A stretch of DNA of 64,000 bases from an uncultured Acidobacteriota bacterium (lineage in GTDB: Bacteria; Acidobacteriota; JAQAZP01), in contig CAWIIB010000009.1 in NCBI GenBank assembly GCA_963836075.1, positions 1,120,001-1,184,000 of the forward strand, given 5' to 3'. Both the position numbers and the translations under genes were made by a program. A model generated the notes under the pieces. That model made no database searches. It was not told the origin of the DNA and saw only the letters and a program-made list of their open reading frames with translations. Positions 1 to 64,000 of the stretch are shown in pieces; position 1 is the stretch's first letter; every line of letters begins with the position of its first letter.

Positions 1-81
1 ATAGCTGGTTTCCAGTACCTCTCCGAGGCCCCAGTCCGTTAATGTTGGATGCTTGACTCGACTGCCTTTTTGAAATGTCAT
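1..81 (-). CDS. 5' part of a DUF3553-like (SH3/Tudor-like) protein, running off the window edge
   Basis: Manual translation MTFQKGSRVKHPTLTDWGLGEVLETSY; GAGG RBS upstream; the RVxHP...WGLGxV motif resembles DUF3553. Confidence 0.5.
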   Translation of the reverse strand, partial: MTFQKGSRVKHPTLTDWGLGEVLETSY

Positions 82-232
82 GCTTACCTCGGGTTACGGT
101 TTATCGGGAAGTGCCTCATCCTTGAGGGTCAGATTCCTCGAGACCTAATGTACTGCTCAACCCGCCGATCCTTGAGCAAATGATTCACCTGCGTGATCAT
201 CTTATCATCCGCTCGCTCCAAATCCACATTTT

Positions 233-391
233 TTATCCCAGGTGCTCGGCATCAGTGGGTGTGCCGGGTTCGGGGAAGACCAGCAGGTCGGCTGTATTGC
301 CCTCGCCGGCCACCCATCGGATGGTGGCCTGGCTGGCCTACCGGTCACCGAAGAGCGGACCGAACCGGGCGTAGCCGATGGTTTTCATCAT
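233..391 (-). pseudogene. Truncated carbon-nitrogen hydrolase (nitrilase family) remnant
   Basis: ATGA overlap with the rsmI stop; reads MMKTIGYARFGPLFGDR*ASQATIRWVAGEGNTADLLVFPEPG; ADLLVFPE is the nitrilase catalytic-Glu motif; in-frame TAG at 338-340 and the frame ends at 233. Confidence 0.55.
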
Positions 392-1257
392 GGGTTCTTC
401 CCCAGCGACGCGTTGTAGGCCCGGCTCCTGGGCACACCCAGCAGCGTTGCGGCCAGTTCTGACGCCGCCTTCCGCTTGAGATCCCGCTCTTCAGCCAGCC
501 AGTTGACGAAGCTGCCCAGGGCCTGGTCGTCCAGGTCGCCGGGGAGCCGTCCCCCATCCTTCTGGCTCGTCTTTTCCAGGGGCGCGACCACCAGGGTGAT
601 CTCACCCCGCGGCTTCGTTTCCCGGAAGTGCTCCAGCAGTTCTTCCGCCGTGCCCCGCAGCACCTCCTCGTGGACCTTGGTCAGTTCCCGGGCCACGGCG
701 ACCTGGCGGGCGGGGCCGAACACGTCGGCCAGATCTTCGAGCATCGCCTCCAGACGGTGGGGCGCTTCGTAGAGCACCAGGGCCAGGGGGTACGAGACGG
801 CTTCTTCCAGCGCCCTGCGCCTGGCGCCGTGCTTTGGCGGGAGGAAACCGAGGAAGGCGAACCCGGCGGTGGAGATGCCGGAGACGGTGAGGGCGGCCAG
901 GGCGGCCGAGGGGCCGGGGACCGGCACCACCTTCACTCCGGCCTCCGCGGCCTTGTGCACCAGGCGGTATCCGGGGTCGGAGATGGCCGGGGTGCCGGCG
1001 TCGCTGACCAGGGCCAGGTCCTCGCCGTCCAGCAGTCGCTGGAGCAGCTTCTCGCACTTCTCCTTCTCGTTGTGCTCGTGAAAACTGGTGCGAGGGGTGC
1101 TGATGCCGTGGCGGTCAAAGAGCCGGGCGGTGTGACGGGTGTCCTCGCAGGCCACCAGCTCCGCCTCTTCCAGCACCCGCAGGGCCCGGAGGGTGATGTC
1201 CTCCAGGTTGCCGATGGGCGTGCTCACCAGGTAGAGGGTTCCGGCCGGTTTTACCAT
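388..1257 (-). CDS. rsmI: 16S rRNA (cytidine1402-2'-O)-methyltransferase
   Basis: LYLVSTPIGNLEDITLRA, ACEDTR, SDAGTPAISDPG, YEAPHR, ARELTKVHEE motifs. Confidence 0.96.
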   Translation of the reverse strand: MVKPAGTLYLVSTPIGNLEDITLRALRVLEEAELVACEDTRHTARLFDRHGISTPRTSFHEHNEKEKCEKLLQRLLDGEDLALVSDAGTPAISDPGYRLVHKAAEAGVKVVPVPGPSAALAALTVSGISTAGFAFLGFLPPKHGARRRALEEAVSYPLALVLYEAPHRLEAMLEDLADVFGPARQVAVARELTKVHEEVLRGTAEELLEHFRETKPRGEITLVVAPLEKTSQKDGGRLPGDLDDQALGSFVNWLAEERDLKRKAASELAATLLGVPRSRAYNASLGKNP

Positions 1258-1260
1258 GGT

Positions 1261-2085
1261 TCAGAGGTCCGGTTCGTAGGGTCCGTCGGTGATCCGGGCC
1301 GCTGCCGGCAGGCTGCGCTTGAAGCGCATGCCGCGGATCAAACCCACCACCTTGTCCACCGCGTCTGCCGCCAGATCGTATGGCGGGGCGGAGAGCGCCT
1401 GCGGGGCCAGCCGCAGGTTGCAGAGGCCGTGGAGGATGCGGTCGGCCATCTCGTAGGTCAGGCCCAGCTCCTCCTCGTCGGTCTGGCCGGCCCAGAGGTC
1501 GGCCGAGGGGGCCTTGGTGATGATTGACTGGGGAATGTCCAGCCAGGCGGCGAGCCGGCGGACCTGGGTCTTGAACAGGTCGGCGACGGGATTGAGGGCA
1601 CAGGCGTTGTCACCAAACATGGTGGTGTAGCCGAGCATCGCCTCGGTCTTGTTCCCGGTGCCCAGCACCAGGGCGTCCAGTTGCGGGGAGAAGTCGTAGA
1701 GTACGGCCATCCGCTGGCGGGCCATCATGTTGCCGCGGCGGACCTGGTCGGCGTCGGGGTAGCCCTCGTAGTAGGCGTCCACCATGGGGGTGATGTCCAC
1801 GGTAATGGCGGTGATGCCGAGCTGGGCGGCCAGGTTTTTTGCGTCCCTCACGTTCTCCGGGTTGCTCGAGCTGTAGGGCATGATCAGGGCGGTGACGTTC
1901 TGCGGGCCCAGGGCGCGCACGGCCAGGGTGCAGGAGACGGCCGAGTCGATGCCGCCGGAGAGGCCCACCACCAGCCGGCCGAAGCCGGCCCGCATCAGCT
2001 CCTCCCTGATGAAGGCCTCCAGTTGATCGGCCACCACCTCGGGATCGATTTCCAGCGCCTGTTCCCAGTCCATTCCAGTCCCCAT
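1261..2085 (-). CDS. nadE: NH3-dependent NAD+ synthetase
   Basis: VVGLSGGIDS, GNMMARQRM, GTGNKTE, KAPSADLWAGQTDEEELG; no glutaminase domain. Confidence 0.94.
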   Translation of the reverse strand: MGTGMDWEQALEIDPEVVADQLEAFIREELMRAGFGRLVVGLSGGIDSAVSCTLAVRALGPQNVTALIMPYSSSNPENVRDAKNLAAQLGITAITVDITPMVDAYYEGYPDADQVRRGNMMARQRMAVLYDFSPQLDALVLGTGNKTEAMLGYTTMFGDNACALNPVADLFKTQVRRLAAWLDIPQSIITKAPSADLWAGQTDEEELGLTYEMADRILHGLCNLRLAPQALSAPPYDLAADAVDKVVGLIRGMRFKRSLPAAARITDGPYEPDL

Positions 2086-2094
2086 TATTCTTTT

Positions 2095-2147
2095 CTGTCA
2101 TCGCGAGGAGCCCGAAGGGCGACGTGGCGATCTCCTCGCAGTGACAG
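2095..2147. repeat. REP-like palindromic element (GTCAT(C/T)GCGAG type)
   Basis: ctgtcatcgcgaggag...ctcctcgcagtgacag inverted repeat (14/16) with inner gccc-gaa-gggc hairpin, between divergent nadE and lptD. Confidence 0.55.
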
Positions 2148-2265
2148 CGCCTGGCCCTTGCGAGAGTGAAATTGTAGCACAATCCACCGGGAGTAGACCT
2201 CTCATGAACGGCAGCCGTAAATGGTGTAGAATCAGCCGTGCTCTCGTTGAAAAGCCCGGAGGTTC

Positions 2266-4698
2266 ATGGTACTGTCGATTGCCGTCACTGAAGGCTTTCC
2301 ATTGTTGCCCCTGTTCGCCCCTGAGGTTCGGCCCTTGAAGTGCCGGAAAAGATTCATCAGCCAGATTTTGCCGTTCTTTCTGCTCTGCCTTCTGCTGGCC
2401 GGTTCCGGCGAGTTGTATTCCCAGCAGCTCCAGGCGGGGAAGAAAGGAGGCCAGGGGATGCAGGGCCAGGATGCCTTTCCCCCGCCCGATGATGAGGACG
2501 AGGAGGATGGGACCGGGCGGTCCCGGGTGGGACGGATCCACTTCTCCGACCTCCTGCCCCTCGGGGAAAACGACATCGGCATCTACGCCCTGTTCCAGGA
2601 GCAGCCCTCCCCCGACGTCTGGGTCGGGTCGGGCTACGTGGACATCCGGTTCAAGGACACCCGTCTGCAGGCGGACAAGATCACCCTCTACCTGCTGACC
2701 AACGACGTGGTGGCCGAGGGCAACGTGGTTTTCGGCCATCCCGGGCAGCAGGTCACCGGCCAGCGGGCCACGATCAACATCGAGACCGGGCTGGGCACCA
2801 TCTGGGAGAGCACCGGTTTTTTCTCCCCCGGGATCTACGTCACCGCCGAGCAGCTGGATTATTACCAGACCGACTGGGTCCGCACCGGCAAGGCCACCTT
2901 CACCTCCTGTGACCAGCCGACACCCGACTGGAGCTTCAGGGTCAAGAAATCACGGCTGCACCTGGAGAACTACGCCTGGCTCACCTACCCCCGCTTCGCG
3001 ATCAAGAACGCCACCCTGGTCCCCTTGCCCTACCTGATCTGGCCGATCAAGACCGAGCGGAGCAGCGGTTTTCTCTTCCCCAGCATCGGGATGTCGCAAA
3101 ATCGCGGGTTCCACGTGGGCGTCCCGTTCTTCTGGGTCATCTCGGACAGCGCCGATGCCGAGCTGCGCTACGATTACTACACCAAGTGGGGCAACGGCTT
3201 CGGCGCCATCGCCCGCTACTACGTGGGCCAGTTCGGCAGCGGTTTCTTTGACGGCTACCTGTTGCAGGACAAAATCGATGACACAACCCGCTGGAAGGTC
3301 GAGTACCAGCACTTGCAGGACCTGCTCTATGACTGGCGCATCGGGGTAGACGTCGACCTGAACAGCGACTGGGACTTCAACCGCGAGTATTCCAGCGATT
3401 ATGCCTCCTTCGGCCGGCGATCCACCAGCGCCCAGGGCTATGCCTCGCGCAGCTGGTCCAACTACTCGTTCAACGCCGTGTTCCAGACCATCGAAACCAG
3501 TTACGAGAGCGGGGGGTTTTCGGATGTGGTGCGGCGCGAGCTGCCGAGCATCGACTTCGAGGGGCGCAAGCAGCGGCTCTGGGGCTCGCCGGTCTACTTC
3601 GAGTTCAACAGCAGATACGGCAACCTCTACATCCAGGATTACCGAAACGAGCGGCAGTTCAACCGCCTCGACCTCTCACCCATCGTGAGTATGCCGATCA
3701 AGAAAATCTCCTGGCTGAAGATCAACCCCGAGATCGGCTACCGCTACACCTACTACGACCACCAGGTGCCGCTGGACAAGGACGGCAACGGGATCCAGGA
3801 GGCCGACCTGCTGAAGGAGGACCTGACCCGGAGGTATTTTTTCTCCACGGTGGAGTTCATCGGGCCGTCCTTCTCCAAGATTTTCGACACCCCGCGGAGC
3901 TTCTACTCGAGCAAGATCAAGCACCTCATCGAGCCGCAGTTCTCCTACAACTACATCTCCCCGGTGAACAACCTCGCGTCGGTGCCCTACTTTGACTACG
4001 GTGACACGGTGCTGGAGGTGAACGAGGTCCAATACGCGCTGGTCAACCGTCTCTTTGCCAAGCGGAAGATCACCGAGGAAGGCCAGCCGGTGAGCCATGA
4101 GTTCCTGACCCTGGAGATCTCGCAGAAGTATTCGGTGGACCCCGAGCTGAGCACCTCCTACGGCCGGCAGTTCAACCCGTACACCGGCGGATATTACGAG
4201 GCCGAGGACCTGATCAAGCGCACTTCGCCCTGGCGCACCCGGCTGCAGATCGCGCCCACGCGGAACTTCTCCTTCGACTACGAGATATACTACGACACTG
4301 ACCTCGCCACGGTGGTGCAGCGCCGGTACGGCATTCGGATGCGGAAGCAGGACCGCTTCTTTGCTTCCGTCTCCTACAACGATAACCCTCTTCCTCCCCC
4401 CGGACGCGAGACGATCATGGGGGCGGTGGGTGTGGAACTGTTCGACAGGCGAATTCGCGCCGAGGTCGCCACCCAGTACCACTTCACGGTGGGCTACCGC
4501 CCGCGGGAGCAATTCAGGTTCGTCTACTTCGGCCAGTGCTACAGCTTCCAGATTGAGTACCTCAACTACAGTTACCGGTCCGGCGCCGACTTTGACGACA
4601 GTCTGTCCGACCGGCGGATCGAAGCCACCCTCACCCTGACCCACATCGGCGACATCTTCCGCTACCGCGACCGCTCGGACGGTTTCGGCGGTTCATAG
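2266..4698 (+). CDS. lptD: LPS-assembly outer-membrane protein LptD (start codon uncertain)
   Basis: OstA-like N-terminus (LQADKI, VAEGNV), FTSC..P.W, RSSGFLFP, KHLIEP, aromatic beta-strand C-terminus with QCYS. Confidence 0.85.
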   Translation: MVLSIAVTEGFPLLPLFAPEVRPLKCRKRFISQILPFFLLCLLLAGSGELYSQQLQAGKKGGQGMQGQDAFPPPDDEDEEDGTGRSRVGRIHFSDLLPLGENDIGIYALFQEQPSPDVWVGSGYVDIRFKDTRLQADKITLYLLTNDVVAEGNVVFGHPGQQVTGQRATINIETGLGTIWESTGFFSPGIYVTAEQLDYYQTDWVRTGKATFTSCDQPTPDWSFRVKKSRLHLENYAWLTYPRFAIKNATLVPLPYLIWPIKTERSSGFLFPSIGMSQNRGFHVGVPFFWVISDSADAELRYDYYTKWGNGFGAIARYYVGQFGSGFFDGYLLQDKIDDTTRWKVEYQHLQDLLYDWRIGVDVDLNSDWDFNREYSSDYASFGRRSTSAQGYASRSWSNYSFNAVFQTIETSYESGGFSDVVRRELPSIDFEGRKQRLWGSPVYFEFNSRYGNLYIQDYRNERQFNRLDLSPIVSMPIKKISWLKINPEIGYRYTYYDHQVPLDKDGNGIQEADLLKEDLTRRYFFSTVEFIGPSFSKIFDTPRSFYSSKIKHLIEPQFSYNYISPVNNLASVPYFDYGDTVLEVNEVQYALVNRLFAKRKITEEGQPVSHEFLTLEISQKYSVDPELSTSYGRQFNPYTGGYYEAEDLIKRTSPWRTRLQIAPTRNFSFDYEIYYDTDLATVVQRRYGIRMRKQDRFFASVSYNDNPLPPPGRETIMGAVGVELFDRRIRAEVATQYHFTVGYRPREQFRFVYFGQCYSFQIEYLNYSYRSGADFDDSLSDRRIEATLTLTHIGDIFRYRDRSDGFGGS

Positions 4699-4705
4699 GG
4701 TGGTC

Positions 4706-4855
4706 GGGGACGTACTTGAATTTATGCGTAAATCGGCAAATCTGGGACGCACATAACTTTATTGGTTATCGATCCAGCTGCTGATATCCGTTATTGTTTT
4801 GCCGTCTCCCGAGCCGATCTGTCGAGCGGTAAGTTATAAAGTTATGTACGTCCCC
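4706..4855. repeat. GGGACGTACATA-family inverted-repeat element (REP/MITE-like), copy 1
   Basis: 19-bp IR 4744-4762 / 4836-4854 (1 mismatch) plus an extra half-site ggggacgtac at 4706; same termini as 21150..21297. Confidence 0.7.
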
Positions 4856-4931
4856 CAGGTCAAATTGACACGATACAGTTCAGTTGATAGATTTTGTGCC
4901 CTGGCTTGAAGCCGGATCGGGAGGGACTGGC

Positions 4932-5804
4932 GTGGAATACAAGCGGATACTGGTGCTGGGCGCCGCGGGGATGCTGGGGCAGGACCTGGTGGAACACCTG
5001 CGCGGGCAACTGCGCAACGGCGGCGAGGTCTTTGCCGCCGACCTGGAGCAGTTCGACATCACCAACCGTGAGGCCGCGCTGTCCTGGGTGGCCGACTTCG
5101 GCCCGGACCTGGTGATCAACTGCGCCGCTTACACCAACGTGGACGGCGCGGAGGAGAACCGCGAGGCGGCCCTGGCCGTCAACCGCGACGGCGCGGGCAA
5201 TGCGGCCGAGGCGGCTGCCCTGGCCGGCGCCCACTTCTACCAGATCTCCACCGACTTCATCTTCGACGGCACCAAGCACGGCCTCTATCTCGAGGAGGAC
5301 CAGCCGAACCCGCTCTCGGTCTACGGCGCCTCCAAGTGGGAGGGGGAGCTGGCGGTGCGTGAGCGGCACCCGTCACCGGTGATCGTCCGCATTTCCTGGC
5401 TCTTCGGCCCCCGGGGCAAGAACTTTGTGCAGACCATGCTCAACCTCGGCAAGACCCGCGACGAACTGACCGTGGTGCACGACGAGGTGGGGCGGCCCAC
5501 CTACACCCGCGACCTCTGCCGCTGGCTCTGGTCGATGATGGAGGCCCGCCCGGCCGGGGAGGTCTTCAACGCCGCCAACAGCGGCCGCTGCAGCTGGTTC
5601 GAGTTCGCCTCGAGGATCATCGAGGAGGGGGGGCTGGCCAAACAGGTCACCGTCCGGCCAACCACTGCGGCGGAATGGGACGCCCCGGCACCCCGGCCGC
5701 CCTGCTCCGTCCTCTCTCTCGACAAGCTCACCGCCCTTATCGGCTATCCCCCCCGGCCCTGGGAGGAAGCCCTCAAGGATTACATTCGTTTCAGCGAAAA
5801 GTAA
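4932..5804 (+). CDS. rfbD: dTDP-4-dehydrorhamnose reductase
   Basis: GAAGMLG, NCAAYTNVD, STDFIFDG, YGASK, APRP; GTG start after GAGGG. Confidence 0.92.
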   Translation: MEYKRILVLGAAGMLGQDLVEHLRGQLRNGGEVFAADLEQFDITNREAALSWVADFGPDLVINCAAYTNVDGAEENREAALAVNRDGAGNAAEAAALAGAHFYQISTDFIFDGTKHGLYLEEDQPNPLSVYGASKWEGELAVRERHPSPVIVRISWLFGPRGKNFVQTMLNLGKTRDELTVVHDEVGRPTYTRDLCRWLWSMMEARPAGEVFNAANSGRCSWFEFASRIIEEGGLAKQVTVRPTTAAEWDAPAPRPPCSVLSLDKLTALIGYPPRPWEEALKDYIRFSEK

Positions 5805-5820
5805 CTGAAGGGGAAGCGAC

Positions 5821-6771
5821 ATGAGAGTTCTCATCACGGGCATCGCCGGTTTTGTCGGCAGCCACCTCAGCGACCTTTTGCTGGACGCCGGATGCGAGGT
5901 CACCGGGATTTCCTATCCCGGGTTCCCCCTGCACCGGATCTCCGGTCACCTGGACAAGATCGACCTCTTCCAGGCCGACATCCTCGCCCCCCAGGAGATG
6001 GAGGAGGTCTTCCGCATCAGCAGGCCGGAGCGGGTCTACCACCTGGCCGCGGTGAGCAGTGTCCGCCAGTCGTGGAAGAACCGCAGGCAGACCATGGAGA
6101 CCAACGTCATCGGCACGATGAACATTCTGGAGGCGGCCCGGGAGATGTCGATCCCACCGCGGGTGCTGCTGGTCAGCACCTCCGAGGTCTACGGCACGGT
6201 GCCCGAAGAGGACCAGCCGGTGCTGGAGCAGTATCCCGTGCTGCCCTCCAGCCCCTACGCGGCGAGCAAGGCGGCCCAGGAACTGCTGGGCTACCAGTAT
6301 TCGGCCGGCGAGGGCGTGCACACGGTGATCGTCCGCGCCTTCAACCACACCGGCCCGGGCCAGGACGGGGACTTTGTCTGCTCCAGCTTCGCCCGCCAGA
6401 TCGCCAGGGCGGAGAAGGGGCTCACCGAGCCGGTGATCGAGGTGGGGAACCTCGAGGCGCGACGGGATTTCAGTGACGTGCGCGACATGGTGGGCGCCTA
6501 CCACGCGGCACTGGAGAACGGGCGTTCGGGTGGGCTCTACAATATCTGCTCCGGCCAGGCCCACTCGATCAACGACCTGCTGCAGATGATGCTGGGGATG
6601 AGCGAGACCACGCTGGAAGTCCGCCAGTCACCCGAGCTGATGCGGCCCCTGGACATCCCCCTGATCCTCGGTTCGAACCGCCGGTTCTCCGAGGAGGTGG
6701 GCTGGGAGCCGGCCATCCCCATCGAGACCACTCTGCGCGACCTGCTTGACTACTGGCGCGAAAAAGTCTGA
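5821..6771 (+). CDS. GDP-mannose 4,6-dehydratase / GDP-6-deoxy-mannose reductase (Rmd)-like SDR
   Basis: LITGIAGFVGSH, HLAA, YAASK, RAFNHTGPGQ, VGNL...RDFSDVRD. Confidence 0.82.
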   Translation: MRVLITGIAGFVGSHLSDLLLDAGCEVTGISYPGFPLHRISGHLDKIDLFQADILAPQEMEEVFRISRPERVYHLAAVSSVRQSWKNRRQTMETNVIGTMNILEAAREMSIPPRVLLVSTSEVYGTVPEEDQPVLEQYPVLPSSPYAASKAAQELLGYQYSAGEGVHTVIVRAFNHTGPGQDGDFVCSSFARQIARAEKGLTEPVIEVGNLEARRDFSDVRDMVGAYHAALENGRSGGLYNICSGQAHSINDLLQMMLGMSETTLEVRQSPELMRPLDIPLILGSNRRFSEEVGWEPAIPIETTLRDLLDYWREKV

Positions 6772-6772
6772 T

Positions 6773-6914
6773 AAGCGGCTTCATAGCCTCATCTGTGGCC
6801 CGATAGCATCGTTGACGATTTCCTCGAAATGCTTACATACCACGAGAGTATGCTGCGCTTTCTCGTCAACCGTCGCCTCGCTCTCGAACCACAGTTGAGG
6901 CTATGAAACCACTT
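6773..6914. repeat. ~140-bp fold-back element (MITE-like)
   Basis: 26-bp terminal IR (3 mismatches) with nested pairs gttgacga/tcgtcaac and catac/gtatg. Confidence 0.6.
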
Positions 6915-7004
6915 CTATTCCCGAATGGATCTATTCTCAATACCGTTTGAAATTCATGGACAATGGCTTATCCTGACTGAAAATCGATTCATCAGGGGGT
7001 AACC

Positions 7005-9257
7005 ATGTCATATAGCACGCTGCGCCTGATCGCCATTTTCTCCTTCATTCTCCTTGCCGGCTCCGTGGCCACCCTGTCTCAAGCCACGGACATCCACGTT
7101 CCTGCCGACCACCCCACCATCCAGGCCGCTCTCGATGCTGCCGTCAACGGTGACACGGTGATTGTGGCCGACGGGGTCTGGACCGGTGCGGGGAACCGCG
7201 ACCTGGTGTTCAACGGCAAGGAAGTGCTGCTGGTATCGGTCAACGGCCCGCAGAACTGCACCATCGACTGTGAGGGATCGACAAGCGATCCCCACCGTGC
7301 CTTCGTCTTCGAGACCGGCGAGGGGCCGCTCACCGTGGTGCAGGGTTTCACCCTCACCGGCGGTTTTGCCGACCGGGGTGGGGCAATTGTCTGCGACGCC
7401 ACCTCGCCCACCATCCTCGACTGCGTGATCACCGGCAACGAGGCCCAGCAGCGCGGCGGCGGCATATCCTGCCACTACGCTTCGGCGGCACTGATCAGCG
7501 GCTGCGTGATCAGCGACAACACCGCGCTGGGCCTCACTCCGAACTTCGGCGGCGGCGGGCTCTCGCTGATCCACCAGTGCACGGTGCGGCTGGAGAACTG
7601 CCGGGTGGAGGGGAACAGCGGTTTCTACGGCGGGGGGATCAAGAACCGCTCCGGCAGCACCCTGGAGGCGGAGGGCTGCGTGATCACCGGCAACCAGGCG
7701 AACCAGGGAGGAGGACTGGCCAGCATCGCATACGCCGACACCTACTTCGTCAATTGCCTGATTGCCGGGAACACCTCGGATGGCCGCGGCGGGGGGATTT
7801 ACGCGTTCTCGGACTTCGGGGCGCCGGCGCCCATCGGCTACGGGTCCATGACCGACCTCAGCTTCTGCACCATGGTGGGTAACCAGGGATTGTCCTATGG
7901 TTCCGCCGTGTACATGGATGGTCTGGACAACCTGATGGTCAGCAACTCCATTGTCTGGGGCAACGGGCCCGTGCCGCTGGAGCCGTCCTATGCCGGGGAC
8001 GACGAGGTCACCTGGTCCGACATCGAGGGCGGTTACACCGGCTTCGGCAACATCGACGAGGACCCGCTCTTTGTCAGCGGCCCGCTGGGTGACCACTATC
8101 TCAGCCAGACCGCGGCGGGCCAGGCCGCCACCAGCCCCTGCGTGAATGCCGCCGACCCGTCGGCCGCGGCCCCTGACGGAACCACCCGCTCCGACTCGGA
8201 GCCCGACACCGGGGTGGCCGACATGGGCTGGCATTACGAACCGGTCCCTCCACCAGACATGCTGGTGACCGGTCCCGGGCCGGGGGTGGACAACCCGCCG
8301 CTGGTGCGGGTCTTCCCGGCGGAGCAGGATGCGGTCCATGTTTACGAATTCGCGGCATATGGTGCAACGCAGTATGGCGTCAATGTCACCTGCGGCGAAG
8401 TGACCGGTGACTCGCGGGACGAGATCATCACCGGCGCCGGGCCGGGTGCGATCTACGGCCCCCACGTGCGCGGCTTTGCCGTGGACGGCACCCCGCTGCC
8501 CGGGCTGAATTTCCTGGCCTACGGCACGAACAAGTACGGGGTCAACGTGGCCGCCGGCGATATCGACGGCGACGGCTACGACGAGATCGTTACCGGCGCC
8601 GGGCCCGGCGCGGTGTTCGGGCCCCACGTGCGGGGCTGGAACTACGACGGCACGGGGAAGGTCACCCCGGTCCCCGGGGTCAGCTACTTCGCCTACGGCA
8701 CGCCCAAGTGGGGGGTCAACGTCGCTTCCGGTGACCTGGACGGCGACGGCTACGACGAGATCGTCACCGGTGCCGGGCCCGGGGCGATTTACGGTCCCCA
8801 CGTCCGCGGCTGGAATGTGGACGGGGGCGCCGCGGCGGCCATCTCCGGGGTGAGCTTCTTTGCCTACGGGACCAACAAGTTCGGGGTCAACGTCAGCTGT
8901 GGCGACATCGATGGTGACGGCATGGCCGAAATCATCACCGGCGCCGGGCCGGGTCAGGTCTTCGGGGCCCACGTCCGGGGGTGGAATTGCGACGGCGCCG
9001 CCGTGATCGCCATCTCCGGCATCAACTTTTTTGCCTGGCCGCCGGAGGAGGTGCGTTTCGGGGCCCGGGTCAGCGCACTGGCCGACCTGAACGGCGACGG
9101 CCGGGCCGAGCTGCTGGTGGGACAGGGCCCCGACCCCGTTGCCTCGACGACGGTGAAGGTCTACCGCTACGACGGTGCGCAGCTCACGCCCTGGTTCGAC
9201 CTGGAGGCCTACCCCGGCCTGACCCACGGCGTCAACGTGGCCGCCGGCCGGTTCTGA
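7005..9257 (+). CDS. Secreted right-handed beta-helix protein with C-terminal FG-GAP (GPHVRGWN) module
   Basis: Signal peptide; VPADHPTIQAA; GGAI/GGGI repeats; six ~57-aa GDxDGDG repeats at the C-terminus. Confidence 0.85.
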   Translation: MSYSTLRLIAIFSFILLAGSVATLSQATDIHVPADHPTIQAALDAAVNGDTVIVADGVWTGAGNRDLVFNGKEVLLVSVNGPQNCTIDCEGSTSDPHRAFVFETGEGPLTVVQGFTLTGGFADRGGAIVCDATSPTILDCVITGNEAQQRGGGISCHYASAALISGCVISDNTALGLTPNFGGGGLSLIHQCTVRLENCRVEGNSGFYGGGIKNRSGSTLEAEGCVITGNQANQGGGLASIAYADTYFVNCLIAGNTSDGRGGGIYAFSDFGAPAPIGYGSMTDLSFCTMVGNQGLSYGSAVYMDGLDNLMVSNSIVWGNGPVPLEPSYAGDDEVTWSDIEGGYTGFGNIDEDPLFVSGPLGDHYLSQTAAGQAATSPCVNAADPSAAAPDGTTRSDSEPDTGVADMGWHYEPVPPPDMLVTGPGPGVDNPPLVRVFPAEQDAVHVYEFAAYGATQYGVNVTCGEVTGDSRDEIITGAGPGAIYGPHVRGFAVDGTPLPGLNFLAYGTNKYGVNVAAGDIDGDGYDEIVTGAGPGAVFGPHVRGWNYDGTGKVTPVPGVSYFAYGTPKWGVNVASGDLDGDGYDEIVTGAGPGAIYGPHVRGWNVDGGAAAAISGVSFFAYGTNKFGVNVSCGDIDGDGMAEIITGAGPGQVFGAHVRGWNCDGAAVIAISGINFFAWPPEEVRFGARVSALADLNGDGRAELLVGQGPDPVASTTVKVYRYDGAQLTPWFDLEAYPGLTHGVNVAAGRF

Positions 9258-9265
9258 CAACGCCG

Positions 9266-10714
9266 TCACCGGCCATCGGGTTGGGTCAGCGGGATGGTGA
9301 AACTGAAGACGCTGCCCCGGCCCGGCTCGCTCTCCGCCCACACCCGGCCGCCGTGGGCCTGCACCAGCTGCTTGACAATGGTCAGACCCAGTCCCGTGCC
9401 GCCGCTGTCCCGGGAGCGGGAGCGGTCGACGCGGTAGAAGCGCTCGAAGATGTGCGGCAGGTCCCCGGCTGAGATCCCCGGGCCGGTGTCGGCCACCGAG
9501 ACCCGGATCGCTTCGCCCGCCCCCTCGGCACTCACCCTCACCGTGCCGCCGGCCGGTGTGTGGTTGAGCGCGTTCTCCGCCAGGTTGCGTACCACCTGGC
9601 GCAGGCGCGCCGGGTCGAACCAGCCCCTGGGCAGGTCCGGCAGGTCCAGCTCCACCCGCGGGGCATCGGCGCCCCGGTCCGCCGCCAGCAGCTTGACCGC
9701 CGCCCCGATTTCCACGCCCACATCCACCACCGCCGGTTCCAGCGGCAGCTGGCCCGCCTCGGCCAGGGCCAGTTCCTGCAGGTCGTGGACCAGCCGGCCC
9801 AGCAGCATGGTCTCCTCGTGGATCGAGTCGATGGTCTCCGGGGACGGGTCGGCCAGCCCGTCCTGGATTGCCTCCAGGAGGCAACGGATGTTGGTCAGCG
9901 GCGTGCGCAGCTCGTGGGCGATGTCCGAGACCATATTCCGCCGCAGGGTTTCCACCCGGACCAGATTGTCGGCCATGTCGTTGAACGTCCTGGCCAGCCG
10001 GCCCAGCTCGTCCCGGGACACGGCCGGCACCCGGCAGTCCATGTTGCCCCGGGCCATTTCTCCTGCGGCCCGGGTCAGTTGCTCCACCGGGCGCAGCAGC
10101 CGCCGTGCCGCGATCCAGGTGACCAGCATCATCAGCAGCCCCACGCCGATGGTCCCGGCCAGCAGCCAGCGGTTCACCGCCTGGAGGAAGTCCTGTTCGG
10201 TGAACAGGGTTTCAGCGGCCTGCTCCACATCGGGCGGCAGGCCGGGAATGATGATCGCCGTGCCGCATGGCTGGCCGTCGACGCCGTGGAGCACGATCCG
10301 GGGAACCCTGAAGTTGAGCACGCGCTGGGGGGAGGGGTCCTCCCCCGCAGTCCAGACCAGCATCACGCCGTCGGCCGAGAGCGTCACCTCGGCCCTGGTC
10401 AGTTCCGGGTCTGAAGCGGCGGCTGGCTGGTCCCCGGCGTCGAGCAGCAGCAGCCGGCCGTCCAGGTTCCGAGCCAGCTGGTCCACCAGCGGCCCGGCGC
10501 CCTCCCAGCTGCCGGTGCTCCTGAAGTGCGCTTCCAGCGGCTCGCCGAGCGTGTCCAGTCCGGCCACCGGGTCCGTTTCAGGGTGGCGGGATTCGAGGAT
10601 AAAGCGGCTGAATTCCGTCCGGGTCGCCCGGCTGGAGATCCAGGCCACCGAGACCACGGCCACGGCCACCACCAGACCCACCAGAACCAGCAGCCGGACC
10701 CGGAGACTACTCAT
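9266..10714 (-). CDS. HAMP sensor histidine kinase (BaeS-like)
   Basis: Two TM segments, HAMP, HELRTPL, NLAENAL, DTGPG, GTGLGL; ATG overlaps the regulator stop. Confidence 0.92.
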   Translation of the reverse strand: MSSLRVRLLVLVGLVVAVAVVSVAWISSRATRTEFSRFILESRHPETDPVAGLDTLGEPLEAHFRSTGSWEGAGPLVDQLARNLDGRLLLLDAGDQPAAASDPELTRAEVTLSADGVMLVWTAGEDPSPQRVLNFRVPRIVLHGVDGQPCGTAIIIPGLPPDVEQAAETLFTEQDFLQAVNRWLLAGTIGVGLLMMLVTWIAARRLLRPVEQLTRAAGEMARGNMDCRVPAVSRDELGRLARTFNDMADNLVRVETLRRNMVSDIAHELRTPLTNIRCLLEAIQDGLADPSPETIDSIHEETMLLGRLVHDLQELALAEAGQLPLEPAVVDVGVEIGAAVKLLAADRGADAPRVELDLPDLPRGWFDPARLRQVVRNLAENALNHTPAGGTVRVSAEGAGEAIRVSVADTGPGISAGDLPHIFERFYRVDRSRSRDSGGTGLGLTIVKQLVQAHGGRVWAESEPGRGSVFSFTIPLTQPDGR

Positions 10715-11426
10715 CGTCCGTCTCCCTGCTGAAGGTGTAGCCCACGCCAAAGACTGTTCTGATCAATTCGGGCCGCGAACGGTCCGGGTCGAGCTTGCGC
10801 CGGAGGTTTCCCACATGGGCGTCCACCGTCCGGTCGAAGCCGTCGAAGTCAGCGGCCAGTGCCTGCTCGATCAACTGTTCCCGGGTGAAGACCATCCCCG
10901 GCCTTCGGGCCATCACCGCCAGCAACCGGAACTCGCTGGGCGTCAACTCCACCTTCCGGCCGCCGAGGGTCACCCGGTGATGGACCGGATCGATGAGCAG
11001 GTCCCTGATCTGGAGCGGTTCTTCCCCGGCCGGCCCTGAGGCTTCGCCGCCTGTTCCGCCGGTCGAGCGGCGCAGCACCGCACGAATGCGGGCCACCAGT
11101 TCGCGCGGGCTGAACGGTTTGGGCAGATAGTCGTCGGCGCCGGTGTCGAGACCGCGGACCCGGTCGTTCTCGAGAGTCCTGGCGGTGAGCATGATCACCG
11201 GCACGGCGGAGGTCCGGCGCAGGTTCCGGCAGAGCTCCAGGCCGTCCATCCCGGGGAGCATCAGGTCGAGGACCAGCAGGTCGTAGCGCCCGGTACGGGC
11301 CTCGGCCAGGCCTCCGGGCCCGTCCGGCACCAGCACCGCCTCCATGCCGGCCCGCTCCAGGTAGAGCTTCACCGCTGCCGCCGTTTTGCGGTCATCCTCC
11401 ACCACCAGGATTCGAGGTTTGCCCAT
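10707..11426 (-). CDS. OmpR-family response regulator
   Basis: LVVEDD, LDLMLPG, KPFSPREL, winged helix RTVDAHV...RTVFGVGY. Confidence 0.93.
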   Translation of the reverse strand: MGKPRILVVEDDRKTAAAVKLYLERAGMEAVLVPDGPGGLAEARTGRYDLLVLDLMLPGMDGLELCRNLRRTSAVPVIMLTARTLENDRVRGLDTGADDYLPKPFSPRELVARIRAVLRRSTGGTGGEASGPAGEEPLQIRDLLIDPVHHRVTLGGRKVELTPSEFRLLAVMARRPGMVFTREQLIEQALAADFDGFDRTVDAHVGNLRRKLDPDRSRPELIRTVFGVGYTFSRETDDE

Positions 11427-11489
11427 CACCCGGTCCTCCGCCGGGAAAAGACTACCAACTGGCCGCTTCCACGGCAACCGGCGAAGCAA

Positions 11490-12962
11490 TCAATCCTCCT
11501 CCACCATCCGGAGAATGTTTTGTCCCACCTCGATGGCCAGCGGCATGTCGAAGTTGGACAGCACCACCACGGTCCAGCCGTCGACCAGGTCGATGGCGAA
11601 GAGGGCGTTGATGCCGGGTGCCCCGCCGGCCAGCACCATCGGGCCCTTGGGCTCAAAGGGATCGCCCGGTTTACCGTTGAACTGGCACAGAACCATCTCT
11701 GTCCAATTCTTACCCAGCAGCTTGTTCCCGCAGAGCGCCTGCCGGAAGCGGAGCATGTCCTCCGTTGTTGAGTAGCCGCCCCCGGCGGGGGTGCCGCGGG
11801 GAGAGAGCATGAAGGTGTTCGACCAGCGGAATCCCGTGCCCTCCGGGTCGGCGGAGTTCATGTCGGTGTACCCCGTGGCCAGGTCCCTGGCCGGTCCGTC
11901 CCGGTGGTAGGAATCGGAGTTGGCCATCCCGGCAGGCTGGTAGATGTGGCGGCGAACATACTCGAAATAGTCGAGGCCCGACACCTTCTCGATCACCGCA
12001 CCGAGGATCTCGTAGCTGGTGTTGCTGTGTGCGTTGTCGGTTCCCGGTTCGAAGCTGAGCGGCACCTCCTTGAGAAAGGCGATGTAGTCGCTCACCGTGC
12101 GCAGGTCGTTCCGGGTGGCCAGGTAGGTCTCGTTGCCCCAGTAGTCACCCCAGCCCGAGCGCATCTGCAGCAGGTGCCGGATGGTCACCTTCCCGGCCGC
12201 TTGCGGAGCGAACCCGTCGAGATAGCGGCCCAGGGGGATATCGAGCCCCAGCTTGCCCTGCTCCGCCAGTTGGGCGATGGCCACGCTGGTGAACAGCTTG
12301 TTCAGTGAGCCGATGTTGAATCTGGTATCCAGGCGGTTGGGCGCATCAAAGGTCCGGTTGGCCAGGCCGTAGGCCTTGTGGAACACGGGTTGGCCGTCCT
12401 TCGCCGCCAGCACCACACCGGAAAACTCGTTCCCGGCCGTCCTGCGGACCAGGTCGGCATCCAGTTCCTCAAAGCCTGAATAGGGAGCCTCTTTCCCATC
12501 CCCAGCCGGGACCGGCCCACGGTCAACGGCCGTGCCCTCCGGCGCTTCGCCGGGCGCGATGCCCATGGAGACGATCCGGTGCGGAACCTCCGGCTCCACC
12601 TCCAGATCGAGGTATAGCCATGCGTCGGATGCGGCTGAGCGGAGAGCGACCCTGATCCCTGTTGCCGACGATTCCACCACCTGGCCCAGGGTGAGCTGCG
12701 GGAACATGCTCCGGGTCATTCGAAAGATACCCTGGTGCTGGGCCATGGGAAAGCCGTCGCGGAATTCCGGGGCGTATGCGGTGTCGATATACTTCTGCAC
12801 GACGTCTTTGTCTCCCCGGTTCAGCAGGTCGAGGATCTCCCCGGCCCGTTTTCCGGCCGGTGTGTCAGGGAACACCGCCGGGCCGGCGAAAAGGGCGGGT
12901 CCGGCGCATAGAACGAAGATGGTGATCAATGCAATCGCTCTTGACGACATTCGGTTTTTCAT
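11490..12962 (-). CDS. Secreted serine hydrolase, beta-lactamase/AmpC-like family
   Basis: Signal peptide, FNIGSLNK (SxxK), HLLQMRSG, HSNTSY; GGAGGG RBS. Confidence 0.85.
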   Translation of the reverse strand: MKNRMSSRAIALITIFVLCAGPALFAGPAVFPDTPAGKRAGEILDLLNRGDKDVVQKYIDTAYAPEFRDGFPMAQHQGIFRMTRSMFPQLTLGQVVESSATGIRVALRSAASDAWLYLDLEVEPEVPHRIVSMGIAPGEAPEGTAVDRGPVPAGDGKEAPYSGFEELDADLVRRTAGNEFSGVVLAAKDGQPVFHKAYGLANRTFDAPNRLDTRFNIGSLNKLFTSVAIAQLAEQGKLGLDIPLGRYLDGFAPQAAGKVTIRHLLQMRSGWGDYWGNETYLATRNDLRTVSDYIAFLKEVPLSFEPGTDNAHSNTSYEILGAVIEKVSGLDYFEYVRRHIYQPAGMANSDSYHRDGPARDLATGYTDMNSADPEGTGFRWSNTFMLSPRGTPAGGGYSTTEDMLRFRQALCGNKLLGKNWTEMVLCQFNGKPGDPFEPKGPMVLAGGAPGINALFAIDLVDGWTVVVLSNFDMPLAIEVGQNILRMVEED

Positions 12963-13025
12963 GATTCCCTCCAATAGTTTGTACCGTTCCGGCAGCCCGT
13001 TCCGCCAAAGGGTCACCTTGGGCTG

Positions 13026-13064
13026 GTTATATGATTGAGGGTGGATTTGAAGATTTCATGAAGA
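13026..13064 (-). promoter_or_regulatory. Putative OmpR-type box and -10 of the hydrolase-RR-HK operon
   Basis: TCTTCA direct repeat with 11-bp period at the -35 position, 16 nt upstream of TATAAC. Confidence 0.5.
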
Positions 13065-13291
13065 CACGTTTGCCTGTCATGAAAATGCCGTCCTGCCTTG
13101 ACGTCTGATACGAAAATACCTATCTTTAATAGAGATACGCGCTGATTTATCCGACTGCATTTTGTTATCCGCTGTCCGGATCTACCGGTTCCGTCCGGGT
13201 GGACTGACTTTGCCGGTTCCCCTGGCCCGCATCTCTGCGCTGCGGTCAGCGCTCCGGGGTTGGGGATCGACAACAGACCAACTGAGATGAC

Positions 13292-15265
13292 GTGATGAAC
13301 ACTCCGGCCCATGACCTGCTGCTGCTCCTGCTCGACCTGGCCCAGCAGAAATCGGCCCCCCAGGTCAGGGCGACTTTTGTGGAGGCCCTCAACGCCCTGT
13401 TCGCGCCGGCAGCCTTCCACTGGCTGGAACCGGACGAGGATCTGGAGGGCCAGATCATCGCCGTGGCCAGCCCCGGCAGGGAGTATGGCCGGATCGCGGT
13501 GGTTGCCGAGGACGGCAGCGCTGCGGCAGACATGCTTCCCCTGGTGCACAATGCGGCAAGCATGCTGGGGGTGATCCTGGAGAAAGTCGAGGCGGACCGG
13601 CTGCTGGCCGACGAGAAGCTGCTGCTCCAGGAACAGGTGGATGCACAGACCGCCGAGCTCAGCAAGGCCAACCTGGACCTCAAGCTGGAGATCGAAGAGC
13701 GCACACGGGTGGAAAAGGCGCTGCGGGAGAGTGAGGAGAGGCTGGACCTGGCCATCGTGGGGACCAACCTCGGGATGTGGGACTGGAATATCGAGACCGG
13801 AGACGTCACCTACAGCGAGCGGTGGCTGCGCATGCTGGGCTATGAGCTGGACGAGCTGGAGCACAAGTTCAGCACCTGGGAAGCCCTGATCCACCCCGAG
13901 GACAAGCCGGGGGTGGTGGAGATCCTCAACCGGCATTTCGAAGATGACCAGCGTGAATACAACGTGGTCTTCCGCCTGAAGGCCAAGACCGGTGAGTGGC
14001 GCTGGATCAACTCCCGGGGCCGGGTATTCGCCCGGGACGAAGGCAATCAGCCCCTGCGGATGGTGGGGACCCACATCGACATCACCGAGCGGAAGAAGGC
14101 CGAGGAGGACAAGGTCATGCTGGAGGACCAGCTGCACCAGTCCCAGAAGATGGAGGCGGTGGGACGGCTGGCCGGGGGCGTGGCCCACGACTTCAACAAC
14201 ATCCTCACCGGGATCATCGGGTTCGCCGAACTGGGCCAGTCCACGGTGAGCCCCGGGGATGCGGTCCACGCCGACCTGGAGGAGATCCGCAAAGCCGCCG
14301 ACCGCGCGGCGGGGCTGACCGCCCAGCTGTTGGCCTTCTCCCGCAAGCAGATCATCAACCCCATGGTGATCAAGCCCAACGACGCCCTGCAGAACTCGCA
14401 GAAGATGCTGCAGCGGATCATCGGCGAGGACATCGATTTTTTCTTCAACCCGGCCGATGACCTGTGGCGGATCAAGGCCGACACCGGCCAGCTGGACCAG
14501 ATCCTTTTCAACCTGGCGGTCAATGCCCGCGATGCCATGCCCGGCGGGGGCAAGCTGACCATCGAGACCCGGAACGTAACCATCGACGATGCGTACTGCC
14601 GCACCCACGAGGGAGTGGAGCCGGGCGACTATGTCATGCTGGCCGTTCACGACAGTGGTCAGGGCATGGACGCCGAGACCCAGGCTCACATTTTCGAGCC
14701 GTTTTATTCCACCAAGGAGAAAGACCGGGGCACGGGACTGGGGCTGTCCACGGTTTACGGCATCATGAAGCAGAACCGGGGCTTCATCGATGTCCACTCC
14801 GAGCCGGATGCCGGCTCGACCTTCAGGATCTATTTCCCGGCAGTGAGGGATCCGGCGGACGAACTGGCCACGTCGAATCTGATCGCCAACGCCACCGGCA
14901 CGGAGACGATTCTCCTGGTGGAGGACGAAGCGATGGTCCGACTGCTGGCGAAAAAGATCCTGGTCAAGCACGGCTACAAGGTGGTCGACCTGGACAACGG
15001 TGAGCTGGCCCTGCTCTGGGCCGGGCGGAACGACCAGGATGTGGATCTGCTGCTCACCGATGTGATCATGCCCGGAATGAACGGCCGGGAACTGCATGAC
15101 AAGCTGCGGGAGAATCGGCCGGAAATGAAGACCCTCTTCATGTCCGGGTACAACGAGGACGTCATCGCCCACCACGGTGTCCTCAACGACGACACCGAGT
15201 TCATCCAGAAGCCGTTCACCCTCTGGTCCCTGACCCGCCGGGTGCGGGATGTACTCGACAGCTGA
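13292..15265 (+). CDS. PAS-domain hybrid histidine kinase / receiver (CckA-like)
   Basis: PAS (WDWNI, IHPED), GVAHDFNNIL, NARDAM, GTGLGL, receiver LLTDVIMPG. Confidence 0.92.
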   Translation: MMNTPAHDLLLLLLDLAQQKSAPQVRATFVEALNALFAPAAFHWLEPDEDLEGQIIAVASPGREYGRIAVVAEDGSAAADMLPLVHNAASMLGVILEKVEADRLLADEKLLLQEQVDAQTAELSKANLDLKLEIEERTRVEKALRESEERLDLAIVGTNLGMWDWNIETGDVTYSERWLRMLGYELDELEHKFSTWEALIHPEDKPGVVEILNRHFEDDQREYNVVFRLKAKTGEWRWINSRGRVFARDEGNQPLRMVGTHIDITERKKAEEDKVMLEDQLHQSQKMEAVGRLAGGVAHDFNNILTGIIGFAELGQSTVSPGDAVHADLEEIRKAADRAAGLTAQLLAFSRKQIINPMVIKPNDALQNSQKMLQRIIGEDIDFFFNPADDLWRIKADTGQLDQILFNLAVNARDAMPGGGKLTIETRNVTIDDAYCRTHEGVEPGDYVMLAVHDSGQGMDAETQAHIFEPFYSTKEKDRGTGLGLSTVYGIMKQNRGFIDVHSEPDAGSTFRIYFPAVRDPADELATSNLIANATGTETILLVEDEAMVRLLAKKILVKHGYKVVDLDNGELALLWAGRNDQDVDLLLTDVIMPGMNGRELHDKLRENRPEMKTLFMSGYNEDVIAHHGVLNDDTEFIQKPFTLWSLTRRVRDVLDS

Positions 15266-15426
15266 GCCGGTCCTCCGGTTTTCCCCAAGCCCCGAAATCC
15301 TCCCAAATCCTCAAAAATGATAACCAAAATCGGGCCTCAGGCCGATATGTCTACTGTGGGGCCGGTCTCTCCCGCCGGGGGCGTCCGGTGGAAGGCTGGG
15401 TACTGAGAGTCCACAGGGGTTTTTCG

Positions 15427-17913
15427 ATGATCCTTCCGATCGGGCATGACCAGACTGAAGTCCGGCGGCAGCCGTGGGTCACCTTCACCATCATGGGGCT
15501 CTGTATCCTGGTCCACCTGCTGGTCAGCTTTGCCCCGGGGGTCAGCGAGACCGAGGTCGGCGAAGACCTCACCAAGGCTGTGGACTACTGGATGACCCAC
15601 CCCTACCTCGAACTGCCCGAGAGGCTCCGCGAGGAACTGCTGGCCGGATTCCCCGAGGAGGAACTCAACACCTGGCAGGTGATGCTGGAGCAGCAGGCCG
15701 GGCCCCGCCCGGCGGAGTCGGTTATCGCCCGGGAACAGATGGAGCTGGACCAGATGGCGGAGAAGAGCTTCGCCAGCATCGGGGAACTGCCGATTCACAA
15801 ATACGGCCTGGTGCCGGCCAGGACGACCGTCCTGACCCTCTTTACCCACATGTTTCTCCACGTGGGCTGGATGCACCTGCTGGGCAATCTCTTCTTCCTC
15901 TACCTCACCGGCCCGTTCATCGAGGATGTCTGGGGCCGTCCGATCTTCCTGGGCTTCTACCTGCTGGGCGGCCTCGTCTCCGGCGGCCTGTTTGCCCTGC
16001 GCTACGCCGATCTGACCATTCCGCTGGTGGGGGCTTCAGGGGCCATTGCCGCCTGCATGGGCGCCTTTCTCGTCCGCTACTGGCACATCAATATCAAGTT
16101 CTTCTACTGGATCGGATTTTTCTTCCGCGGCACCTTCAAGGCGCCGGCCTGGCTGATGCTCCCGCTCTGGCTGCTCCGTGAGGTTTTTGCCGCGACGATG
16201 ATGGACTCTCTCGACCCCAGCGGCCGCAGCGGCGGCACCGCCTTCTGGGCCCATGTCTGGGGTTTTCTTTTTGGTGCCGGGGTGGCCCTGATCATCCGCT
16301 CGCTCAAGATCGAGCAGCGGTTCATCCACGGCGCCATCGAGGCCAAGACCACCGTGGTCAACAATGCGGTGGTGGCCGAGGCGCTGGAGGCCCAGGACGA
16401 CGGCCGCAGCGACGAGGCTTTCGCCAGCCTGAGCTCGGAGGTGCAGCGCAATCCGGGCAACTCGGAGGCGGTGCTGGCCCTCTGGGGGATGGCCGTGGGC
16501 GCGTCCCGGGTGGCCGAGGCCGTGCCGGCGATGCAGCGGTTGCTGCGCGAAGAGGTGCGGGCCGGCGAGTTCGACCTGGCCATGACCCACCGCAACGAAC
16601 TGTCGGAGTTCGCGCCGGACGCCACGGTGGAACCGCTGGTGGACCTGCGGCTGGCCGAGTTCATGCTGAAGGACGAGCAGAGCGATCAAGCCGCGGCGCT
16701 GCTGCGCAACGCGCTGGGGCAGGTCTCGGCGGATGCCTCTCCCGGGATGCTGACCCGGCTGTCCCGTCTGGCCTGCCAGGCCGACCCGGTGGTGGGTCTC
16801 GATGCCGTGAATCTGGCCCTGGCCCACCCTGAACTGCCCGAGGACGCACGTGAGGAATTGGAAAAGATGAAAGGTGAGCTGGCCGCCAAACAGCCGGCGG
16901 AGGTGCATGAAATGCCCGATTTTGGCGGTGGGGCGACCCTGGAAGCGGACGGCATCTCCATCCCGGGGTTCGAATCCAACTCCATTGCCACACCGGAGGA
17001 GGAACCGGAGACGGTGCCCGCGGCGGGATTCGGTTTTGTCCCTGATGTGGGCGGTGATGCACCGGTGGATCCCGACGCATTTGAAGCCATGCCGGACATT
17101 CCGGGTTTCGAGACCAACGCGCGGCAGGATCCGGCGGCCCCGGATACCGGATTCCCCGACCCGGCGTGGCCCACGGCGGTCCCGCCGGTGGGCGGTGACG
17201 CGCCGACGGCCGATCCGGCCGACCTGGTGCCCGAGCCGGTTGCGGTGACCGCCCCGGCAGTGGAAACAGCGGAACAGACGTGGGACATGATCGATCCGGT
17301 CATGGGAGCCGACGCCCTGACGGTGGACCCGGCGCCCCCGACTCTGGGGGCCGAGGCTGTTGTTGCGGCGCCTGCGCCTCCGGCCCCGAAGGCCGAGCCC
17401 GTGGTCGCTGCCTCTGCGCCGGGGCCCGCATCACTGCGGAAACCGGGCACCGTGCCGGCCACCGGCCAGACCCCGGCCGGCCCGGAGACACTGCTGAAGA
17501 AACTCGAACTGCACCAGGTGGAGCCGCTGAGCATCGACGGCACGCGGATGACCCTCGACGTGCTGGGCCGCGGGCCGTCCGCCCTGGGGCTGGACAAGGT
17601 GCAGGCGGTGGCCACAGCGGTGATCCGTCCGTCGGGCAAGCAGGCGTTCATCATCATCGACCTGCTGCTGGACCCGCCCTGGGCCACCAAGACCAGTCTG
17701 CGGGTGGTGCGGATGCACAGCGGGCGGCTGGAGCCGACCAAGCTGGTCCCCGAAGCGCCCAACTCGGCAGCGGCTCTGCGGATGATGATCGACAAGCTGC
17801 TGACCGTCAGCCAGGGCATCCCCCTGCCCGACTCCCGCTCGGTGAAGGGGAGCCCCTTCCGCGAGTTCGCCTCCCTTAAGGAATACCAGCTGGAAGTCCT
17901 CCAGGCGAGCTAG
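15427..17913 (+). CDS. Rhomboid intramembrane protease fused to helical and Pro/Ala-rich regions
   Basis: HMFLH..WMHLLGN, VGASGAI, FWAHVWGF; long soluble C-terminal extension. Confidence 0.85.
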   Translation: MILPIGHDQTEVRRQPWVTFTIMGLCILVHLLVSFAPGVSETEVGEDLTKAVDYWMTHPYLELPERLREELLAGFPEEELNTWQVMLEQQAGPRPAESVIAREQMELDQMAEKSFASIGELPIHKYGLVPARTTVLTLFTHMFLHVGWMHLLGNLFFLYLTGPFIEDVWGRPIFLGFYLLGGLVSGGLFALRYADLTIPLVGASGAIAACMGAFLVRYWHINIKFFYWIGFFFRGTFKAPAWLMLPLWLLREVFAATMMDSLDPSGRSGGTAFWAHVWGFLFGAGVALIIRSLKIEQRFIHGAIEAKTTVVNNAVVAEALEAQDDGRSDEAFASLSSEVQRNPGNSEAVLALWGMAVGASRVAEAVPAMQRLLREEVRAGEFDLAMTHRNELSEFAPDATVEPLVDLRLAEFMLKDEQSDQAAALLRNALGQVSADASPGMLTRLSRLACQADPVVGLDAVNLALAHPELPEDAREELEKMKGELAAKQPAEVHEMPDFGGGATLEADGISIPGFESNSIATPEEEPETVPAAGFGFVPDVGGDAPVDPDAFEAMPDIPGFETNARQDPAAPDTGFPDPAWPTAVPPVGGDAPTADPADLVPEPVAVTAPAVETAEQTWDMIDPVMGADALTVDPAPPTLGAEAVVAAPAPPAPKAEPVVAASAPGPASLRKPGTVPATGQTPAGPETLLKKLELHQVEPLSIDGTRMTLDVLGRGPSALGLDKVQAVATAVIRPSGKQAFIIIDLLLDPPWATKTSLRVVRMHSGRLEPTKLVPEAPNSAAALRMMIDKLLTVSQGIPLPDSRSVKGSPFREFASLKEYQLEVLQAS

Positions 17914-17935
17914 TGCCGGGCCACCCTCCATTTTC

Positions 17936-17967
17936 AAAAAAAAGCCGCTCCGATGAAGGAGCGGCTT
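17936..17967 (-). terminator. Rho-independent terminator of pepF
   Basis: 10-bp stem aagccgctcc/ggagcggctt followed by a T-run on the minus strand. Confidence 0.75.
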
Positions 17968-18002
17968 GATGTCGGCCTGAACGTGCCGGTGGGGGTCGAC
18001 CC

Positions 18003-19901
18003 TTATTCTGTTGCCTGCTTGTCGAGGATCGCCTCGATCTGGTCCATCACGTCGTTCATCACCTTCACCGTGGCCCGGTAGGGTTCGGGGGAAGTGAGGT
18101 CCACGCCGGCCTTCTTCACCAGCTCCACCGAGTAGTCGCTGCTGCCGGCCTTGAGGAAGTCCATGTAGCGTTCCAGTGCGCCTTCCTCGCCGTCGAGGAT
18201 CTTCTGCGACAGCGCGGTGGAGGCGACGAAGCTGGTGGAATACTGGTAGACGTAGAAGTTGTAGTAGAAGTGGCGGATGTAGGCCCACTCCACGTTGTAG
18301 AGCGGGTTGATGGTCATCACGCCCTCGTCGTGGCCGTGGTAGCGGCGCAGCAGCTCGCCGTAGACCTCGTTCAGCTTTTCGCCGGTGAGCGCCTCGCCCT
18401 TTTCCACCAGCTCGTGGATCTTCAGCTCGAACTCGGCGAACATGGTCTGGCGGTAGAATGTGCCGCGCAGGTTGTCGAGGTAGCTGCCCAGCAGGAAGAG
18501 CTTCTCATCGTCGCTTTTTGCCCGTTCAAGCAGGTAGGGGTTGAGCAGTGCTTCGTTGAGAGTGGAGGCGATCTCGGCGACAAAGATGGTGTAGTCGGCC
18601 GTGGGGTAGGGCTGGGTCTTGTTCGAGAAGTAGGTCTGCATGGCGTGGCCGCACTCGTGGGCCAGGGTGGAGAGGCTGTTGTAGTCGTCGACGTAGTTCA
18701 GCAGCATGTAGGGGTGGACGTCGTAGGCCGAGCCGCTCATGTAGGCCCCGCTCCGCTTGCCCTGGCTGGGATAGACGTCGATCCAGCGCGACTCGATCCC
18801 GTTGGCCAGCCCGTTGACATACTCCTCGCCCAGCGGGGCCAGCGACTCGAGCATCAGCTTCACGCCCTCGTCGTAGGGAAAGTCCATCTCCACTTCCTTC
18901 ACGATGGGCGGGTAGATGTCGTAGTAGTGGAGCTCGTCCAGGCCGAGCATCCGCTGGCGCAGCTTGAGGTAGCGGTGCAGCGTGGGCAGGCTGGCGTTCA
19001 CCTCGCGGATCAGGGTGTGGTAGACGTCGGTGGGGATGTTGCCCGCATCGAGAGCCGACTCCAGTGACGAGTTGTAGTTGCGCACCTTGGTGTAGAAGAG
19101 ATCGCGCTTTACCCCGGAGTAGAGGCTGGTGCCCAGGGTGCGGCCGAACTCGTTGAACTTGGTCCAGAAGGCGTCGAAGACGGCGATGCGGTCCTCGCGC
19201 ACCGGCGATGAGCGGTGTTTGGTGTAGGCCGACTGGTCCATCAGGACCTTCTCTCCGCTGGAGAGCTCCACCGTGGGGTAGGGCATGTCGGCGCCGACAA
19301 AGATGCCGTAGAGGTCGAAGGGGGCGCCGGAGACCAGCGACGCGGTGGCGATCACTTCCTCCTCCCCCTCGCCCAGCGTGTGCTCGCGCCGCCGCTGGAG
19401 ATCGTCGAGGAGCATCCGGTAGTCCAGAAGCGCAGGTTCCTCGGCGAGGAAGCCGTCAATTACCTTGGGGTCGAGGGCCAGGATCTCGGGATCGACAAAG
19501 GAGACCGCGGCGCCGAGGGTGGTGCCCACCTGGCCGATCTCCTGCTTCATGGCCAGCGGTCCGGCCTCGCGGGTGTCGGTGTCGGAGTTCAGGCTGGCAT
19601 AGGTGCGGATGCGGGCATACTCTTTGGAGATGTCGGAGATCAGGGCGAAGGCTTCGGCCATCACGGCCGCGGACTCGCCCAGTCGGCCCCGGTACTGGTC
19701 GATGGCCGGGATCCGTCCCTCGAGAGCCTTTTTGGCCTTGACCCATGCTTCATCGTTGGGGTAGAGGTCGTCCAGGTTCCAGGCGTATTTTTCGTCGTTC
19801 ATTGCTGCCTCGTCGGAAGCCGTCGCGGGAACCGACGGTGCGGGGAGGAAGGTGAGCAGAAGTGCCGCCAGTATCAGCGGTGTGGCGAATCGGGTGTTCA
19901 T
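18003..19901 (-). CDS. pepF: Oligoendopeptidase F (M3B) with signal peptide
   Basis: WNLDDLY, GKRSGAY, HPYMLLNY, HECGH, EIAST, YVYQY. Confidence 0.92.
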   Translation of the reverse strand: MNTRFATPLILAALLLTFLPAPSVPATASDEAAMNDEKYAWNLDDLYPNDEAWVKAKKALEGRIPAIDQYRGRLGESAAVMAEAFALISDISKEYARIRTYASLNSDTDTREAGPLAMKQEIGQVGTTLGAAVSFVDPEILALDPKVIDGFLAEEPALLDYRMLLDDLQRRREHTLGEGEEEVIATASLVSGAPFDLYGIFVGADMPYPTVELSSGEKVLMDQSAYTKHRSSPVREDRIAVFDAFWTKFNEFGRTLGTSLYSGVKRDLFYTKVRNYNSSLESALDAGNIPTDVYHTLIREVNASLPTLHRYLKLRQRMLGLDELHYYDIYPPIVKEVEMDFPYDEGVKLMLESLAPLGEEYVNGLANGIESRWIDVYPSQGKRSGAYMSGSAYDVHPYMLLNYVDDYNSLSTLAHECGHAMQTYFSNKTQPYPTADYTIFVAEIASTLNEALLNPYLLERAKSDDEKLFLLGSYLDNLRGTFYRQTMFAEFELKIHELVEKGEALTGEKLNEVYGELLRRYHGHDEGVMTINPLYNVEWAYIRHFYYNFYVYQYSTSFVASTALSQKILDGEEGALERYMDFLKAGSSDYSVELVKKAGVDLTSPEPYRATVKVMNDVMDQIEAILDKQATE

Positions 19902-20173
19902 GACGTTTTCACCTTTCGCGGAAGCGATCCCGGTGCGCGGCCGGCGTGCCCCGGCGGGGACCAGATGTTGCAAAACGAAATATCAACTTGATTTTCAGTG
20001 CCTTAGAGGCATTTGAGAAGCACATTTATACCTGCTGGATCGGGGGTTGTCAAGAAATCGCTTGCCTTGAAAGGCCCGGGAACGTACTCATGTGATATAG
20101 TAGGAATTGTTTGTTTTTGTCGAAAACGCGGTTCAAACGCGGGTAATGATCAAGGATTTACGCGGAGCGCACC

Positions 20174-21142
20174 ATGAAGCCCACCCGAAAAACTGCACTG
20201 CTGACCCTCATCTTCCTTTTTGTCGCGGGGATGACCCCGCTGTTCGCCGGATCGGTGACCATCGGCGCCGATGGCGAGCTGAGCCTCAACCGCCCATTCT
20301 GCGGCACCTGAAGCAGCAACATCAGATACCAGGTACTGGTATTGGCAAGTGAGATTCCCGAGCGCTGCGAGCTGAAGGCCATCGAGTTCTACGCCAACCA
20401 CGCGTCCTTCTACCACGGGCAGTTCGAACAGATCGAGTTCCTCGCCGGCCACATCGCCGAGGACCGGCTGAGCACCACCTTTGCCGACAACTATGTCTAT
20501 GAAACGCCTACCACGGTCTACTACCGCGGAGTCGAAGACGTAAAATTCGAGGTGGGTTTGTGGAACGAGTTCATCTTTGACACGCCCTTCATCTACAACG
20601 GCGAAGACCACCTGCTGCTGGAGTTCCGCTACAACGGCAGCAGCAGCCAGAGCATCTACAACCTCGGCTGGTTTTACGGGGGCAGCGACCGGGTGATCGA
20701 CGGCTTCCTCGGGCAGGATACCGGCTGGGCCCGGGAGATGATGCCCTCCTTCCGCCTGATCTTCAGCCCGCTGATCACCATCTCGGCCGAGATGAGCTGT
20801 TCGCCCTCGGCGGGGACGCTCCCCTTCTCCAGCGCCATGACGGTGAACCTGGTCAACAACGTCGACGACCAGGCCCGCACCGCGGCCGGCCACATCGATC
20901 TGGCCCTGGGCAACGGCGTACTGTATGGCAACTGGCGCAGCGGCTGGGTGGACCTGGCCCCCGGCGGCTGGAACCACAAGTCGTGGAACCAGCAGATCCC
21001 GGCCCATTTCTCGTTCTTCGGCAGCAGCGAGTTCCGCCTGGTGGTGCAGGACGTGACCCCGGCGCCGTACAACCAGCCGCCCTATCTCGCCTCGGGCGAC
21101 GTCAGCTCACGCGTCTGCACCTTCACCGGCGCCGTGCCGTAA
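20174..21142 (+). CDS. Putative secreted selenoprotein (CxxU, U at codon 46) with conserved C-terminal domain
   Basis: GGAG RBS; ATG 20174 is in frame with ORF 20342..21142; signal peptide; single in-frame TGA at 20309-20311 in PFCGT*SSNIRYQ; SECIS-like hairpin follows. Confidence 0.72.
20312..20345 (+). promoter_or_regulatory. Candidate bacterial SECIS element
   Basis: Perfect stem ATACCAG/CTGGTAT (20326-20342) with G-first loop GTA, 21 nt after the UGA. Confidence 0.6.
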
Positions 21143-21149
21143 TGACACA

Positions 21150-21297
21150 GGGGACGTACATAAAAAATATAACTAGTCCCTAAGCCGTTCTAATAATATG
21201 AGATATTGATTTCATTGCGGCGCCGTGCCGATCGGCGTCCGTAACTCTTTTCTATTTAGCAGGTTGGGCGCTAGTTATACTTTTTATGTACGTCCCC
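21150..21297. repeat. GGGACGTACATA-family inverted-repeat element, copy 2
   Basis: 27-bp terminal IR ggggacgtacataaaaaatataactag / ctagttatactttttatgtacgtcccc (1 mismatch) between convergent genes. Confidence 0.75.
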
Positions 21298-21307
21298 AAG
21301 CCCGAGC

Positions 21308-23014
21308 CTACTCTGTTTTTCCCACCTGGATCGAGTGGGTTACGTAGGAGACCTCCGCGGCCAGCTCGTCCTTGACCCCCACCGCCATTCTCTGGAAGCC
21401 GGAAGCCATCACCAGGTTCAGCTCGTAGGTGTAGACCTGCAGGCGGGCCTTTTCCCAGTCCGCTTCGGGGATGGTGATCGGCAACACGTGCTCCTGTACC
21501 GGCGAAAGATCCCCGTTGTCCTTGCGGGCGGCCACGGTGATCAGCACCCGGCCCTGGTGGCTGCCCCCGCGGTTGAGCAGGGTCAGTTTGCCCAGGGGGA
21601 TGCGCACCTCCACCGGGACGATGTAGTTGCCGTCCTCGTAGGGCTGGTGCTGGCCGGTCCGCAGCTCGAAGCCGAGGGCATTGTTCTGGTAGCCCAGGAC
21701 CAGCGCGGAGATGGTGCCTTCCTCCATCTGCCGTGCCGGAGTCTGATCGCGGTAGCCCTTGCGCTGGCGGACGGTGAGCCCCGGACCCTTGACCTTGACC
21801 TTGGTACGGTGGAACTGGCCGTCGCCGGCGTGGCCGGGCCGGAAGCCGAGGGAGTAGTAGCTCTTGAAGTCCGAGGCAATCCGCTCCAGGCCGCCGGCGA
21901 TGTTGTTGGTCCCGGTGATCGCCACCCCGCCGGTGTTCCCGGAGATGAACTTCAGCGAGGCCTGCATGTTGGTCGCCGTCACCGCATCGATGGTCCCGGA
22001 AAAGTCGCGCGACCGGTCCTGGGCATCGGACCCGCTCACGTTGCGCTGCCCCACGGCGTCGATGGTGTAGAGGGTCACCTGGTTGGCGTTGGCCAGCATG
22101 GTGACCTCCTCGAAGCGGCGGGTGGCGTCGAAACTCATGGAGCGCAGCATCGCGCCGCTATTGGGGGATTTCTCTTCGATGGCGTAGAACATCTCCTCGG
22201 CCGCCTTCATCGGCAGGCCGTCACTGACGTAGAGCAGCGCCTTGCGCCCCTCGATGCCGGAGAGGAAACCGAGCATCTCGTTCAGGGCGTCGAGGGAGAA
22301 CCGCAGTTCGTTGTTAATCGACTCGGCGAAGTTTTCGACCCGCGGCAGCATCCGGATACCGGTCCCGGACTCGGCGATCTCGTTCAGCAGGTCGCGGCGG
22401 TCCTGCTCGTAGAAATTTCGGTCCCCGCCCTTCTCGTCGATCTGATCGATGGTGTATATGATCCGCGCGTGGTCGGTGGTGAAGGTGTTGTCAATGATCA
22501 GCGACCGGTCGTAGGTCACCATCATCACCCGGTCGCCCTCTTCCAGCTCCACGCGGAGGAAGTTCTTCAGCGCGCTGAGCACCTTCTTGCGGTTGAAGGG
22601 GTGAATGTTGAAGTTGTCGATATAGATCACCAGGTGCAGCGGCTGCTTTTTCGGCAGCGGCGGCGCCACCTCCGGCTCCACTGCCGGCGCTTCCCCGCCC
22701 AGGGTCACCTCCCCGCCGTCCACGGCGTAGAAGTTGCTGACCGTGGTCTCCTGCCCGTCCACCACCAGCTCGAAATCGTCGCGGGTCAGACCCTTCACCG
22801 CATTGCCGTCCTTGTCGGTGACAAAGACCTCCAGCTCGATCACCCGCACCTCGATGATCTCGGTGAACAGCGGGTCGGAGAGGGCGGTCTGGCCGGTGGT
22901 CGGCGGTGCCTGCTCCTCGCCGCCAACCGGGGTCATCTCTGGGAGTTCCTGGGCCGTTGCCGGCAGGGCAGTGGCCATGAGCAGGACGAAAAGGACGGTG
23001 AGCAGTGGTTTCAT
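21308..23014 (-). CDS. Acidobacterial VWFA-related secreted protein
   Basis: Signal peptide, VFVTDKDG..VKGLTRDDF, GRKALLYVSDG, TGG, YYSLGF, VRQRKGY. Confidence 0.85.
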   Translation of the reverse strand: MKPLLTVLFVLLMATALPATAQELPEMTPVGGEEQAPPTTGQTALSDPLFTEIIEVRVIELEVFVTDKDGNAVKGLTRDDFELVVDGQETTVSNFYAVDGGEVTLGGEAPAVEPEVAPPLPKKQPLHLVIYIDNFNIHPFNRKKVLSALKNFLRVELEEGDRVMMVTYDRSLIIDNTFTTDHARIIYTIDQIDEKGGDRNFYEQDRRDLLNEIAESGTGIRMLPRVENFAESINNELRFSLDALNEMLGFLSGIEGRKALLYVSDGLPMKAAEEMFYAIEEKSPNSGAMLRSMSFDATRRFEEVTMLANANQVTLYTIDAVGQRNVSGSDAQDRSRDFSGTIDAVTATNMQASLKFISGNTGGVAITGTNNIAGGLERIASDFKSYYSLGFRPGHAGDGQFHRTKVKVKGPGLTVRQRKGYRDQTPARQMEEGTISALVLGYQNNALGFELRTGQHQPYEDGNYIVPVEVRIPLGKLTLLNRGGSHQGRVLITVAARKDNGDLSPVQEHVLPITIPEADWEKARLQVYTYELNLVMASGFQRMAVGVKDELAAEVSYVTHSIQVGKTE

Positions 23015-23113
23015 GAAACAGCCCCCAAGCTGATGGTTTACCGGTCTGTGTCAATACGACTTCGAGGTCATTTTACAACATTCGCAGCCGGGATGCAGGA
23101 GCCGGGCCGGCAC

Positions 23114-23316
23114 TCAGGGCAGCACCGGCCTGGTGCTGCGGATGGTCTGGCGGTAGAGGGGCAGATACTTCTTCACCAGCACCTGGTCCCAGGAGCAGTT
23201 GGTCCGCACGTGTTCGGCGGCCTGGACCTGGATCTTGCGCAGGGCGGTGGTGCGGGTGCGGCGGTAGGCGCGCAGCGCCCGCTCGATGGAGTCGGACCCG
23301 GAACCGAGGCCAGCAG
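23114..23316 (-). pseudogene. Duplicated, internally deleted 3' fragment of the glgA-like gene
   Basis: Matches ~25354-25529 then jumps to ~25801-25827; ends RQTIRSTRPVLP* like the intact copy. Confidence 0.9.
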
Positions 23317-23389
23317 GGGCAGATGAAGGGTGATTACGGCGTCTGCATGAAATGTACTGTGTAACAAAAGTCTTTCCCACCACCCGGCC

Positions 23390-24208
23390 ATGGTGCGGGT
23401 GCTCGATTCTGCCGGGGGGGTGCTGTGGCAGTTTCAGGCGTACGGGACACCGCGCTACGGGGTGAATGTCTGCGCCGGTGACCTGGACGGCGATGGTACC
23501 GAGGAGATCGTCACCGGCGCCGGGCCGGGCGAGGTGTACGGTCCGCATGTCCGGGGGTGGATGCTGAGCGGAAACCAGATCGTGCCCTTGGGGAACGTCA
23601 GCTTTCTTGCTTACGGCACGAACCGCTTCGGGGTCAACGTGGCCTGTGGTGATATCGATGGCGACGGGTATGAAGAGATCGTTACGGGTGCCGGTCCGGG
23701 TGCGGTCTTCGGCCCGCACGTAAGGGGCTGGAACGTGGACGGTGGCGCGGCCGTTGCGCTGCCCGGGGTGAGCTACCTGGCCTACGGCACGCCGCGCTGG
23801 GGGGTCAACGTGGCCTGCGGCGATATCGACGGTGACGGGATCGACGAGATCCTCACCGGACCTGGGCCCAGTGAGCAGTTCGGTTCCCACGTCCGGGGGT
23901 GGAACTATGATGGTGAAACATTGGTCCCGATCCCCGGGGTCAACTTCTTCGCCTTCACGGGTATCCCTCAATCCATGGGCTGCACGGTGGCCTGCGGCGA
24001 CCTGGACAACGACCACATCGATGAGATCCTCACTGTGCCTGGCCCCCATCCCGACAACCCGGCCCGCCTGAAATCATGGAACTATGATGGGGAGACCCTG
24101 ACCCAGATCGAGCGGATGAGTTTCATGGTGTTCGAAGAGGGATCGTACATGGCCGGGGCCCGGCTGGCCTTCGGGAACTTCCACCAGTCCCCGCCCTTCC
24201 TGCCGTGA
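23390..24208 (+). pseudogene. 5'-truncated FG-GAP (GPHVRGWN) C-terminal module without passenger or signal peptide
   Basis: Homology to the 54339 gene starts abruptly at HHPAMVRVLD (vs YHPALVQVLD); no RBS or signal peptide. Confidence 0.7.
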
Positions 24209-24269
24209 TCGGTCCAGGATCATTCCTGATCCCGTGCGAGTTGGCCGGTAGTCCGGACTGTTTCATGTC

Positions 24270-24299
24270 TTGCACGTTACATAGCAGATGCTATATCTT
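24270..24299 (+). promoter_or_regulatory. Sigma70-like promoter with palindromic operator
   Basis: TTGCAC...TGcTATATC overlapped by ATAGCA-ga-TGCTAT. Confidence 0.5.
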
Positions 24300-24389
24300 T
24301 GAAATGATTTTAGTCGGTTTCCAAGCGGACGTTGATTTTGGATCCCGGGGAGGCTTCAGTGGATGAATCCGACTCTCGGAGGTTGATCG

Positions 24390-24680
24390 ATGAACAGGCA
24401 GCGCGTCCTTGAGTTGCTGAGCCGCAGCAAGCAAGAGTTGCAGTCCCGTTTCGGAGTGACCCGATTGGCGCTTTTCGGCTCGACCGCCCGCGATACGGCC
24501 GCCAGCGGCAGCGACATCGATATCCTGGTGGCCTTTGACGGCCCGGCTACCTCCAAGCGCTATTTCGGCGTGCAGTTCTTTCTGGAAGACCTCTTGGGCT
24601 GCCCGGTCGATCTGGTCACCGAGAAGGCCCTGCGGCCGGAACTTCGCCCCTACATCGAACAGGAGCAGCTCAATGTCTGA
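24390..24680 (+). CDS. Minimal nucleotidyltransferase (MNT) antitoxin
   Basis: FGSTARDTAASGSDIDILV (GSx10DxD), VDLVT; GGAGG RBS. Confidence 0.92.
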   Translation: MNRQRVLELLSRSKQELQSRFGVTRLALFGSTARDTAASGSDIDILVAFDGPATSKRYFGVQFFLEDLLGCPVDLVTEKALRPELRPYIEQEQLNV

Positions 24681-25029
24681 TACCGGCAAACGCGAATGGC
24701 GTTTCTACCTCGAAGACATGATCGGCTTCGCCAAAAAGGTTCTGTCGTACACAAACGGCCTCGACCAGGCCGGTTTCGTCGCCAATGAGCTTGTTTATGA
24801 CGCCACCCTGCGAAACCTGGAGTTGATCGGCGAAACCGCTACCCGCATCCCTGACGAAGTCCGTGAGGACCATTCAGACATCCCATGGCGAATGATCATT
24901 GCCACCCGCAACCGGCTCATTCACGGCTATCTCGGTATCGATGACGACACGCTCTGGAGCATCATCCGTGATGATGTGCCCGGGCTGCTTCAACGGTTGA
25001 AGGCGATGAAGAAATCGGTGCGATCATGA
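24673..25029 (+). CDS. HEPN/DUF86 (HepT-like) RNase toxin
   Basis: YLEDM, RNLELIGE, IPW, RNRLIHGY (Rx4H); overlaps the MNT stop. Confidence 0.92.
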   Translation: MSDTGKREWRFYLEDMIGFAKKVLSYTNGLDQAGFVANELVYDATLRNLELIGETATRIPDEVREDHSDIPWRMIIATRNRLIHGYLGIDDDTLWSIIRDDVPGLLQRLKAMKKSVRS

Positions 25030-25105
25030 GATCCGGCAACATCGAGATCGTCGATCACTTTTTCACCGCCGAACCGATCAAGCGGCTGAAGAAGGGGGAC
25101 GCCCA

Positions 25106-25348
25106 ATGGCCATGATCCGCCGACCCGAGAAATTCCCGGAGACGGTGAAAGAGGTCCGGCGGCTGCTGGCACTGTCCCAGGAAGAACTCGCCCATGCCCT
25201 CGGAGTGAGCTTCTCCACGGTCAACCGCTGGGAGAACGGCAGGACCGCGCCATCGAAACTGGCGCAACGGCAGTTCGAACGGTTCTGTGAGCAGCGCAAA
25301 GTTGCGGTTTCCCTTCCCGTCGACGAAGGGAAAACAGGTTTCCCCTGA
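25106..25348 (+). CDS. XRE-family HTH regulator
   Basis: LSQEELAHALGVSFSTVNRWENG; ATG at 25106 or 25112. Confidence 0.85.
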   Translation: MAMIRRPEKFPETVKEVRRLLALSQEELAHALGVSFSTVNRWENGRTAPSKLAQRQFERFCEQRKVAVSLPVDEGKTGFP

Positions 25349-25353
25349 TGCTG

Positions 25354-27042
25354 TCAGGGCAGCACCGGCCTGGTGCTGCGGATGGTCTGGCGGTAAAGGG
25401 GGATGTACTTCTTCACCAGCACCTGGTCCCAGGAGCAGTTGGTCCGCACGTGCTCGGCGGCCTGGACCTGGATCTTGCGCAGGACGGTGGTGCGGGTGCG
25501 GCGGTAGGTCCGCAGCGCCCGCTCGATGGCCGCCAGCAGCTCCGGCGCGCCGCCGAGGTAGGAGTAGCCGAAGCGGCCGTCGATGGTCTTCACCAGGCCC
25601 CCCACCCGGTGGACGATGGGCACGTTGCCCATCAGCTGGGCAAAGTAGTCGGTGAGCCCGCACGGTTCGTAGCGCGAGGGGATGAGGCAGAAGTCACCGG
25701 CAGCGTATACCTGGTTGGCCAGGGCGCCGTTGTAGCCCAGGGCCAGGCAGACCCGCCCGGGGAAGTCCCCGGCCAGGCGGATGAAGTCCCGCTCGATATC
25801 GTCGGACCCGGAACCGAGGCCCAGCAGCTGCACCTTGTCGTCCCGCTCGAAGAGGTCGCGCAGCGCCGTGACCAGCGTGTCGTAGCCCTTCTGAAACTCC
25901 AGCCGCCCCACAAAGCTGAGCAGCGGCGTGTCCGGGGCATAGGTCGCCGCGCCGTAGAGGGTGATCCCCTCCGGGGCCTGGCCGGCGCCCAGCTGCTCCA
26001 GCAGCTTCTGCTTGCAGACCTCCTTGCCGTCGAGGTCGTTGCCTGCCGGCCAGAACGGGGCGGCGGTGCCCAGCTGCTGGTTCTCCCGCGGGTCGTAGAG
26101 CGCCGGGTCCACACCGTTGGTCACCCCGTGGAGGGTGATGCCGCGGCCGGCCAGGGCATGGCCCAGCCAACCGGTGAGCGAGTCCTGGCCGGTCTCCTGC
26201 AGCTCGCGGGCGTAGTTCTCGCTCACCGCGTTGATCGCGGTGCCGTAGAGCGCGCCGGCCAGCAGCGGGTCGAAGGAGCCGTTGAGCAGACAGCCGTTCA
26301 CCACTTCCGGCTGCACCCCGCAGACGGCGGCGGCGAAGTCCAGGTCGCCGATCTCCTGGTGGTAGCCCAGGCCGGCGTTGTGGATGGTGACCAGGGTCGG
26401 GGTGTAGCCCAGCCGGGGGGCAAAGCCGTCGGCCGAGGCCTGGGCGATGAGCGGCAGCAGGGCGGTGTGCCCGTCGTGAAGGTGGACGATGTCCGGGGCC
26501 AGGCCCAGGGTCCCGATGGCCATCAGCGTCCCCTTGACCAGCAGCACGTTCATCGGGAAGTAGTCGTAGTAGCCGGTGCCCTTGAGACGGGGGCGGCCCA
26601 GGGCCGAGGCTTCTGACCCGGTGTACTGGTAGATCCCGCGGCGGGGGATGGTGCCGTCCATCTCGTCGAGGAACTCGTAGCGCTTGGCCTGCACCAGGTA
26701 GATGGTGAGCCGGCGGGACAGGGAAAGGCTGAACACGGTCACCCGCTCGAAGCGGTCCGGCTGGTCGGGGTAGGCCATGGGCACCTTGAAGCCGGCCACC
26801 TTCTGCAGCTCGAGGTCCGAGCGCTCGATGATCTCCGGGTAGCAGGGAAGGAAGACGTCGGTGTGGATGCCGGCCACGGCCGAGGCCCGGGCCAGTCCGG
26901 CGGTGACGTCCTTGATCCCGCCGGCGCCGGCCAGCCCCTCGAACTCGCGGGAGACGTGGGCCACGCGCTTCACCGCCGGGGTTCGGCTCCCGCCGCTGGA
27001 GGACTTGCGGCGCGCCGGGGATTTTTTCCTGTTGTTGACCAT
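25354..27042 (-). CDS. glgA: Glycogen/starch synthase-like glycosyltransferase (GT5)
   Basis: PDIVHLHD, TIHN, NAVSENYARE, GRLEFQKG, PSRYEPCGL; the KTGG motif reads GAGG. Confidence 0.8.
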   Translation of the reverse strand: MVNNRKKSPARRKSSSGGSRTPAVKRVAHVSREFEGLAGAGGIKDVTAGLARASAVAGIHTDVFLPCYPEIIERSDLELQKVAGFKVPMAYPDQPDRFERVTVFSLSLSRRLTIYLVQAKRYEFLDEMDGTIPRRGIYQYTGSEASALGRPRLKGTGYYDYFPMNVLLVKGTLMAIGTLGLAPDIVHLHDGHTALLPLIAQASADGFAPRLGYTPTLVTIHNAGLGYHQEIGDLDFAAAVCGVQPEVVNGCLLNGSFDPLLAGALYGTAINAVSENYARELQETGQDSLTGWLGHALAGRGITLHGVTNGVDPALYDPRENQQLGTAAPFWPAGNDLDGKEVCKQKLLEQLGAGQAPEGITLYGAATYAPDTPLLSFVGRLEFQKGYDTLVTALRDLFERDDKVQLLGLGSGSDDIERDFIRLAGDFPGRVCLALGYNGALANQVYAAGDFCLIPSRYEPCGLTDYFAQLMGNVPIVHRVGGLVKTIDGRFGYSYLGGAPELLAAIERALRTYRRTRTTVLRKIQVQAAEHVRTNCSWDQVLVKKYIPLYRQTIRSTRPVLP

Positions 27043-27068
27043 TCGATTCCCCCCACGGGGCGGGCCGT

Positions 27069-28397
27069 TCAGGCCTTGGCGATCTTCAGCGATTCAACCC
27101 GGTAGATCCAGAGCACCTCACCGAGGCAGAGCAGGCAGATAAAGCTGTTGCTGACCGCATAGGCGATGGCCGCGCCGTTGATTCCCAGTGACGGTATCAG
27201 GTAATAGCACAGCCCGACCATCATGAGCAACAGGGCCAGCGAGTTGACCGTGTTGTACTGCGGGCGGCCCATCATCGAGATGGAAAACCCGATGGGGCCG
27301 GCCAGGGCGGCGGCCACGTTGCCCAGGGCCATGATCAGCAGGGCCTCCCGGACGGCCACGTATTCCGGGCCGAATATGGCCAGCACGTAGTTGGCGGCCA
27401 CCACGTAGAACAGGACCATGGTGATGGAGAAGATGGAGACGATGACACTGACTTTGAACTGCAGGCGCTTGATCGACTTGAGGTCCTTCTTGCCGAAGAA
27501 GTTCCCCACCATCGGGGTGAAGATGGCGTTCACCGCCGGGGAGAGGATCAGCGGCAAAAAGGCGGCCTTGAAGGCCACGTTGTACAGCGCCACATCGGTG
27601 GTGAGCAGGAAGAAGGCGATGAGAAAGACGTTGATCTCGTCACGGAACTTGCTCAGGGTGGCGGTGATCGAGACATAGAGGGTGAAGCGGATCACCCGCT
27701 TGCCGTGTGGCTCGGGCACCACGCTGCGGTCGAAGAGAAAACCGAACTCCCGCCGGACCACAAAACAGGTATAGATGAGGATGACCAGGGCGGCCAGCGG
27801 GTAGGCCACGGCAAAGACCAGCAGCAGGTGGTCGGGGTCGATGAAGATCAGGGCGATCAGGACGAAGAGGATGACCAGCACCATCTGGCCGATGAGGGCG
27901 ATGTATTCGTATTTGACCAGGAACTTGCTGCGCAGCAGGCCCACGTTGACCGAGGAGAGCGCCTGGAAAAAGGCGCTGAACGACATCAGGTGGATCAGCA
28001 GGGCCAGGCCCGGTTTTTCGTAGATGTGGTTGGCGATATACGGCGCGGCGATATTGAGCAGGATCAGCAGGACGCCGTTGACCGGCAGGGCCAGCTTGTA
28101 GATGTGGATGGCCACGCTCTTGATCTTGGCCGGTGAACCCTCGCCCGCAAAGAGCGAGCCGTAGCGGATGATGGTGATCGGCAGGCTGTAGGACAGGAAA
28201 AAAGCGGTGATGGCCACGCTGGTGGCCAGGATGAACAGACCGAACTCCTCCATGCCCAGGACGCGGGCCTTGAAGATCGTGATCAGCAGGCCCATGGCCA
28301 TGTTGATCGACACCCCGGCAAAGGCGATGCTGGTCCCCTTGGCCAGCAGGCGGTCGTCAGTGCCCAGCCGGTTTTTAAATTGCCGAAATGTTTGCAT
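27069..28397 (-). CDS. Polysaccharide flippase (Wzx/MOP family)
   Basis: About 12 hydrophobic segments; ARVLG.EEFGLF, VALYNVA, IFGPEY, LIPSLGINGAAIA. Confidence 0.85.
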   Translation of the reverse strand: MQTFRQFKNRLGTDDRLLAKGTSIAFAGVSINMAMGLLITIFKARVLGMEEFGLFILATSVAITAFFLSYSLPITIIRYGSLFAGEGSPAKIKSVAIHIYKLALPVNGVLLILLNIAAPYIANHIYEKPGLALLIHLMSFSAFFQALSSVNVGLLRSKFLVKYEYIALIGQMVLVILFVLIALIFIDPDHLLLVFAVAYPLAALVILIYTCFVVRREFGFLFDRSVVPEPHGKRVIRFTLYVSITATLSKFRDEINVFLIAFFLLTTDVALYNVAFKAAFLPLILSPAVNAIFTPMVGNFFGKKDLKSIKRLQFKVSVIVSIFSITMVLFYVVAANYVLAIFGPEYVAVREALLIMALGNVAAALAGPIGFSISMMGRPQYNTVNSLALLLMMVGLCYYLIPSLGINGAAIAYAVSNSFICLLCLGEVLWIYRVESLKIAKA

Positions 28398-28536
28398 GGT
28401 GCTGCCGATGATACCCTTTGTAAGAGTATCATGATACAGACTTTATGAAATGTTAGCAAGGATGGGGAAGGCGGGCTGGGGAGACCTCCGGCGGAGCGTC
28501 AGGCGGGTCTCCCCGTGCGCGTACAACGGACCGGGA

Positions 28537-28620
28537 TCAGCTGGTTCCGCGCAGCCGGGCCACCCGCTCCTCGATGGGCGGGTGGGTGCTGAACAGGCCG
28601 GCCAGCCCGCCGCCCCGGAG
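28537..28620 (-). pseudogene. htpX: Orphan 3' end of an HtpX-family (M48) protease gene
   Basis: Manual translation LRGGGLAGLFSTHPPIEERVARLRGTS*; GC hairpin downstream (~28478-28514); not in the ORF track. Confidence 0.8.
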
Positions 28621-28679
28621 GTCAACCTCCGGGGACACGGTATTTACGCATTGAGATGGTGGGGATGTTCTCCGGGCGC

Positions 28680-31224
28680 TCATGGCGCCACCCCCGTGAC
28701 CGTGCAGCCGTCGCTGTCCATATCCCCCTCGGGCGGATAGGGCGGCCGGTTGTAGGGCGCCGGGGTCACGTCTTCAGCCATGAAAAAGAACTCGGTGTCG
28801 CCCAGCAGGTCGGCCAGGGCCGGGATGCCCTGCCACCAGTCGGCGGTCAGGCTCGCCCCGCCCAGCAGGTTCACTGACCCGCGGCGCCAGTTCTGGTAGT
28901 AGGGCCCGTCGGCAAGGTCGACATCGAGCTGGTAGGCGAAGCGCCGGGCCTGCTCGGTGTAGGTGTTGGTCAGGGTCAGCACGAACCGCGAGCTGAAGGG
29001 CAGGGTGCCCGAGGAGGGGACGCAGGTCATGGAGGTGGAAAGGGTTTTGGTGGCGGTGATCGTGTTGTTGAGGAGGATCGTGACGGCGTCCTCGGCGTAG
29101 TTGCAGACCGCCGCGTCCCGGTCGCCGTCGCCGTCGAAGTCGGCCAGGACCGGGGAGAATGGATCGCACCAGGTGCCGAACTGAATCGGCTCCTCGAATG
29201 TTCCGTCGCCATTCCCTGCCAGAACACCCAGGGTATCCGGCCCGCGATTGGCGACCACCAGGTCGTCCAGGCCGTCGCCGTCCACGTCGCCCGCGGCAAG
29301 GTCGTATGGACGCACACCCGCGTAGTGGGTCACCGGGGCCTGGAAGGAGCCGTCGCCGTTGCCCTTCAGCAGTTCGATGGCGCCGCTATCTGTCATGGCC
29401 ACCGCCAGGTCGGCGATCCCGTCGCCGTCGAAGTCGTGGGCCACGATCCCCGCCGGGTCCACCCCCGCCAGGTCGTAGCGTGCCGGCTCGTCAAACGTGC
29501 CGTCGCCGTTGCCGAGGAACACCGAAACACGGTCCGGATAGGAGTAGCTGATGGTCTGGGTCACCGCCAGGTCGAGCTGCCCGTCGCCGTCGAAGTCGCC
29601 GCCGGCCAATCCATGGGGCGTATAGCTGAATTCCTGCAGCAGCGGGGCCTGAAACGTGCCGTCGCCGTTGCCCGCCAGGACCGCGATGGCGGTGGGGTCG
29701 TCGTTGACCGTCACCACGTCGAGGATGTCGTCGCCGGTGGCGTCGTCGAGCACAATCTCGATCGGCTGGTCGCCGGTGTCATACATCACGCGCTCCTGAA
29801 AAGTGCCGTCACCGTTGTTGATGAACACCGATACGGTGTCGATCATGTGGTTCAGCACGGCGAGGTCCGGGTCGCCGTCCTCGTCGAGGTCGGCGCCGGC
29901 GGAGTCCACAGGAAAATTGCCGCAGAAGTAGTTCAGCGGGGCATGAAAGGTGCCGTCCCCGTGGCCGTGGAGCACGGAGAGGAAGCCTCCGCTCCCCCCG
30001 GCGGCCAGGTCGGGGACGCCGTCCCCGTTGAGGTCGGCGGCGATCAGTGTGATCGCTTCGTCGGTGGCGGGTGTCGTGGGCGGGATGTCAAACGTGCCGT
30101 CGCCGCGGCCCAGCACCATGCCCACGTGGTTCGCAGATCCCCTGGTAAAAACCAGGTCGGGGATGCCGTCGTTGTTCATCCCGGCTGCCAGCGCCCGGCG
30201 GATGTAACCGGACGGCAGTTGTGGGCCCTCTTCGAAGGTGCCGTCCCCGTTGCCGTAGAGCAGAGAGACGGCCGGGATTGTGGTGTCGTAGGCGTTTGAG
30301 TAGCTCACCACCAGGTCGAGGATCCCGTTATCGTCCAGGTGACCGGGATCGATGAAAAACGGGCGGCTGGCGAGCGGGATATCGCCGGGCGGTTGGAGCG
30401 TGCCGTCGCCGCTGTTGAGATACAGTCTGATCCCGCTGAAGAGGTTGTCGATGACCAGCAGGTCCGGGTGCCCGTCCCCGTTCACGTCGCCCGTGGCCGC
30501 ATCCAGGGTATCGCTCTCGCCGTAGGTTACGGGAGGGCCGAAGGTGCCGTCGCCGAGGCCGGGGAGCACCACCACGGCGGGGTCGTGCCAGCCGTCGTTG
30601 GTGGTCACCAGGTCGAGGTGGCCGTCGCCGTCCAGGTCGGCGGCGACGATGTCGGTGGCCGTCGCGCCGGTGGGGTAGTGCACCGGGTAGTCGAAGGTCC
30701 CGTCACCGCGGCCCAGCGCTACGGAGATGTTGTTGTCGTCACCGCTGTTGCCGGTGGCCACGTCGAGGTGCCCGTCGTTGTCCAGGTCGGCGAGCACGAT
30801 GCCGTGCGGTTCGAAGCCGCCCAGATGGATCACCGCCGGCTGGAAGGTGCCGTCCCCGTTGCCCAGCAGGCTGGTGAAGCGGCCGGCCTCGCTGTTCCCC
30901 GCCACCAGGTCGAGGTGGCCGTCCTCGTTGATGTCGCCGGCCGCCAGGTCCCGCGGGCCCTCCTCGGTGAAGTAGTCGGTCCGGCTGTGCAGGGTGCCGT
31001 CCCCGGCGCCGAGCATCACCGTGACCCTGTCCGCTTCAAGCCGGGCCACGGCCACGTCGCGGATGCCGTCGCCGTCGAAGTCTTCAGCCACCAGGCCCAG
31101 GGGCGTTCCGGTGAGCCAGGTACTCCTCCGGCGCGTCGAAGAGCGAATCCGGGCCGGCAGCCGCCGGGACGGCAGCCATGATGCAGGCGATGAGCATTGT
31201 GATGACGATCGGTCGGGCGTTCAT
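28680..31224 (-). CDS. Secreted FG-GAP/VCBS repeat protein with PYNQPPY-type C-terminal domain (frameshift ~31120)
   Basis: Signal peptide from ATG 31224 (ATGA-coupled); ~13 DxDGDG/GxGDGTF repeats; removing one base joins it to ORF 28680..31091. Confidence 0.82.
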
Positions 31225-33762
31225 GGTGTCACCCCCGTGATGGTGCAGCCATCGGAGTCGAAGCTCCCTGCCGGCGGGTAGGGCGGCTGGTTGAACGGCG
31301 CCGGCGTCACGTCCATCGAGCGGAGGGAGAACCGCGTGTCGCCGGACAGCGAATCCAGCTCCGGGATGGTCTGCCACCAGCCGACGATTGCGGTCTCTCC
31401 CGGCGCGATGTTGGCCCACCCCCGCCGCCAGTTGACGTAGCGCGGGCCGTGGGCCAGGGTGACATCGATCTGCGACTGGATGCGCCGGGCCTGGCCGGGA
31501 AAGGCATTGGTCACGTTCGCCGCGAGGAAGGTGGAGAAGGGCAGCGTGCCCGATGCGGGCTGGCAGGAGAGCTCCACGTCAACGGTGCTGGCCAGGGGGC
31601 GCCTGACCAGGGTGAAGATGGATTTGTTTCGGTTCTCGTAGCTGTGGCGATTGAAGGTGACCAGGTCCGGGTGGCCGTCCCCGTTCAGATCACCGCGGAA
31701 CAGGACGTAGGGGCCCTCCCTGGTGCCGTAGGTTTCCGGTGTCCCGAAGGTGCCGTCACCGTTGCCGTAAAGGACCCGGACGTGGTCGTTGGCCTCGTCG
31801 GTAACGGCGATGTCGAGGTTTCCGTCGCCGTCCAGGTCGGCGGTGACGATGCCCGAGGGCATCCCGCCCTCGTCGATGCTCGCCGCGGCGTCGAAGGTGC
31901 CGTCACCGTTGCCGGCGAGGAGCACGACAACGCCGCCGTCCCGGCAGGCCACGGCCAGGTCCTCGTGGCCGTCACCGTCCAGGTCGTCGACCGCGATTCC
32001 CGCCGGGCCGGCGCCCACCGTGTAGTCGGTCCAGACCCAGAACGTGCCGTCCCCAGACCCGGGAAAGATCGAGATCGAGCTCTCGCCGGTGTTGGCCACC
32101 GCCAGGTCGGTGTGGCCGTCGCCGTCGAAGTCGCGGCTGATCACCGTTTCCGGCGCGTCGCCGGTGACGTAGTAGATCATCGCTTTCTTGAAAGTGCCGT
32201 CACCGTTGCCCGGAAGCACCGAGATGCTGTCCTTGCCGTCGCTCACCACCACCAGGTCGGGGAAGTCGTCGCTGTTCACCTCGGCCACGGTGAGGGCCCG
32301 GGCGTAGCAGCTGGTGGTGTAGTTCGTCGGTGTCCCGAACGTGCCGTCGCCGTTCCCGGTCAGCACGGACACGGAGCAGCCATAATCGTTCGCGGTGACC
32401 AGGTCGAGGTCCCCGTCCCCGTCCAGGTCGGCGGAGGTGACGAAATTGGCATTGACATTGTCGAGGGGGTAGTCGGTGGGTTCGAGGAACCCGCCGCTGC
32501 CGTCGCCGGGCAGGATGATGACCCGGTCCTCCGACTGGTACACGGTCACCGCGGCATCGGGAATGCCGTCGCCGTCGTAGTCGCCCAGGTCCATATACGT
32601 GCCGTAGGTGACGGCGAACTCCGAGTCGGAACCGAGCAGCGTGCCGTCTCCTCTTCCTTTGAGAACCGAAACCCCGTACTCGCCGTCGTTGAGCAGTACC
32701 AGGTCCGGGCGGCCGTCGCCGTCGATGTCGCCGGCGAGCACCTCGTCGCTCAAACCCTGCGGGTAGACGGCGCCCCGGTCCTCGAAGCCGCCCAGGCCGT
32801 CGTTGGTAAGCATGGTGACCGTCGGCCCTTCATGGGAATTACTCCAGTACAGGTACCGCCAGGTCGGGCCGGCCGTCCCGGTCGAAATCGGCGACCGCCA
32901 GGGATCCGTCGGGCGGGTGCTCCCCGAGCAGGAAGAAGGTGCCGTCACCGCTCCCCTGGTAGATCCGGGAATCCGAGTAGCCGAAGCTCACGGCCATGTC
33001 CGGGACCTGGTCGCCATTGAAGTCCTCGATGATCAGCGAGAGCAGGGCGTTGCTGGTGGCGTACTGGTCTGCCGGCTGGAAGGTCCCGCCGCCGTTGCCC
33101 AGCCGGACCCAGATGGAGTTGTAGTTGGCCATGACCAGGTCCGGGATGCTGTCGCCGTTGAGGTCGGTGAACTCGGCTCGTACCGGATCGTCCCCCGCCG
33201 GAAAGGTCACCACTGGTTGGAAGGTGCCGTCGCCGTTGCCGCGCAAGGCGAGGACGGTGTCACTGGTCCTCTCGGCCAGCAGCAGATCGGGGACGCCGTC
33301 GCCGTCACCATCGCCGATGGTGACGCTCCGTGGGCCGTCACCGGCCGGATAATCCACCGCGGCCTGGAAACTGCCGTCTCCGTTGCCCAGAAACACCGCG
33401 ACGCTGTCGTCATAAAAGTTTGACTTGACCAGGTCGACGTGGCTGTCGCCATCGAGGTCGTCCGCGGCCAGTTCGTCATATGAATAGTATTGCGCCACCG
33501 GCATCATCACCGCCGGCGCGAAGCCGCCGTCGCCTTCGCCGAGCATGATGGCGATGAAGCTCTCCCCGTCCTCGCGGTTCAGGGCGGCCAGGTCGAGGTG
33601 CCCGTCCCCGTTGAAGTCGGCCAGCACGCCTGAGTCTGGATCGAGCGGCTGATAGTGGTCGATGCGGGCGTCGAAGAGCGGTTGGGGAGCGGCTGGTACG
33701 GTAATCAGCAGGGGACTTGAAAGAGCGGCGAAAAGAATCAGGGACCGGTGAAATCGCATCAT
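31221..33762 (-). CDS. Secreted FG-GAP/VCBS repeat protein with PYNQPPY-type C-terminal domain (frameshift ~32852)
   Basis: ORFs 32839..33762 and 31221..32948 are two halves of one repeat protein; tandem paralog of the downstream gene. Confidence 0.82.
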
Positions 33763-33969
33763 TTACTCCCCGGGATGAAGAAAAGATCAATTGCCTGCTC
33801 TAACGTAAACAGAAAATTCGCGAGATCAACCCCTACCCCCCGTGGGCGGTCGGGGAAAACGTTATTAATAAGGTGAATATAGGTCTTTTGCGGTTGGCGG
33901 GCAAGGTATGGCACTGGCCGATTACGGAATACTTCTCCCTGCTTTACCGGGCTAGCCCGGTGGGAGAAA

Positions 33970-35760
33970 TCATTCTTCGATCACCGTCACCCGGGTCCGG
34001 CCGGCCGAGGCCTGCCACCGGCCCTCCTCCACCAGGGCCTCGCGGCCCGCGGTTTTGAAGGCTTTGGAGATGAGGATCCGGTCCTTGAAGTCGAGGACCA
34101 TGGTGTCGCTGTTCCAGTGCCAGCTGCCGGATGTCTTGCCCCGGCTGCTATCCATGTCGTGGGGCTGTCCGAAGCGCGCCGTGACGTCATCATAGGTCAG
34201 GCCCAGGTCGATGCTGTCAAAGCGCGCGGCGTTTTCCGGGTCCACCTCGAAATAGTCCTCTCCGGAGACCTCCAGGTGGTTGAGCATTGCCGCCACATCG
34301 GTGCGCATGTCATAGATCCCATCGAACCGCTCGACCTCGTGGATCCGTCGCGGGTGGGGTACAAGGGTGGCCAGGCCGGTGCCGTCGGCCAGGGACTCCT
34401 CCACGTGCTTGCGCACGTTGAGGATCGGGCCGCTGGAGTGGGTCAGCATCTTTGACTGGCCCTCGCTGAAGGCGACGATCACCGTTTCGGTGGTGAACAG
34501 GAGCTTCTTCTCTTTCCAGACCAGGGCCAGGTCGGCCGCACCGGTGACGGTGACCGTTTCGTCGGGCGGGCCGAGGATCGCCTCCACTTCCTCCCGGTTC
34601 ATGCTTGGCTCCAGCCGGTTGAAGTTCCGGGTCAGTTCACTGCCGCCGCTGTCCTCCATGGGCTCCGGTTCCTCGATGGCGGTGATCGCCGGAGCTGAAA
34701 CGGCCGCGGTAAAGGTGAAGAAGACCAACAGGATGAAGACGGTGAATTTGAAACGCGGGAAGCGGTTGGCCAGATGCCGGCGTCCGGTGTCGAGAATCGA
34801 CTCGATCCGGCGGCGGAAGGATGTGCGGGCGAAAACGATGCCTGCCGGTGATTCCATGAGAAACCTCCTCGATGGCAGTCTCTCTGCCATGCTGGTCAGC
34901 ATTTTTGCGTAGCGGACCGGGTTGCCGGTCAATCGGAGAACGTGGTCGTCACAGGCCTCTTCGGCCAGCCGGGCAATGCGGCCGGCGGCGATCCAGGCCA
35001 GGGGGTTCCAGAAATAGAGCGATCGGAGCAGGGCGGCCATGGTCAGGGTCAGTGAATCGCGCCGCTTGACGTGGGCCAGCTCGTGCAGGGCAACCTCGCG
35101 CAGTGCGTACGGCGACAGGTCCCGGGCAAACCGGGCCGGCAGGTAGACCACCGGACGGATGGTGCCCGAGGTGAAGGGCGCGGCGACGCCGGGATGCTCG
35201 ATGACCCGGAAGCGGCCGGAAAGGCCCAGCTGGCGAGCGGCCCGCCGAAATGTGGAGGTCACCACGGGGTCGTCAACCCTGGCGCCGCTGCGGCGCAGGT
35301 GCATGATCCGCAGCCGGCAGCGGGCCACCGGGGCGAGGAACAGCACCACCCCCGTGAGCAGGAGGGATGCGGCCAGCAGCCAGGGGACGTCGAGCAGCGA
35401 AAGCGACGGTGAGATCGTTGCCGCGGCAGTGGACATGGCCGGGAGGTCCGCGGCCGCGCTGCCGGCGGGGAAGAGCATCTGCGGGATCCGGACTGCCGGG
35501 GCGGGGAGCGCCACCCGGGTTCCGGAAAAGATGCCCGATGACTTCACCAGGACGGAGAGCAGCGGCAGCAGCGGCAGCGCGAGAAAGACCGACAGCAGCG
35601 AGAGGTGGCGCAGCGCCGGGCTGTGGCGCCGGAGCAGCCGGGCCAGCAGCAGGGCGCCGCCGAGGACAAAGGACATCTGCAGGAAGTGGGAGAGCACGGC
35701 GCCGGCCCACTGGCCGCACCAGCCGTCCAGTGTTGTGAATAGCTCGAATATGCTCATCAC
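33970..35760 (-). CDS. BlaR1/MecR1-type M56 metallopeptidase sensor
   Basis: TM segments, HELAHVKRRD, WNPLAW, EEACDD; non-PBP C-terminal domain. Confidence 0.88.
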   Translation of the reverse strand: MMSIFELFTTLDGWCGQWAGAVLSHFLQMSFVLGGALLLARLLRRHSPALRHLSLLSVFLALPLLPLLSVLVKSSGIFSGTRVALPAPAVRIPQMLFPAGSAAADLPAMSTAAATISPSLSLLDVPWLLAASLLLTGVVLFLAPVARCRLRIMHLRRSGARVDDPVVTSTFRRAARQLGLSGRFRVIEHPGVAAPFTSGTIRPVVYLPARFARDLSPYALREVALHELAHVKRRDSLTLTMAALLRSLYFWNPLAWIAAGRIARLAEEACDDHVLRLTGNPVRYAKMLTSMAERLPSRRFLMESPAGIVFARTSFRRRIESILDTGRRHLANRFPRFKFTVFILLVFFTFTAAVSAPAITAIEEPEPMEDSGGSELTRNFNRLEPSMNREEVEAILGPPDETVTVTGAADLALVWKEKKLLFTTETVIVAFSEGQSKMLTHSSGPILNVRKHVEESLADGTGLATLVPHPRRIHEVERFDGIYDMRTDVAAMLNHLEVSGEDYFEVDPENAARFDSIDLGLTYDDVTARFGQPHDMDSSRGKTSGSWHWNSDTMVLDFKDRILISKAFKTAGREALVEEGRWQASAGRTRVTVIEE

Positions 35761-36173
35761 CCTTCCTCCGCTTCCTTCTCGGCGATCAGTTTTTTGATCT
35801 CCTCCAGGTCTCCGGCCTGCAGGTCGCGGGTGTCCAGCAGGGAAGCCACCATCCCCGGCGCCGAGCCGGAAAAGGCGCGTCTCAGCATATCCTTGACGAT
35901 ATGCTTTTGTGCCTGCTCCCGGACCACTTTTGCCTGGTAACGGTAGGTTCGCCCATCCCGTTTCCTGGTCACGTGCCCCTTGTCCAGCAGGATCGAAAGG
36001 ATCTTGCGCACCGATCCGTCGGCCAACTGGCGTCCCTTGCCGTGGAGCTCCTGAAGCATCTCGTCCGGGGACATCTCCCCGCGGTCCCAGAGGAGCTGCA
36101 TGAACTCCAGTTCCACCTCGGTGAATGTTGATGTTTTACGGTTGGCCACTTGCTGTTTTCTCCCTGCTGCCAC
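35757..36173 (-). CDS. BlaI/MecI/CopY-family repressor
   Basis: ELEFMQLLW, L..L.DKGHV.R..DGRTYRY, FSGS...V.SLL. Confidence 0.9.
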   Translation of the reverse strand: MAAGRKQQVANRKTSTFTEVELEFMQLLWDRGEMSPDEMLQELHGKGRQLADGSVRKILSILLDKGHVTRKRDGRTYRYQAKVVREQAQKHIVKDMLRRAFSGSAPGMVASLLDTRDLQAGDLEEIKKLIAEKEAEEG

Positions 36174-36179
36174 CTGCTT

Positions 36180-36253
36180 ACGAGAATTAATTCTCTTTAA
36201 ATGTAGCCTGCGGCAGTCCCGCTGTCAACTATAAACGAGAATTATTTCTCGTT
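36180..36253 (-). promoter_or_regulatory. blaI-like promoter flanked by two palindromic operators
   Basis: TTGACA-17-TACATT on the minus strand; ACGAGAA-N4-TTCTC boxes at 36180-36196 and 36234-36253. Confidence 0.7.
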
Positions 36254-37478
36254 GGTTCGAAAAAAAATGAGGCTCCACGAACTGGAGCCTCTTTCATCGT
36301 CTTCCTGCGAGGTGGCCGGCATCAGCGGACTGTTTCGGTACTGAATCCCCTTCTCCCGGCCCTGTTCCCGGATGATCCGGGCCACCTCCAGGTCAAAGGC
36401 ATTGCCCTGCCCGGCTTCCATCCTCTTTTTCGTTTCGCTGGCGATATAGGCCTCGCGCTCGGCCAGCAGCTTGTCGATCTCCGCCTGAACCGCCTCACGT
36501 TTTTTCCCCTGCTCGGTCAGGTAGGCCTGCTGCTCCGTCGGCGTCATGCCCCGTATCTCATCGGGCAGCTCATCCTTGTCCAGTTCCTCCAGTCGGGCCC
36601 GGCCCTCGGCCAGGTCGTCCACCAGGTCGCCGCCACCCTGGACCACCTTTCTCGTGGCTGCGTTGTAAGCCAGTCGGTCGGCCGCCGCCGAGGGTGCGGC
36701 CGCTTCAGCCATCGCCTGCTTGGCCCGCACCTCCTCCCTGGCCCCGGTGCCGCCGTAGGCCATGATGGTATGGCCCAGCTCGACGTTCAGCTCGGCCAGG
36801 CGCCGGTCCTGGGGGGTGTCAATCACGGCCATGTCCCCGCTCTGCCCCAGGGCGATGAACCGCCCTTCGGACAGCCGGCTGATCTCCTGCCAGACCGGGG
36901 TGGTTTCGGCGTGGCCCCCGCACTGCACGGTGTTGATCACCAGGTCACGGGCCACCGCGGCGCGGCAGGTCTCCTGGTACGGGACGTCGTCCTGGTAGTC
37001 GACGTGCGGCGGGCAGTCGCCCACCAGGAAGACCACCTTGAGCACCTCGCGGTCGGGGCTCCAGCTGATCCGGGTCAGGGCCTCGTGGAGCGCCTGGTTC
37101 ACCGACTCGGGGGTGTCGCCGCCGCCGTCAGCCTGGAACTCCTGCAGCCGGGCATAGACCCGGTCGATGTCGTCGCTGAGATCGAAGACCCGGGTGACAT
37201 ACTCGTCGCCCCGGTCGCGGTAGCCCACCAGGGAGATTTTCAGCTCGGGCGTGGGTTCGGCGTCCACCAGCTGGTTGGCGATGGACCAGATTTTGGCCTT
37301 GGCCCCGGCGATCAGGCCGCCCATGGAACCGGTTGTGTCGAGGACGAAGCAGACCTCGATCCGAGGGGGCGGATCACGGAGGATCTCCGCCGGCCCGGGC
37401 CGCGAGCCCCTGGGCCATGATGATCATCGTTGCCAGAAGCAGTCCGCCGGTCAGTTGCATCATCTTTTTTCTGTTCAT
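36242..37478 (-). CDS. Secreted vWA-domain protein (frameshift ~37405)
   Basis: Signal peptide from ATG 37478; FVLDTTGSMG MIDAS, GGGDTPE, LVGDCPPH. Confidence 0.8.
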
Positions 37479-37518
37479 CGTCTTTCTCCCTGACCCGGCT
37501 TTTCCCGGGTCCTGTCGC

Positions 37519-39808
37519 TCAGTTGTCAGTTACTTCGTAGACCGTATCCCCGATGAGGACGAGGACGTTGGGCCCCAGGGCCAGCCACTGGCCGACCCGC
37601 GGGTCGCGGGACAGCAGGTCGAAATAGTCCTTGCTGCCAAAGGGGACCCGGATCCGTTTCCCGGAAGTTCCGGTGGGAACGGCAGCGTCGATCCACTGGT
37701 TGCCGTTGCGGTAAAAGGTCCGGCCGCCGGCAAAGCGGATCTCCTGCCCGGCCAGTGCTTCCCCGACGCGGTCCCGTTTGCCGGATCCCTCGCCCGTCTG
37801 TCCCCGGCTGGCGTAGCGGTTGGCCGTCATGGGGGCGGCCGCGGCCTGGTCGGCCTTTTTCAGCGCGTCGAACGCCTGGGCCCCGCCCACCGCGGCATAC
37901 CCGCTCTTCTCCTCGTTCACCTGCCGGTACATCCGGCCCGTCTCTTCCTCGAGGTAGCCGAGGTCGCGCAGGGCACGGGCCGGCAAGGGCACGTTCCGCC
38001 GGTCCTCGTCCTCGATGATCAGGTAGGCGGTGTACGGGGTGACGATGCCGTGGGCCCGGGCCAGTTCGGTGACCTCCTGCTTCAACTCGGCGCTTTCGCC
38101 GTGCAGGCGGATCTGGTCCAGCAGGTAACCCACCCGGCGGGTGGCCCAGAGCCGGGGGATGAAGTCGTGGCCCGACCCGTCACGGGGGAAGTTCGCCCGG
38201 TAGGTGAAACGGCGGGACGTGCCGTTGACCGTCCCGCGGAGGCTGATCTCGGCATCCCCGTGTCCGGAGAAGCGGCCGGCCACCTTCAGCTGCTCGCCCT
38301 TGAACAGGTCGGGCAGCGGCGAGGGGTGAAGCCTGGTGGTGCGCACCGGTCCGGAGATCTCCAGCTGGAGGCCGGCGAGCACCGGTTCGCTGATCTTGCC
38401 GTAGAACGAGGAGAGCTTCAGTTCCAGGTCCTCGTCGGGCAGCACATACTGGCTGGCCGCCCTGGTTTCTTCGGTGATCCGGTCCAGCAGGTGGGTGTTG
38501 ATGTCGGTGCCGACCCCCAGGCAGAAGACCCGTACCGATCGGCGGCCGATGGTCTCGCCCAGCCGCCTGAGGATCTGCTCCTCGTCGGTGCTGCCGATGG
38601 TGGGCAGGCCGTCGGTGAGGAAGACCACCATGTAGGGCCGGCCTTCACGGGCCTGTTCCGCGGCGGGTTCGACGGCGGTGAGCAGCGCGTCTTCGATGGC
38701 CGTCCCGCCGATGGGCTTGAGCCCGTCAACCAGGGCTTCGGCCTGGTCCAGGTGTTCCCGGTCGGCCGGGACAAGCCTGCGGAACAGCGGCCGGGCCTCG
38801 GTGGCAAAGGGCACGAGCTCGAAGCGATCACCCCGGTTGAGATTGCGCAGGCAGAAGCGGAGCGCCCGCCGGGCCTGGTCGAGCTTGTTCCCGTCGGCCA
38901 TGGAGCCGGAGGTGTCGAGGACGAAGACCACGTCCTTCTCCATCGCCTGGCTCCTCTCCATGCCGGCTGATGGCGAAGCGATGAGCAGGAAATACCCGTC
39001 CTCGCCGGGCCCGTTTCCGGGGCAGGCCAGCAGGTCGAGCCCCAGATCGTCACCGCGCTGCGGGGAGAAATAGAGCTGGAAGTCGGTGTCGGGCAGGACG
39101 TTGTTCGCCTCGTACGCGGCCACGGCACGCCTCGGGCCCTGCCGCTCGATCTCCACCGGGTGGCTGGGTGAGTAGAGCGAACCGATCTCCCGGCTGCCCG
39201 ACAGTTCCACGGTCACCGAGACGCTCTCCAGCGGGCGGGCCGAAAACTTCTCGGTGTTCAGCGGGTAGCGGTACTCCAGCATGCCGCTGTCCCCGGAGAG
39301 CAGCTGGGTGTAGCGCAGCTTGACCCGTTTGTCGCTCCGCGGCTCGATGGGGAAGATTCGTGCCTTGAACGCCTCGCGGCCCGCGTATTCCAGCAGGGCC
39401 GGGTCGCGCATGCTGCGGACGATATCCTCGTAAATCTTTCGTGCCTTGCCGGCGTCCAGCAGCTCGGCCTCGGTCATCCGGCCATTGACGTCCATGGAGA
39501 AGCTGTCCAGCTGTCCGTCCCGGGGCACCGGGAAGAGATACGTCCCCTCCAGCCGCTGGTGGTTGGGGTTGAAGAAGACCTGGTCCACCTCGGTGACCGC
39601 GAAGCGGTCGGTGATCTTCACCGTCACATGGTGGTATTTCACCTCCAGCGGCGCGAAGCGGTGCGGCGGCCGGAACGGGGGATGGTGGGGCAGCGGCGGC
39701 GGGTCGTGGATGATGATCAGGCCGTCGGCCCGGGCGGACTGGCCGGCCATGGACGCCGGCCAGCAGGCAGAGAATCAGGATCAGTGCTTTTCGTGTATTG
39801 CTGAACAT
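37519..39808 (-). CDS. Secreted VIT + vWA domain protein (frameshift ~39751)
   Basis: VIT (DQVFFNP..LEGTYLFP, DPALLE), DTSGSM, FLTDG, GIVTPYTAYL; GGAGG RBS. Confidence 0.85.
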
Positions 39809-40023
39809 GTGGAACCTCCTTCCACCGGTGTTGCCGTATCGATCGCGTTCACCCGGTTTAACAAGGCAGCAACGATTTTGTTCAGTGGGGTGCCGTTTCG
39901 CCTGACCGCAATTACTCGTCCTGTTCCGGCTTCGCGATTCCGGCGGCCGGTGGACTGGCCCTGATCCGGGTGGCATAATGAATCAATCGTTTGCAAACGG
40001 ACCCGGTGGTACAGGAGATCATC

Positions 40024-43000
40024 GTGCGATTCTCCAGCTGCAATCTTCGCGGGTGCTGGTTCGGCCTCGCCCTCTTCTTCCTCTTCTCCGTCTCCCTGTC
40101 CGGCATCGCCGATCCGGAAGTTCCGGCCCCCGTCGTGCCGCAATACGAACGTCTGCTTGCCGGCGAGGACGAGGTGCGGGCCGCTGAACTGGAGGACCGG
40201 ATCTCGCAGCTTCGCCGGGAGGGGAGGTATGACGGCGCCCTTCTACCGGCGACGGAGGTTCTCGAACTCCGGCAGCGGGTGCAGGGTGTGCGACCATTGG
40301 GAAACGGTTTCCGCCAGGCAGCTGCTGGCCAGCCTGGAGCGGATCGCCGGCCTGCCGGCCGAGGGCCGGGACGAGGCCGCCCGGGCGTACTCCGGGCTGC
40401 TGGAGGCCAATCGCCTGGCTGAGGAAAAGCAATATGCCGACGCCGCCGAATTGGGCGGACCGGTGCTGGAAACCCGCCGGCGCCTGCTGGGCGATGGTGA
40501 TGTCCTGACGCTGAACGCGATGAACGATCTGGGTGCGGCCTTGTTCCTGGCCACGAATCCCGACCTGGCGGAGCCGCTGCTGCGGGAGGCCCTGGCCGGC
40601 CGGCAGGCATTACTGGGCCCGGACCACCCGCGGACCATGCTGACCCGTGTCGTGCTCGCAAACTGCTGCCGGTTGCAGAGCAGGTTCGAGGAAGCCGGCC
40701 GGTTGTATGCCGAGTCTCTGGACGGCCGCCGCCGGGTTCTGGGCGACGATCACCTGAAAACCTTACAGTTGGTGAGCCGCCAGGCTCACCTGGCACGTGA
40801 CCAGTCCCACCTCGAAGAGGCCGAAAAGCTCTATCGCCAGGTTCTCGCCGAGTACCGCCGGGTGTTGGGAGACAAGCATGAAGAGACCCTGGGCGCGCTC
40901 TGCGATCTCTCCCTGATTCTCCAGGACATGGGGAAATTCGACGAGGCGGAGGAGGCGATCCGGGAGGCGGTGGATACGGCCCGCCGGGACCTGGAGCCCG
41001 ACGACCCGCAATCCTTATCGATATTGAACCGCTGGTCCACGTTGCTGATGGGCCGGGGCCGGTACGACGAAGCCGAACCGGTGTTGCTGGAGTTGCTGGC
41101 TGGCGCTCGAAAGCTGTATGGAGAGGAGAGCTCGTTCGTTGCCCTCGTGTACCAGAACTTCGGTGGTCTCTATTATTCCTCCGGAAAACTGGGAGATGCG
41201 GAAGTCTATTTCAACAAGGCACTGGAGCTCCGCCGCGAACTTTTCGGCGAAAACAACGCCAGGACATTGACCACCATGATCAACCGGGCCCACGTGCTGG
41301 TCTCCCTGGGCCGGTTGTCCGAGGCCGAGCAGGCCTACCGCCAGGGGCTGGAGGGGCGGAGAGCTCTTCTCGGCGATGAGCACCTGGACACGCTGACCGC
41401 CATGAACAGCCTCGGTTACTGTTGCCGCTCCCAGGGCCGGTTGTCCGACGCCGAGTACTATTTCAGGAAATCGCTGGAGGGCTTCCTTCGCATCGTGCCC
41501 GAGGATCACCCGAATACCCTCACCGCATATCTCAACCTGGGGCACATCCTGGAGGCCCAGTGGCGGTTGCCCGAAGCCGAGCCGCTGATCCGCCGTGCCC
41601 TTGCCGGTTACCGTGCGGTCTACGGCGAAGACCACCCCCGCACCTTGCTGGGCCTGCACAACATGGCCCACCTGCTGGAGGACCAGGGCCACCTGGAAGA
41701 GGCCGAAGCCGCCTACTTCGAAACTCTGGAGGGACGCCGGCGGGTGCTGGGCCCCGATCACCCGCGGACCATCACCGTGCTGAACAACCTCGGGATACTG
41801 GCCAGGAAGCAGGGGCAGTTGGACGTGGCCGAGGAACGGATGCGCCTCGCGCTGGCCGACCGGCGCCGGGTGCTGGGTGACGAGAACCCGCACACCCTGA
41901 CCTCCATCGAGAACCTGGGGGTGATCCTGATGAGGCAGGACCGTCTGGAGGAGGCGGAACCGCTGATCCGTGAAGCCCTGGACGGCCGGCGGCGGGTGCT
42001 GGGTGAAAACCACCCCCGCACCCTCGGCTCGATGCAGAACCTGGGCCGTCTGCTGGAAGAAAAGGGGGAGCTCGATCAGGCGGAGCTGCTGATCCTGGGG
42101 GCCCAGGACGGCTTGCGCGGGATTTTCGGTGAGGCCCATGTCAACATCACCGGGAGCTTGAACCTGCTCGGTGAGCTGTACTACCGCAAGGGAGATCTGG
42201 CCGGGGCCACCGCCGCCTGGACCGAGGCCGCCGAGAGTTTCGAAGCCGCCCGGTTACGGTCCGGGGCCCGCGGCCTGGAGCGGGTCCACTTTGCCGCCGG
42301 TCACTCGCCGCTGGCCCCCCTGGCCGCCTGCCTGGCGCGGGGCGGCAAGGCGGTTGAGGCCTGGCAGCGGTTCGAGGCCAGTCTGGCCCGGGGGTTGCTG
42401 GATACGGTCTCTTCACGGTACGCCCGTCCGTTGAGCCGGGAGGAACGGCAGCGGGAATCGGACCTGATCAGCCGGTTGTCCAAACTTGATGAGCGAATGG
42501 GCCGGATTTACGGCATGGCCGGCCCGGATGCCGGCGATGAACAGGCGGTCGTCGGAGAAAAGCTGCGCGCCGAACGGGACGGGCTGCTCCAGGAACTGGC
42601 CATCTTTCAATCCGAGATCAGCGGCAAGTACGGCGTTGCCGCCGGAGAGGTGTACGGCCTGCAGCGGATCCAGACCCGGATCCCGGCCGGCACGGCGCTG
42701 CTCGGGTGGGTCGATGTCGTCCCCACCGGAACAGCGGGCAAAAAGGCCGGGGAGCACTGGGCCTGCCTGATCCGGAAGAGTGGTTCACCGGTGTGGGTCG
42801 CACTTCCGGGCAGCGGCCCCGGAGGAGCCTGGACCGCCGCCGACTCAGAGCTCATCGGTCAGCTTCGCGAAGCGCTGGGCAAGCGGGCCCGTCGCGCCGC
42901 CGACCGCCGGCGGCTGGCCCTGCTCCGGCAGCGGCTGCGGGCCCAGCGGATCGAGCCGCTGGTGCCTCACCTGGCCGGAATCAGCAACCTGGTGGTACTG

Positions 43001-44053
43001 CCCGCCGGGCAGATGGCCGGTGTGCCAGTGGAGGCGCTGGCCAACGATTACACGGTGAGCTACACGCCGTCGGGCACCATGTTCGCCTGGTTGGGGGAAA
43101 AGCGTGATCAGGGGGCCGGCCGCGGTCCGGCGGATCGGCCCCCCCTGCTGGCCCTGGGCGACCCCGTGTTCACAAGCGCCTCGGTGACCGATGCCAAGGC
43201 GCCGGAGAGCGGTGACCCGGCGGTGCGCGCGTTGCCCGCGCCAGGGCCCAGCCGGCAGGTTCGGATAGGATCGCTGATGCCCCTGCCCGGAACCAGGCGC
43301 GAAGTTGAAGCCATCGCCCGGCTGTTCGACCCGCCCGAGGGGATGCCCGGCCCGCTGGTGCTGCTCGGTTCGGCGGCCAGCGAGCAGAGGTTGGATGCCC
43401 TCTCCGTGTCGGGGCAGTTGGAGGGCTTTCGCTATATCCACCTGGCCACCCACGGGGTGATGGACGACCAGGTGGCCATGCGCTCGGCCCTGATCCTCTC
43501 CCAGGACCGGCTGGGTGACTCCCTCCAGCGGGTGATCGAGGGCAAGGATGTGTTTGACGGCTGGCTCACCGGCGAGCAGATCGTCCGGACCTGGAAGCTG
43601 GACGCCGACCTGGTGACCCTGAGCGGCTGCGAAACGGCCCTGGGCCAGGAAGCCGGCGGCGAGGGCTACCTCGGCTTTTCCCAGGCCCTGTTCGTGGCCG
43701 GTGCCCGCAGCCTGGTACTCAGCCTGTGGAAGGTGGACGACCGGGCCACCATGCTCCTGATGCAGCGGTTTTACGAAAACCTGCTGGGGCGCTTCTCTTC
43801 CGTCCGTGGCCTCCCCGGAGCGGAGTTCGAACCCGGCGTCGCCATGCCCCGGGCCGAGGCCCTGCGTGAGGCCAAGGCCTGGCTGAGCGGGCTCACCGCC
43901 GACGAGGTTCGGGAACTGGATCCCGCCGGCAACCGGTCCGGCACCCGGGACGCAGGCTCCGGCCCATCGGAACCGGTGAACCGACTGTCGGGCAAGCCCT
44001 TCGAGGATCCCCGCTACTGGGCGGCCTTCATCCTGCTGGGTGACCCGCTGTAG
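40024..44053 (+). CDS. Signal-peptide TPR-CHAT caspase-like protease (frameshift ~40288)
   Basis: AGGAG RBS and GTG start; ~42-aa TPR repeats (LG.DHP.TL); CHAT dyad HLATHG and LSGCET; SLWKVDD, YWAAF. Confidence 0.88.
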
Positions 44054-44094
44054 AGCCCCCCCGCCACGTGCAGTTGTCCACCTCAAAAAAAATA

Positions 44095-44120
44095 CAAGTT
44101 AGGCCGGGGACAGTCGTTCA
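44095..44120 (+). promoter_or_regulatory. Putative ECF-sigma promoter of the subtilase gene
   Basis: CAAGTTAG-N12-CGTTCA, shared with 49328 and 49223(-). Confidence 0.65.
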
Positions 44121-44268
44121 TCGAATTGAACGGGGTAGGGATTGCTCCCTCTTCCGGTCGCTGTCATTGGGGCGGCGCCACTGGATGAATGGGGGACCCG
44201 CCTTCGGATTCCTGTTGCCGCAGGTGCCAGAACCATTACCGGTGGCCAGCAGGAGGGAGGACGTGCAG

Positions 44269-47200
44269 ATGAAGAGGCTTTATTCATTACTGTTGACGTG
44301 TTTGCTGGTGATTGTTCTTCCCGCGGTGCCTGTTGCGGATGCGGCCGGCGAGTACGTCCCCCTGATGCGGGCCGATCATGCTCCGCCGCAGAGCGGGAAG
44401 GCCGATCTTGCGGATGTTCCCTTTGGACCGGAGGGAGAACCACCGGAATCGGGTGCCGGCGAGGTCCGGCAGGAGTTACCGGTTCTGGACCGGGATCTGG
44501 CCGGGAAGCTGGCGGCCATCTCCCCGGTGGAACTGGTGCGGGTGATCATTTTCCTCAACTACCAGCCCCAGGATGTCATCGCCGGCGAGGTGAGGTCCTC
44601 GTACGAGGAGGAACTGCGGGAGATCCGGCAGCGGGCCGCGGCGATCAACGGCACGTACGCCATGAAACGTGATCCCGAGGCCGCCACCGACGCCGCAAAC
44701 TACACCAGTGAGAAATTCGATCTCACCGAGGAGGACCGGGCTGCACTGCGGGCGGTGAACGAGGATCACGAAGCCCTGTCGACGGTGATCTCCAGTGAGA
44801 TCGCTGTACGGCTGGCGGCGGAGGTTCAGCCCTCACAGGACATGATTCGAAAAGCAATCGCCCGCCTCGGCGGAAAGGTGGATTTCAGCACCGTCTGCGT
44901 CAACGCCCTGGTGGCCCTGGTGCCTGCCGGGGCGCTGGAGCGTTTGGCCGAAACCGACGGGGTGGCCCGCCTGGTTCGGGACCGCCGGATATCGGGCCAC
45001 CTGACCAACGCCGACAATGCGGTATTGATCCACGAAACACCCCAGGACGGCTTGTGGGATGTTGGCTACACCGGCGGCATCTACGACCCGGCCATCCTCG
45101 ATTCCGGGACCGACCTGACCCACCCCGGGTTGGAGGACGCCACCGGCCGGACCAATTTCTGGTCCTGGTATCTGACAGCCGGTTATTACGATCCCTGGTG
45201 GAACGACGAGATCACCATCGACGACCTGACCGGGCACGGGACCCACGTCATGGGCATCGTCGGCAGTTACGGGACATCCATCTACCCGGGCCACCTGGGC
45301 ATGGCCTACGGTGTGGAGAAGGCGGTGACCCTCAAGGCCGGCTGGCGCGGCCTGGACGGCCTTGGCTACATGTACTGGTCCGACGCCATGAATCTCGTGG
45401 ACCGGGCGCTGTACGATTCCGGTGCGCTGAACCCGGCCGGAACCTTTTCCGACGATGTTGATGGATTGAACCTCAGTTACGGCGGGGATATCCCCGACGA
45501 CGAGGATGATTTCAGCCGGTTCTTCGATTCCATCATCTCCTCCTACCCCGACCTTCCGGTGACTCTCAGCGCAGGCAACTCGGGCCCGGTCAACCCTGAT
45601 TTCAACAGTCCTGCCTGTGCCTACAACACCATCACCGTGGCCAATGTCGAGGATGTGAACACACCCGACCGGGATGATGATTTCATCCGCGATTCGAGCA
45701 CCCGCGGCCCCACCAACGGTGGCCGGCGCAAGCCGGACATCGCCGCCCCGGGCACCGACATCAACTCCTGCAACACGGCCTGGGAAACGGAGCTGGATTA
45801 CATCGACAAGTCGGGGACCAGCATGTCGGCGCCCATGGTGCTGGGCGTCATCATGGACCTGATGGATGCGGGCCTCTACGACGAAAAGGCGATCAAGGCA
45901 CTGCTGATCAACACGGCCCAGAAGAACGAGGGGCTGATCAACTTCGAGAACGATTCCGACGGGTGGAGCACGGCTTACGGCTGGGGCTACCTCAACGCCT
46001 GGGCTGCGTACTACCACCGCGGTGACGTGTTCGAGGACAGCGTCACCGAGCGTCCCACCACCGGGTATTACCGCCTGTACAAAGGCGAGATGCGTGACGA
46101 GACCTCCGCAGGCGAGGGCCGCGACCGGGTGACCCTGGTCTGGAACCGGCACGCCACCTACAACCCGCACGACTACCCCACCACCTACTACAGTCTGAGC
46201 GACCTCAACCTGCGGCTCTACCGGGAGTCGGACGAAACCCTGATCGACTCCGATCTGGGCAGCGCGGACAACGTGCACCAGGTCCGTGTCGATGCCGGCA
46301 CTGAGGCCCCCGTAGAAGTGGTGGTCAAGGCCTATGCCTGGTCCACCGATTTCAACCACGGTGGGGACACCGAGTACTTTGCCCTGGCCACCGAGGAGGG
46401 CTTTGTGGAGGTGGATCTGCCCACTGATTTTGCGGCCCTCGGCTCCTATCCCTTCTCGGTGGAACCGAACGAGGAGTTCCAGTTTTCAATCCATTTCACC
46501 AACAACAGCGAGATCGCGGCCCACAACTGCTCGATCGATCTGAACCTGCCCGCCGGCTGGACCCTCCTTTCCGGTTCCGACCCCTATGACCTGGGCTCCA
46601 TTGCCGGGGGCGGCGGCCAGTCCGCCGACGCGGTCTTCACCGTGAGAGCACAGTCGTGGGAGGAAGCCGGCGTGCACCTCGACCTCTCCTTCTCCCACGA
46701 CTCCTACGCTGAAGCCTGGAGCTCGGCGTGGTATATCCCGATCACCGTCGATCTCGATTCCACGCCGCCCGCGCCCGATCCCATGGCCTGGCTGGTCTCC
46801 CCGGCCGCCCTGGGGGTCAACCAGATCGCCATGACTTCCGTCACGGCCTACGATACGCACCAGCCGGTGGAGTACCTACTTCGACTACTACAACAGCCCC
46901 ACCGGCGGCACCGGCGGCAGCAACTCCGGCTGGCAGCCCGGCACGTATTTCGTCGACAGCGTGCTGCAGATCAACAACCAGTACGGTTACCGGGTCAAGG
47001 CCCGGGACGACGCCCTGACCCCCAATGAAACCGGGTACTCCCCGCTGGTCTACGCCTACACCTTTGCTGCTGTGCCGGGCACGCCGTCCGCGGGCAACCC
47101 CTCCACGTCGACGCTCGACGTGACCATCGCGGCCAACGGCAACCCGTCGTGGACCGAGTGTGCGATCTATCTCTCCGGTGACGGCGGGAGTACCCAGGTA

Positions 47201-47762
47201 CTATCTCAATGCTTCGGGTGGTTCAAACGGGGGAACGCCCTTCTATCAGCCGATCAGCGCCTGGGGCACGGTGACCGCCACCGGTCTCAACCCGGGGACC
47301 ACCTACGCCTTCCGGGTGCGTGCCCGCAACGGTGACGGTCTCATCACCGACTGGTCGCCCTGGGGCTACGGTACCACCGGCAGCCTGGCCACCGACACCA
47401 TCCAGGCCACGATCAGCGCGTCCCCCACGTCGGGGGTGGTGCCCTTCAGCACCCAGTTCACCGCCGAGCTGACCAACCTGCTGGCCACCGAGCAGCGCCG
47501 GGTCTACGGCCGGATCGACGTGATCAGCGGCAGCGGGGCCTCATATGGCAACTGGCGCTCCGGGTGGACCAACCTCAGCGGCGGGGAGGTCTATACCGCG
47601 GTCTGGTCCCAGGGCATACCGGCCCTGTCCTCGCTGCTGGGTGACAACCTGTTCACCGTTCATGGCGTCGATGTGACACCGGCTCCATACAACCAGCCGC
47701 CGTACTCACCGTCCGGCGATACGGACAGCGACAGCGTAATCGTAACCGCCATGGCCCCCTGA
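44269..47762 (+). CDS. Secreted S8 subtilase with FN3-like domains and PYNQPPY-type C-terminal domain (frameshifts ~46875, ~47194)
   Basis: Signal peptide; ILDSG, GHGTHV, SAGN, SGTSMSAP; ORFs 44068, 46961 and 47160 join into one protein. Confidence 0.86.
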
Positions 47763-47782
47763 ACCCGGGGTGCTGGTAACTT

Positions 47783-47815
47783 CCCTCCGGGCCGCCAGGG
47801 CCCGGGGGGCTTTTT
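47783..47815 (+). terminator. Rho-independent terminator
   Basis: GC stem followed by TTTTT after the subtilase stop. Confidence 0.65.
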
Positions 47816-47869
47816 AATGTACGGTTATGTCGGGCAGCGGGGGATGGTTTTCGAAGGAGGTGGGCGGGT

Positions 47870-48625
47870 TTACTCTGCCGGCGCGATGTTGACCTGCACC
47901 TGCTCCAGGAGTGTCTCTCCATCAGCGGCGGCAAACCGGACGGTGAATGTGCCCGGTTCCGCGAAGCGGAGCACGGTGCGCAGGTTGTAGTCCTCGAGCA
48001 CGGTGGTTTCACCGTTGAGCATCACGTTGCCCTCGCTGTCCAGCAGCGTGTAGGTCACCGGCGTGCCGGGCCCGTACTCCAGGCCTTCCAGAAAGACCTC
48101 GATCAGTACCACGCCACCCGGGGCGATGGTGGCCGGGACGGCCCCGGGCTCACCCGAACGGAGAGCCGACTGGTCGATGATGATGCTGTTCACCGGCAGG
48201 ATTCCGGTCGGCTGCGCCGGCTCGGGGGCGCTGCGCGGTATCAGCATGACGCCTGCGAGCAACGCCGCCGCGGCGGCAGGGACGTAGAGCGGCATGCGCA
48301 GGGTCAGCAGCCGGGAGATGTAGTCCCGCAGGCGGGACGGTGGCGATTCGGACCGCAGGCCGAGCCGTGCGGCAATCTCTTCTTCCAGGCGGGTCTCCTC
48401 GACAGGTTCCAGCTCGGGGCCCCCGGCCCCGGTGTCGATCCGCTTCACCAGTTCGATGCACTCGGCGCAGTCGTTGAGATGGAAATCCACGGCGAAGGCC
48501 CGCTCCTCGGGGAGCGCACCCTCCTGGAACCGGCGGATTTCTTTGGCCGTGGGGCAGGCCGGCAGCGCGTCACGCGCTTCGGCATAGGCCCGTTGCAGGT
48601 CATCCATCTGCTCTGGTTTGTTCAT
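47870..48625 (-). CDS. Zinc-finger (zf-HC2) transmembrane anti-sigma factor
   Basis: HLNDCAEC (Hx3Cx2C), single TM, ~120-aa extracytoplasmic domain; directly downstream of the ECF gene. Confidence 0.82.
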   Translation of the reverse strand: MNKPEQMDDLQRAYAEARDALPACPTAKEIRRFQEGALPEERAFAVDFHLNDCAECIELVKRIDTGAGGPELEPVEETRLEEEIAARLGLRSESPPSRLRDYISRLLTLRMPLYVPAAAAALLAGVMLIPRSAPEPAQPTGILPVNSIIIDQSALRSGEPGAVPATIAPGGVVLIEVFLEGLEYGPGTPVTYTLLDSEGNVMLNGETTVLEDYNLRTVLRFAEPGTFTVRFAAADGETLLEQVQVNIAPAE

Positions 48626-48655
48626 TTCACCTTGCCTCCCGGGACGGCGATCGGT

Positions 48656-49210
48656 TCACCCTCTCCGTCTGCGGAACAGGGTCTTCATCTGCGCCGCGGA
48701 GTAGCCGTAGCGGGCCACCAGTATCCGCTCCAGCAACTTGCGCGATCTGACCAGGCTGCGCTGCAGCGTGTAAATATTCATCTTCAGCCTCTCCGCGATC
48801 TCGCTGTCCGAGCAGCCCTCGAAGTAGGCCATCTCGAACACCCGCTGCTGACCCTCGGGCAGCGGCAGCCTCTTCCGGCTCAGCCGCTCCCTGATCAGGT
48901 CGTCCTCCTGGCGTGCTTCGGTGGCCAGGGGAACCTCGGTCTCCGAGTCCAGGTCCTTGTATTTCCACCTGATCTCGGCGCGCACGTAGTCCACCAGCAG
49001 GTTGTGAAACGAGGCGTAGAGGAATTTTTCGGCCTCGTCCTCACTGCCGAACCGGCGCTCCTCCTCCAGCATCCGCACGAAGAGGTGCTGCACCAGGTCG
49101 GCGGCCCGGTTCTTCTCCCGCAGCGAGCGGTGGGCCCGGCGGAGAAGGATCCGGAAATGCCCGTCATAGAGCCGGGCCACAACTGCCTTCCACTGGGTTG
49201 AACGTTTCAT
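48656..49210 (-). CDS. ECF RNA polymerase sigma factor (true start possibly GTG 49180)
   Basis: AADLVQHLF, NLLVDYVR (region 2); QQRVFEM..FEG.S..EIAERL (region 4). Confidence 0.85.
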   Translation of the reverse strand: MKRSTQWKAVVARLYDGHFRILLRRAHRSLREKNRAADLVQHLFVRMLEEERRFGSEDEAEKFLYASFHNLLVDYVRAEIRWKYKDLDSETEVPLATEARQEDDLIRERLSRKRLPLPEGQQRVFEMAYFEGCSDSEIAERLKMNIYTLQRSLVRSRKLLERILVARYGYSAAQMKTLFRRRRG

Positions 49211-49223
49211 GCGCCGCTACTTG
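49199..49223 (-). promoter_or_regulatory. Putative autoregulatory ECF promoter
   Basis: CAAGTAG-N12-CGTTCA on the minus strand overlapping the ORF-track ATG; GGAAGG and an in-frame GTG follow. Confidence 0.55.
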
Positions 49224-49327
49224 TATGTTTATTCACGTTCTTCCGTCCAATTCGGTATTCCCCAAGTATATCAGAGACCATCATCTGAGCCGTCCGCCAC
49301 GAAGCGCCAGGTCACTGAATAAAAGTC

Positions 49328-49352
49328 CAAGTTAGCCCCTCCCGGACGTTCA
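49328..49352 (+). promoter_or_regulatory. Putative ECF-sigma promoter of the 49479 gene
   Basis: CAAGTTAG-N11-CGTTCA. Confidence 0.65.
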
Positions 49353-49478
49353 ACCGGATATGAACCGCTCCGCGGGCCGCAAGGCCTCCGGGCGGCTGCC
49401 GCCGGCGGCCACCCGGGCTACAGCTTCCCGGGGGAGCTTCCATTGAGCCGTTTGAGCACCGCAAGGAGATGTGCACCC

Positions 49479-52400
49479 ATGCGAAACACACCGACTCCGC
49501 TCCCCGCAATCTTCATCATCATGATTCTGCTCTTCCCCATCCCGGCCCTGGTCCATGCAGGGCCGGTGATGTCATCTCCGCCGGCGGCAGCGATGCCAGC
49601 CCAGAGCGCCGGCCCCATCGTCTCTCCTCAGGCTGAGATGAAAAGGGGTACGGGTGTGCCGGCCTCGCAATACCTGGAATCGCTGAACCCGCGGCGGCGG
49701 GAGAACGCCGTCATCGAAATCGAGCTGTCGGGTGCGGCTCTGGAAGGGCAGGAGGATCTCGCCGTTCAGGCCCGGGACCAGTGGGCTGCCGGTGGTCACC
49801 GTGAGGCCATCGACCTGCTGCGCAAGCTGGAGAGCAGCGGCGCGGCACCCGCCGTGGGAATTACGTGGCGCTCGCCCCTGCCCGGCGGCGGCGACCGGGC
49901 CTCGGACTCCCGGGTGGGCGACCCCCGGGAGGGGGCGTACAGGATGGCCCTCGACTACCACGACAGCGCCGACCGGCTATTCGTGCTGCTGCTCTGGGAC
50001 ACCGGCTGGACGGTGAACATCTCCCACAACGGCGGCGACTCCTGGTCGGAGACCTATTCGTGGTACAGCGCCAACGGCTGTTTCGACGTGGACGGCGTGG
50101 TGGCCGACGACTACTTCTACGTCGGCTACGTGCCCTACGACACCCAGAACTGGGGCAACCTGCGCCGCTTCAACGAGGCCGACGGCAGCCTGGACAGCAC
50201 CTACGGCTACGACACCGTGGTCAGCGTCTCGCCGAACACCATCCGCGACGTGGCCCTGGCCTCCAACGCTTCGGGCTACGACGACGACCTCTACTACGTG
50301 GCCGCGCTCAACATCGGCGAGGTGGAGTTCGTGGTCGGGGATTCGGACACCGGCGACAACTGGCTCAACGTCGAGACCTACATGACCGACTACGTCGGCG
50401 GCCTCGACGCCTGCGTCAACGCCCACCCTTACTATGACAACCCGATGTTCTCCTATATCTCCAGCGAGGGCAAGGTGAAGATCATGAAGTGGGATTCCTA
50501 CTGGTTCGAGCTGGTGGTGGAGCACTACTACTCGGGCTACATCCTCCGTCCGCGAACCGCGGTGTCCGCTTACGAAAACACAACCATCTGCGCCTACGGC
50601 CACGCTTTCGACAACGGTTACGGTGTCCGCTACGGAGCGAACCTCGACGACGGCTTCACCTTCCAGCGGGCGGCGCTCTCCGAACCGGCGGTGGGGGAGC
50701 ACGACAGCTGGCTGGCCGACGTCAGCGTACGCGACTTCGCCGGCGTGGGTGCGGTTTACCTCAAGGAGACCGGCGGCGGGAGCGCCGACGTCTGGTTCCG
50801 CTGCCTCCCCGGCATCAGCGTGCCGCCGGCGGGCTACGGGGAGTGGGAGGACCCGGTGCGGGTCAACGAGCACGACTCCGACCCCACCGAGCGGCCTGTG
50901 ATCAGCTGGATCCCGCCCACCCCGGTGGGCGACCCCGACGCCTGGGCCTTCGGCATCCTCTACCTCACCGATGACCTGGACGCCGTCCCGTATTTCGACC
51001 GCAAGGACGGCCTGCCGGAGAACGGCGGTGACTGCAGCGACCCGATCGCCTTCACCAGCAGCTCCCTGCCGTTCAGCGACACCAACAGCACCCTGGGCCA
51101 GGGGGACGACTACTTCGACACCTGCATGGGCTCCTACGATGGGGGCCAGGACGTCATCTACAAGCTGACGATGTACAGCGGGCAGTGGGTCAAGGTCACC
51201 CTCGATGCGGCCACCGGCTGGGCCGGGGTGGCCGTCTTCGACGGCTGCCCCGGGGATGCCGGCACCAGCTGCATCGCCCAGGCGACCTCCAGCGCCAACC
51301 CCGACGTGATCGACAAACTGTGGCTCGACGCCGGCACTTACTGGATCATGGTCGACAGCTGGCCGCCGCCGGAAACTTTCAGTTACACCCTCACCGTGGA
51401 GCCGGATCCGCCGGGAAGCGACTGCACCGACCCGATCGCGATCGACCTGCCGGCCCAGCTGCCTTTCCGCGACGCCTATTCCACCTGCGGCCACGGCAAC
51501 GACTATGACGCCACCTGCATGGGCACCTACGACGGCGGCGAGGAGATCATCTTCGAACTCGACGTGGCCGCCAGTATGTGCGTCGACCTGAGCATAGACT
51601 CTTACGACGGCTACACCGGTTTCGCCGTCTTCGAAAGCTGCCCGGCCGACGACCCGGAGTCCTGTATCGCCGTGGCGGGCAGCTCGTCGGACGTAAACGT
51701 CATCGCCGGGCTCCAGCTCGACCCCGGCACCTACTGGGTCATGGTCGACAGCTGGCCCACCCCGACGTGCCACCAGTTCCTGCTCGAGATCCTGGCGTGT
51801 TGCGACGTAGCCTGTCCGCCCGGGGCCACCGACGAAGGCGAGCCCTGCGGCGAGGAGCTGAACGACGGCTGCCTGATCGACGTGCCGGCGTTTCGTCCGG
51901 TGGCCAACGGCGAGACGGTCTGCGGGACGCTCACCGCCAGCGACGGGTACTACGGCACCGACTGGCTGCAGGTGGAGCTCGACGAAACGGCCTCGGTGAC
52001 CCTCGACCTGGAGAGCGAATGGCCGGTGATCGTCGGGCTGGCTGAACTCGAACCGCCCGGGTCGGGCGACTGCGCCGACTGGACCGGCTACGTCGACCCA
52101 TGGGACGTCGTGTGGCCCTGCTCGCCGGAAAGCATGACCTTCGACGCCCTGTCCGCGGGTACCCACTGGTTGCTGGTCTACCCGTATTTCACCCACGGCA
52201 ACGAGTGCGGTTTCCGCAACACTTACGCCGCCACCGTCTCCTGGCCCACGTCGGCACCGACGGTGGACGCGTCGTTCACCTGCGCCCCGGACAGCGGCAT
52301 CGTGCCGTTCCAGACCCTGATGACGGTGGCGCTGGACAACCTCTACCCGCTGCAGATCCGGCGGGTGGCTGGCCGCATCGACATCGAGCTGGCCAACGGC

Positions 52401-52625
52401 AGCAGCTACCCCAACTGGCGGGCGGGCTACACCAACATCCAGCCGGGTGAGACGTTCACCACCAGCTGGGTGCAGAACATCCCGGCGCTGGGCAGCGTGG
52501 TCGGGAACAACACCTTCGGCCTGCTTGCCGAAGACGTCACCCCGCCGCCGTACAACCAGCCGCCGTACGCGCCTTCGGGCGACACGGCCACCGATGTCTG
52601 CACGGTGACGGCTGTTGCTCCCTGA
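49479..52625 (+). CDS. Large secreted protein: BNR/propeller-like region, Cys-rich PPC-like repeats, PYNQPPY-type C-terminal domain
   Basis: AAGGAG RBS, signal peptide, SHNGGDSW Asp-box, two clear DCxDPI...LDxGTYWxMVDSWP repeats. Confidence 0.82.
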   Translation: MRNTPTPLPAIFIIMILLFPIPALVHAGPVMSSPPAAAMPAQSAGPIVSPQAEMKRGTGVPASQYLESLNPRRRENAVIEIELSGAALEGQEDLAVQARDQWAAGGHREAIDLLRKLESSGAAPAVGITWRSPLPGGGDRASDSRVGDPREGAYRMALDYHDSADRLFVLLLWDTGWTVNISHNGGDSWSETYSWYSANGCFDVDGVVADDYFYVGYVPYDTQNWGNLRRFNEADGSLDSTYGYDTVVSVSPNTIRDVALASNASGYDDDLYYVAALNIGEVEFVVGDSDTGDNWLNVETYMTDYVGGLDACVNAHPYYDNPMFSYISSEGKVKIMKWDSYWFELVVEHYYSGYILRPRTAVSAYENTTICAYGHAFDNGYGVRYGANLDDGFTFQRAALSEPAVGEHDSWLADVSVRDFAGVGAVYLKETGGGSADVWFRCLPGISVPPAGYGEWEDPVRVNEHDSDPTERPVISWIPPTPVGDPDAWAFGILYLTDDLDAVPYFDRKDGLPENGGDCSDPIAFTSSSLPFSDTNSTLGQGDDYFDTCMGSYDGGQDVIYKLTMYSGQWVKVTLDAATGWAGVAVFDGCPGDAGTSCIAQATSSANPDVIDKLWLDAGTYWIMVDSWPPPETFSYTLTVEPDPPGSDCTDPIAIDLPAQLPFRDAYSTCGHGNDYDATCMGTYDGGEEIIFELDVAASMCVDLSIDSYDGYTGFAVFESCPADDPESCIAVAGSSSDVNVIAGLQLDPGTYWVMVDSWPTPTCHQFLLEILACCDVACPPGATDEGEPCGEELNDGCLIDVPAFRPVANGETVCGTLTASDGYYGTDWLQVELDETASVTLDLESEWPVIVGLAELEPPGSGDCADWTGYVDPWDVVWPCSPESMTFDALSAGTHWLLVYPYFTHGNECGFRNTYAATVSWPTSAPTVDASFTCAPDSGIVPFQTLMTVALDNLYPLQIRRVAGRIDIELANGSSYPNWRAGYTNIQPGETFTTSWVQNIPALGSVVGNNTFGLLAEDVTPPPYNQPPYAPSGDTATDVCTVTAVAP

Positions 52626-52636
52626 GCCCTGGAACA

Positions 52637-52680
52637 TGGAACCGCCCTCCCACGCCAGCTGAGCGGGGAGGGCGATTCCA
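52637..52680. terminator. Stem-loop after the 49479 gene
   Basis: tggaa.cgccctccc...gggagggcg.ttcca; no T-tract. Confidence 0.45.
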
Positions 52681-52743
52681 CCGGGCCGTTCTTCCAGGAA
52701 CCGACTTACTAGTTGACGGATTGTTTCACGGACGATAATAAAG

Positions 52744-52778
52744 TTGACAATTTATCATAAGCGGCTTATGTTATAAAC
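52744..52778 (+). promoter_or_regulatory. Sigma70 promoter with palindromic operator; probably leaderless mRNA
   Basis: TTGACA-17-TATGTT ending 6 nt before the ATG; CATAAGC-G-GCTTATG palindrome; no RBS. Confidence 0.6.
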
Positions 52779-53072
52779 ATGAATGAAATCAATAAAAATC
52801 TGCGCTCCTATCTCGCTGAAATCGGTCGCCGGGGCGGACGGAAGAGCCGCAGGTCGCTGGGAAGCAGGGAGGCACGGAGAATGGTGTTGATCCGTGAAGC
52901 CCGCAGGGCCTACCGGGAGTTCCATTCCCGCTGCTTCTGGAGCAGCCCCCCTGACTACCGGCCCGGAACTCGCGACGTGGAGTGGATTGCCGCGCAACTG
53001 CGAAAATACGGAGGCGCGGCCGGCTGGGAAAGGGCACGAAAACTGCTATGCCGCTCACCGGAATCCAGATAG
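52779..53072 (+). CDS. Small basic protein, putative antitoxin/regulator
   Basis: IGRRGG and CFWS motifs; overlaps the downstream nucleotidyltransferase. Confidence 0.7.
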   Translation: MNEINKNLRSYLAEIGRRGGRKSRRSLGSREARRMVLIREARRAYREFHSRCFWSSPPDYRPGTRDVEWIAAQLRKYGGAAGWERARKLLCRSPESR

Positions 53073-53905
53073 ACATCCTGGCGCTGCTCGCCGGAAACCG
53101 GAGCGAGGAGAGCCATCTCGCCGGTGCCGCGGCGATTCACATGGCAAGTGCGTCTCCGCGGAGAAGCGGTGATCTCGATCTGTTTCATGATCGAGAGGAA
53201 GCGGTGGCGGCTGCCTTCGGTGCCGACAGCCGGGTTCTTGAAGAACGCGGGTTCGAGGTGCGGACCCAACTGTCCCAGCCCGGGTTCATCAGGGCGCTGG
53301 TCCAGGTTCCCGGAGGAAGCAGCCTGCGTGTGGACTGGGCTCATGATTCCATGTGGCGCTTTCTCCCGCCGGTGAAGCTGCGGGACGCCGGTTATGTTCT
53401 ACATCCCGTCGACCTGGCGGTGAACAAGGTTCTCGCGCTGGCCGGCCGGGACGAGCCAAGGGATTTTGTGGACATCATCTATCTTCACCGCCGGGTGCTG
53501 TCACTGGGTGCGCTCTGCTGGGCCGCCTGCGGTAAAGATCACGGATTGAACCCGGAGATGCTGCTCGATCTGCTGGCGCGGAAAGGCCGGCTGCACCAGG
53601 AAGACCTTGACCGGCTCGACCTCACCGCTCCTTTCCGCCTGTTGGAAGAAATCCCCGCCTACCGCAAGGCCCTGGCGGAAGGAGGGGAGTGGATCCGGAG
53701 TCGGCCCCCGGAGGAGATGGGCTGCATGTATCGCAAGCCGGGGGAGGGGATATTCTTCACACCGCAACCCGGGAACGAGTATGAAGTCCACCGGGGCGCT
53801 CCAGGCGGTGTCCTGCCTGTTTTCGCCGACCGGAAATCGTTATACGATAATCCAGCCGAACGAGAGCAGCTTGAATCCTTCTTCGACCGGCCGGTGGAAG
53901 GGTGA
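53048..53905 (+). CDS. AbiEii-like nucleotidyltransferase (type IV TA toxin-like)
   Basis: LAGAAAI, RRSGDLDLF, NKVLALAGR.EPRDFVD. Confidence 0.75.
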   Translation: MPLTGIQIDILALLAGNRSEESHLAGAAAIHMASASPRRSGDLDLFHDREEAVAAAFGADSRVLEERGFEVRTQLSQPGFIRALVQVPGGSSLRVDWAHDSMWRFLPPVKLRDAGYVLHPVDLAVNKVLALAGRDEPRDFVDIIYLHRRVLSLGALCWAACGKDHGLNPEMLLDLLARKGRLHQEDLDRLDLTAPFRLLEEIPAYRKALAEGGEWIRSRPPEEMGCMYRKPGEGIFFTPQPGNEYEVHRGAPGGVLPVFADRKSLYDNPAEREQLESFFDRPVEG

Positions 53906-53907
53906 GC

Positions 53908-53938
53908 AAAAAAACGGGGCGCCGCTGAACGGCGCCCC
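53908..53938 (-). terminator. Duplicated clpB-type terminator
   Basis: ggggcgccg/cggcgcccc stem plus T7; near copy of 61691..61721. Confidence 0.75.
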
Positions 53939-53967
53939 TCAATGTGCATCGGACAGGACGTTCTCGC

Positions 53968-54190
53968 TTATCCCACCGCTTCGCCCACCAGTTCCTCCTC
54001 TTCCTCGAACTCCGGTTCCGTTGCCGGGCCGGAATCCGCTTCCATGGTGTCTCCGGGCTGGTAGCGGCCCTCGAGGATCGCCATGGCCAGCGGGCCCATC
54101 AGCTCGCGCTGGATCACTCTTTTGAGCGGCCGGGCGCCATACTGCGGGTCGAAGCCCTTCTCGGCCAGCAGGTCCAGGGCATCCTTGCTC
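53968..54190 (-). pseudogene. Duplicated 3' fragment of clpB
   Basis: Aligns to 61751..62009 with a 36-nt in-frame gap; [16 protein letters not shown]. Confidence 0.92.
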
Positions 54191-54338
54191 GGGGCGGTCA
54201 CCGCCTCGTCCTAACCCCGTGGTGAGTTGTGAAGTGCGAGCAGCGTGTGTCTTTTCGGGAAGGGAATACTATTTACAAGCGAAGTCTGAGTGGGACGAAT
54301 GGGAGCCGGCGCGAAGCCCGCGGTTGGTGGTGAGTCAC

Positions 54339-56937
54339 TTACGGCAGATAATCCGGCCGCTGGTATAAGTTACCCGGGGCGATCCGTGCCCCGCCAACAT
54401 AGTCCCCTTCCTCGAAGACGAGGAAACTCTTGCTCTGAACCAGCGTCAACTCTTTCCCATCATAATTGTAGGTTCCGAGATATGCTGGGTTCCCCGGATG
54501 GGGTCCGGGACCGGTGAGGATTTCTGCCACCCGGTCGTTGTCCACATCACCGCAGGCCACGGTGCAGCCCATCGAATGGGGTAAGCTTGGATAGGCGACG
54601 AAGCTGACCCCGGGTATCGCCGCAACCGCCTCGCCGTCGTAGTTCCAGCCCCGAACGTGGGAATTGAAGATTTCGCTCGGCCCCGGTCCCGTGACGATCT
54701 CGTCAATCCCGTCGCCGTCGATGTCGCCGCAGGCCACGTTGACACCCCAGCGCAGGGTGCCATAGGCGAAATAGCTCACCCCGGGGATTGGCGCGGCCGT
54801 TCCCCCGTCCACGTTCCAACCCCGGACATGGGGGCCGAAGATCGCCCCCGGCCCGGCCCCGGTGACAATCTCGTCCTTCCCATCGCCGTCGATGTCGCCG
54901 CAGGCCACGTTGACCCCCCAGCGGTTGGTGCCGTAGGCCAGGAAACTGACCCCGGGAAGCGGCGAGACCGTCTCCCCGCCGTCCCAGCGCCACCCCCGGA
55001 CATGGGGCCCGTATACAGCCCCCGGTCCGGCCCCGGTGACGATCTCGTCCGCACCGTCGCCGTCGAGATCGCCGCTGGAGACCAGCACGCCGTACCGCGG
55101 CGTGCCGTAGGCCTGGAATGCGGCCAGCCGCTGTCCCTGCCGGTCGAGCACCTGCACCAGGGCAGGATGGTATGGTCCCGGCCCCGGCCCGGTGATCAAC
55201 TCGTCATAGCCATCGCCGTTCAGGTCCCCAGTAGCTGACACCAGCCCATAGCCCTGCACCAGGTAGGGAGAGATACGCTCCGTCCATGTCTCGTGGTAGA
55301 AGGCATCATAGAGCCGAAGTTCGGGCGGGTTGGTCTGATAAAATCCCGGCGAGGCCAGGAAAGCGGGTGGATCGAACAGGTTGCCGTCGGAGAGGACGAC
55401 ATAGATCTGGCCGGCCCAATAAGCTCCTGGATCGTCGTCCCGGCTTGCGCCCGGCGCGGAGCAGATCAGATCTATCAATCCGTCTTTGTTCAGATCCTGC
55501 ATCTCGCTCAGCACGGCTACGCCCTAATCCGGTTGGTAGCCAAGTATCTTGAGCGCCGGGGCATCCATGGAGAAGTCGAGGGCCAGGTGAGGCTGGGTAC
55601 TGACGGGAGCCGGGAAGCACGTAGACCACCCCCTCGTCCTGTTGTCGTTCGGCACAACTGAAGGCCGTGAGGACGAGTTCCTCGCACCCGTCGCCGTCCA
55701 TGTCCCCCCCGGTCATGTCATACCCGAGATACGAGACCTCGAAGGTATCGCCGATGATCTCCAGGTCGGCCTGTTCCGTCTCCAGGTCGATGAAGTGCCC
55801 GGGCGGAAAATCCTGCCCGTAGACCACGAAGACCATGCCTCGCCGGTCCGGGATCGTGTCGATCAATCCCGCGTTGAAACAGATGTCTTTGAATCCGTCG
55901 CCGTTCAGGTCGGCAACGCCGACGACGTCACCGGTCGCTGAAGAGTATTCCCGGCCCCTGATCTCGATATCCGGCGTATCCGATGCGAGATTGATCAGAT
56001 GGTCCTTGGGGAAATCGGTCGAGCCGTAGATGACGTAGACCCGGCCGAAATCGTCGCTCCGCCCCCAGCGAGAGCCGGCGACGATGTCGTCGATCCCGTC
56101 GCCGTTGACGTCCCCTGAGGCGACGCTCAGGCCGAGTTGGTCGGCGTACCCCGCCCCGAAGATCGTGATGTCCGCCGGGGTCTGGACGAGGTCGATCACC
56201 TCGGGAGGATCGAAGGACGCTCTCCCGTACACTACGTGGACCGTGCCGGTACCGAACCCCAGGTGGTTCTGCCCGAACAATTCTCCAATGATGATGTCGT
56301 CGATCCCGTCGCCGTTGACGTCCCCTGAGGCGACATCTTCCCCAAGATGGCCATCGTAGCCCGCATCGTCGTGATGGAAAGTGATGTCGGGCGGATCGGT
56401 CGGGATCTGCAAATGTGTCCCGCCGTTCCAGGAACTCGAGCCAAAGTAGCAGTACACTTGATCGTGTGAATAATCAGAGGAGATAAAATCCAAAATCCCA
56501 TCACCATTGAAATCCACTGAGATGAGGGTGTCACCGATATTTCGAGATATTCCCATGACAGGACCACCCATGATGCTGATGTCGGGCGTAGCATAGCGAA
56601 GATCGAGTCGGCTGTTAAGCAAAGGGCATTCATAGTCAAGGAATACGGAGATTTGACCCAAGCCCCCCTGGGCACTCACGATCAAGTCATCTTGCCCATT
56701 TGCATCGAAATCGAACTTGGAAAAATAAGCTACTAAGTCACTCCGTACGGCCCCGATGACCCGCAGGTCACCGTTGATTTCGCCAAGGTCGTAGACGGTT
56801 TGTGCATCGAGTACGGGCGAATGGAGTATGATGAAGCAAAGGAGAAAGGGGTGAAGAAAACGAACTGTTGCTGAAACAAGCTTCCTTTGTGGGACGAGAA
56901 AATGCCGTTTGCAATTCTCAGTCATTCGCATCTTCAT
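54339..56937 (-). CDS. Secreted integrin-alpha/FG-GAP protein with GPHVRGWN C-terminal module (frameshift ~55596, in-frame TAG 55524-55526; possibly a pseudogene)
   Basis: Signal peptide; GDVNGDGIDD...GxVYVxYG repeats; ORFs 55306..56937 and 54339..55514 are halves. Confidence 0.72.
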
Positions 56938-56969
56938 CCCCCCCCTCCAAATGGTATCCGGCGTTGGTA

Positions 56970-59900
56970 TTACTCGAGGGTCTTGAGCATCACTACGTCA
57001 GAGACGAGCAAACGCGATGGTTCTCTTGCTTGCGTACTGCTGCCGGGGACGCTGACCTTGACGATTATCGAATTGAATGCAGGGTCCTCAACCGACACAT
57101 CGAATGTCCCGATTGAAATAAAGCCATCTTCATTTGCTGCGGCGGAATATGCATCAGCATCGCTCTGGTCGATCACCGTGGTGAGCACCGGGCTACCCAG
57201 GTTAGTATCGCCAGCAAGACCGACGAAATAGTCGGTCACGTATACGTCATACTGTGCGGCTGTGGTTGCCAGACTCGAAATGGGAAAGTGAACCATCGCT
57301 TCAATCGTTGCGCTTTCGCCTGAGGTGAAGGTGTAATAGGCACAGGCAGTCGGATCGGAAACGCTCACGACGTCAACATCTCCATTATACCCGGCCGTGT
57401 CATAGCGTTGCCAGCCGTCACCGTACAGCTCGTAATGATCGCCGATGTAGACAGCGGTATCACTGTCTCCGGTTCGGGATGAGCCTCGGCCTTCCTCGCC
57501 GCCATCACCGTTATCAACCTTTTCCTCAAGCCATACCTTGAAGACCATCAGCGCTTTGTCCGGGATTGACAAGTAATCCTGATGCGTGTTGTTTTTATCC
57601 CATGGGCCCCCAATTCTGAGGCCCAGGCCTAGTATTGTTATTATTTCGAGGGAGTAGTTTTCACCGTTATAACTGGGCCCCACACCGAATTCGTCTTCCT
57701 CGATGGAGGGCCAATTGCAGACGGTTGGTTTATCCGGGCTGTGAACGAGTTGCCTGCACACGATATTGCCGGCGCGGACGAGATCGAAGTGCTTGAGGTT
57801 TTGGATGAGGATCCGGACGCTCTTCTCTCTTTCTTTCAGTTCGGAGGGACAACTCCCTGGAAAATTGTCGCAGCCAAAATCTTTTTCGCATATTCCGTAA
57901 TCTCGGTACTCCTGGGCCGTTTCAATCTCATCTATGGATTTCTCTGCCGGATCTCCATTCGGCACGAACCGGGCCAGGTCCAAGACCGTCAGCGAGAGGT
58001 CATCGTTGTTGAGGGCAGTGAAGCACAGGGATTCACCGATCGTTGATGCGTCACCTCGACCGAAATCACCGAAACGCTCGACACGGAGCCCCTGCTCCGG
58101 GACGACGCCGTCATAGGAAACTGTCGCATTGGTGATGGGCCGCCATCCGGACAAGTGGAGCTCCTTGAAAATCCCAGTGAAGCTCTTTCCTGGGGGTGGG
58201 ACAGGGGGAGGGATTGTCTGGTCATCGAACAGGGGGAGAATATGTGATGTAAAGAATACGTCGTCAATGTCACTGAAGATGTTTGAAATCGAGGGCATGA
58301 AGCCCCAGGCAAGAGACATCCACGAAGCTTCGGCAACCAGCTGGATTTCAAAATCGGTATGATTGACAGGGCCCCACAAGTTATCCCAGTTATCGCATTG
58401 GCCAGTGTACTGCCAATTTTCGATGATGCAGTCTCTAATCAATATCTTGCTCAACAACCTGCTCATGTTCTTGTCTCGGGCATTTGTTCGCCTGAAATTC
58501 TGGGAACGAACGGACCGGTTGAACAGGCCGAGGGTGGTTGAGCTTTCGAAGCCGCCGATATCAGAGTGCATAATCCCGTGTTTGGAGGCGCCATAAAGAG
58601 GTTCGTTCGCATTGACGGAGAGAAGTTCTTCGTCGGGTTGCTCGGTTTCAGTTCCATCACCGCTTCCTGGCGTATTTTCGATATTTTCGAGCTCTTCCCG
58701 AAGTCCTTCCATTAGAAGGACGTTTGCCGCAACCTGGGGTATTGCGGGAGAGAGATGGTTGATGCTGTACGTGAGGCTCCCGCCGCTATCGACGAAGAGA
58801 GGCAACCTTGCTGGCGAAAAGTCTAGATGGTTGGCCATGTGCTTCCCATAGAACATGTTATCCAAAGTCATGCCTTTGAGCCCATCATCTGAAAATTCGT
58901 CAATGAGGGATTCGTATGCTCCTGCGATGTATGATCGTTCCGCCTCTATGAGGTCTGCATCGCCGATGTCATCAGATACCGTAAGGCAGGGAAAGAAGTA
59001 TTTTTCTTTGGTTGAGGAGATTCCCGCGAAGGATTCTACATTGTGACCTATCAAGTCAATACAATCAGTGGTAGTTGGGATAGGAATGGTCAACGAATTT
59101 GATTCTTTAGCATCATACAGCAAACTCCATATCGGTCCGAAGTATGGTGGGTCAGTCTGAGGATCATAGTTGTTCTGGTCTTTGTTCGACTGGATGCATG
59201 ATCGATGATTGTGGCTTAGAGAAAGTGGATTGCTCAGATTTATAGGCGAGCAATTGCCAAGAGGATTGTGAAAGGACGAAGTCCATGGCTGTTCATAAAT
59301 CACGGCGTCAACGCCGATGCCATAAAGGAGATCGATAGCTCTTGCGATGTCAGTGTGGTTCTTGTCAAGGAAAAATTCTTGAGTATATCTCAGGCCGTAT
59401 TCATTGGCATTGTTGTTGAAGGTGTTTGAGACTAGTGCGGGTTGACCACCGACGTCTTCGACATATGCCTGATAAAACCCGCCACCATAACTCCATTCGT
59501 ACTCAGAATGGTCATAAAGAAAAGGTCTGGCAAAGTAGTCGCTGCTCTGAAAAAAATCTGTCTGGTATCGATTCGTCGCTTCACGAAACACGGAGGCTTC
59601 AACCCAGTCGGGATTGTCTCCCCGGAACAGGATAAAGCTGAATGGCGTTTCGTTTCTCGTGCCACCTGCATCTTCGGGCAGCAGGCCCAACCTGAATTCG
59701 ACATAGTACCAGCCTGAAAAGGTCTCTTCAGGGTGAAAGACACGATAGCCATAGTGAGAGATCTGGACGGTGTCCGAATCAAGATCATCACCGAAGGAGA
59801 GGCCTCGGCGATAATTGCTCATATTAATCATCAGGGCGCTGTACGGATAGGCGGAAACCTGGATGTTCTCAGAACGCAGTAGGGAAACCTGCTCTCTCGT

Positions 59901-61244
59901 GTCGTTGGGGTAGTTGTCGCAGTAGTAGGCGACTGTCTGCTTCGGGCGGCTGTCAATCGGTCCGGCCATGCGGATGGGTAGGGTGTTCACATTATTGACT
60001 GGATCGATCACTTCTTTATTGTCGAGGTCATCCCACCAGGTCAGTTCCTGCGCCGTCGCGCTGATCGGCAGAGCGAACCCGAGGTCGAGTGTCCGTTCGG
60101 GCATGGTGAACAAAGTGCTGTCCTGATTTTTAAGAGACCCACTTATCAGCAGGTAGTCGCCGTCATCGGTTGAGACCGTTGTCAGGGAAGCTTTCATTTT
60201 GAGGCCCGGGTCGATTAATTCTCCAGTCACTTTCCTCACAAAACTGAAGTCGTCGTTGCCGGTCAGCAAACTACCATCCGTTCTGACATGAACCATTGGT
60301 GGGGCCTTGTAGAAGGCGAAATTGTCGAAGTAGGCAGCATTGTCCACGCCCGTGTTAGGCATGTAGCCTTGGACGATGACACCGACCCGGACGTAGTCGG
60401 CATTACGCGGACGGTAGGAGCGAATGCCGATGGGTGTGAACCGGTCAAGGATCTCCCCATCCGGCGAGACGATCCCGCTGGATTCCCAGGCTTCCGCTTC
60501 CGTGTACGCCAGCACTTCGCCCGCGGTCGGTGTAGAGGGCGTGAATACGTCTGATCCTGTGGGCGGAATGTCTTCGTACCATTCAATCCTGGCGAGGATC
60601 TTGTGGTTGCCATGGTACGTTTCCGTGTCTTCCGGATGGGTTCTCGAGCGATATCCGCACGCGGTGGCAAGGTCGAATGAAAAGCAGAAGAGGTCGTTGG
60701 TGTCCGGGTCAGGATACAGATCGTCGGGGGGCTGGGATTCACTGAGGTAGATATCCTGGTACATCCCTATGAAATAGGGGCCAGTCAAATCAGTTGGGTG
60801 AACTATTTTAGCTGCAGTTGTCGTTCCACTTGATGGGTAGGTCAAGAACGCGCATGAGATGTCCGGTGGAACTTGGTTGCTTGAAAACGTCCAGGTACCC
60901 TGCAAGTCTAAACATGTCAAACAGTCCGTCTCAAAATCAGTGCAGTCCATGAGGTTGCCGTGAGAGTCGAGGTTCTCGGGGAGGCCGGTCTGCTCATTGA
61001 TGGTGTAGTCTCTGATGTAGAATCCGCCGGTCCCGGGGGCACAAAATTGGGGTGTATGGCCATTGATGGAAAGGCTGGTGACTCTGCCGTTCAGGACGGA
61101 GAGCGAAAGACCGTCGGATGTTGTGGCCCCGATGGCGTTCCGGGTATCTGCGGAGAAGAATGACAGCAGGAGTGCAACGAGGGGAATGAAGAGTATGAAT
61201 GTCGGATGCTTCGAGCCAACGAGCCTTGAATATCTCGTATCCAT
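56970..61244 (-). CDS. 1424-aa secreted protein of unknown function with golvesin/Xly-CBD-like C-terminus
   Basis: Uninterrupted ORF in lower-GC DNA; signal peptide; A.YTF...AQYDV...IDQS...FISIGTF...SDVVML pattern. Confidence 0.75.
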   Translation of the reverse strand: MDTRYSRLVGSKHPTFILFIPLVALLLSFFSADTRNAIGATTSDGLSLSVLNGRVTSLSINGHTPQFCAPGTGGFYIRDYTINEQTGLPENLDSHGNLMDCTDFETDCLTCLDLQGTWTFSSNQVPPDISCAFLTYPSSGTTTAAKIVHPTDLTGPYFIGMYQDIYLSESQPPDDLYPDPDTNDLFCFSFDLATACGYRSRTHPEDTETYHGNHKILARIEWYEDIPPTGSDVFTPSTPTAGEVLAYTEAEAWESSGIVSPDGEILDRFTPIGIRSYRPRNADYVRVGVIVQGYMPNTGVDNAAYFDNFAFYKAPPMVHVRTDGSLLTGNDDFSFVRKVTGELIDPGLKMKASLTTVSTDDGDYLLISGSLKNQDSTLFTMPERTLDLGFALPISATAQELTWWDDLDNKEVIDPVNNVNTLPIRMAGPIDSRPKQTVAYYCDNYPNDTREQVSLLRSENIQVSAYPYSALMINMSNYRRGLSFGDDLDSDTVQISHYGYRVFHPEETFSGWYYVEFRLGLLPEDAGGTRNETPFSFILFRGDNPDWVEASVFREATNRYQTDFFQSSDYFARPFLYDHSEYEWSYGGGFYQAYVEDVGGQPALVSNTFNNNANEYGLRYTQEFFLDKNHTDIARAIDLLYGIGVDAVIYEQPWTSSFHNPLGNCSPINLSNPLSLSHNHRSCIQSNKDQNNYDPQTDPPYFGPIWSLLYDAKESNSLTIPIPTTTDCIDLIGHNVESFAGISSTKEKYFFPCLTVSDDIGDADLIEAERSYIAGAYESLIDEFSDDGLKGMTLDNMFYGKHMANHLDFSPARLPLFVDSGGSLTYSINHLSPAIPQVAANVLLMEGLREELENIENTPGSGDGTETEQPDEELLSVNANEPLYGASKHGIMHSDIGGFESSTTLGLFNRSVRSQNFRRTNARDKNMSRLLSKILIRDCIIENWQYTGQCDNWDNLWGPVNHTDFEIQLVAEASWMSLAWGFMPSISNIFSDIDDVFFTSHILPLFDDQTIPPPVPPPGKSFTGIFKELHLSGWRPITNATVSYDGVVPEQGLRVERFGDFGRGDASTIGESLCFTALNNDDLSLTVLDLARFVPNGDPAEKSIDEIETAQEYRDYGICEKDFGCDNFPGSCPSELKEREKSVRILIQNLKHFDLVRAGNIVCRQLVHSPDKPTVCNWPSIEEDEFGVGPSYNGENYSLEIITILGLGLRIGGPWDKNNTHQDYLSIPDKALMVFKVWLEEKVDNGDGGEEGRGSSRTGDSDTAVYIGDHYELYGDGWQRYDTAGYNGDVDVVSVSDPTACAYYTFTSGESATIEAMVHFPISSLATTAAQYDVYVTDYFVGLAGDTNLGSPVLTTVIDQSDADAYSAAANEDGFISIGTFDVSVEDPAFNSIIVKVSVPGSSTQAREPSRLLVSDVVMLKTLE

Positions 61245-61376
61245 CGTGGTTCTCCCCGATTGAGGCGCTCTTGGGCGGAAATGTCATGTAGGAAGTTGGG
61301 TAGGTGGACCGTGGGGGAGCGCGGGGAGAACGGGGGATAACTGTTCGTGACGATAGATCGAAATGCTTTGGATTCA

Positions 61377-61407
61377 GGACGGACGGACGGACGGACGGAC
61401 GGACGGA
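61377..61407. repeat. (GGAC)7 simple sequence repeat
   Basis: Seven perfect GGAC units plus GGA, ~130 nt upstream of the 61244 start. Confidence 0.9.
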
Positions 61408-61690
61408 TGTTCTTCCTCAGAGAAATATTGATCGGACTAGTTTCGGGTGGTCTCATGATGGATGCTACAAAAAGTAGATACTATGCAAAATGTAATGAGT
61501 GGATACGGAAATAGTCAAGGCGGAATGAAGAATAGAAGAAATTTAGTAATAATGAGTGTTGTAGAGGGGAGGGAAGAGAGCAATATGGTGGGGATATTAT
61601 CTCAGGCCGGTTCCTGCATTAGGTGATTCTTGCGCTGTTCCAAGGTGGCCCTGTCCAGACTGCCGGCGCCGCATGACGCACCCGCTGGAC

Positions 61691-61721
61691 AAAAAAACGG
61701 GGCGCTGCAGTGCGGCGCCCC
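61691..61721 (-). terminator. clpB terminator
   Basis: ggggcgctgc/gcggcgcccc stem plus T7, 30 nt after the stop. Confidence 0.8.
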
Positions 61722-61750
61722 GAGGGGGATGCTCCCCATGCCGATCTGTC

Positions 61751-64000
<2,250 letters not shown>

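Follow-up and report, generated by a model that had tools for sequence, protein, structure and literature searches.

A TGA-interrupted gene of an uncultured Acidobacteriota bacterium probably encodes an exported selenoprotein with a predicted lectin-like beta-sandwich

Most known bacterial selenoproteins have a thioredoxin-like fold and a redox function. The DUF1573 and FCYXU-type proteins have a beta-sandwich or barrel architecture. A 2026 review (PMC13188914) counts 119 prokaryotic selenoprotein families, mostly of the thioredoxin-like redox type. Table 1 of that review includes the DUF1573 protein (PF07610, with a UGC motif) and the FCYXU-type TonB-dependent receptor (NF049945, with a CxxU motif), in both of which Sec lies outside the classical cytoplasmic redox enzymes. 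The same table includes, as 'hypothetical protein GOS_C', the Omp28-related selenoprotein (NF045500), which is exported and carries its Sec shortly after the signal peptide. For the bacterial SECIS (bSECIS), the review gives a model with an apical loop of 3-9 nt and an upper stem of 4-16 bp (legend to its Fig. 2), a G in loop position 1 or 2, a UGA-to-loop distance of 16-37 nt and a minimum free energy (MFE) of at most -7.5 kcal/mol.

We analyzed a 64,000-nucleotide stretch (the window, whose positions are used below) from the genome of an uncultured Acidobacteriota bacterium (G000). Judged by sequence comparison, positions 20174-21142 very likely form a single gene for an exported selenoprotein in which UGA46 is decoded as Sec by way of a hairpin. 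Translation would start at ATG 20174. A hairpin within the coding sequence, of 8 bp and with a GUA loop, would recruit SelB and Sec-tRNA(Sec), which would insert selenocysteine at UGA46. A signal peptide of about 25 residues (residues 1-25) would route the protein through the Sec translocon and would then be cleaved off. The mature product would be a lectin/CBM/PHR-like beta-sandwich with Cys43-x-x-Sec46 in its first inter-strand loop, followed by an Ig-like C-terminal domain that this lineage appears to attach to some 200 exported proteins. On the extracellular binding module the CxxU loop may act as a redox-active selenylsulfide or as a site for soft metals or metalloids, and the C-terminal domain may serve as a sorting or anchoring signal.

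A reading frame across a conserved TGA codon

The features of the gene are collected in the table. A preliminary description of this DNA had traced a ribosome-binding site, an ATG and a signal peptide in frame through C-G-T-TGA into a 266-residue ORF, and re-reading of the sequence and the frame led to the same layout. By its sequence the signal peptide, MKPTRKTALLTLIFLFVAGMTPLFA, combines a basic n-region with a hydrophobic core, and LFA stands directly before the G at the predicted cleavage point; residues 5-18 are helical in the AlphaFold2 model. After TGA46 the frame reads SSNIRYQVLVLASEI and then joins the 266-residue ORF, for which the ORF listing gives TTG 20342 as the start. As had also been claimed, this ORF alone lacks a signal peptide, and the gene has one solely when the TGA is read through. 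GC3 reaches 0.80 in codons 1-45 and 0.90 in codons 47-322; the 135 nt ahead of the gene have 0.56. The open frame, of 330 codons with exactly one TGA, is present in G000 and in two related genomes, G026 and G007. Scans for sigma-70 promoters and intrinsic terminators found none in 19950-21350.

Table. Positions of the proposed selenoprotein gene and its parts within the window
Feature	Positions	Strand	Remarks
Ribosome-binding site GGAG	20164..20167	+	6 nt ahead of ATG 20174; read from sequence
Whole (probable) selenoprotein gene	20174..21142	+	322 codons, TGA46 read as Sec, stop TAA 21140-21142
Signal peptide, codons 1-25	20174..20248	+	MKPTRKTALLTLIFLFVAGMTPLFA, then G; read from sequence
Mature N-terminal domain, residues 26 to ~200	20249..20773	+	predicted all-beta jelly-roll; CGTU loop between strands
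C43-G-T-U46 motif	20300..20311	+	putative Sec codon TGA 20309-20311; codon 43 is TGC
bSECIS-like hairpin	20325..20343	+	8 bp, apical loop GUA 20333-20335
Lineage-specific C-terminal domain, residues 200-322	20771..21139	+	carries DVTPAPYNQPPY motif

Four distinct orthologous DNAs share the TGA at this codon: G000, G026 (89% identity), G007 (83%) and L130 (69%). A fifth aligned row, L129, has the G007 sequence across this stretch, leaving four distinct sequences in five rows. Throughout the four orthologs the 45 codons upstream of the TGA stay in frame, have no indels and differ by in-frame substitutions only; the flanks on both sides of the TGA change in this manner. None of the five rows departs from GGAGCGCAC at the ribosome-binding site or from the ATG; one base between the two differs in G026, and the DNA farther upstream diverges. 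The motif is CG[T/I]U in all orthologs. Metagenome contigs of two sequencing runs, X2 and X4, which come from two further studies, also span the site; among the differences listed for the Logan contigs aligned to the stretch, none falls between 20231 and 20368 (63 further differences lie beyond those listed, and the low-depth variant contigs, records 12 and 27, may differ at such sites).

Public gene calls break at the same place. All eight database orthologs (71-99% identity) are annotated as proteins of 266-267 residues with the same start residue just past the site. Two database ORFs of 45 residues, P0038 and P0040, correspond exactly to the signal-peptide part up to the TGA, and three other database proteins terminate in ...NRPFCG[T/I]. 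Among 401 genomes of the phylum, the TGA form occurs only in G000, G007 and G026. These are the three genomes of the acidobacterial class, all of which keep the TGA. Four other genomes of the 401 encode distant stop-free relatives without the Cys pair. At codons with an invariant amino acid, synonymous changes are fewer in codons 36-58 (3 of 20) than elsewhere (54 of 103; Fisher p=0.003, from four related sequences). This suppression extends over codons 36-45, upstream of the UGA, a part for which a SECIS does not account.

It is barely credible that the TGA arose through faulty assembly or sequencing, or that the gene is a recently inactivated pseudogene. The preliminary description flagged assembly errors in this DNA, and at least one other gene with the same C-terminal domain seemingly lacks a proper N-terminus: TAG and TGA codons interrupt the frame upstream of it, at C9:3159885. 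The TGA of the present gene, however, recurs in four distinct orthologs, assembled independently, as well as in two additional metagenome contigs, with in-frame substitutions on both flanks and with three of the three class genomes keeping it. Together these observations effectively refute both error and pseudogene. The G026, G007 and L130 assemblies keep the codon as TGA, as first read, and not as TGG, TGC or CGA, and the X2 and X4 contigs have no listed difference there.

Cysteine homologs, the hairpin and the selenocysteine machinery

In four full-length homologs that bear the motif, Cys takes the place of Sec in the alignment, consistent with the expectation that codon 46 is matched by Cys or Sec. 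They read PFCGFC (P0042) or PFCGDC (P0060, P0098 and P0121) against PFCGTU here, and in each the signal peptide and the domain belong to a single unbroken chain. In BLASTP the read-through N-terminal domain aligns ungapped across the site both with P0042 (3e-23; NRPFCGT[U]SSNIRYQ against NKPFCGFCYQNLRYQ) and with P0098 (2e-19; NRPFCGT[U]SSNIRYQ against NRPFCGDCNQSLRDQ). The source annotation of P0060 is 'hypothetical protein, Candidatus Fermentibacteraceae bacterium'. The conserved TGA, the conserved flanking frame and the Cys homologs form a combination that is far beyond chance.

The wider domain family is large, with 406 sequence relatives of the N-terminal domain at E<=1e-3. CGxC is present in four of 16 full-length single-domain homologs, and the remainder lack the second Cys. 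Because Cys is missing from the aligned position in most of the wider family, the Sec/Cys pair is a feature of a subgroup and not a family-wide active site. In the tree the four CGxC homologs and three N-truncated members form a separate clade (100/98 support). Such truncation is common. The 149 best database hits include 51 single-domain homologs, of which 30 start abruptly 2-29 residues past the aligned Sec and have no signal peptide. The C-terminal parts of two truncated homologs were looked at. A Pfam scan of P0016 matched a T9SS sorting domain, and the tail of P0031 looks T9SS-like by eye.

The ORF listing and all public gene calls divide the region into exactly two ORFs, of 45 and 266 residues, which would also suit two separate products. 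UGA46 would then be a true stop after a secreted or leader peptide of 45 residues, and the 266-residue protein would be made from TTG 20342 by translational coupling or reinitiation, with the hairpin regulating the TTG. Gene callers all start at this TTG, which lies in the 3' arm of the hairpin and could be occluded by it; the energy of the hairpin is unexceptional. We consider such a pair of products improbable. The Cys homologs have signal peptide, PFCGxC and domain in one chain, with a gapless alignment across the TGA, and the 10 codons from TGA to TTG are conserved as protein (SSNIRYQVLVL) and include a predicted core strand, residues 49-56. A start at the TTG would cost the 266-residue form the signal peptide and the initial sandwich strands, although its C-terminal domain is of a kind typical of exported proteins. 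No GGAG-type ribosome-binding site is seen ahead of the TTG.

For a single chain, the candidate insertion element is the hairpin downstream of the UGA. The preliminary description reported a perfect 7-bp stem with a G-first loop 21 nt after the UGA. The seven Watson-Crick pairs (AUACCAG/CUGGUAU) and the loop, GUA, were found as stated, together with one further G.U pair; the distance of 21 nt holds for the beginning of the loop but not for the stem, which begins 13 nt past the UGA. The MFE is -8.0 kcal/mol (z-score -0.68). Shuffling of a 42-nt stretch gives an equally stable fold in 44 of 200 trials, and shuffling of a 76-nt stretch does so in 131 of 200. Of 1363 comparable open-frame TGA contexts in the genome, 70 have such a hairpin by lax criteria. 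The hairpin is thermodynamically modest and by itself is not strong evidence. It is nucleotide-identical in all four distinct orthologs and shows no covariation. Rfam models searched over 19900-21400 at an E-value threshold gave three weak matches at chance level, none at the hairpin.

With a loop of 3 nt, a stem of 8 bp, a spacing of 21 nt and an MFE that just passes, the hairpin satisfies the bSECIS model as given in PMC13188914. Its loop begins with G then U, and written as (G)GUA(C) it fits the pattern N1-G-[G/U]-N-N2. It resembles the selD element of the same genome, in which a stem of 9 bp carries a GGU triloop 20 nt past the UGA.

The genome encodes the selenocysteine machinery that the preliminary description had proposed to look for: selA, selB, selC (tRNA-Sec) and selD were all found. 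The tRNA-Sec of G000 scores 74.7 bits and is called SeC(tca) by ARAGORN, and it is accompanied by selB, selA and two selD genes, each selD with one in-frame TGA. G007 and G026 also have tRNA-Sec and selB. Three further exported proteins of G000 have a TGA within a UxxC motif and match NF045500, the Omp28-related selenoprotein, below its cut-off. Two of the three, at C9:2706561 and C1:1062004, bear the same C-terminal domain as the protein described here.

The UGA might instead be read through without SelB, by near-cognate decoding as Trp or Cys or by general leakiness, with the hairpin being incidental or serving to slow the ribosome. A single conserved frame would be explained equally well by such read-through and by Sec, and the stability of the hairpin is modest. 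The organism, however, has a full Sec apparatus and many selenoprotein genes, the residue is matched in homologs by the Cys of a CxxC-type motif, and the loop, stem and spacing of the hairpin fit both the bSECIS model of PMC13188914 and the selD element of the genome, making SelB-free read-through very unlikely. Decoding as selenocysteine is the reading we retain.

Predicted folds of the two domains

An AlphaFold2 model of the N-terminal domain (43-row alignment) has a pLDDT of 92.6 and a pTM of 0.85. It is all-beta; in the mature part the sole helix is 5 residues long. VIA gave a Z of 9.6 to the PHR domain 3gbw (rmsd 3.3 Å over 145 residues), a Z of 9.6 to the N-terminal domain of the esterase 7tog (rmsd 3.7 Å over 152 residues) and a Z of about 6 to CBM32 modules. 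Matches found by Foldseek in the PDB were weak (best E 2e-4, TM 0.44-0.48). In the model Sec lies in the first inter-strand loop of a confidently predicted PHR- or CBM-like jelly-roll.

The model and the VIA matches bear out the earlier view, taken from the letters, of a beta-rich domain that is neither a thioredoxin nor a formate dehydrogenase. A thioredoxin-fold oxidoreductase is rejected on the confident all-beta prediction, and a formate-dehydrogenase-type protein is rejected on the predicted fold. In Pfam no CBM or PHR model, nor any other family, matches this protein, and the same is true of six of 10 homologs. The other four have CBM96, PKD or T9SS matches, located in other parts of those proteins.

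Residues ~200-322 have matches at a minimum of 150 places in the genome, and tblastn places them in 218 distinct frames. The shared C-terminal domain noted earlier is thus real. A signal-peptide-like N-terminus was assigned, by a crude heuristic, to 143 of the 218 frames. The model of this domain (pLDDT 96.3) is an Ig/FnIII-like sandwich, for which Foldseek ranks V. cholerae RbmA first (TM 0.74). The domain has no Pfam or NCBIfam match, and the T9SS sorting-domain models (Por_Secre_tail / TIGR04183) do not match residues 200-322. The predicted Ig/FnIII-like fold is compatible with a sorting domain but generic. We infer that it serves to sort or attach exported proteins.

Comparison with known selenoproteins and related domains

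No Pfam or NCBIfam family matches the protein at E<=1, in keeping with the first impression of an unrecognised family. By description it has no counterpart among the 119 prokaryotic families in Table 1 of PMC13188914, of which those defined only by cd or PTHR models lie outside the model comparison. The family is not described in the full-text literature covered, which includes parts of PMC13188914; lists in primary papers may hold unnamed candidates. Membership in a known selenoprotein family was rejected on the Pfam and NCBIfam searches and on the entries of that table. Very probably, the sequence comparisons suggest, this is a genuine uncatalogued family of exported selenoproteins.

If so, a secreted selenoprotein with a lectin-type fold would widen the settings in which selenium chemistry is used, and would point to extracellular selenol chemistry in bacteria of anoxic sediment. 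A sparsely sampled acidobacterial class, with three species genomes, would be a lineage with a rich exported selenoproteome. Annotation would be systematically wrong: this gene and eight close orthologs are split into ORFs of 45 and 266 residues, and 30 of 51 single-domain relatives are seemingly truncated at that place.

The gene could further be the first to be recognised from a widespread family of extracellular selenoproteins that is mis-annotated throughout and has a lectin/CBM-like beta-sandwich and no redox fold, a proposal that we find evenly balanced between true and false. The N-truncated homologs, to judge by their N-termini, would then all be TGA-interrupted genes, and Sec and Cys would have been swapped repeatedly, as may be indicated by the clade in which three truncated members join the four with CGxC. 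The CxxU loop would lend selenol chemistry to binding modules that are secreted or on the cell surface. Its targets in sulfidic sediments might be polysulfide or sulfur, soft metals or metalloids, or disulfide-linked matrix polymers.

Among known structures, the PHR domains (3gbw, 3no8) and the CBM-like N-terminal domains of acetylxylan and PVA esterases (7tog, 9kqz) have the same kind of jelly-roll as the predicted N-terminal domain (VIA Z 9.6, 9.6 and 9.4). Sequence identity to these and to CBM32 modules is only 4-10%, and a common fold does not mean a common ligand. We know of no PHR, esterase CBM-like or CBM32 module that is a selenoprotein.

Among known selenoproteins, the Omp28-related one resembles the product proposed here in its export and in the position of its Sec. 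Its motif is UxxC where the present protein has CxxU, and the two share no sequence similarity (no NCBIfam model matches at E<=1). We take the Omp28-related region (NF045500) to be thioredoxin-like. The FCYXU-type receptor shares the CxxU motif according to Table 1 of PMC13188914. Both it (NF049945) and the DUF1573 protein (PF07610) have different domains, and neither model matches this protein.

The hairpin is like bacterial SECIS elements (E. coli fdhF type; Zhang and Gladyshev consensus as cited in PMC13188914) in being a stem-loop that follows closely on the 3' side of the UGA, within the coding sequence, with G-U at the start of a small apical loop, a spacing of 21 nt and an MFE of at most -7.5 kcal/mol. 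Compared with these it is minimal, an 8-bp stem with a 3-nt loop and no evident bulged U or lower stem, and we regard it as a candidate element.

The Cys homologs P0042, P0060, P0098 and P0121 differ from the present protein in having Cys instead of Sec and a short FG(A/G)IK... tail instead of the C-terminal domain of 123 residues, and their identity to it is 26-30%. They have the same layout, a signal peptide followed by the predicted beta-sandwich, and the same PFCGx[C/U]...RYQ motif.

Reading frame and conservation of the TGA codon

The preliminary description had a ribosome-binding site, an ATG and a signal peptide leading in frame through a TGA into a 266-aa ORF, and the sequence does read this way. 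The gene (322 codons) was listed mechanically as two ORFs of 45 and 266 aa, the latter from TTG 20342. GC3 is 0.80 5' of the TGA and 0.90 3' of it, versus 0.56 in the upstream spacer.

Among 401 genomes of the phylum, full-length protein matches were found only in the source genome (G000) and two others of its genus, G026 (89% identity) and G007 (83%). In every case a single TGA interrupts an otherwise open frame of 330 codons. The collection has only three species genomes of this class, all from a single genus, and the TGA is present in all three. Relatives are labelled as Acidobacteriota MAGs. A metagenome scan added two orthologous loci, L129 (the same as G007 in this stretch) and L130 (69% identity). 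In the DNA alignment of all five, the TGA is at the identical codon, the motif is CG[T/I]U, 23 nt are invariant (CAGATACCAGGTACTGGTATTGG), and the signal-peptide region has in-frame substitutions but no indels. Record 11 of public run X2 (20152-20451) and record 26 of run X4 (20172-20703), which are metagenome contigs from two further studies and not raw reads, also cross the TGA. Neither differs from the window over 20231-20368 among the differences listed, some low-support ones being unlisted. Sequencing error (the preliminary description warned of assembly errors) and a recent pseudogene are ruled out for practical purposes, as the TGA is kept in other assemblies (G026, G007, L130) and in both contigs. 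Most public runs sharing parts of the window (shares 0.14-0.46) are metagenomes of marine sediment, salt marsh or estuary; contigs of four of them, X1-X4, were aligned to the window.

We found no T-run typical of a terminator at the inverted repeat 3' of the gene. Elsewhere in the genome the arms of this repeat form palindromic pairs twice, at C9:1103763-1103826 and C9:391606-391691, and also occur singly, at C9:2569697 and C9:397982. The repeat may belong to a small palindromic element present in several copies, or may bind a protein.

Features of the candidate gene, the window and the source genome (bare coordinates, window; C1, C4 and C9, contigs of the source genome; a slash in the peptide marks the presumed cleavage site)
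Feature	Position	Strand	Basis or remark
Ribosome-binding site GGAG	20164-20167	+	read from sequence
Start codon ATG	20174	+	read from sequence, GGAG upstream
Peptide before TGA, MKPTRKTALLTLIFLFVAGMTPLFA/GSVTIGADGELSLNRPFCGT	from ATG 20174	+	translated frame
TGA, codon 46	20309-20311	+	read from sequence
Peptide after TGA, SSNIRYQVLVLASEI...	codon 47 to stop	+	translated frame
Hairpin	20325-20343	+	8 bp (7 Watson-Crick + 1 G.U), loop GUA
C-terminal domain, candidate gene	20771-21139	+	similarity
Stop TAA	21140-21142	+	same frame as ATG 20174
AT-rich inverted repeat, 27 nt, one mismatch	21150-21176 and 21271-21297	n/a	flanks ~95 nt just 3' of gene
C-terminal domain copy	28683-29051	-	similarity
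C-terminal domain copy	31224-31619	-	similarity
C-terminal domain copy	47397-47750	+	similarity
C-terminal domain copy	52257-52622	+	similarity
selD copy 1	C4:17381-18301	+	GG-TGA-AAK
selD copy 2	C9:892330-893256	-	GG-TGA-AAK
NF045500-like protein L139	C9:2705605-2706792	-	below-cut-off match
NF045500-like protein L140	C1:1061860-1062966	+	below-cut-off match
NF045500-like protein L141	C9:1999662-2001407	+	below-cut-off match
L138, second possible exported selenoprotein	C9:1777770-1779785, TGA at C9:1778325	+	TGA scan

Sec machinery and the hairpin after the UGA

The Sec genes, missing from the window, are all encoded in the source genome. Its tRNA-Sec scores 74.7 bits (cut-off 47) and is called SeC, anticodon tca, by ARAGORN; selB scores 365.7 bits and selA 562.8 bits. 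Two selD genes are present with one in-frame TGA apiece. Because C4 is a small contig, its copy could be either a genuine paralog or a duplicate created in assembly or binning. The tRNA-Sec and selB also score above cut-off in G007 and G026. UGA46 would be decoded by SelB with Sec-tRNA, the hairpin stem starting 13 nt downstream.

Of the hairpin as first described, the stem and the G-first loop stand; the 21 nt reported from the UGA is the distance to the loop, not to the stem. The bSECIS model, as outlined in a review (PMC13188914), has an apical loop of 3-9 nt with G at position 1 or 2 (mostly N1-G-[G/U]-N-N2), an upper stem of 4-16 bp, 16-37 nt from UGA to loop and an MFE <= -7.5 kcal/mol. 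The candidate hairpin agrees on all four counts (loop GUA, 8-bp stem, 21 nt, -8.0 kcal/mol), the loop reading (G)GUA(C) with its closing pair included. It can be compared with the near-identical SECIS hairpins of both selD copies (9-bp stem, GGU triloop 20 nt after the UGA) and with the hairpins of other selenoprotein-like scan genes of this genome, whose stems have 7 bp and whose loops contain G and lie 16-21 nt downstream. Its energy is ordinary for its composition: 44 of 200 shuffled sequences are at least as stable, and for a longer stretch the count is 131 of 200. The genome-wide scan of 174,649 TGA triplets left 1,363 with open flanks of high GC3; a hairpin was also present at 70 of them, about 5%.

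No compensatory changes were found in the hairpin among the orthologs because the element is identical in all. At amino-acid-invariant codons, synonymous changes number 3 of 20 in codons 36-58 versus 54 of 103 elsewhere (Fisher p=0.003), in only four sequences that are related to one another. Codons 36-45 (20279-20308), 5' of the UGA, have one synonymous change in LSLNRPFCG across the four orthologs. A downstream SECIS does not account for these near-frozen sites, which may reflect a further RNA element or the UGA context.

Homologs and the residue at codon 46

The read-through protein has no match at E<=1 in Pfam or NCBIfam, in keeping with the initial view that the family is unrecognised. 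We searched 1.84 billion representative proteins with a profile built from four orthologs and found 406 relatives at E<=1e-3, 75 of them at E<=1e-10. The N-domain (residues 26 to ~200) is widespread, occurs singly or in 2-8 copies per protein and, in the few homologs scanned, accompanies T9SS sorting, PKD or CBM96 domains. One genome relative has a C-terminal tail that, judged by eye, we take to resemble PEP-CTERM.

The family motif is ..PF......R[YF]Q.L....E[IL]. The expectation of Cys or Sec at codon 46 was borne out in part: the PF-to-RYQ loop lacks cysteine in most members, but in four full-length single-domain relatives PFCGT-TGA is matched, position for position, by PFCGFC or PFCGDC. Pairwise alignments with these CGxC proteins are ungapped across the TGA (3e-23, 2e-19), and C in place of U raises the score slightly. 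The two-ORF listing would imply separate products of 45 and 266 aa. The CGxC proteins argue against this, as they hold signal peptide, motif and domain in a single chain, and the candidate probably forms one polypeptide likewise.

All eight database orthologs (71-99% identity) are annotated as 266-267 aa and start at L/M-ASEIPE. Three other database entries, two ORFs of 45 aa and a protein of 196 aa, end in ...NRPFCG[T/I]. Among the best 149 matches, 51 are single-domain homologs of <=460 aa, and 30 of these begin 2-29 residues past the aligned Sec position without a signal peptide (MRYQVLVL..., MLVLANEMP..., MVLADEFP...). Those looked up are on contigs of 1.5-82 kb, and contig ends are therefore not the general cause of the missing N-termini. 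A maximum-likelihood tree places the orthologs in a 100/100 clade, inside a group mostly of N-truncated forms; a 100/98 clade unites the four CGxC proteins with three N-truncated ones. We infer that many N-truncated homologs are also TGA-interrupted genes, and the candidate gene probably has a trail of mis-annotated relatives. The candidate itself is very probably a genuine selenoprotein gene.

Domain architecture and comparison with known selenoproteins

The N-domain had been described as beta-rich and unlike thioredoxin, and modeling agrees. AlphaFold2 on residues 1-203 (43-row alignment; pLDDT 92.6, pTM 0.85) gave a signal helix at 5-18 and, after it, an all-beta sandwich, in which a short strand at 36-38 precedes the CGTU motif and the RYQVLVL strand at 49-56 comes after the motif. 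Foldseek matches were weak. In VIA structure alignments against 48,161 PDB representatives, the model resembled the PHR domain 3gbw (Z 9.6; 145 residues at rmsd 3.3 A), the beta-sandwich domains at the N-termini of an acetylxylan esterase and a polyvinyl-alcohol esterase (Z 9.6 and 9.4) and many CBM32 or galactose-binding-like modules (Z ~6). Phage tail or baseplate modules and the Cwp84 lectin-like domain reached Z 10-11 with poor rmsd. The predicted fold is of the lectin/CBM jelly-roll type and differs from that of thioredoxin.

The C-terminal domain (residues 200-322), already seen to be shared, is in 218 frames of the 6.2-Mb source genome (at least 150 in a separate search), 143 with a signal-peptide-like N-terminus by a crude heuristic. 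Marked by the motif DVTPAPYNQPPY, the domain lies at the C-terminus of every paralog examined and is matched by neither Pfam nor NCBIfam. In a scan of genome contigs, all 79 loci found were from the two assemblies with the two full-length orthologs. The model (123 residues, pLDDT 96.3) is an Ig/FnIII-like sandwich and, among PDB entries, best matches RbmA, a biofilm matrix protein of V. cholerae (TM 0.74). The domain appears to be specific to this lineage and to serve in sorting or attaching the proteins of a very large exported proteome. The architecture is of the extracellular type; the pre-protein would be exported and cleaved near A25/G26, with the C-terminal domain serving display or release of the mature protein.

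Three other exported proteins of this genome have a signal peptide and UxxC, with the TGA in ELF...W/S-U-P-x-C-P-S-A type motifs, and match the 'Omp28-related selenoprotein' NF045500 below its cut-off (E 1e-10 to 1e-15). The candidate's C-terminal domain is at the end of two of them, and the third has FG-GAP repeats. Exported selenoproteins bearing the candidate's domain thus recur in this genome, a pattern that the candidate fits. L138 combines a signal peptide with a region of right-handed beta-helix (Pfam Beta_helix, 25.1 bits, just under cut-off), followed by YYCPG-TGA-GGGSD, a 9-bp hairpin and ~480 residues ending in the same domain. It has no NCBIfam match and is possibly a second uncatalogued exported selenoprotein. 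A similar case, LLCDYG-TGA-FAPQ at C9:3159885 (-), may be frameshifted because its frame further upstream holds TAG and TGA codons. Eight more scan genes have flanking peptides that, by eye, we take to resemble Sec-form peroxiredoxin, TlpA or thioredoxin-type proteins.

Motifs of the CxxU/CxxC kind usually mark redox functions, according to the review (PMC13188914). Given this, the CxxU motif and the CxxC homologs, the Cys43/Sec46 pair on a binding module could tentatively be redox-active or bind a soft metal, at somewhat under even chances; the main alternative is a purely structural selenylsulfide. The full texts searched contained no published description of the family. Table 1 of this 2026 prokaryotic selenoproteome review has 119 families and no counterpart, cd- or PTHR-only families being compared by listing and not by model (PMC13188914). 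The family is very probably new, since neither that table nor Pfam or NCBIfam has it. Its decoding mechanism is the ordinary bacterial one, and its predicted fold and location are unusual for a selenoprotein.
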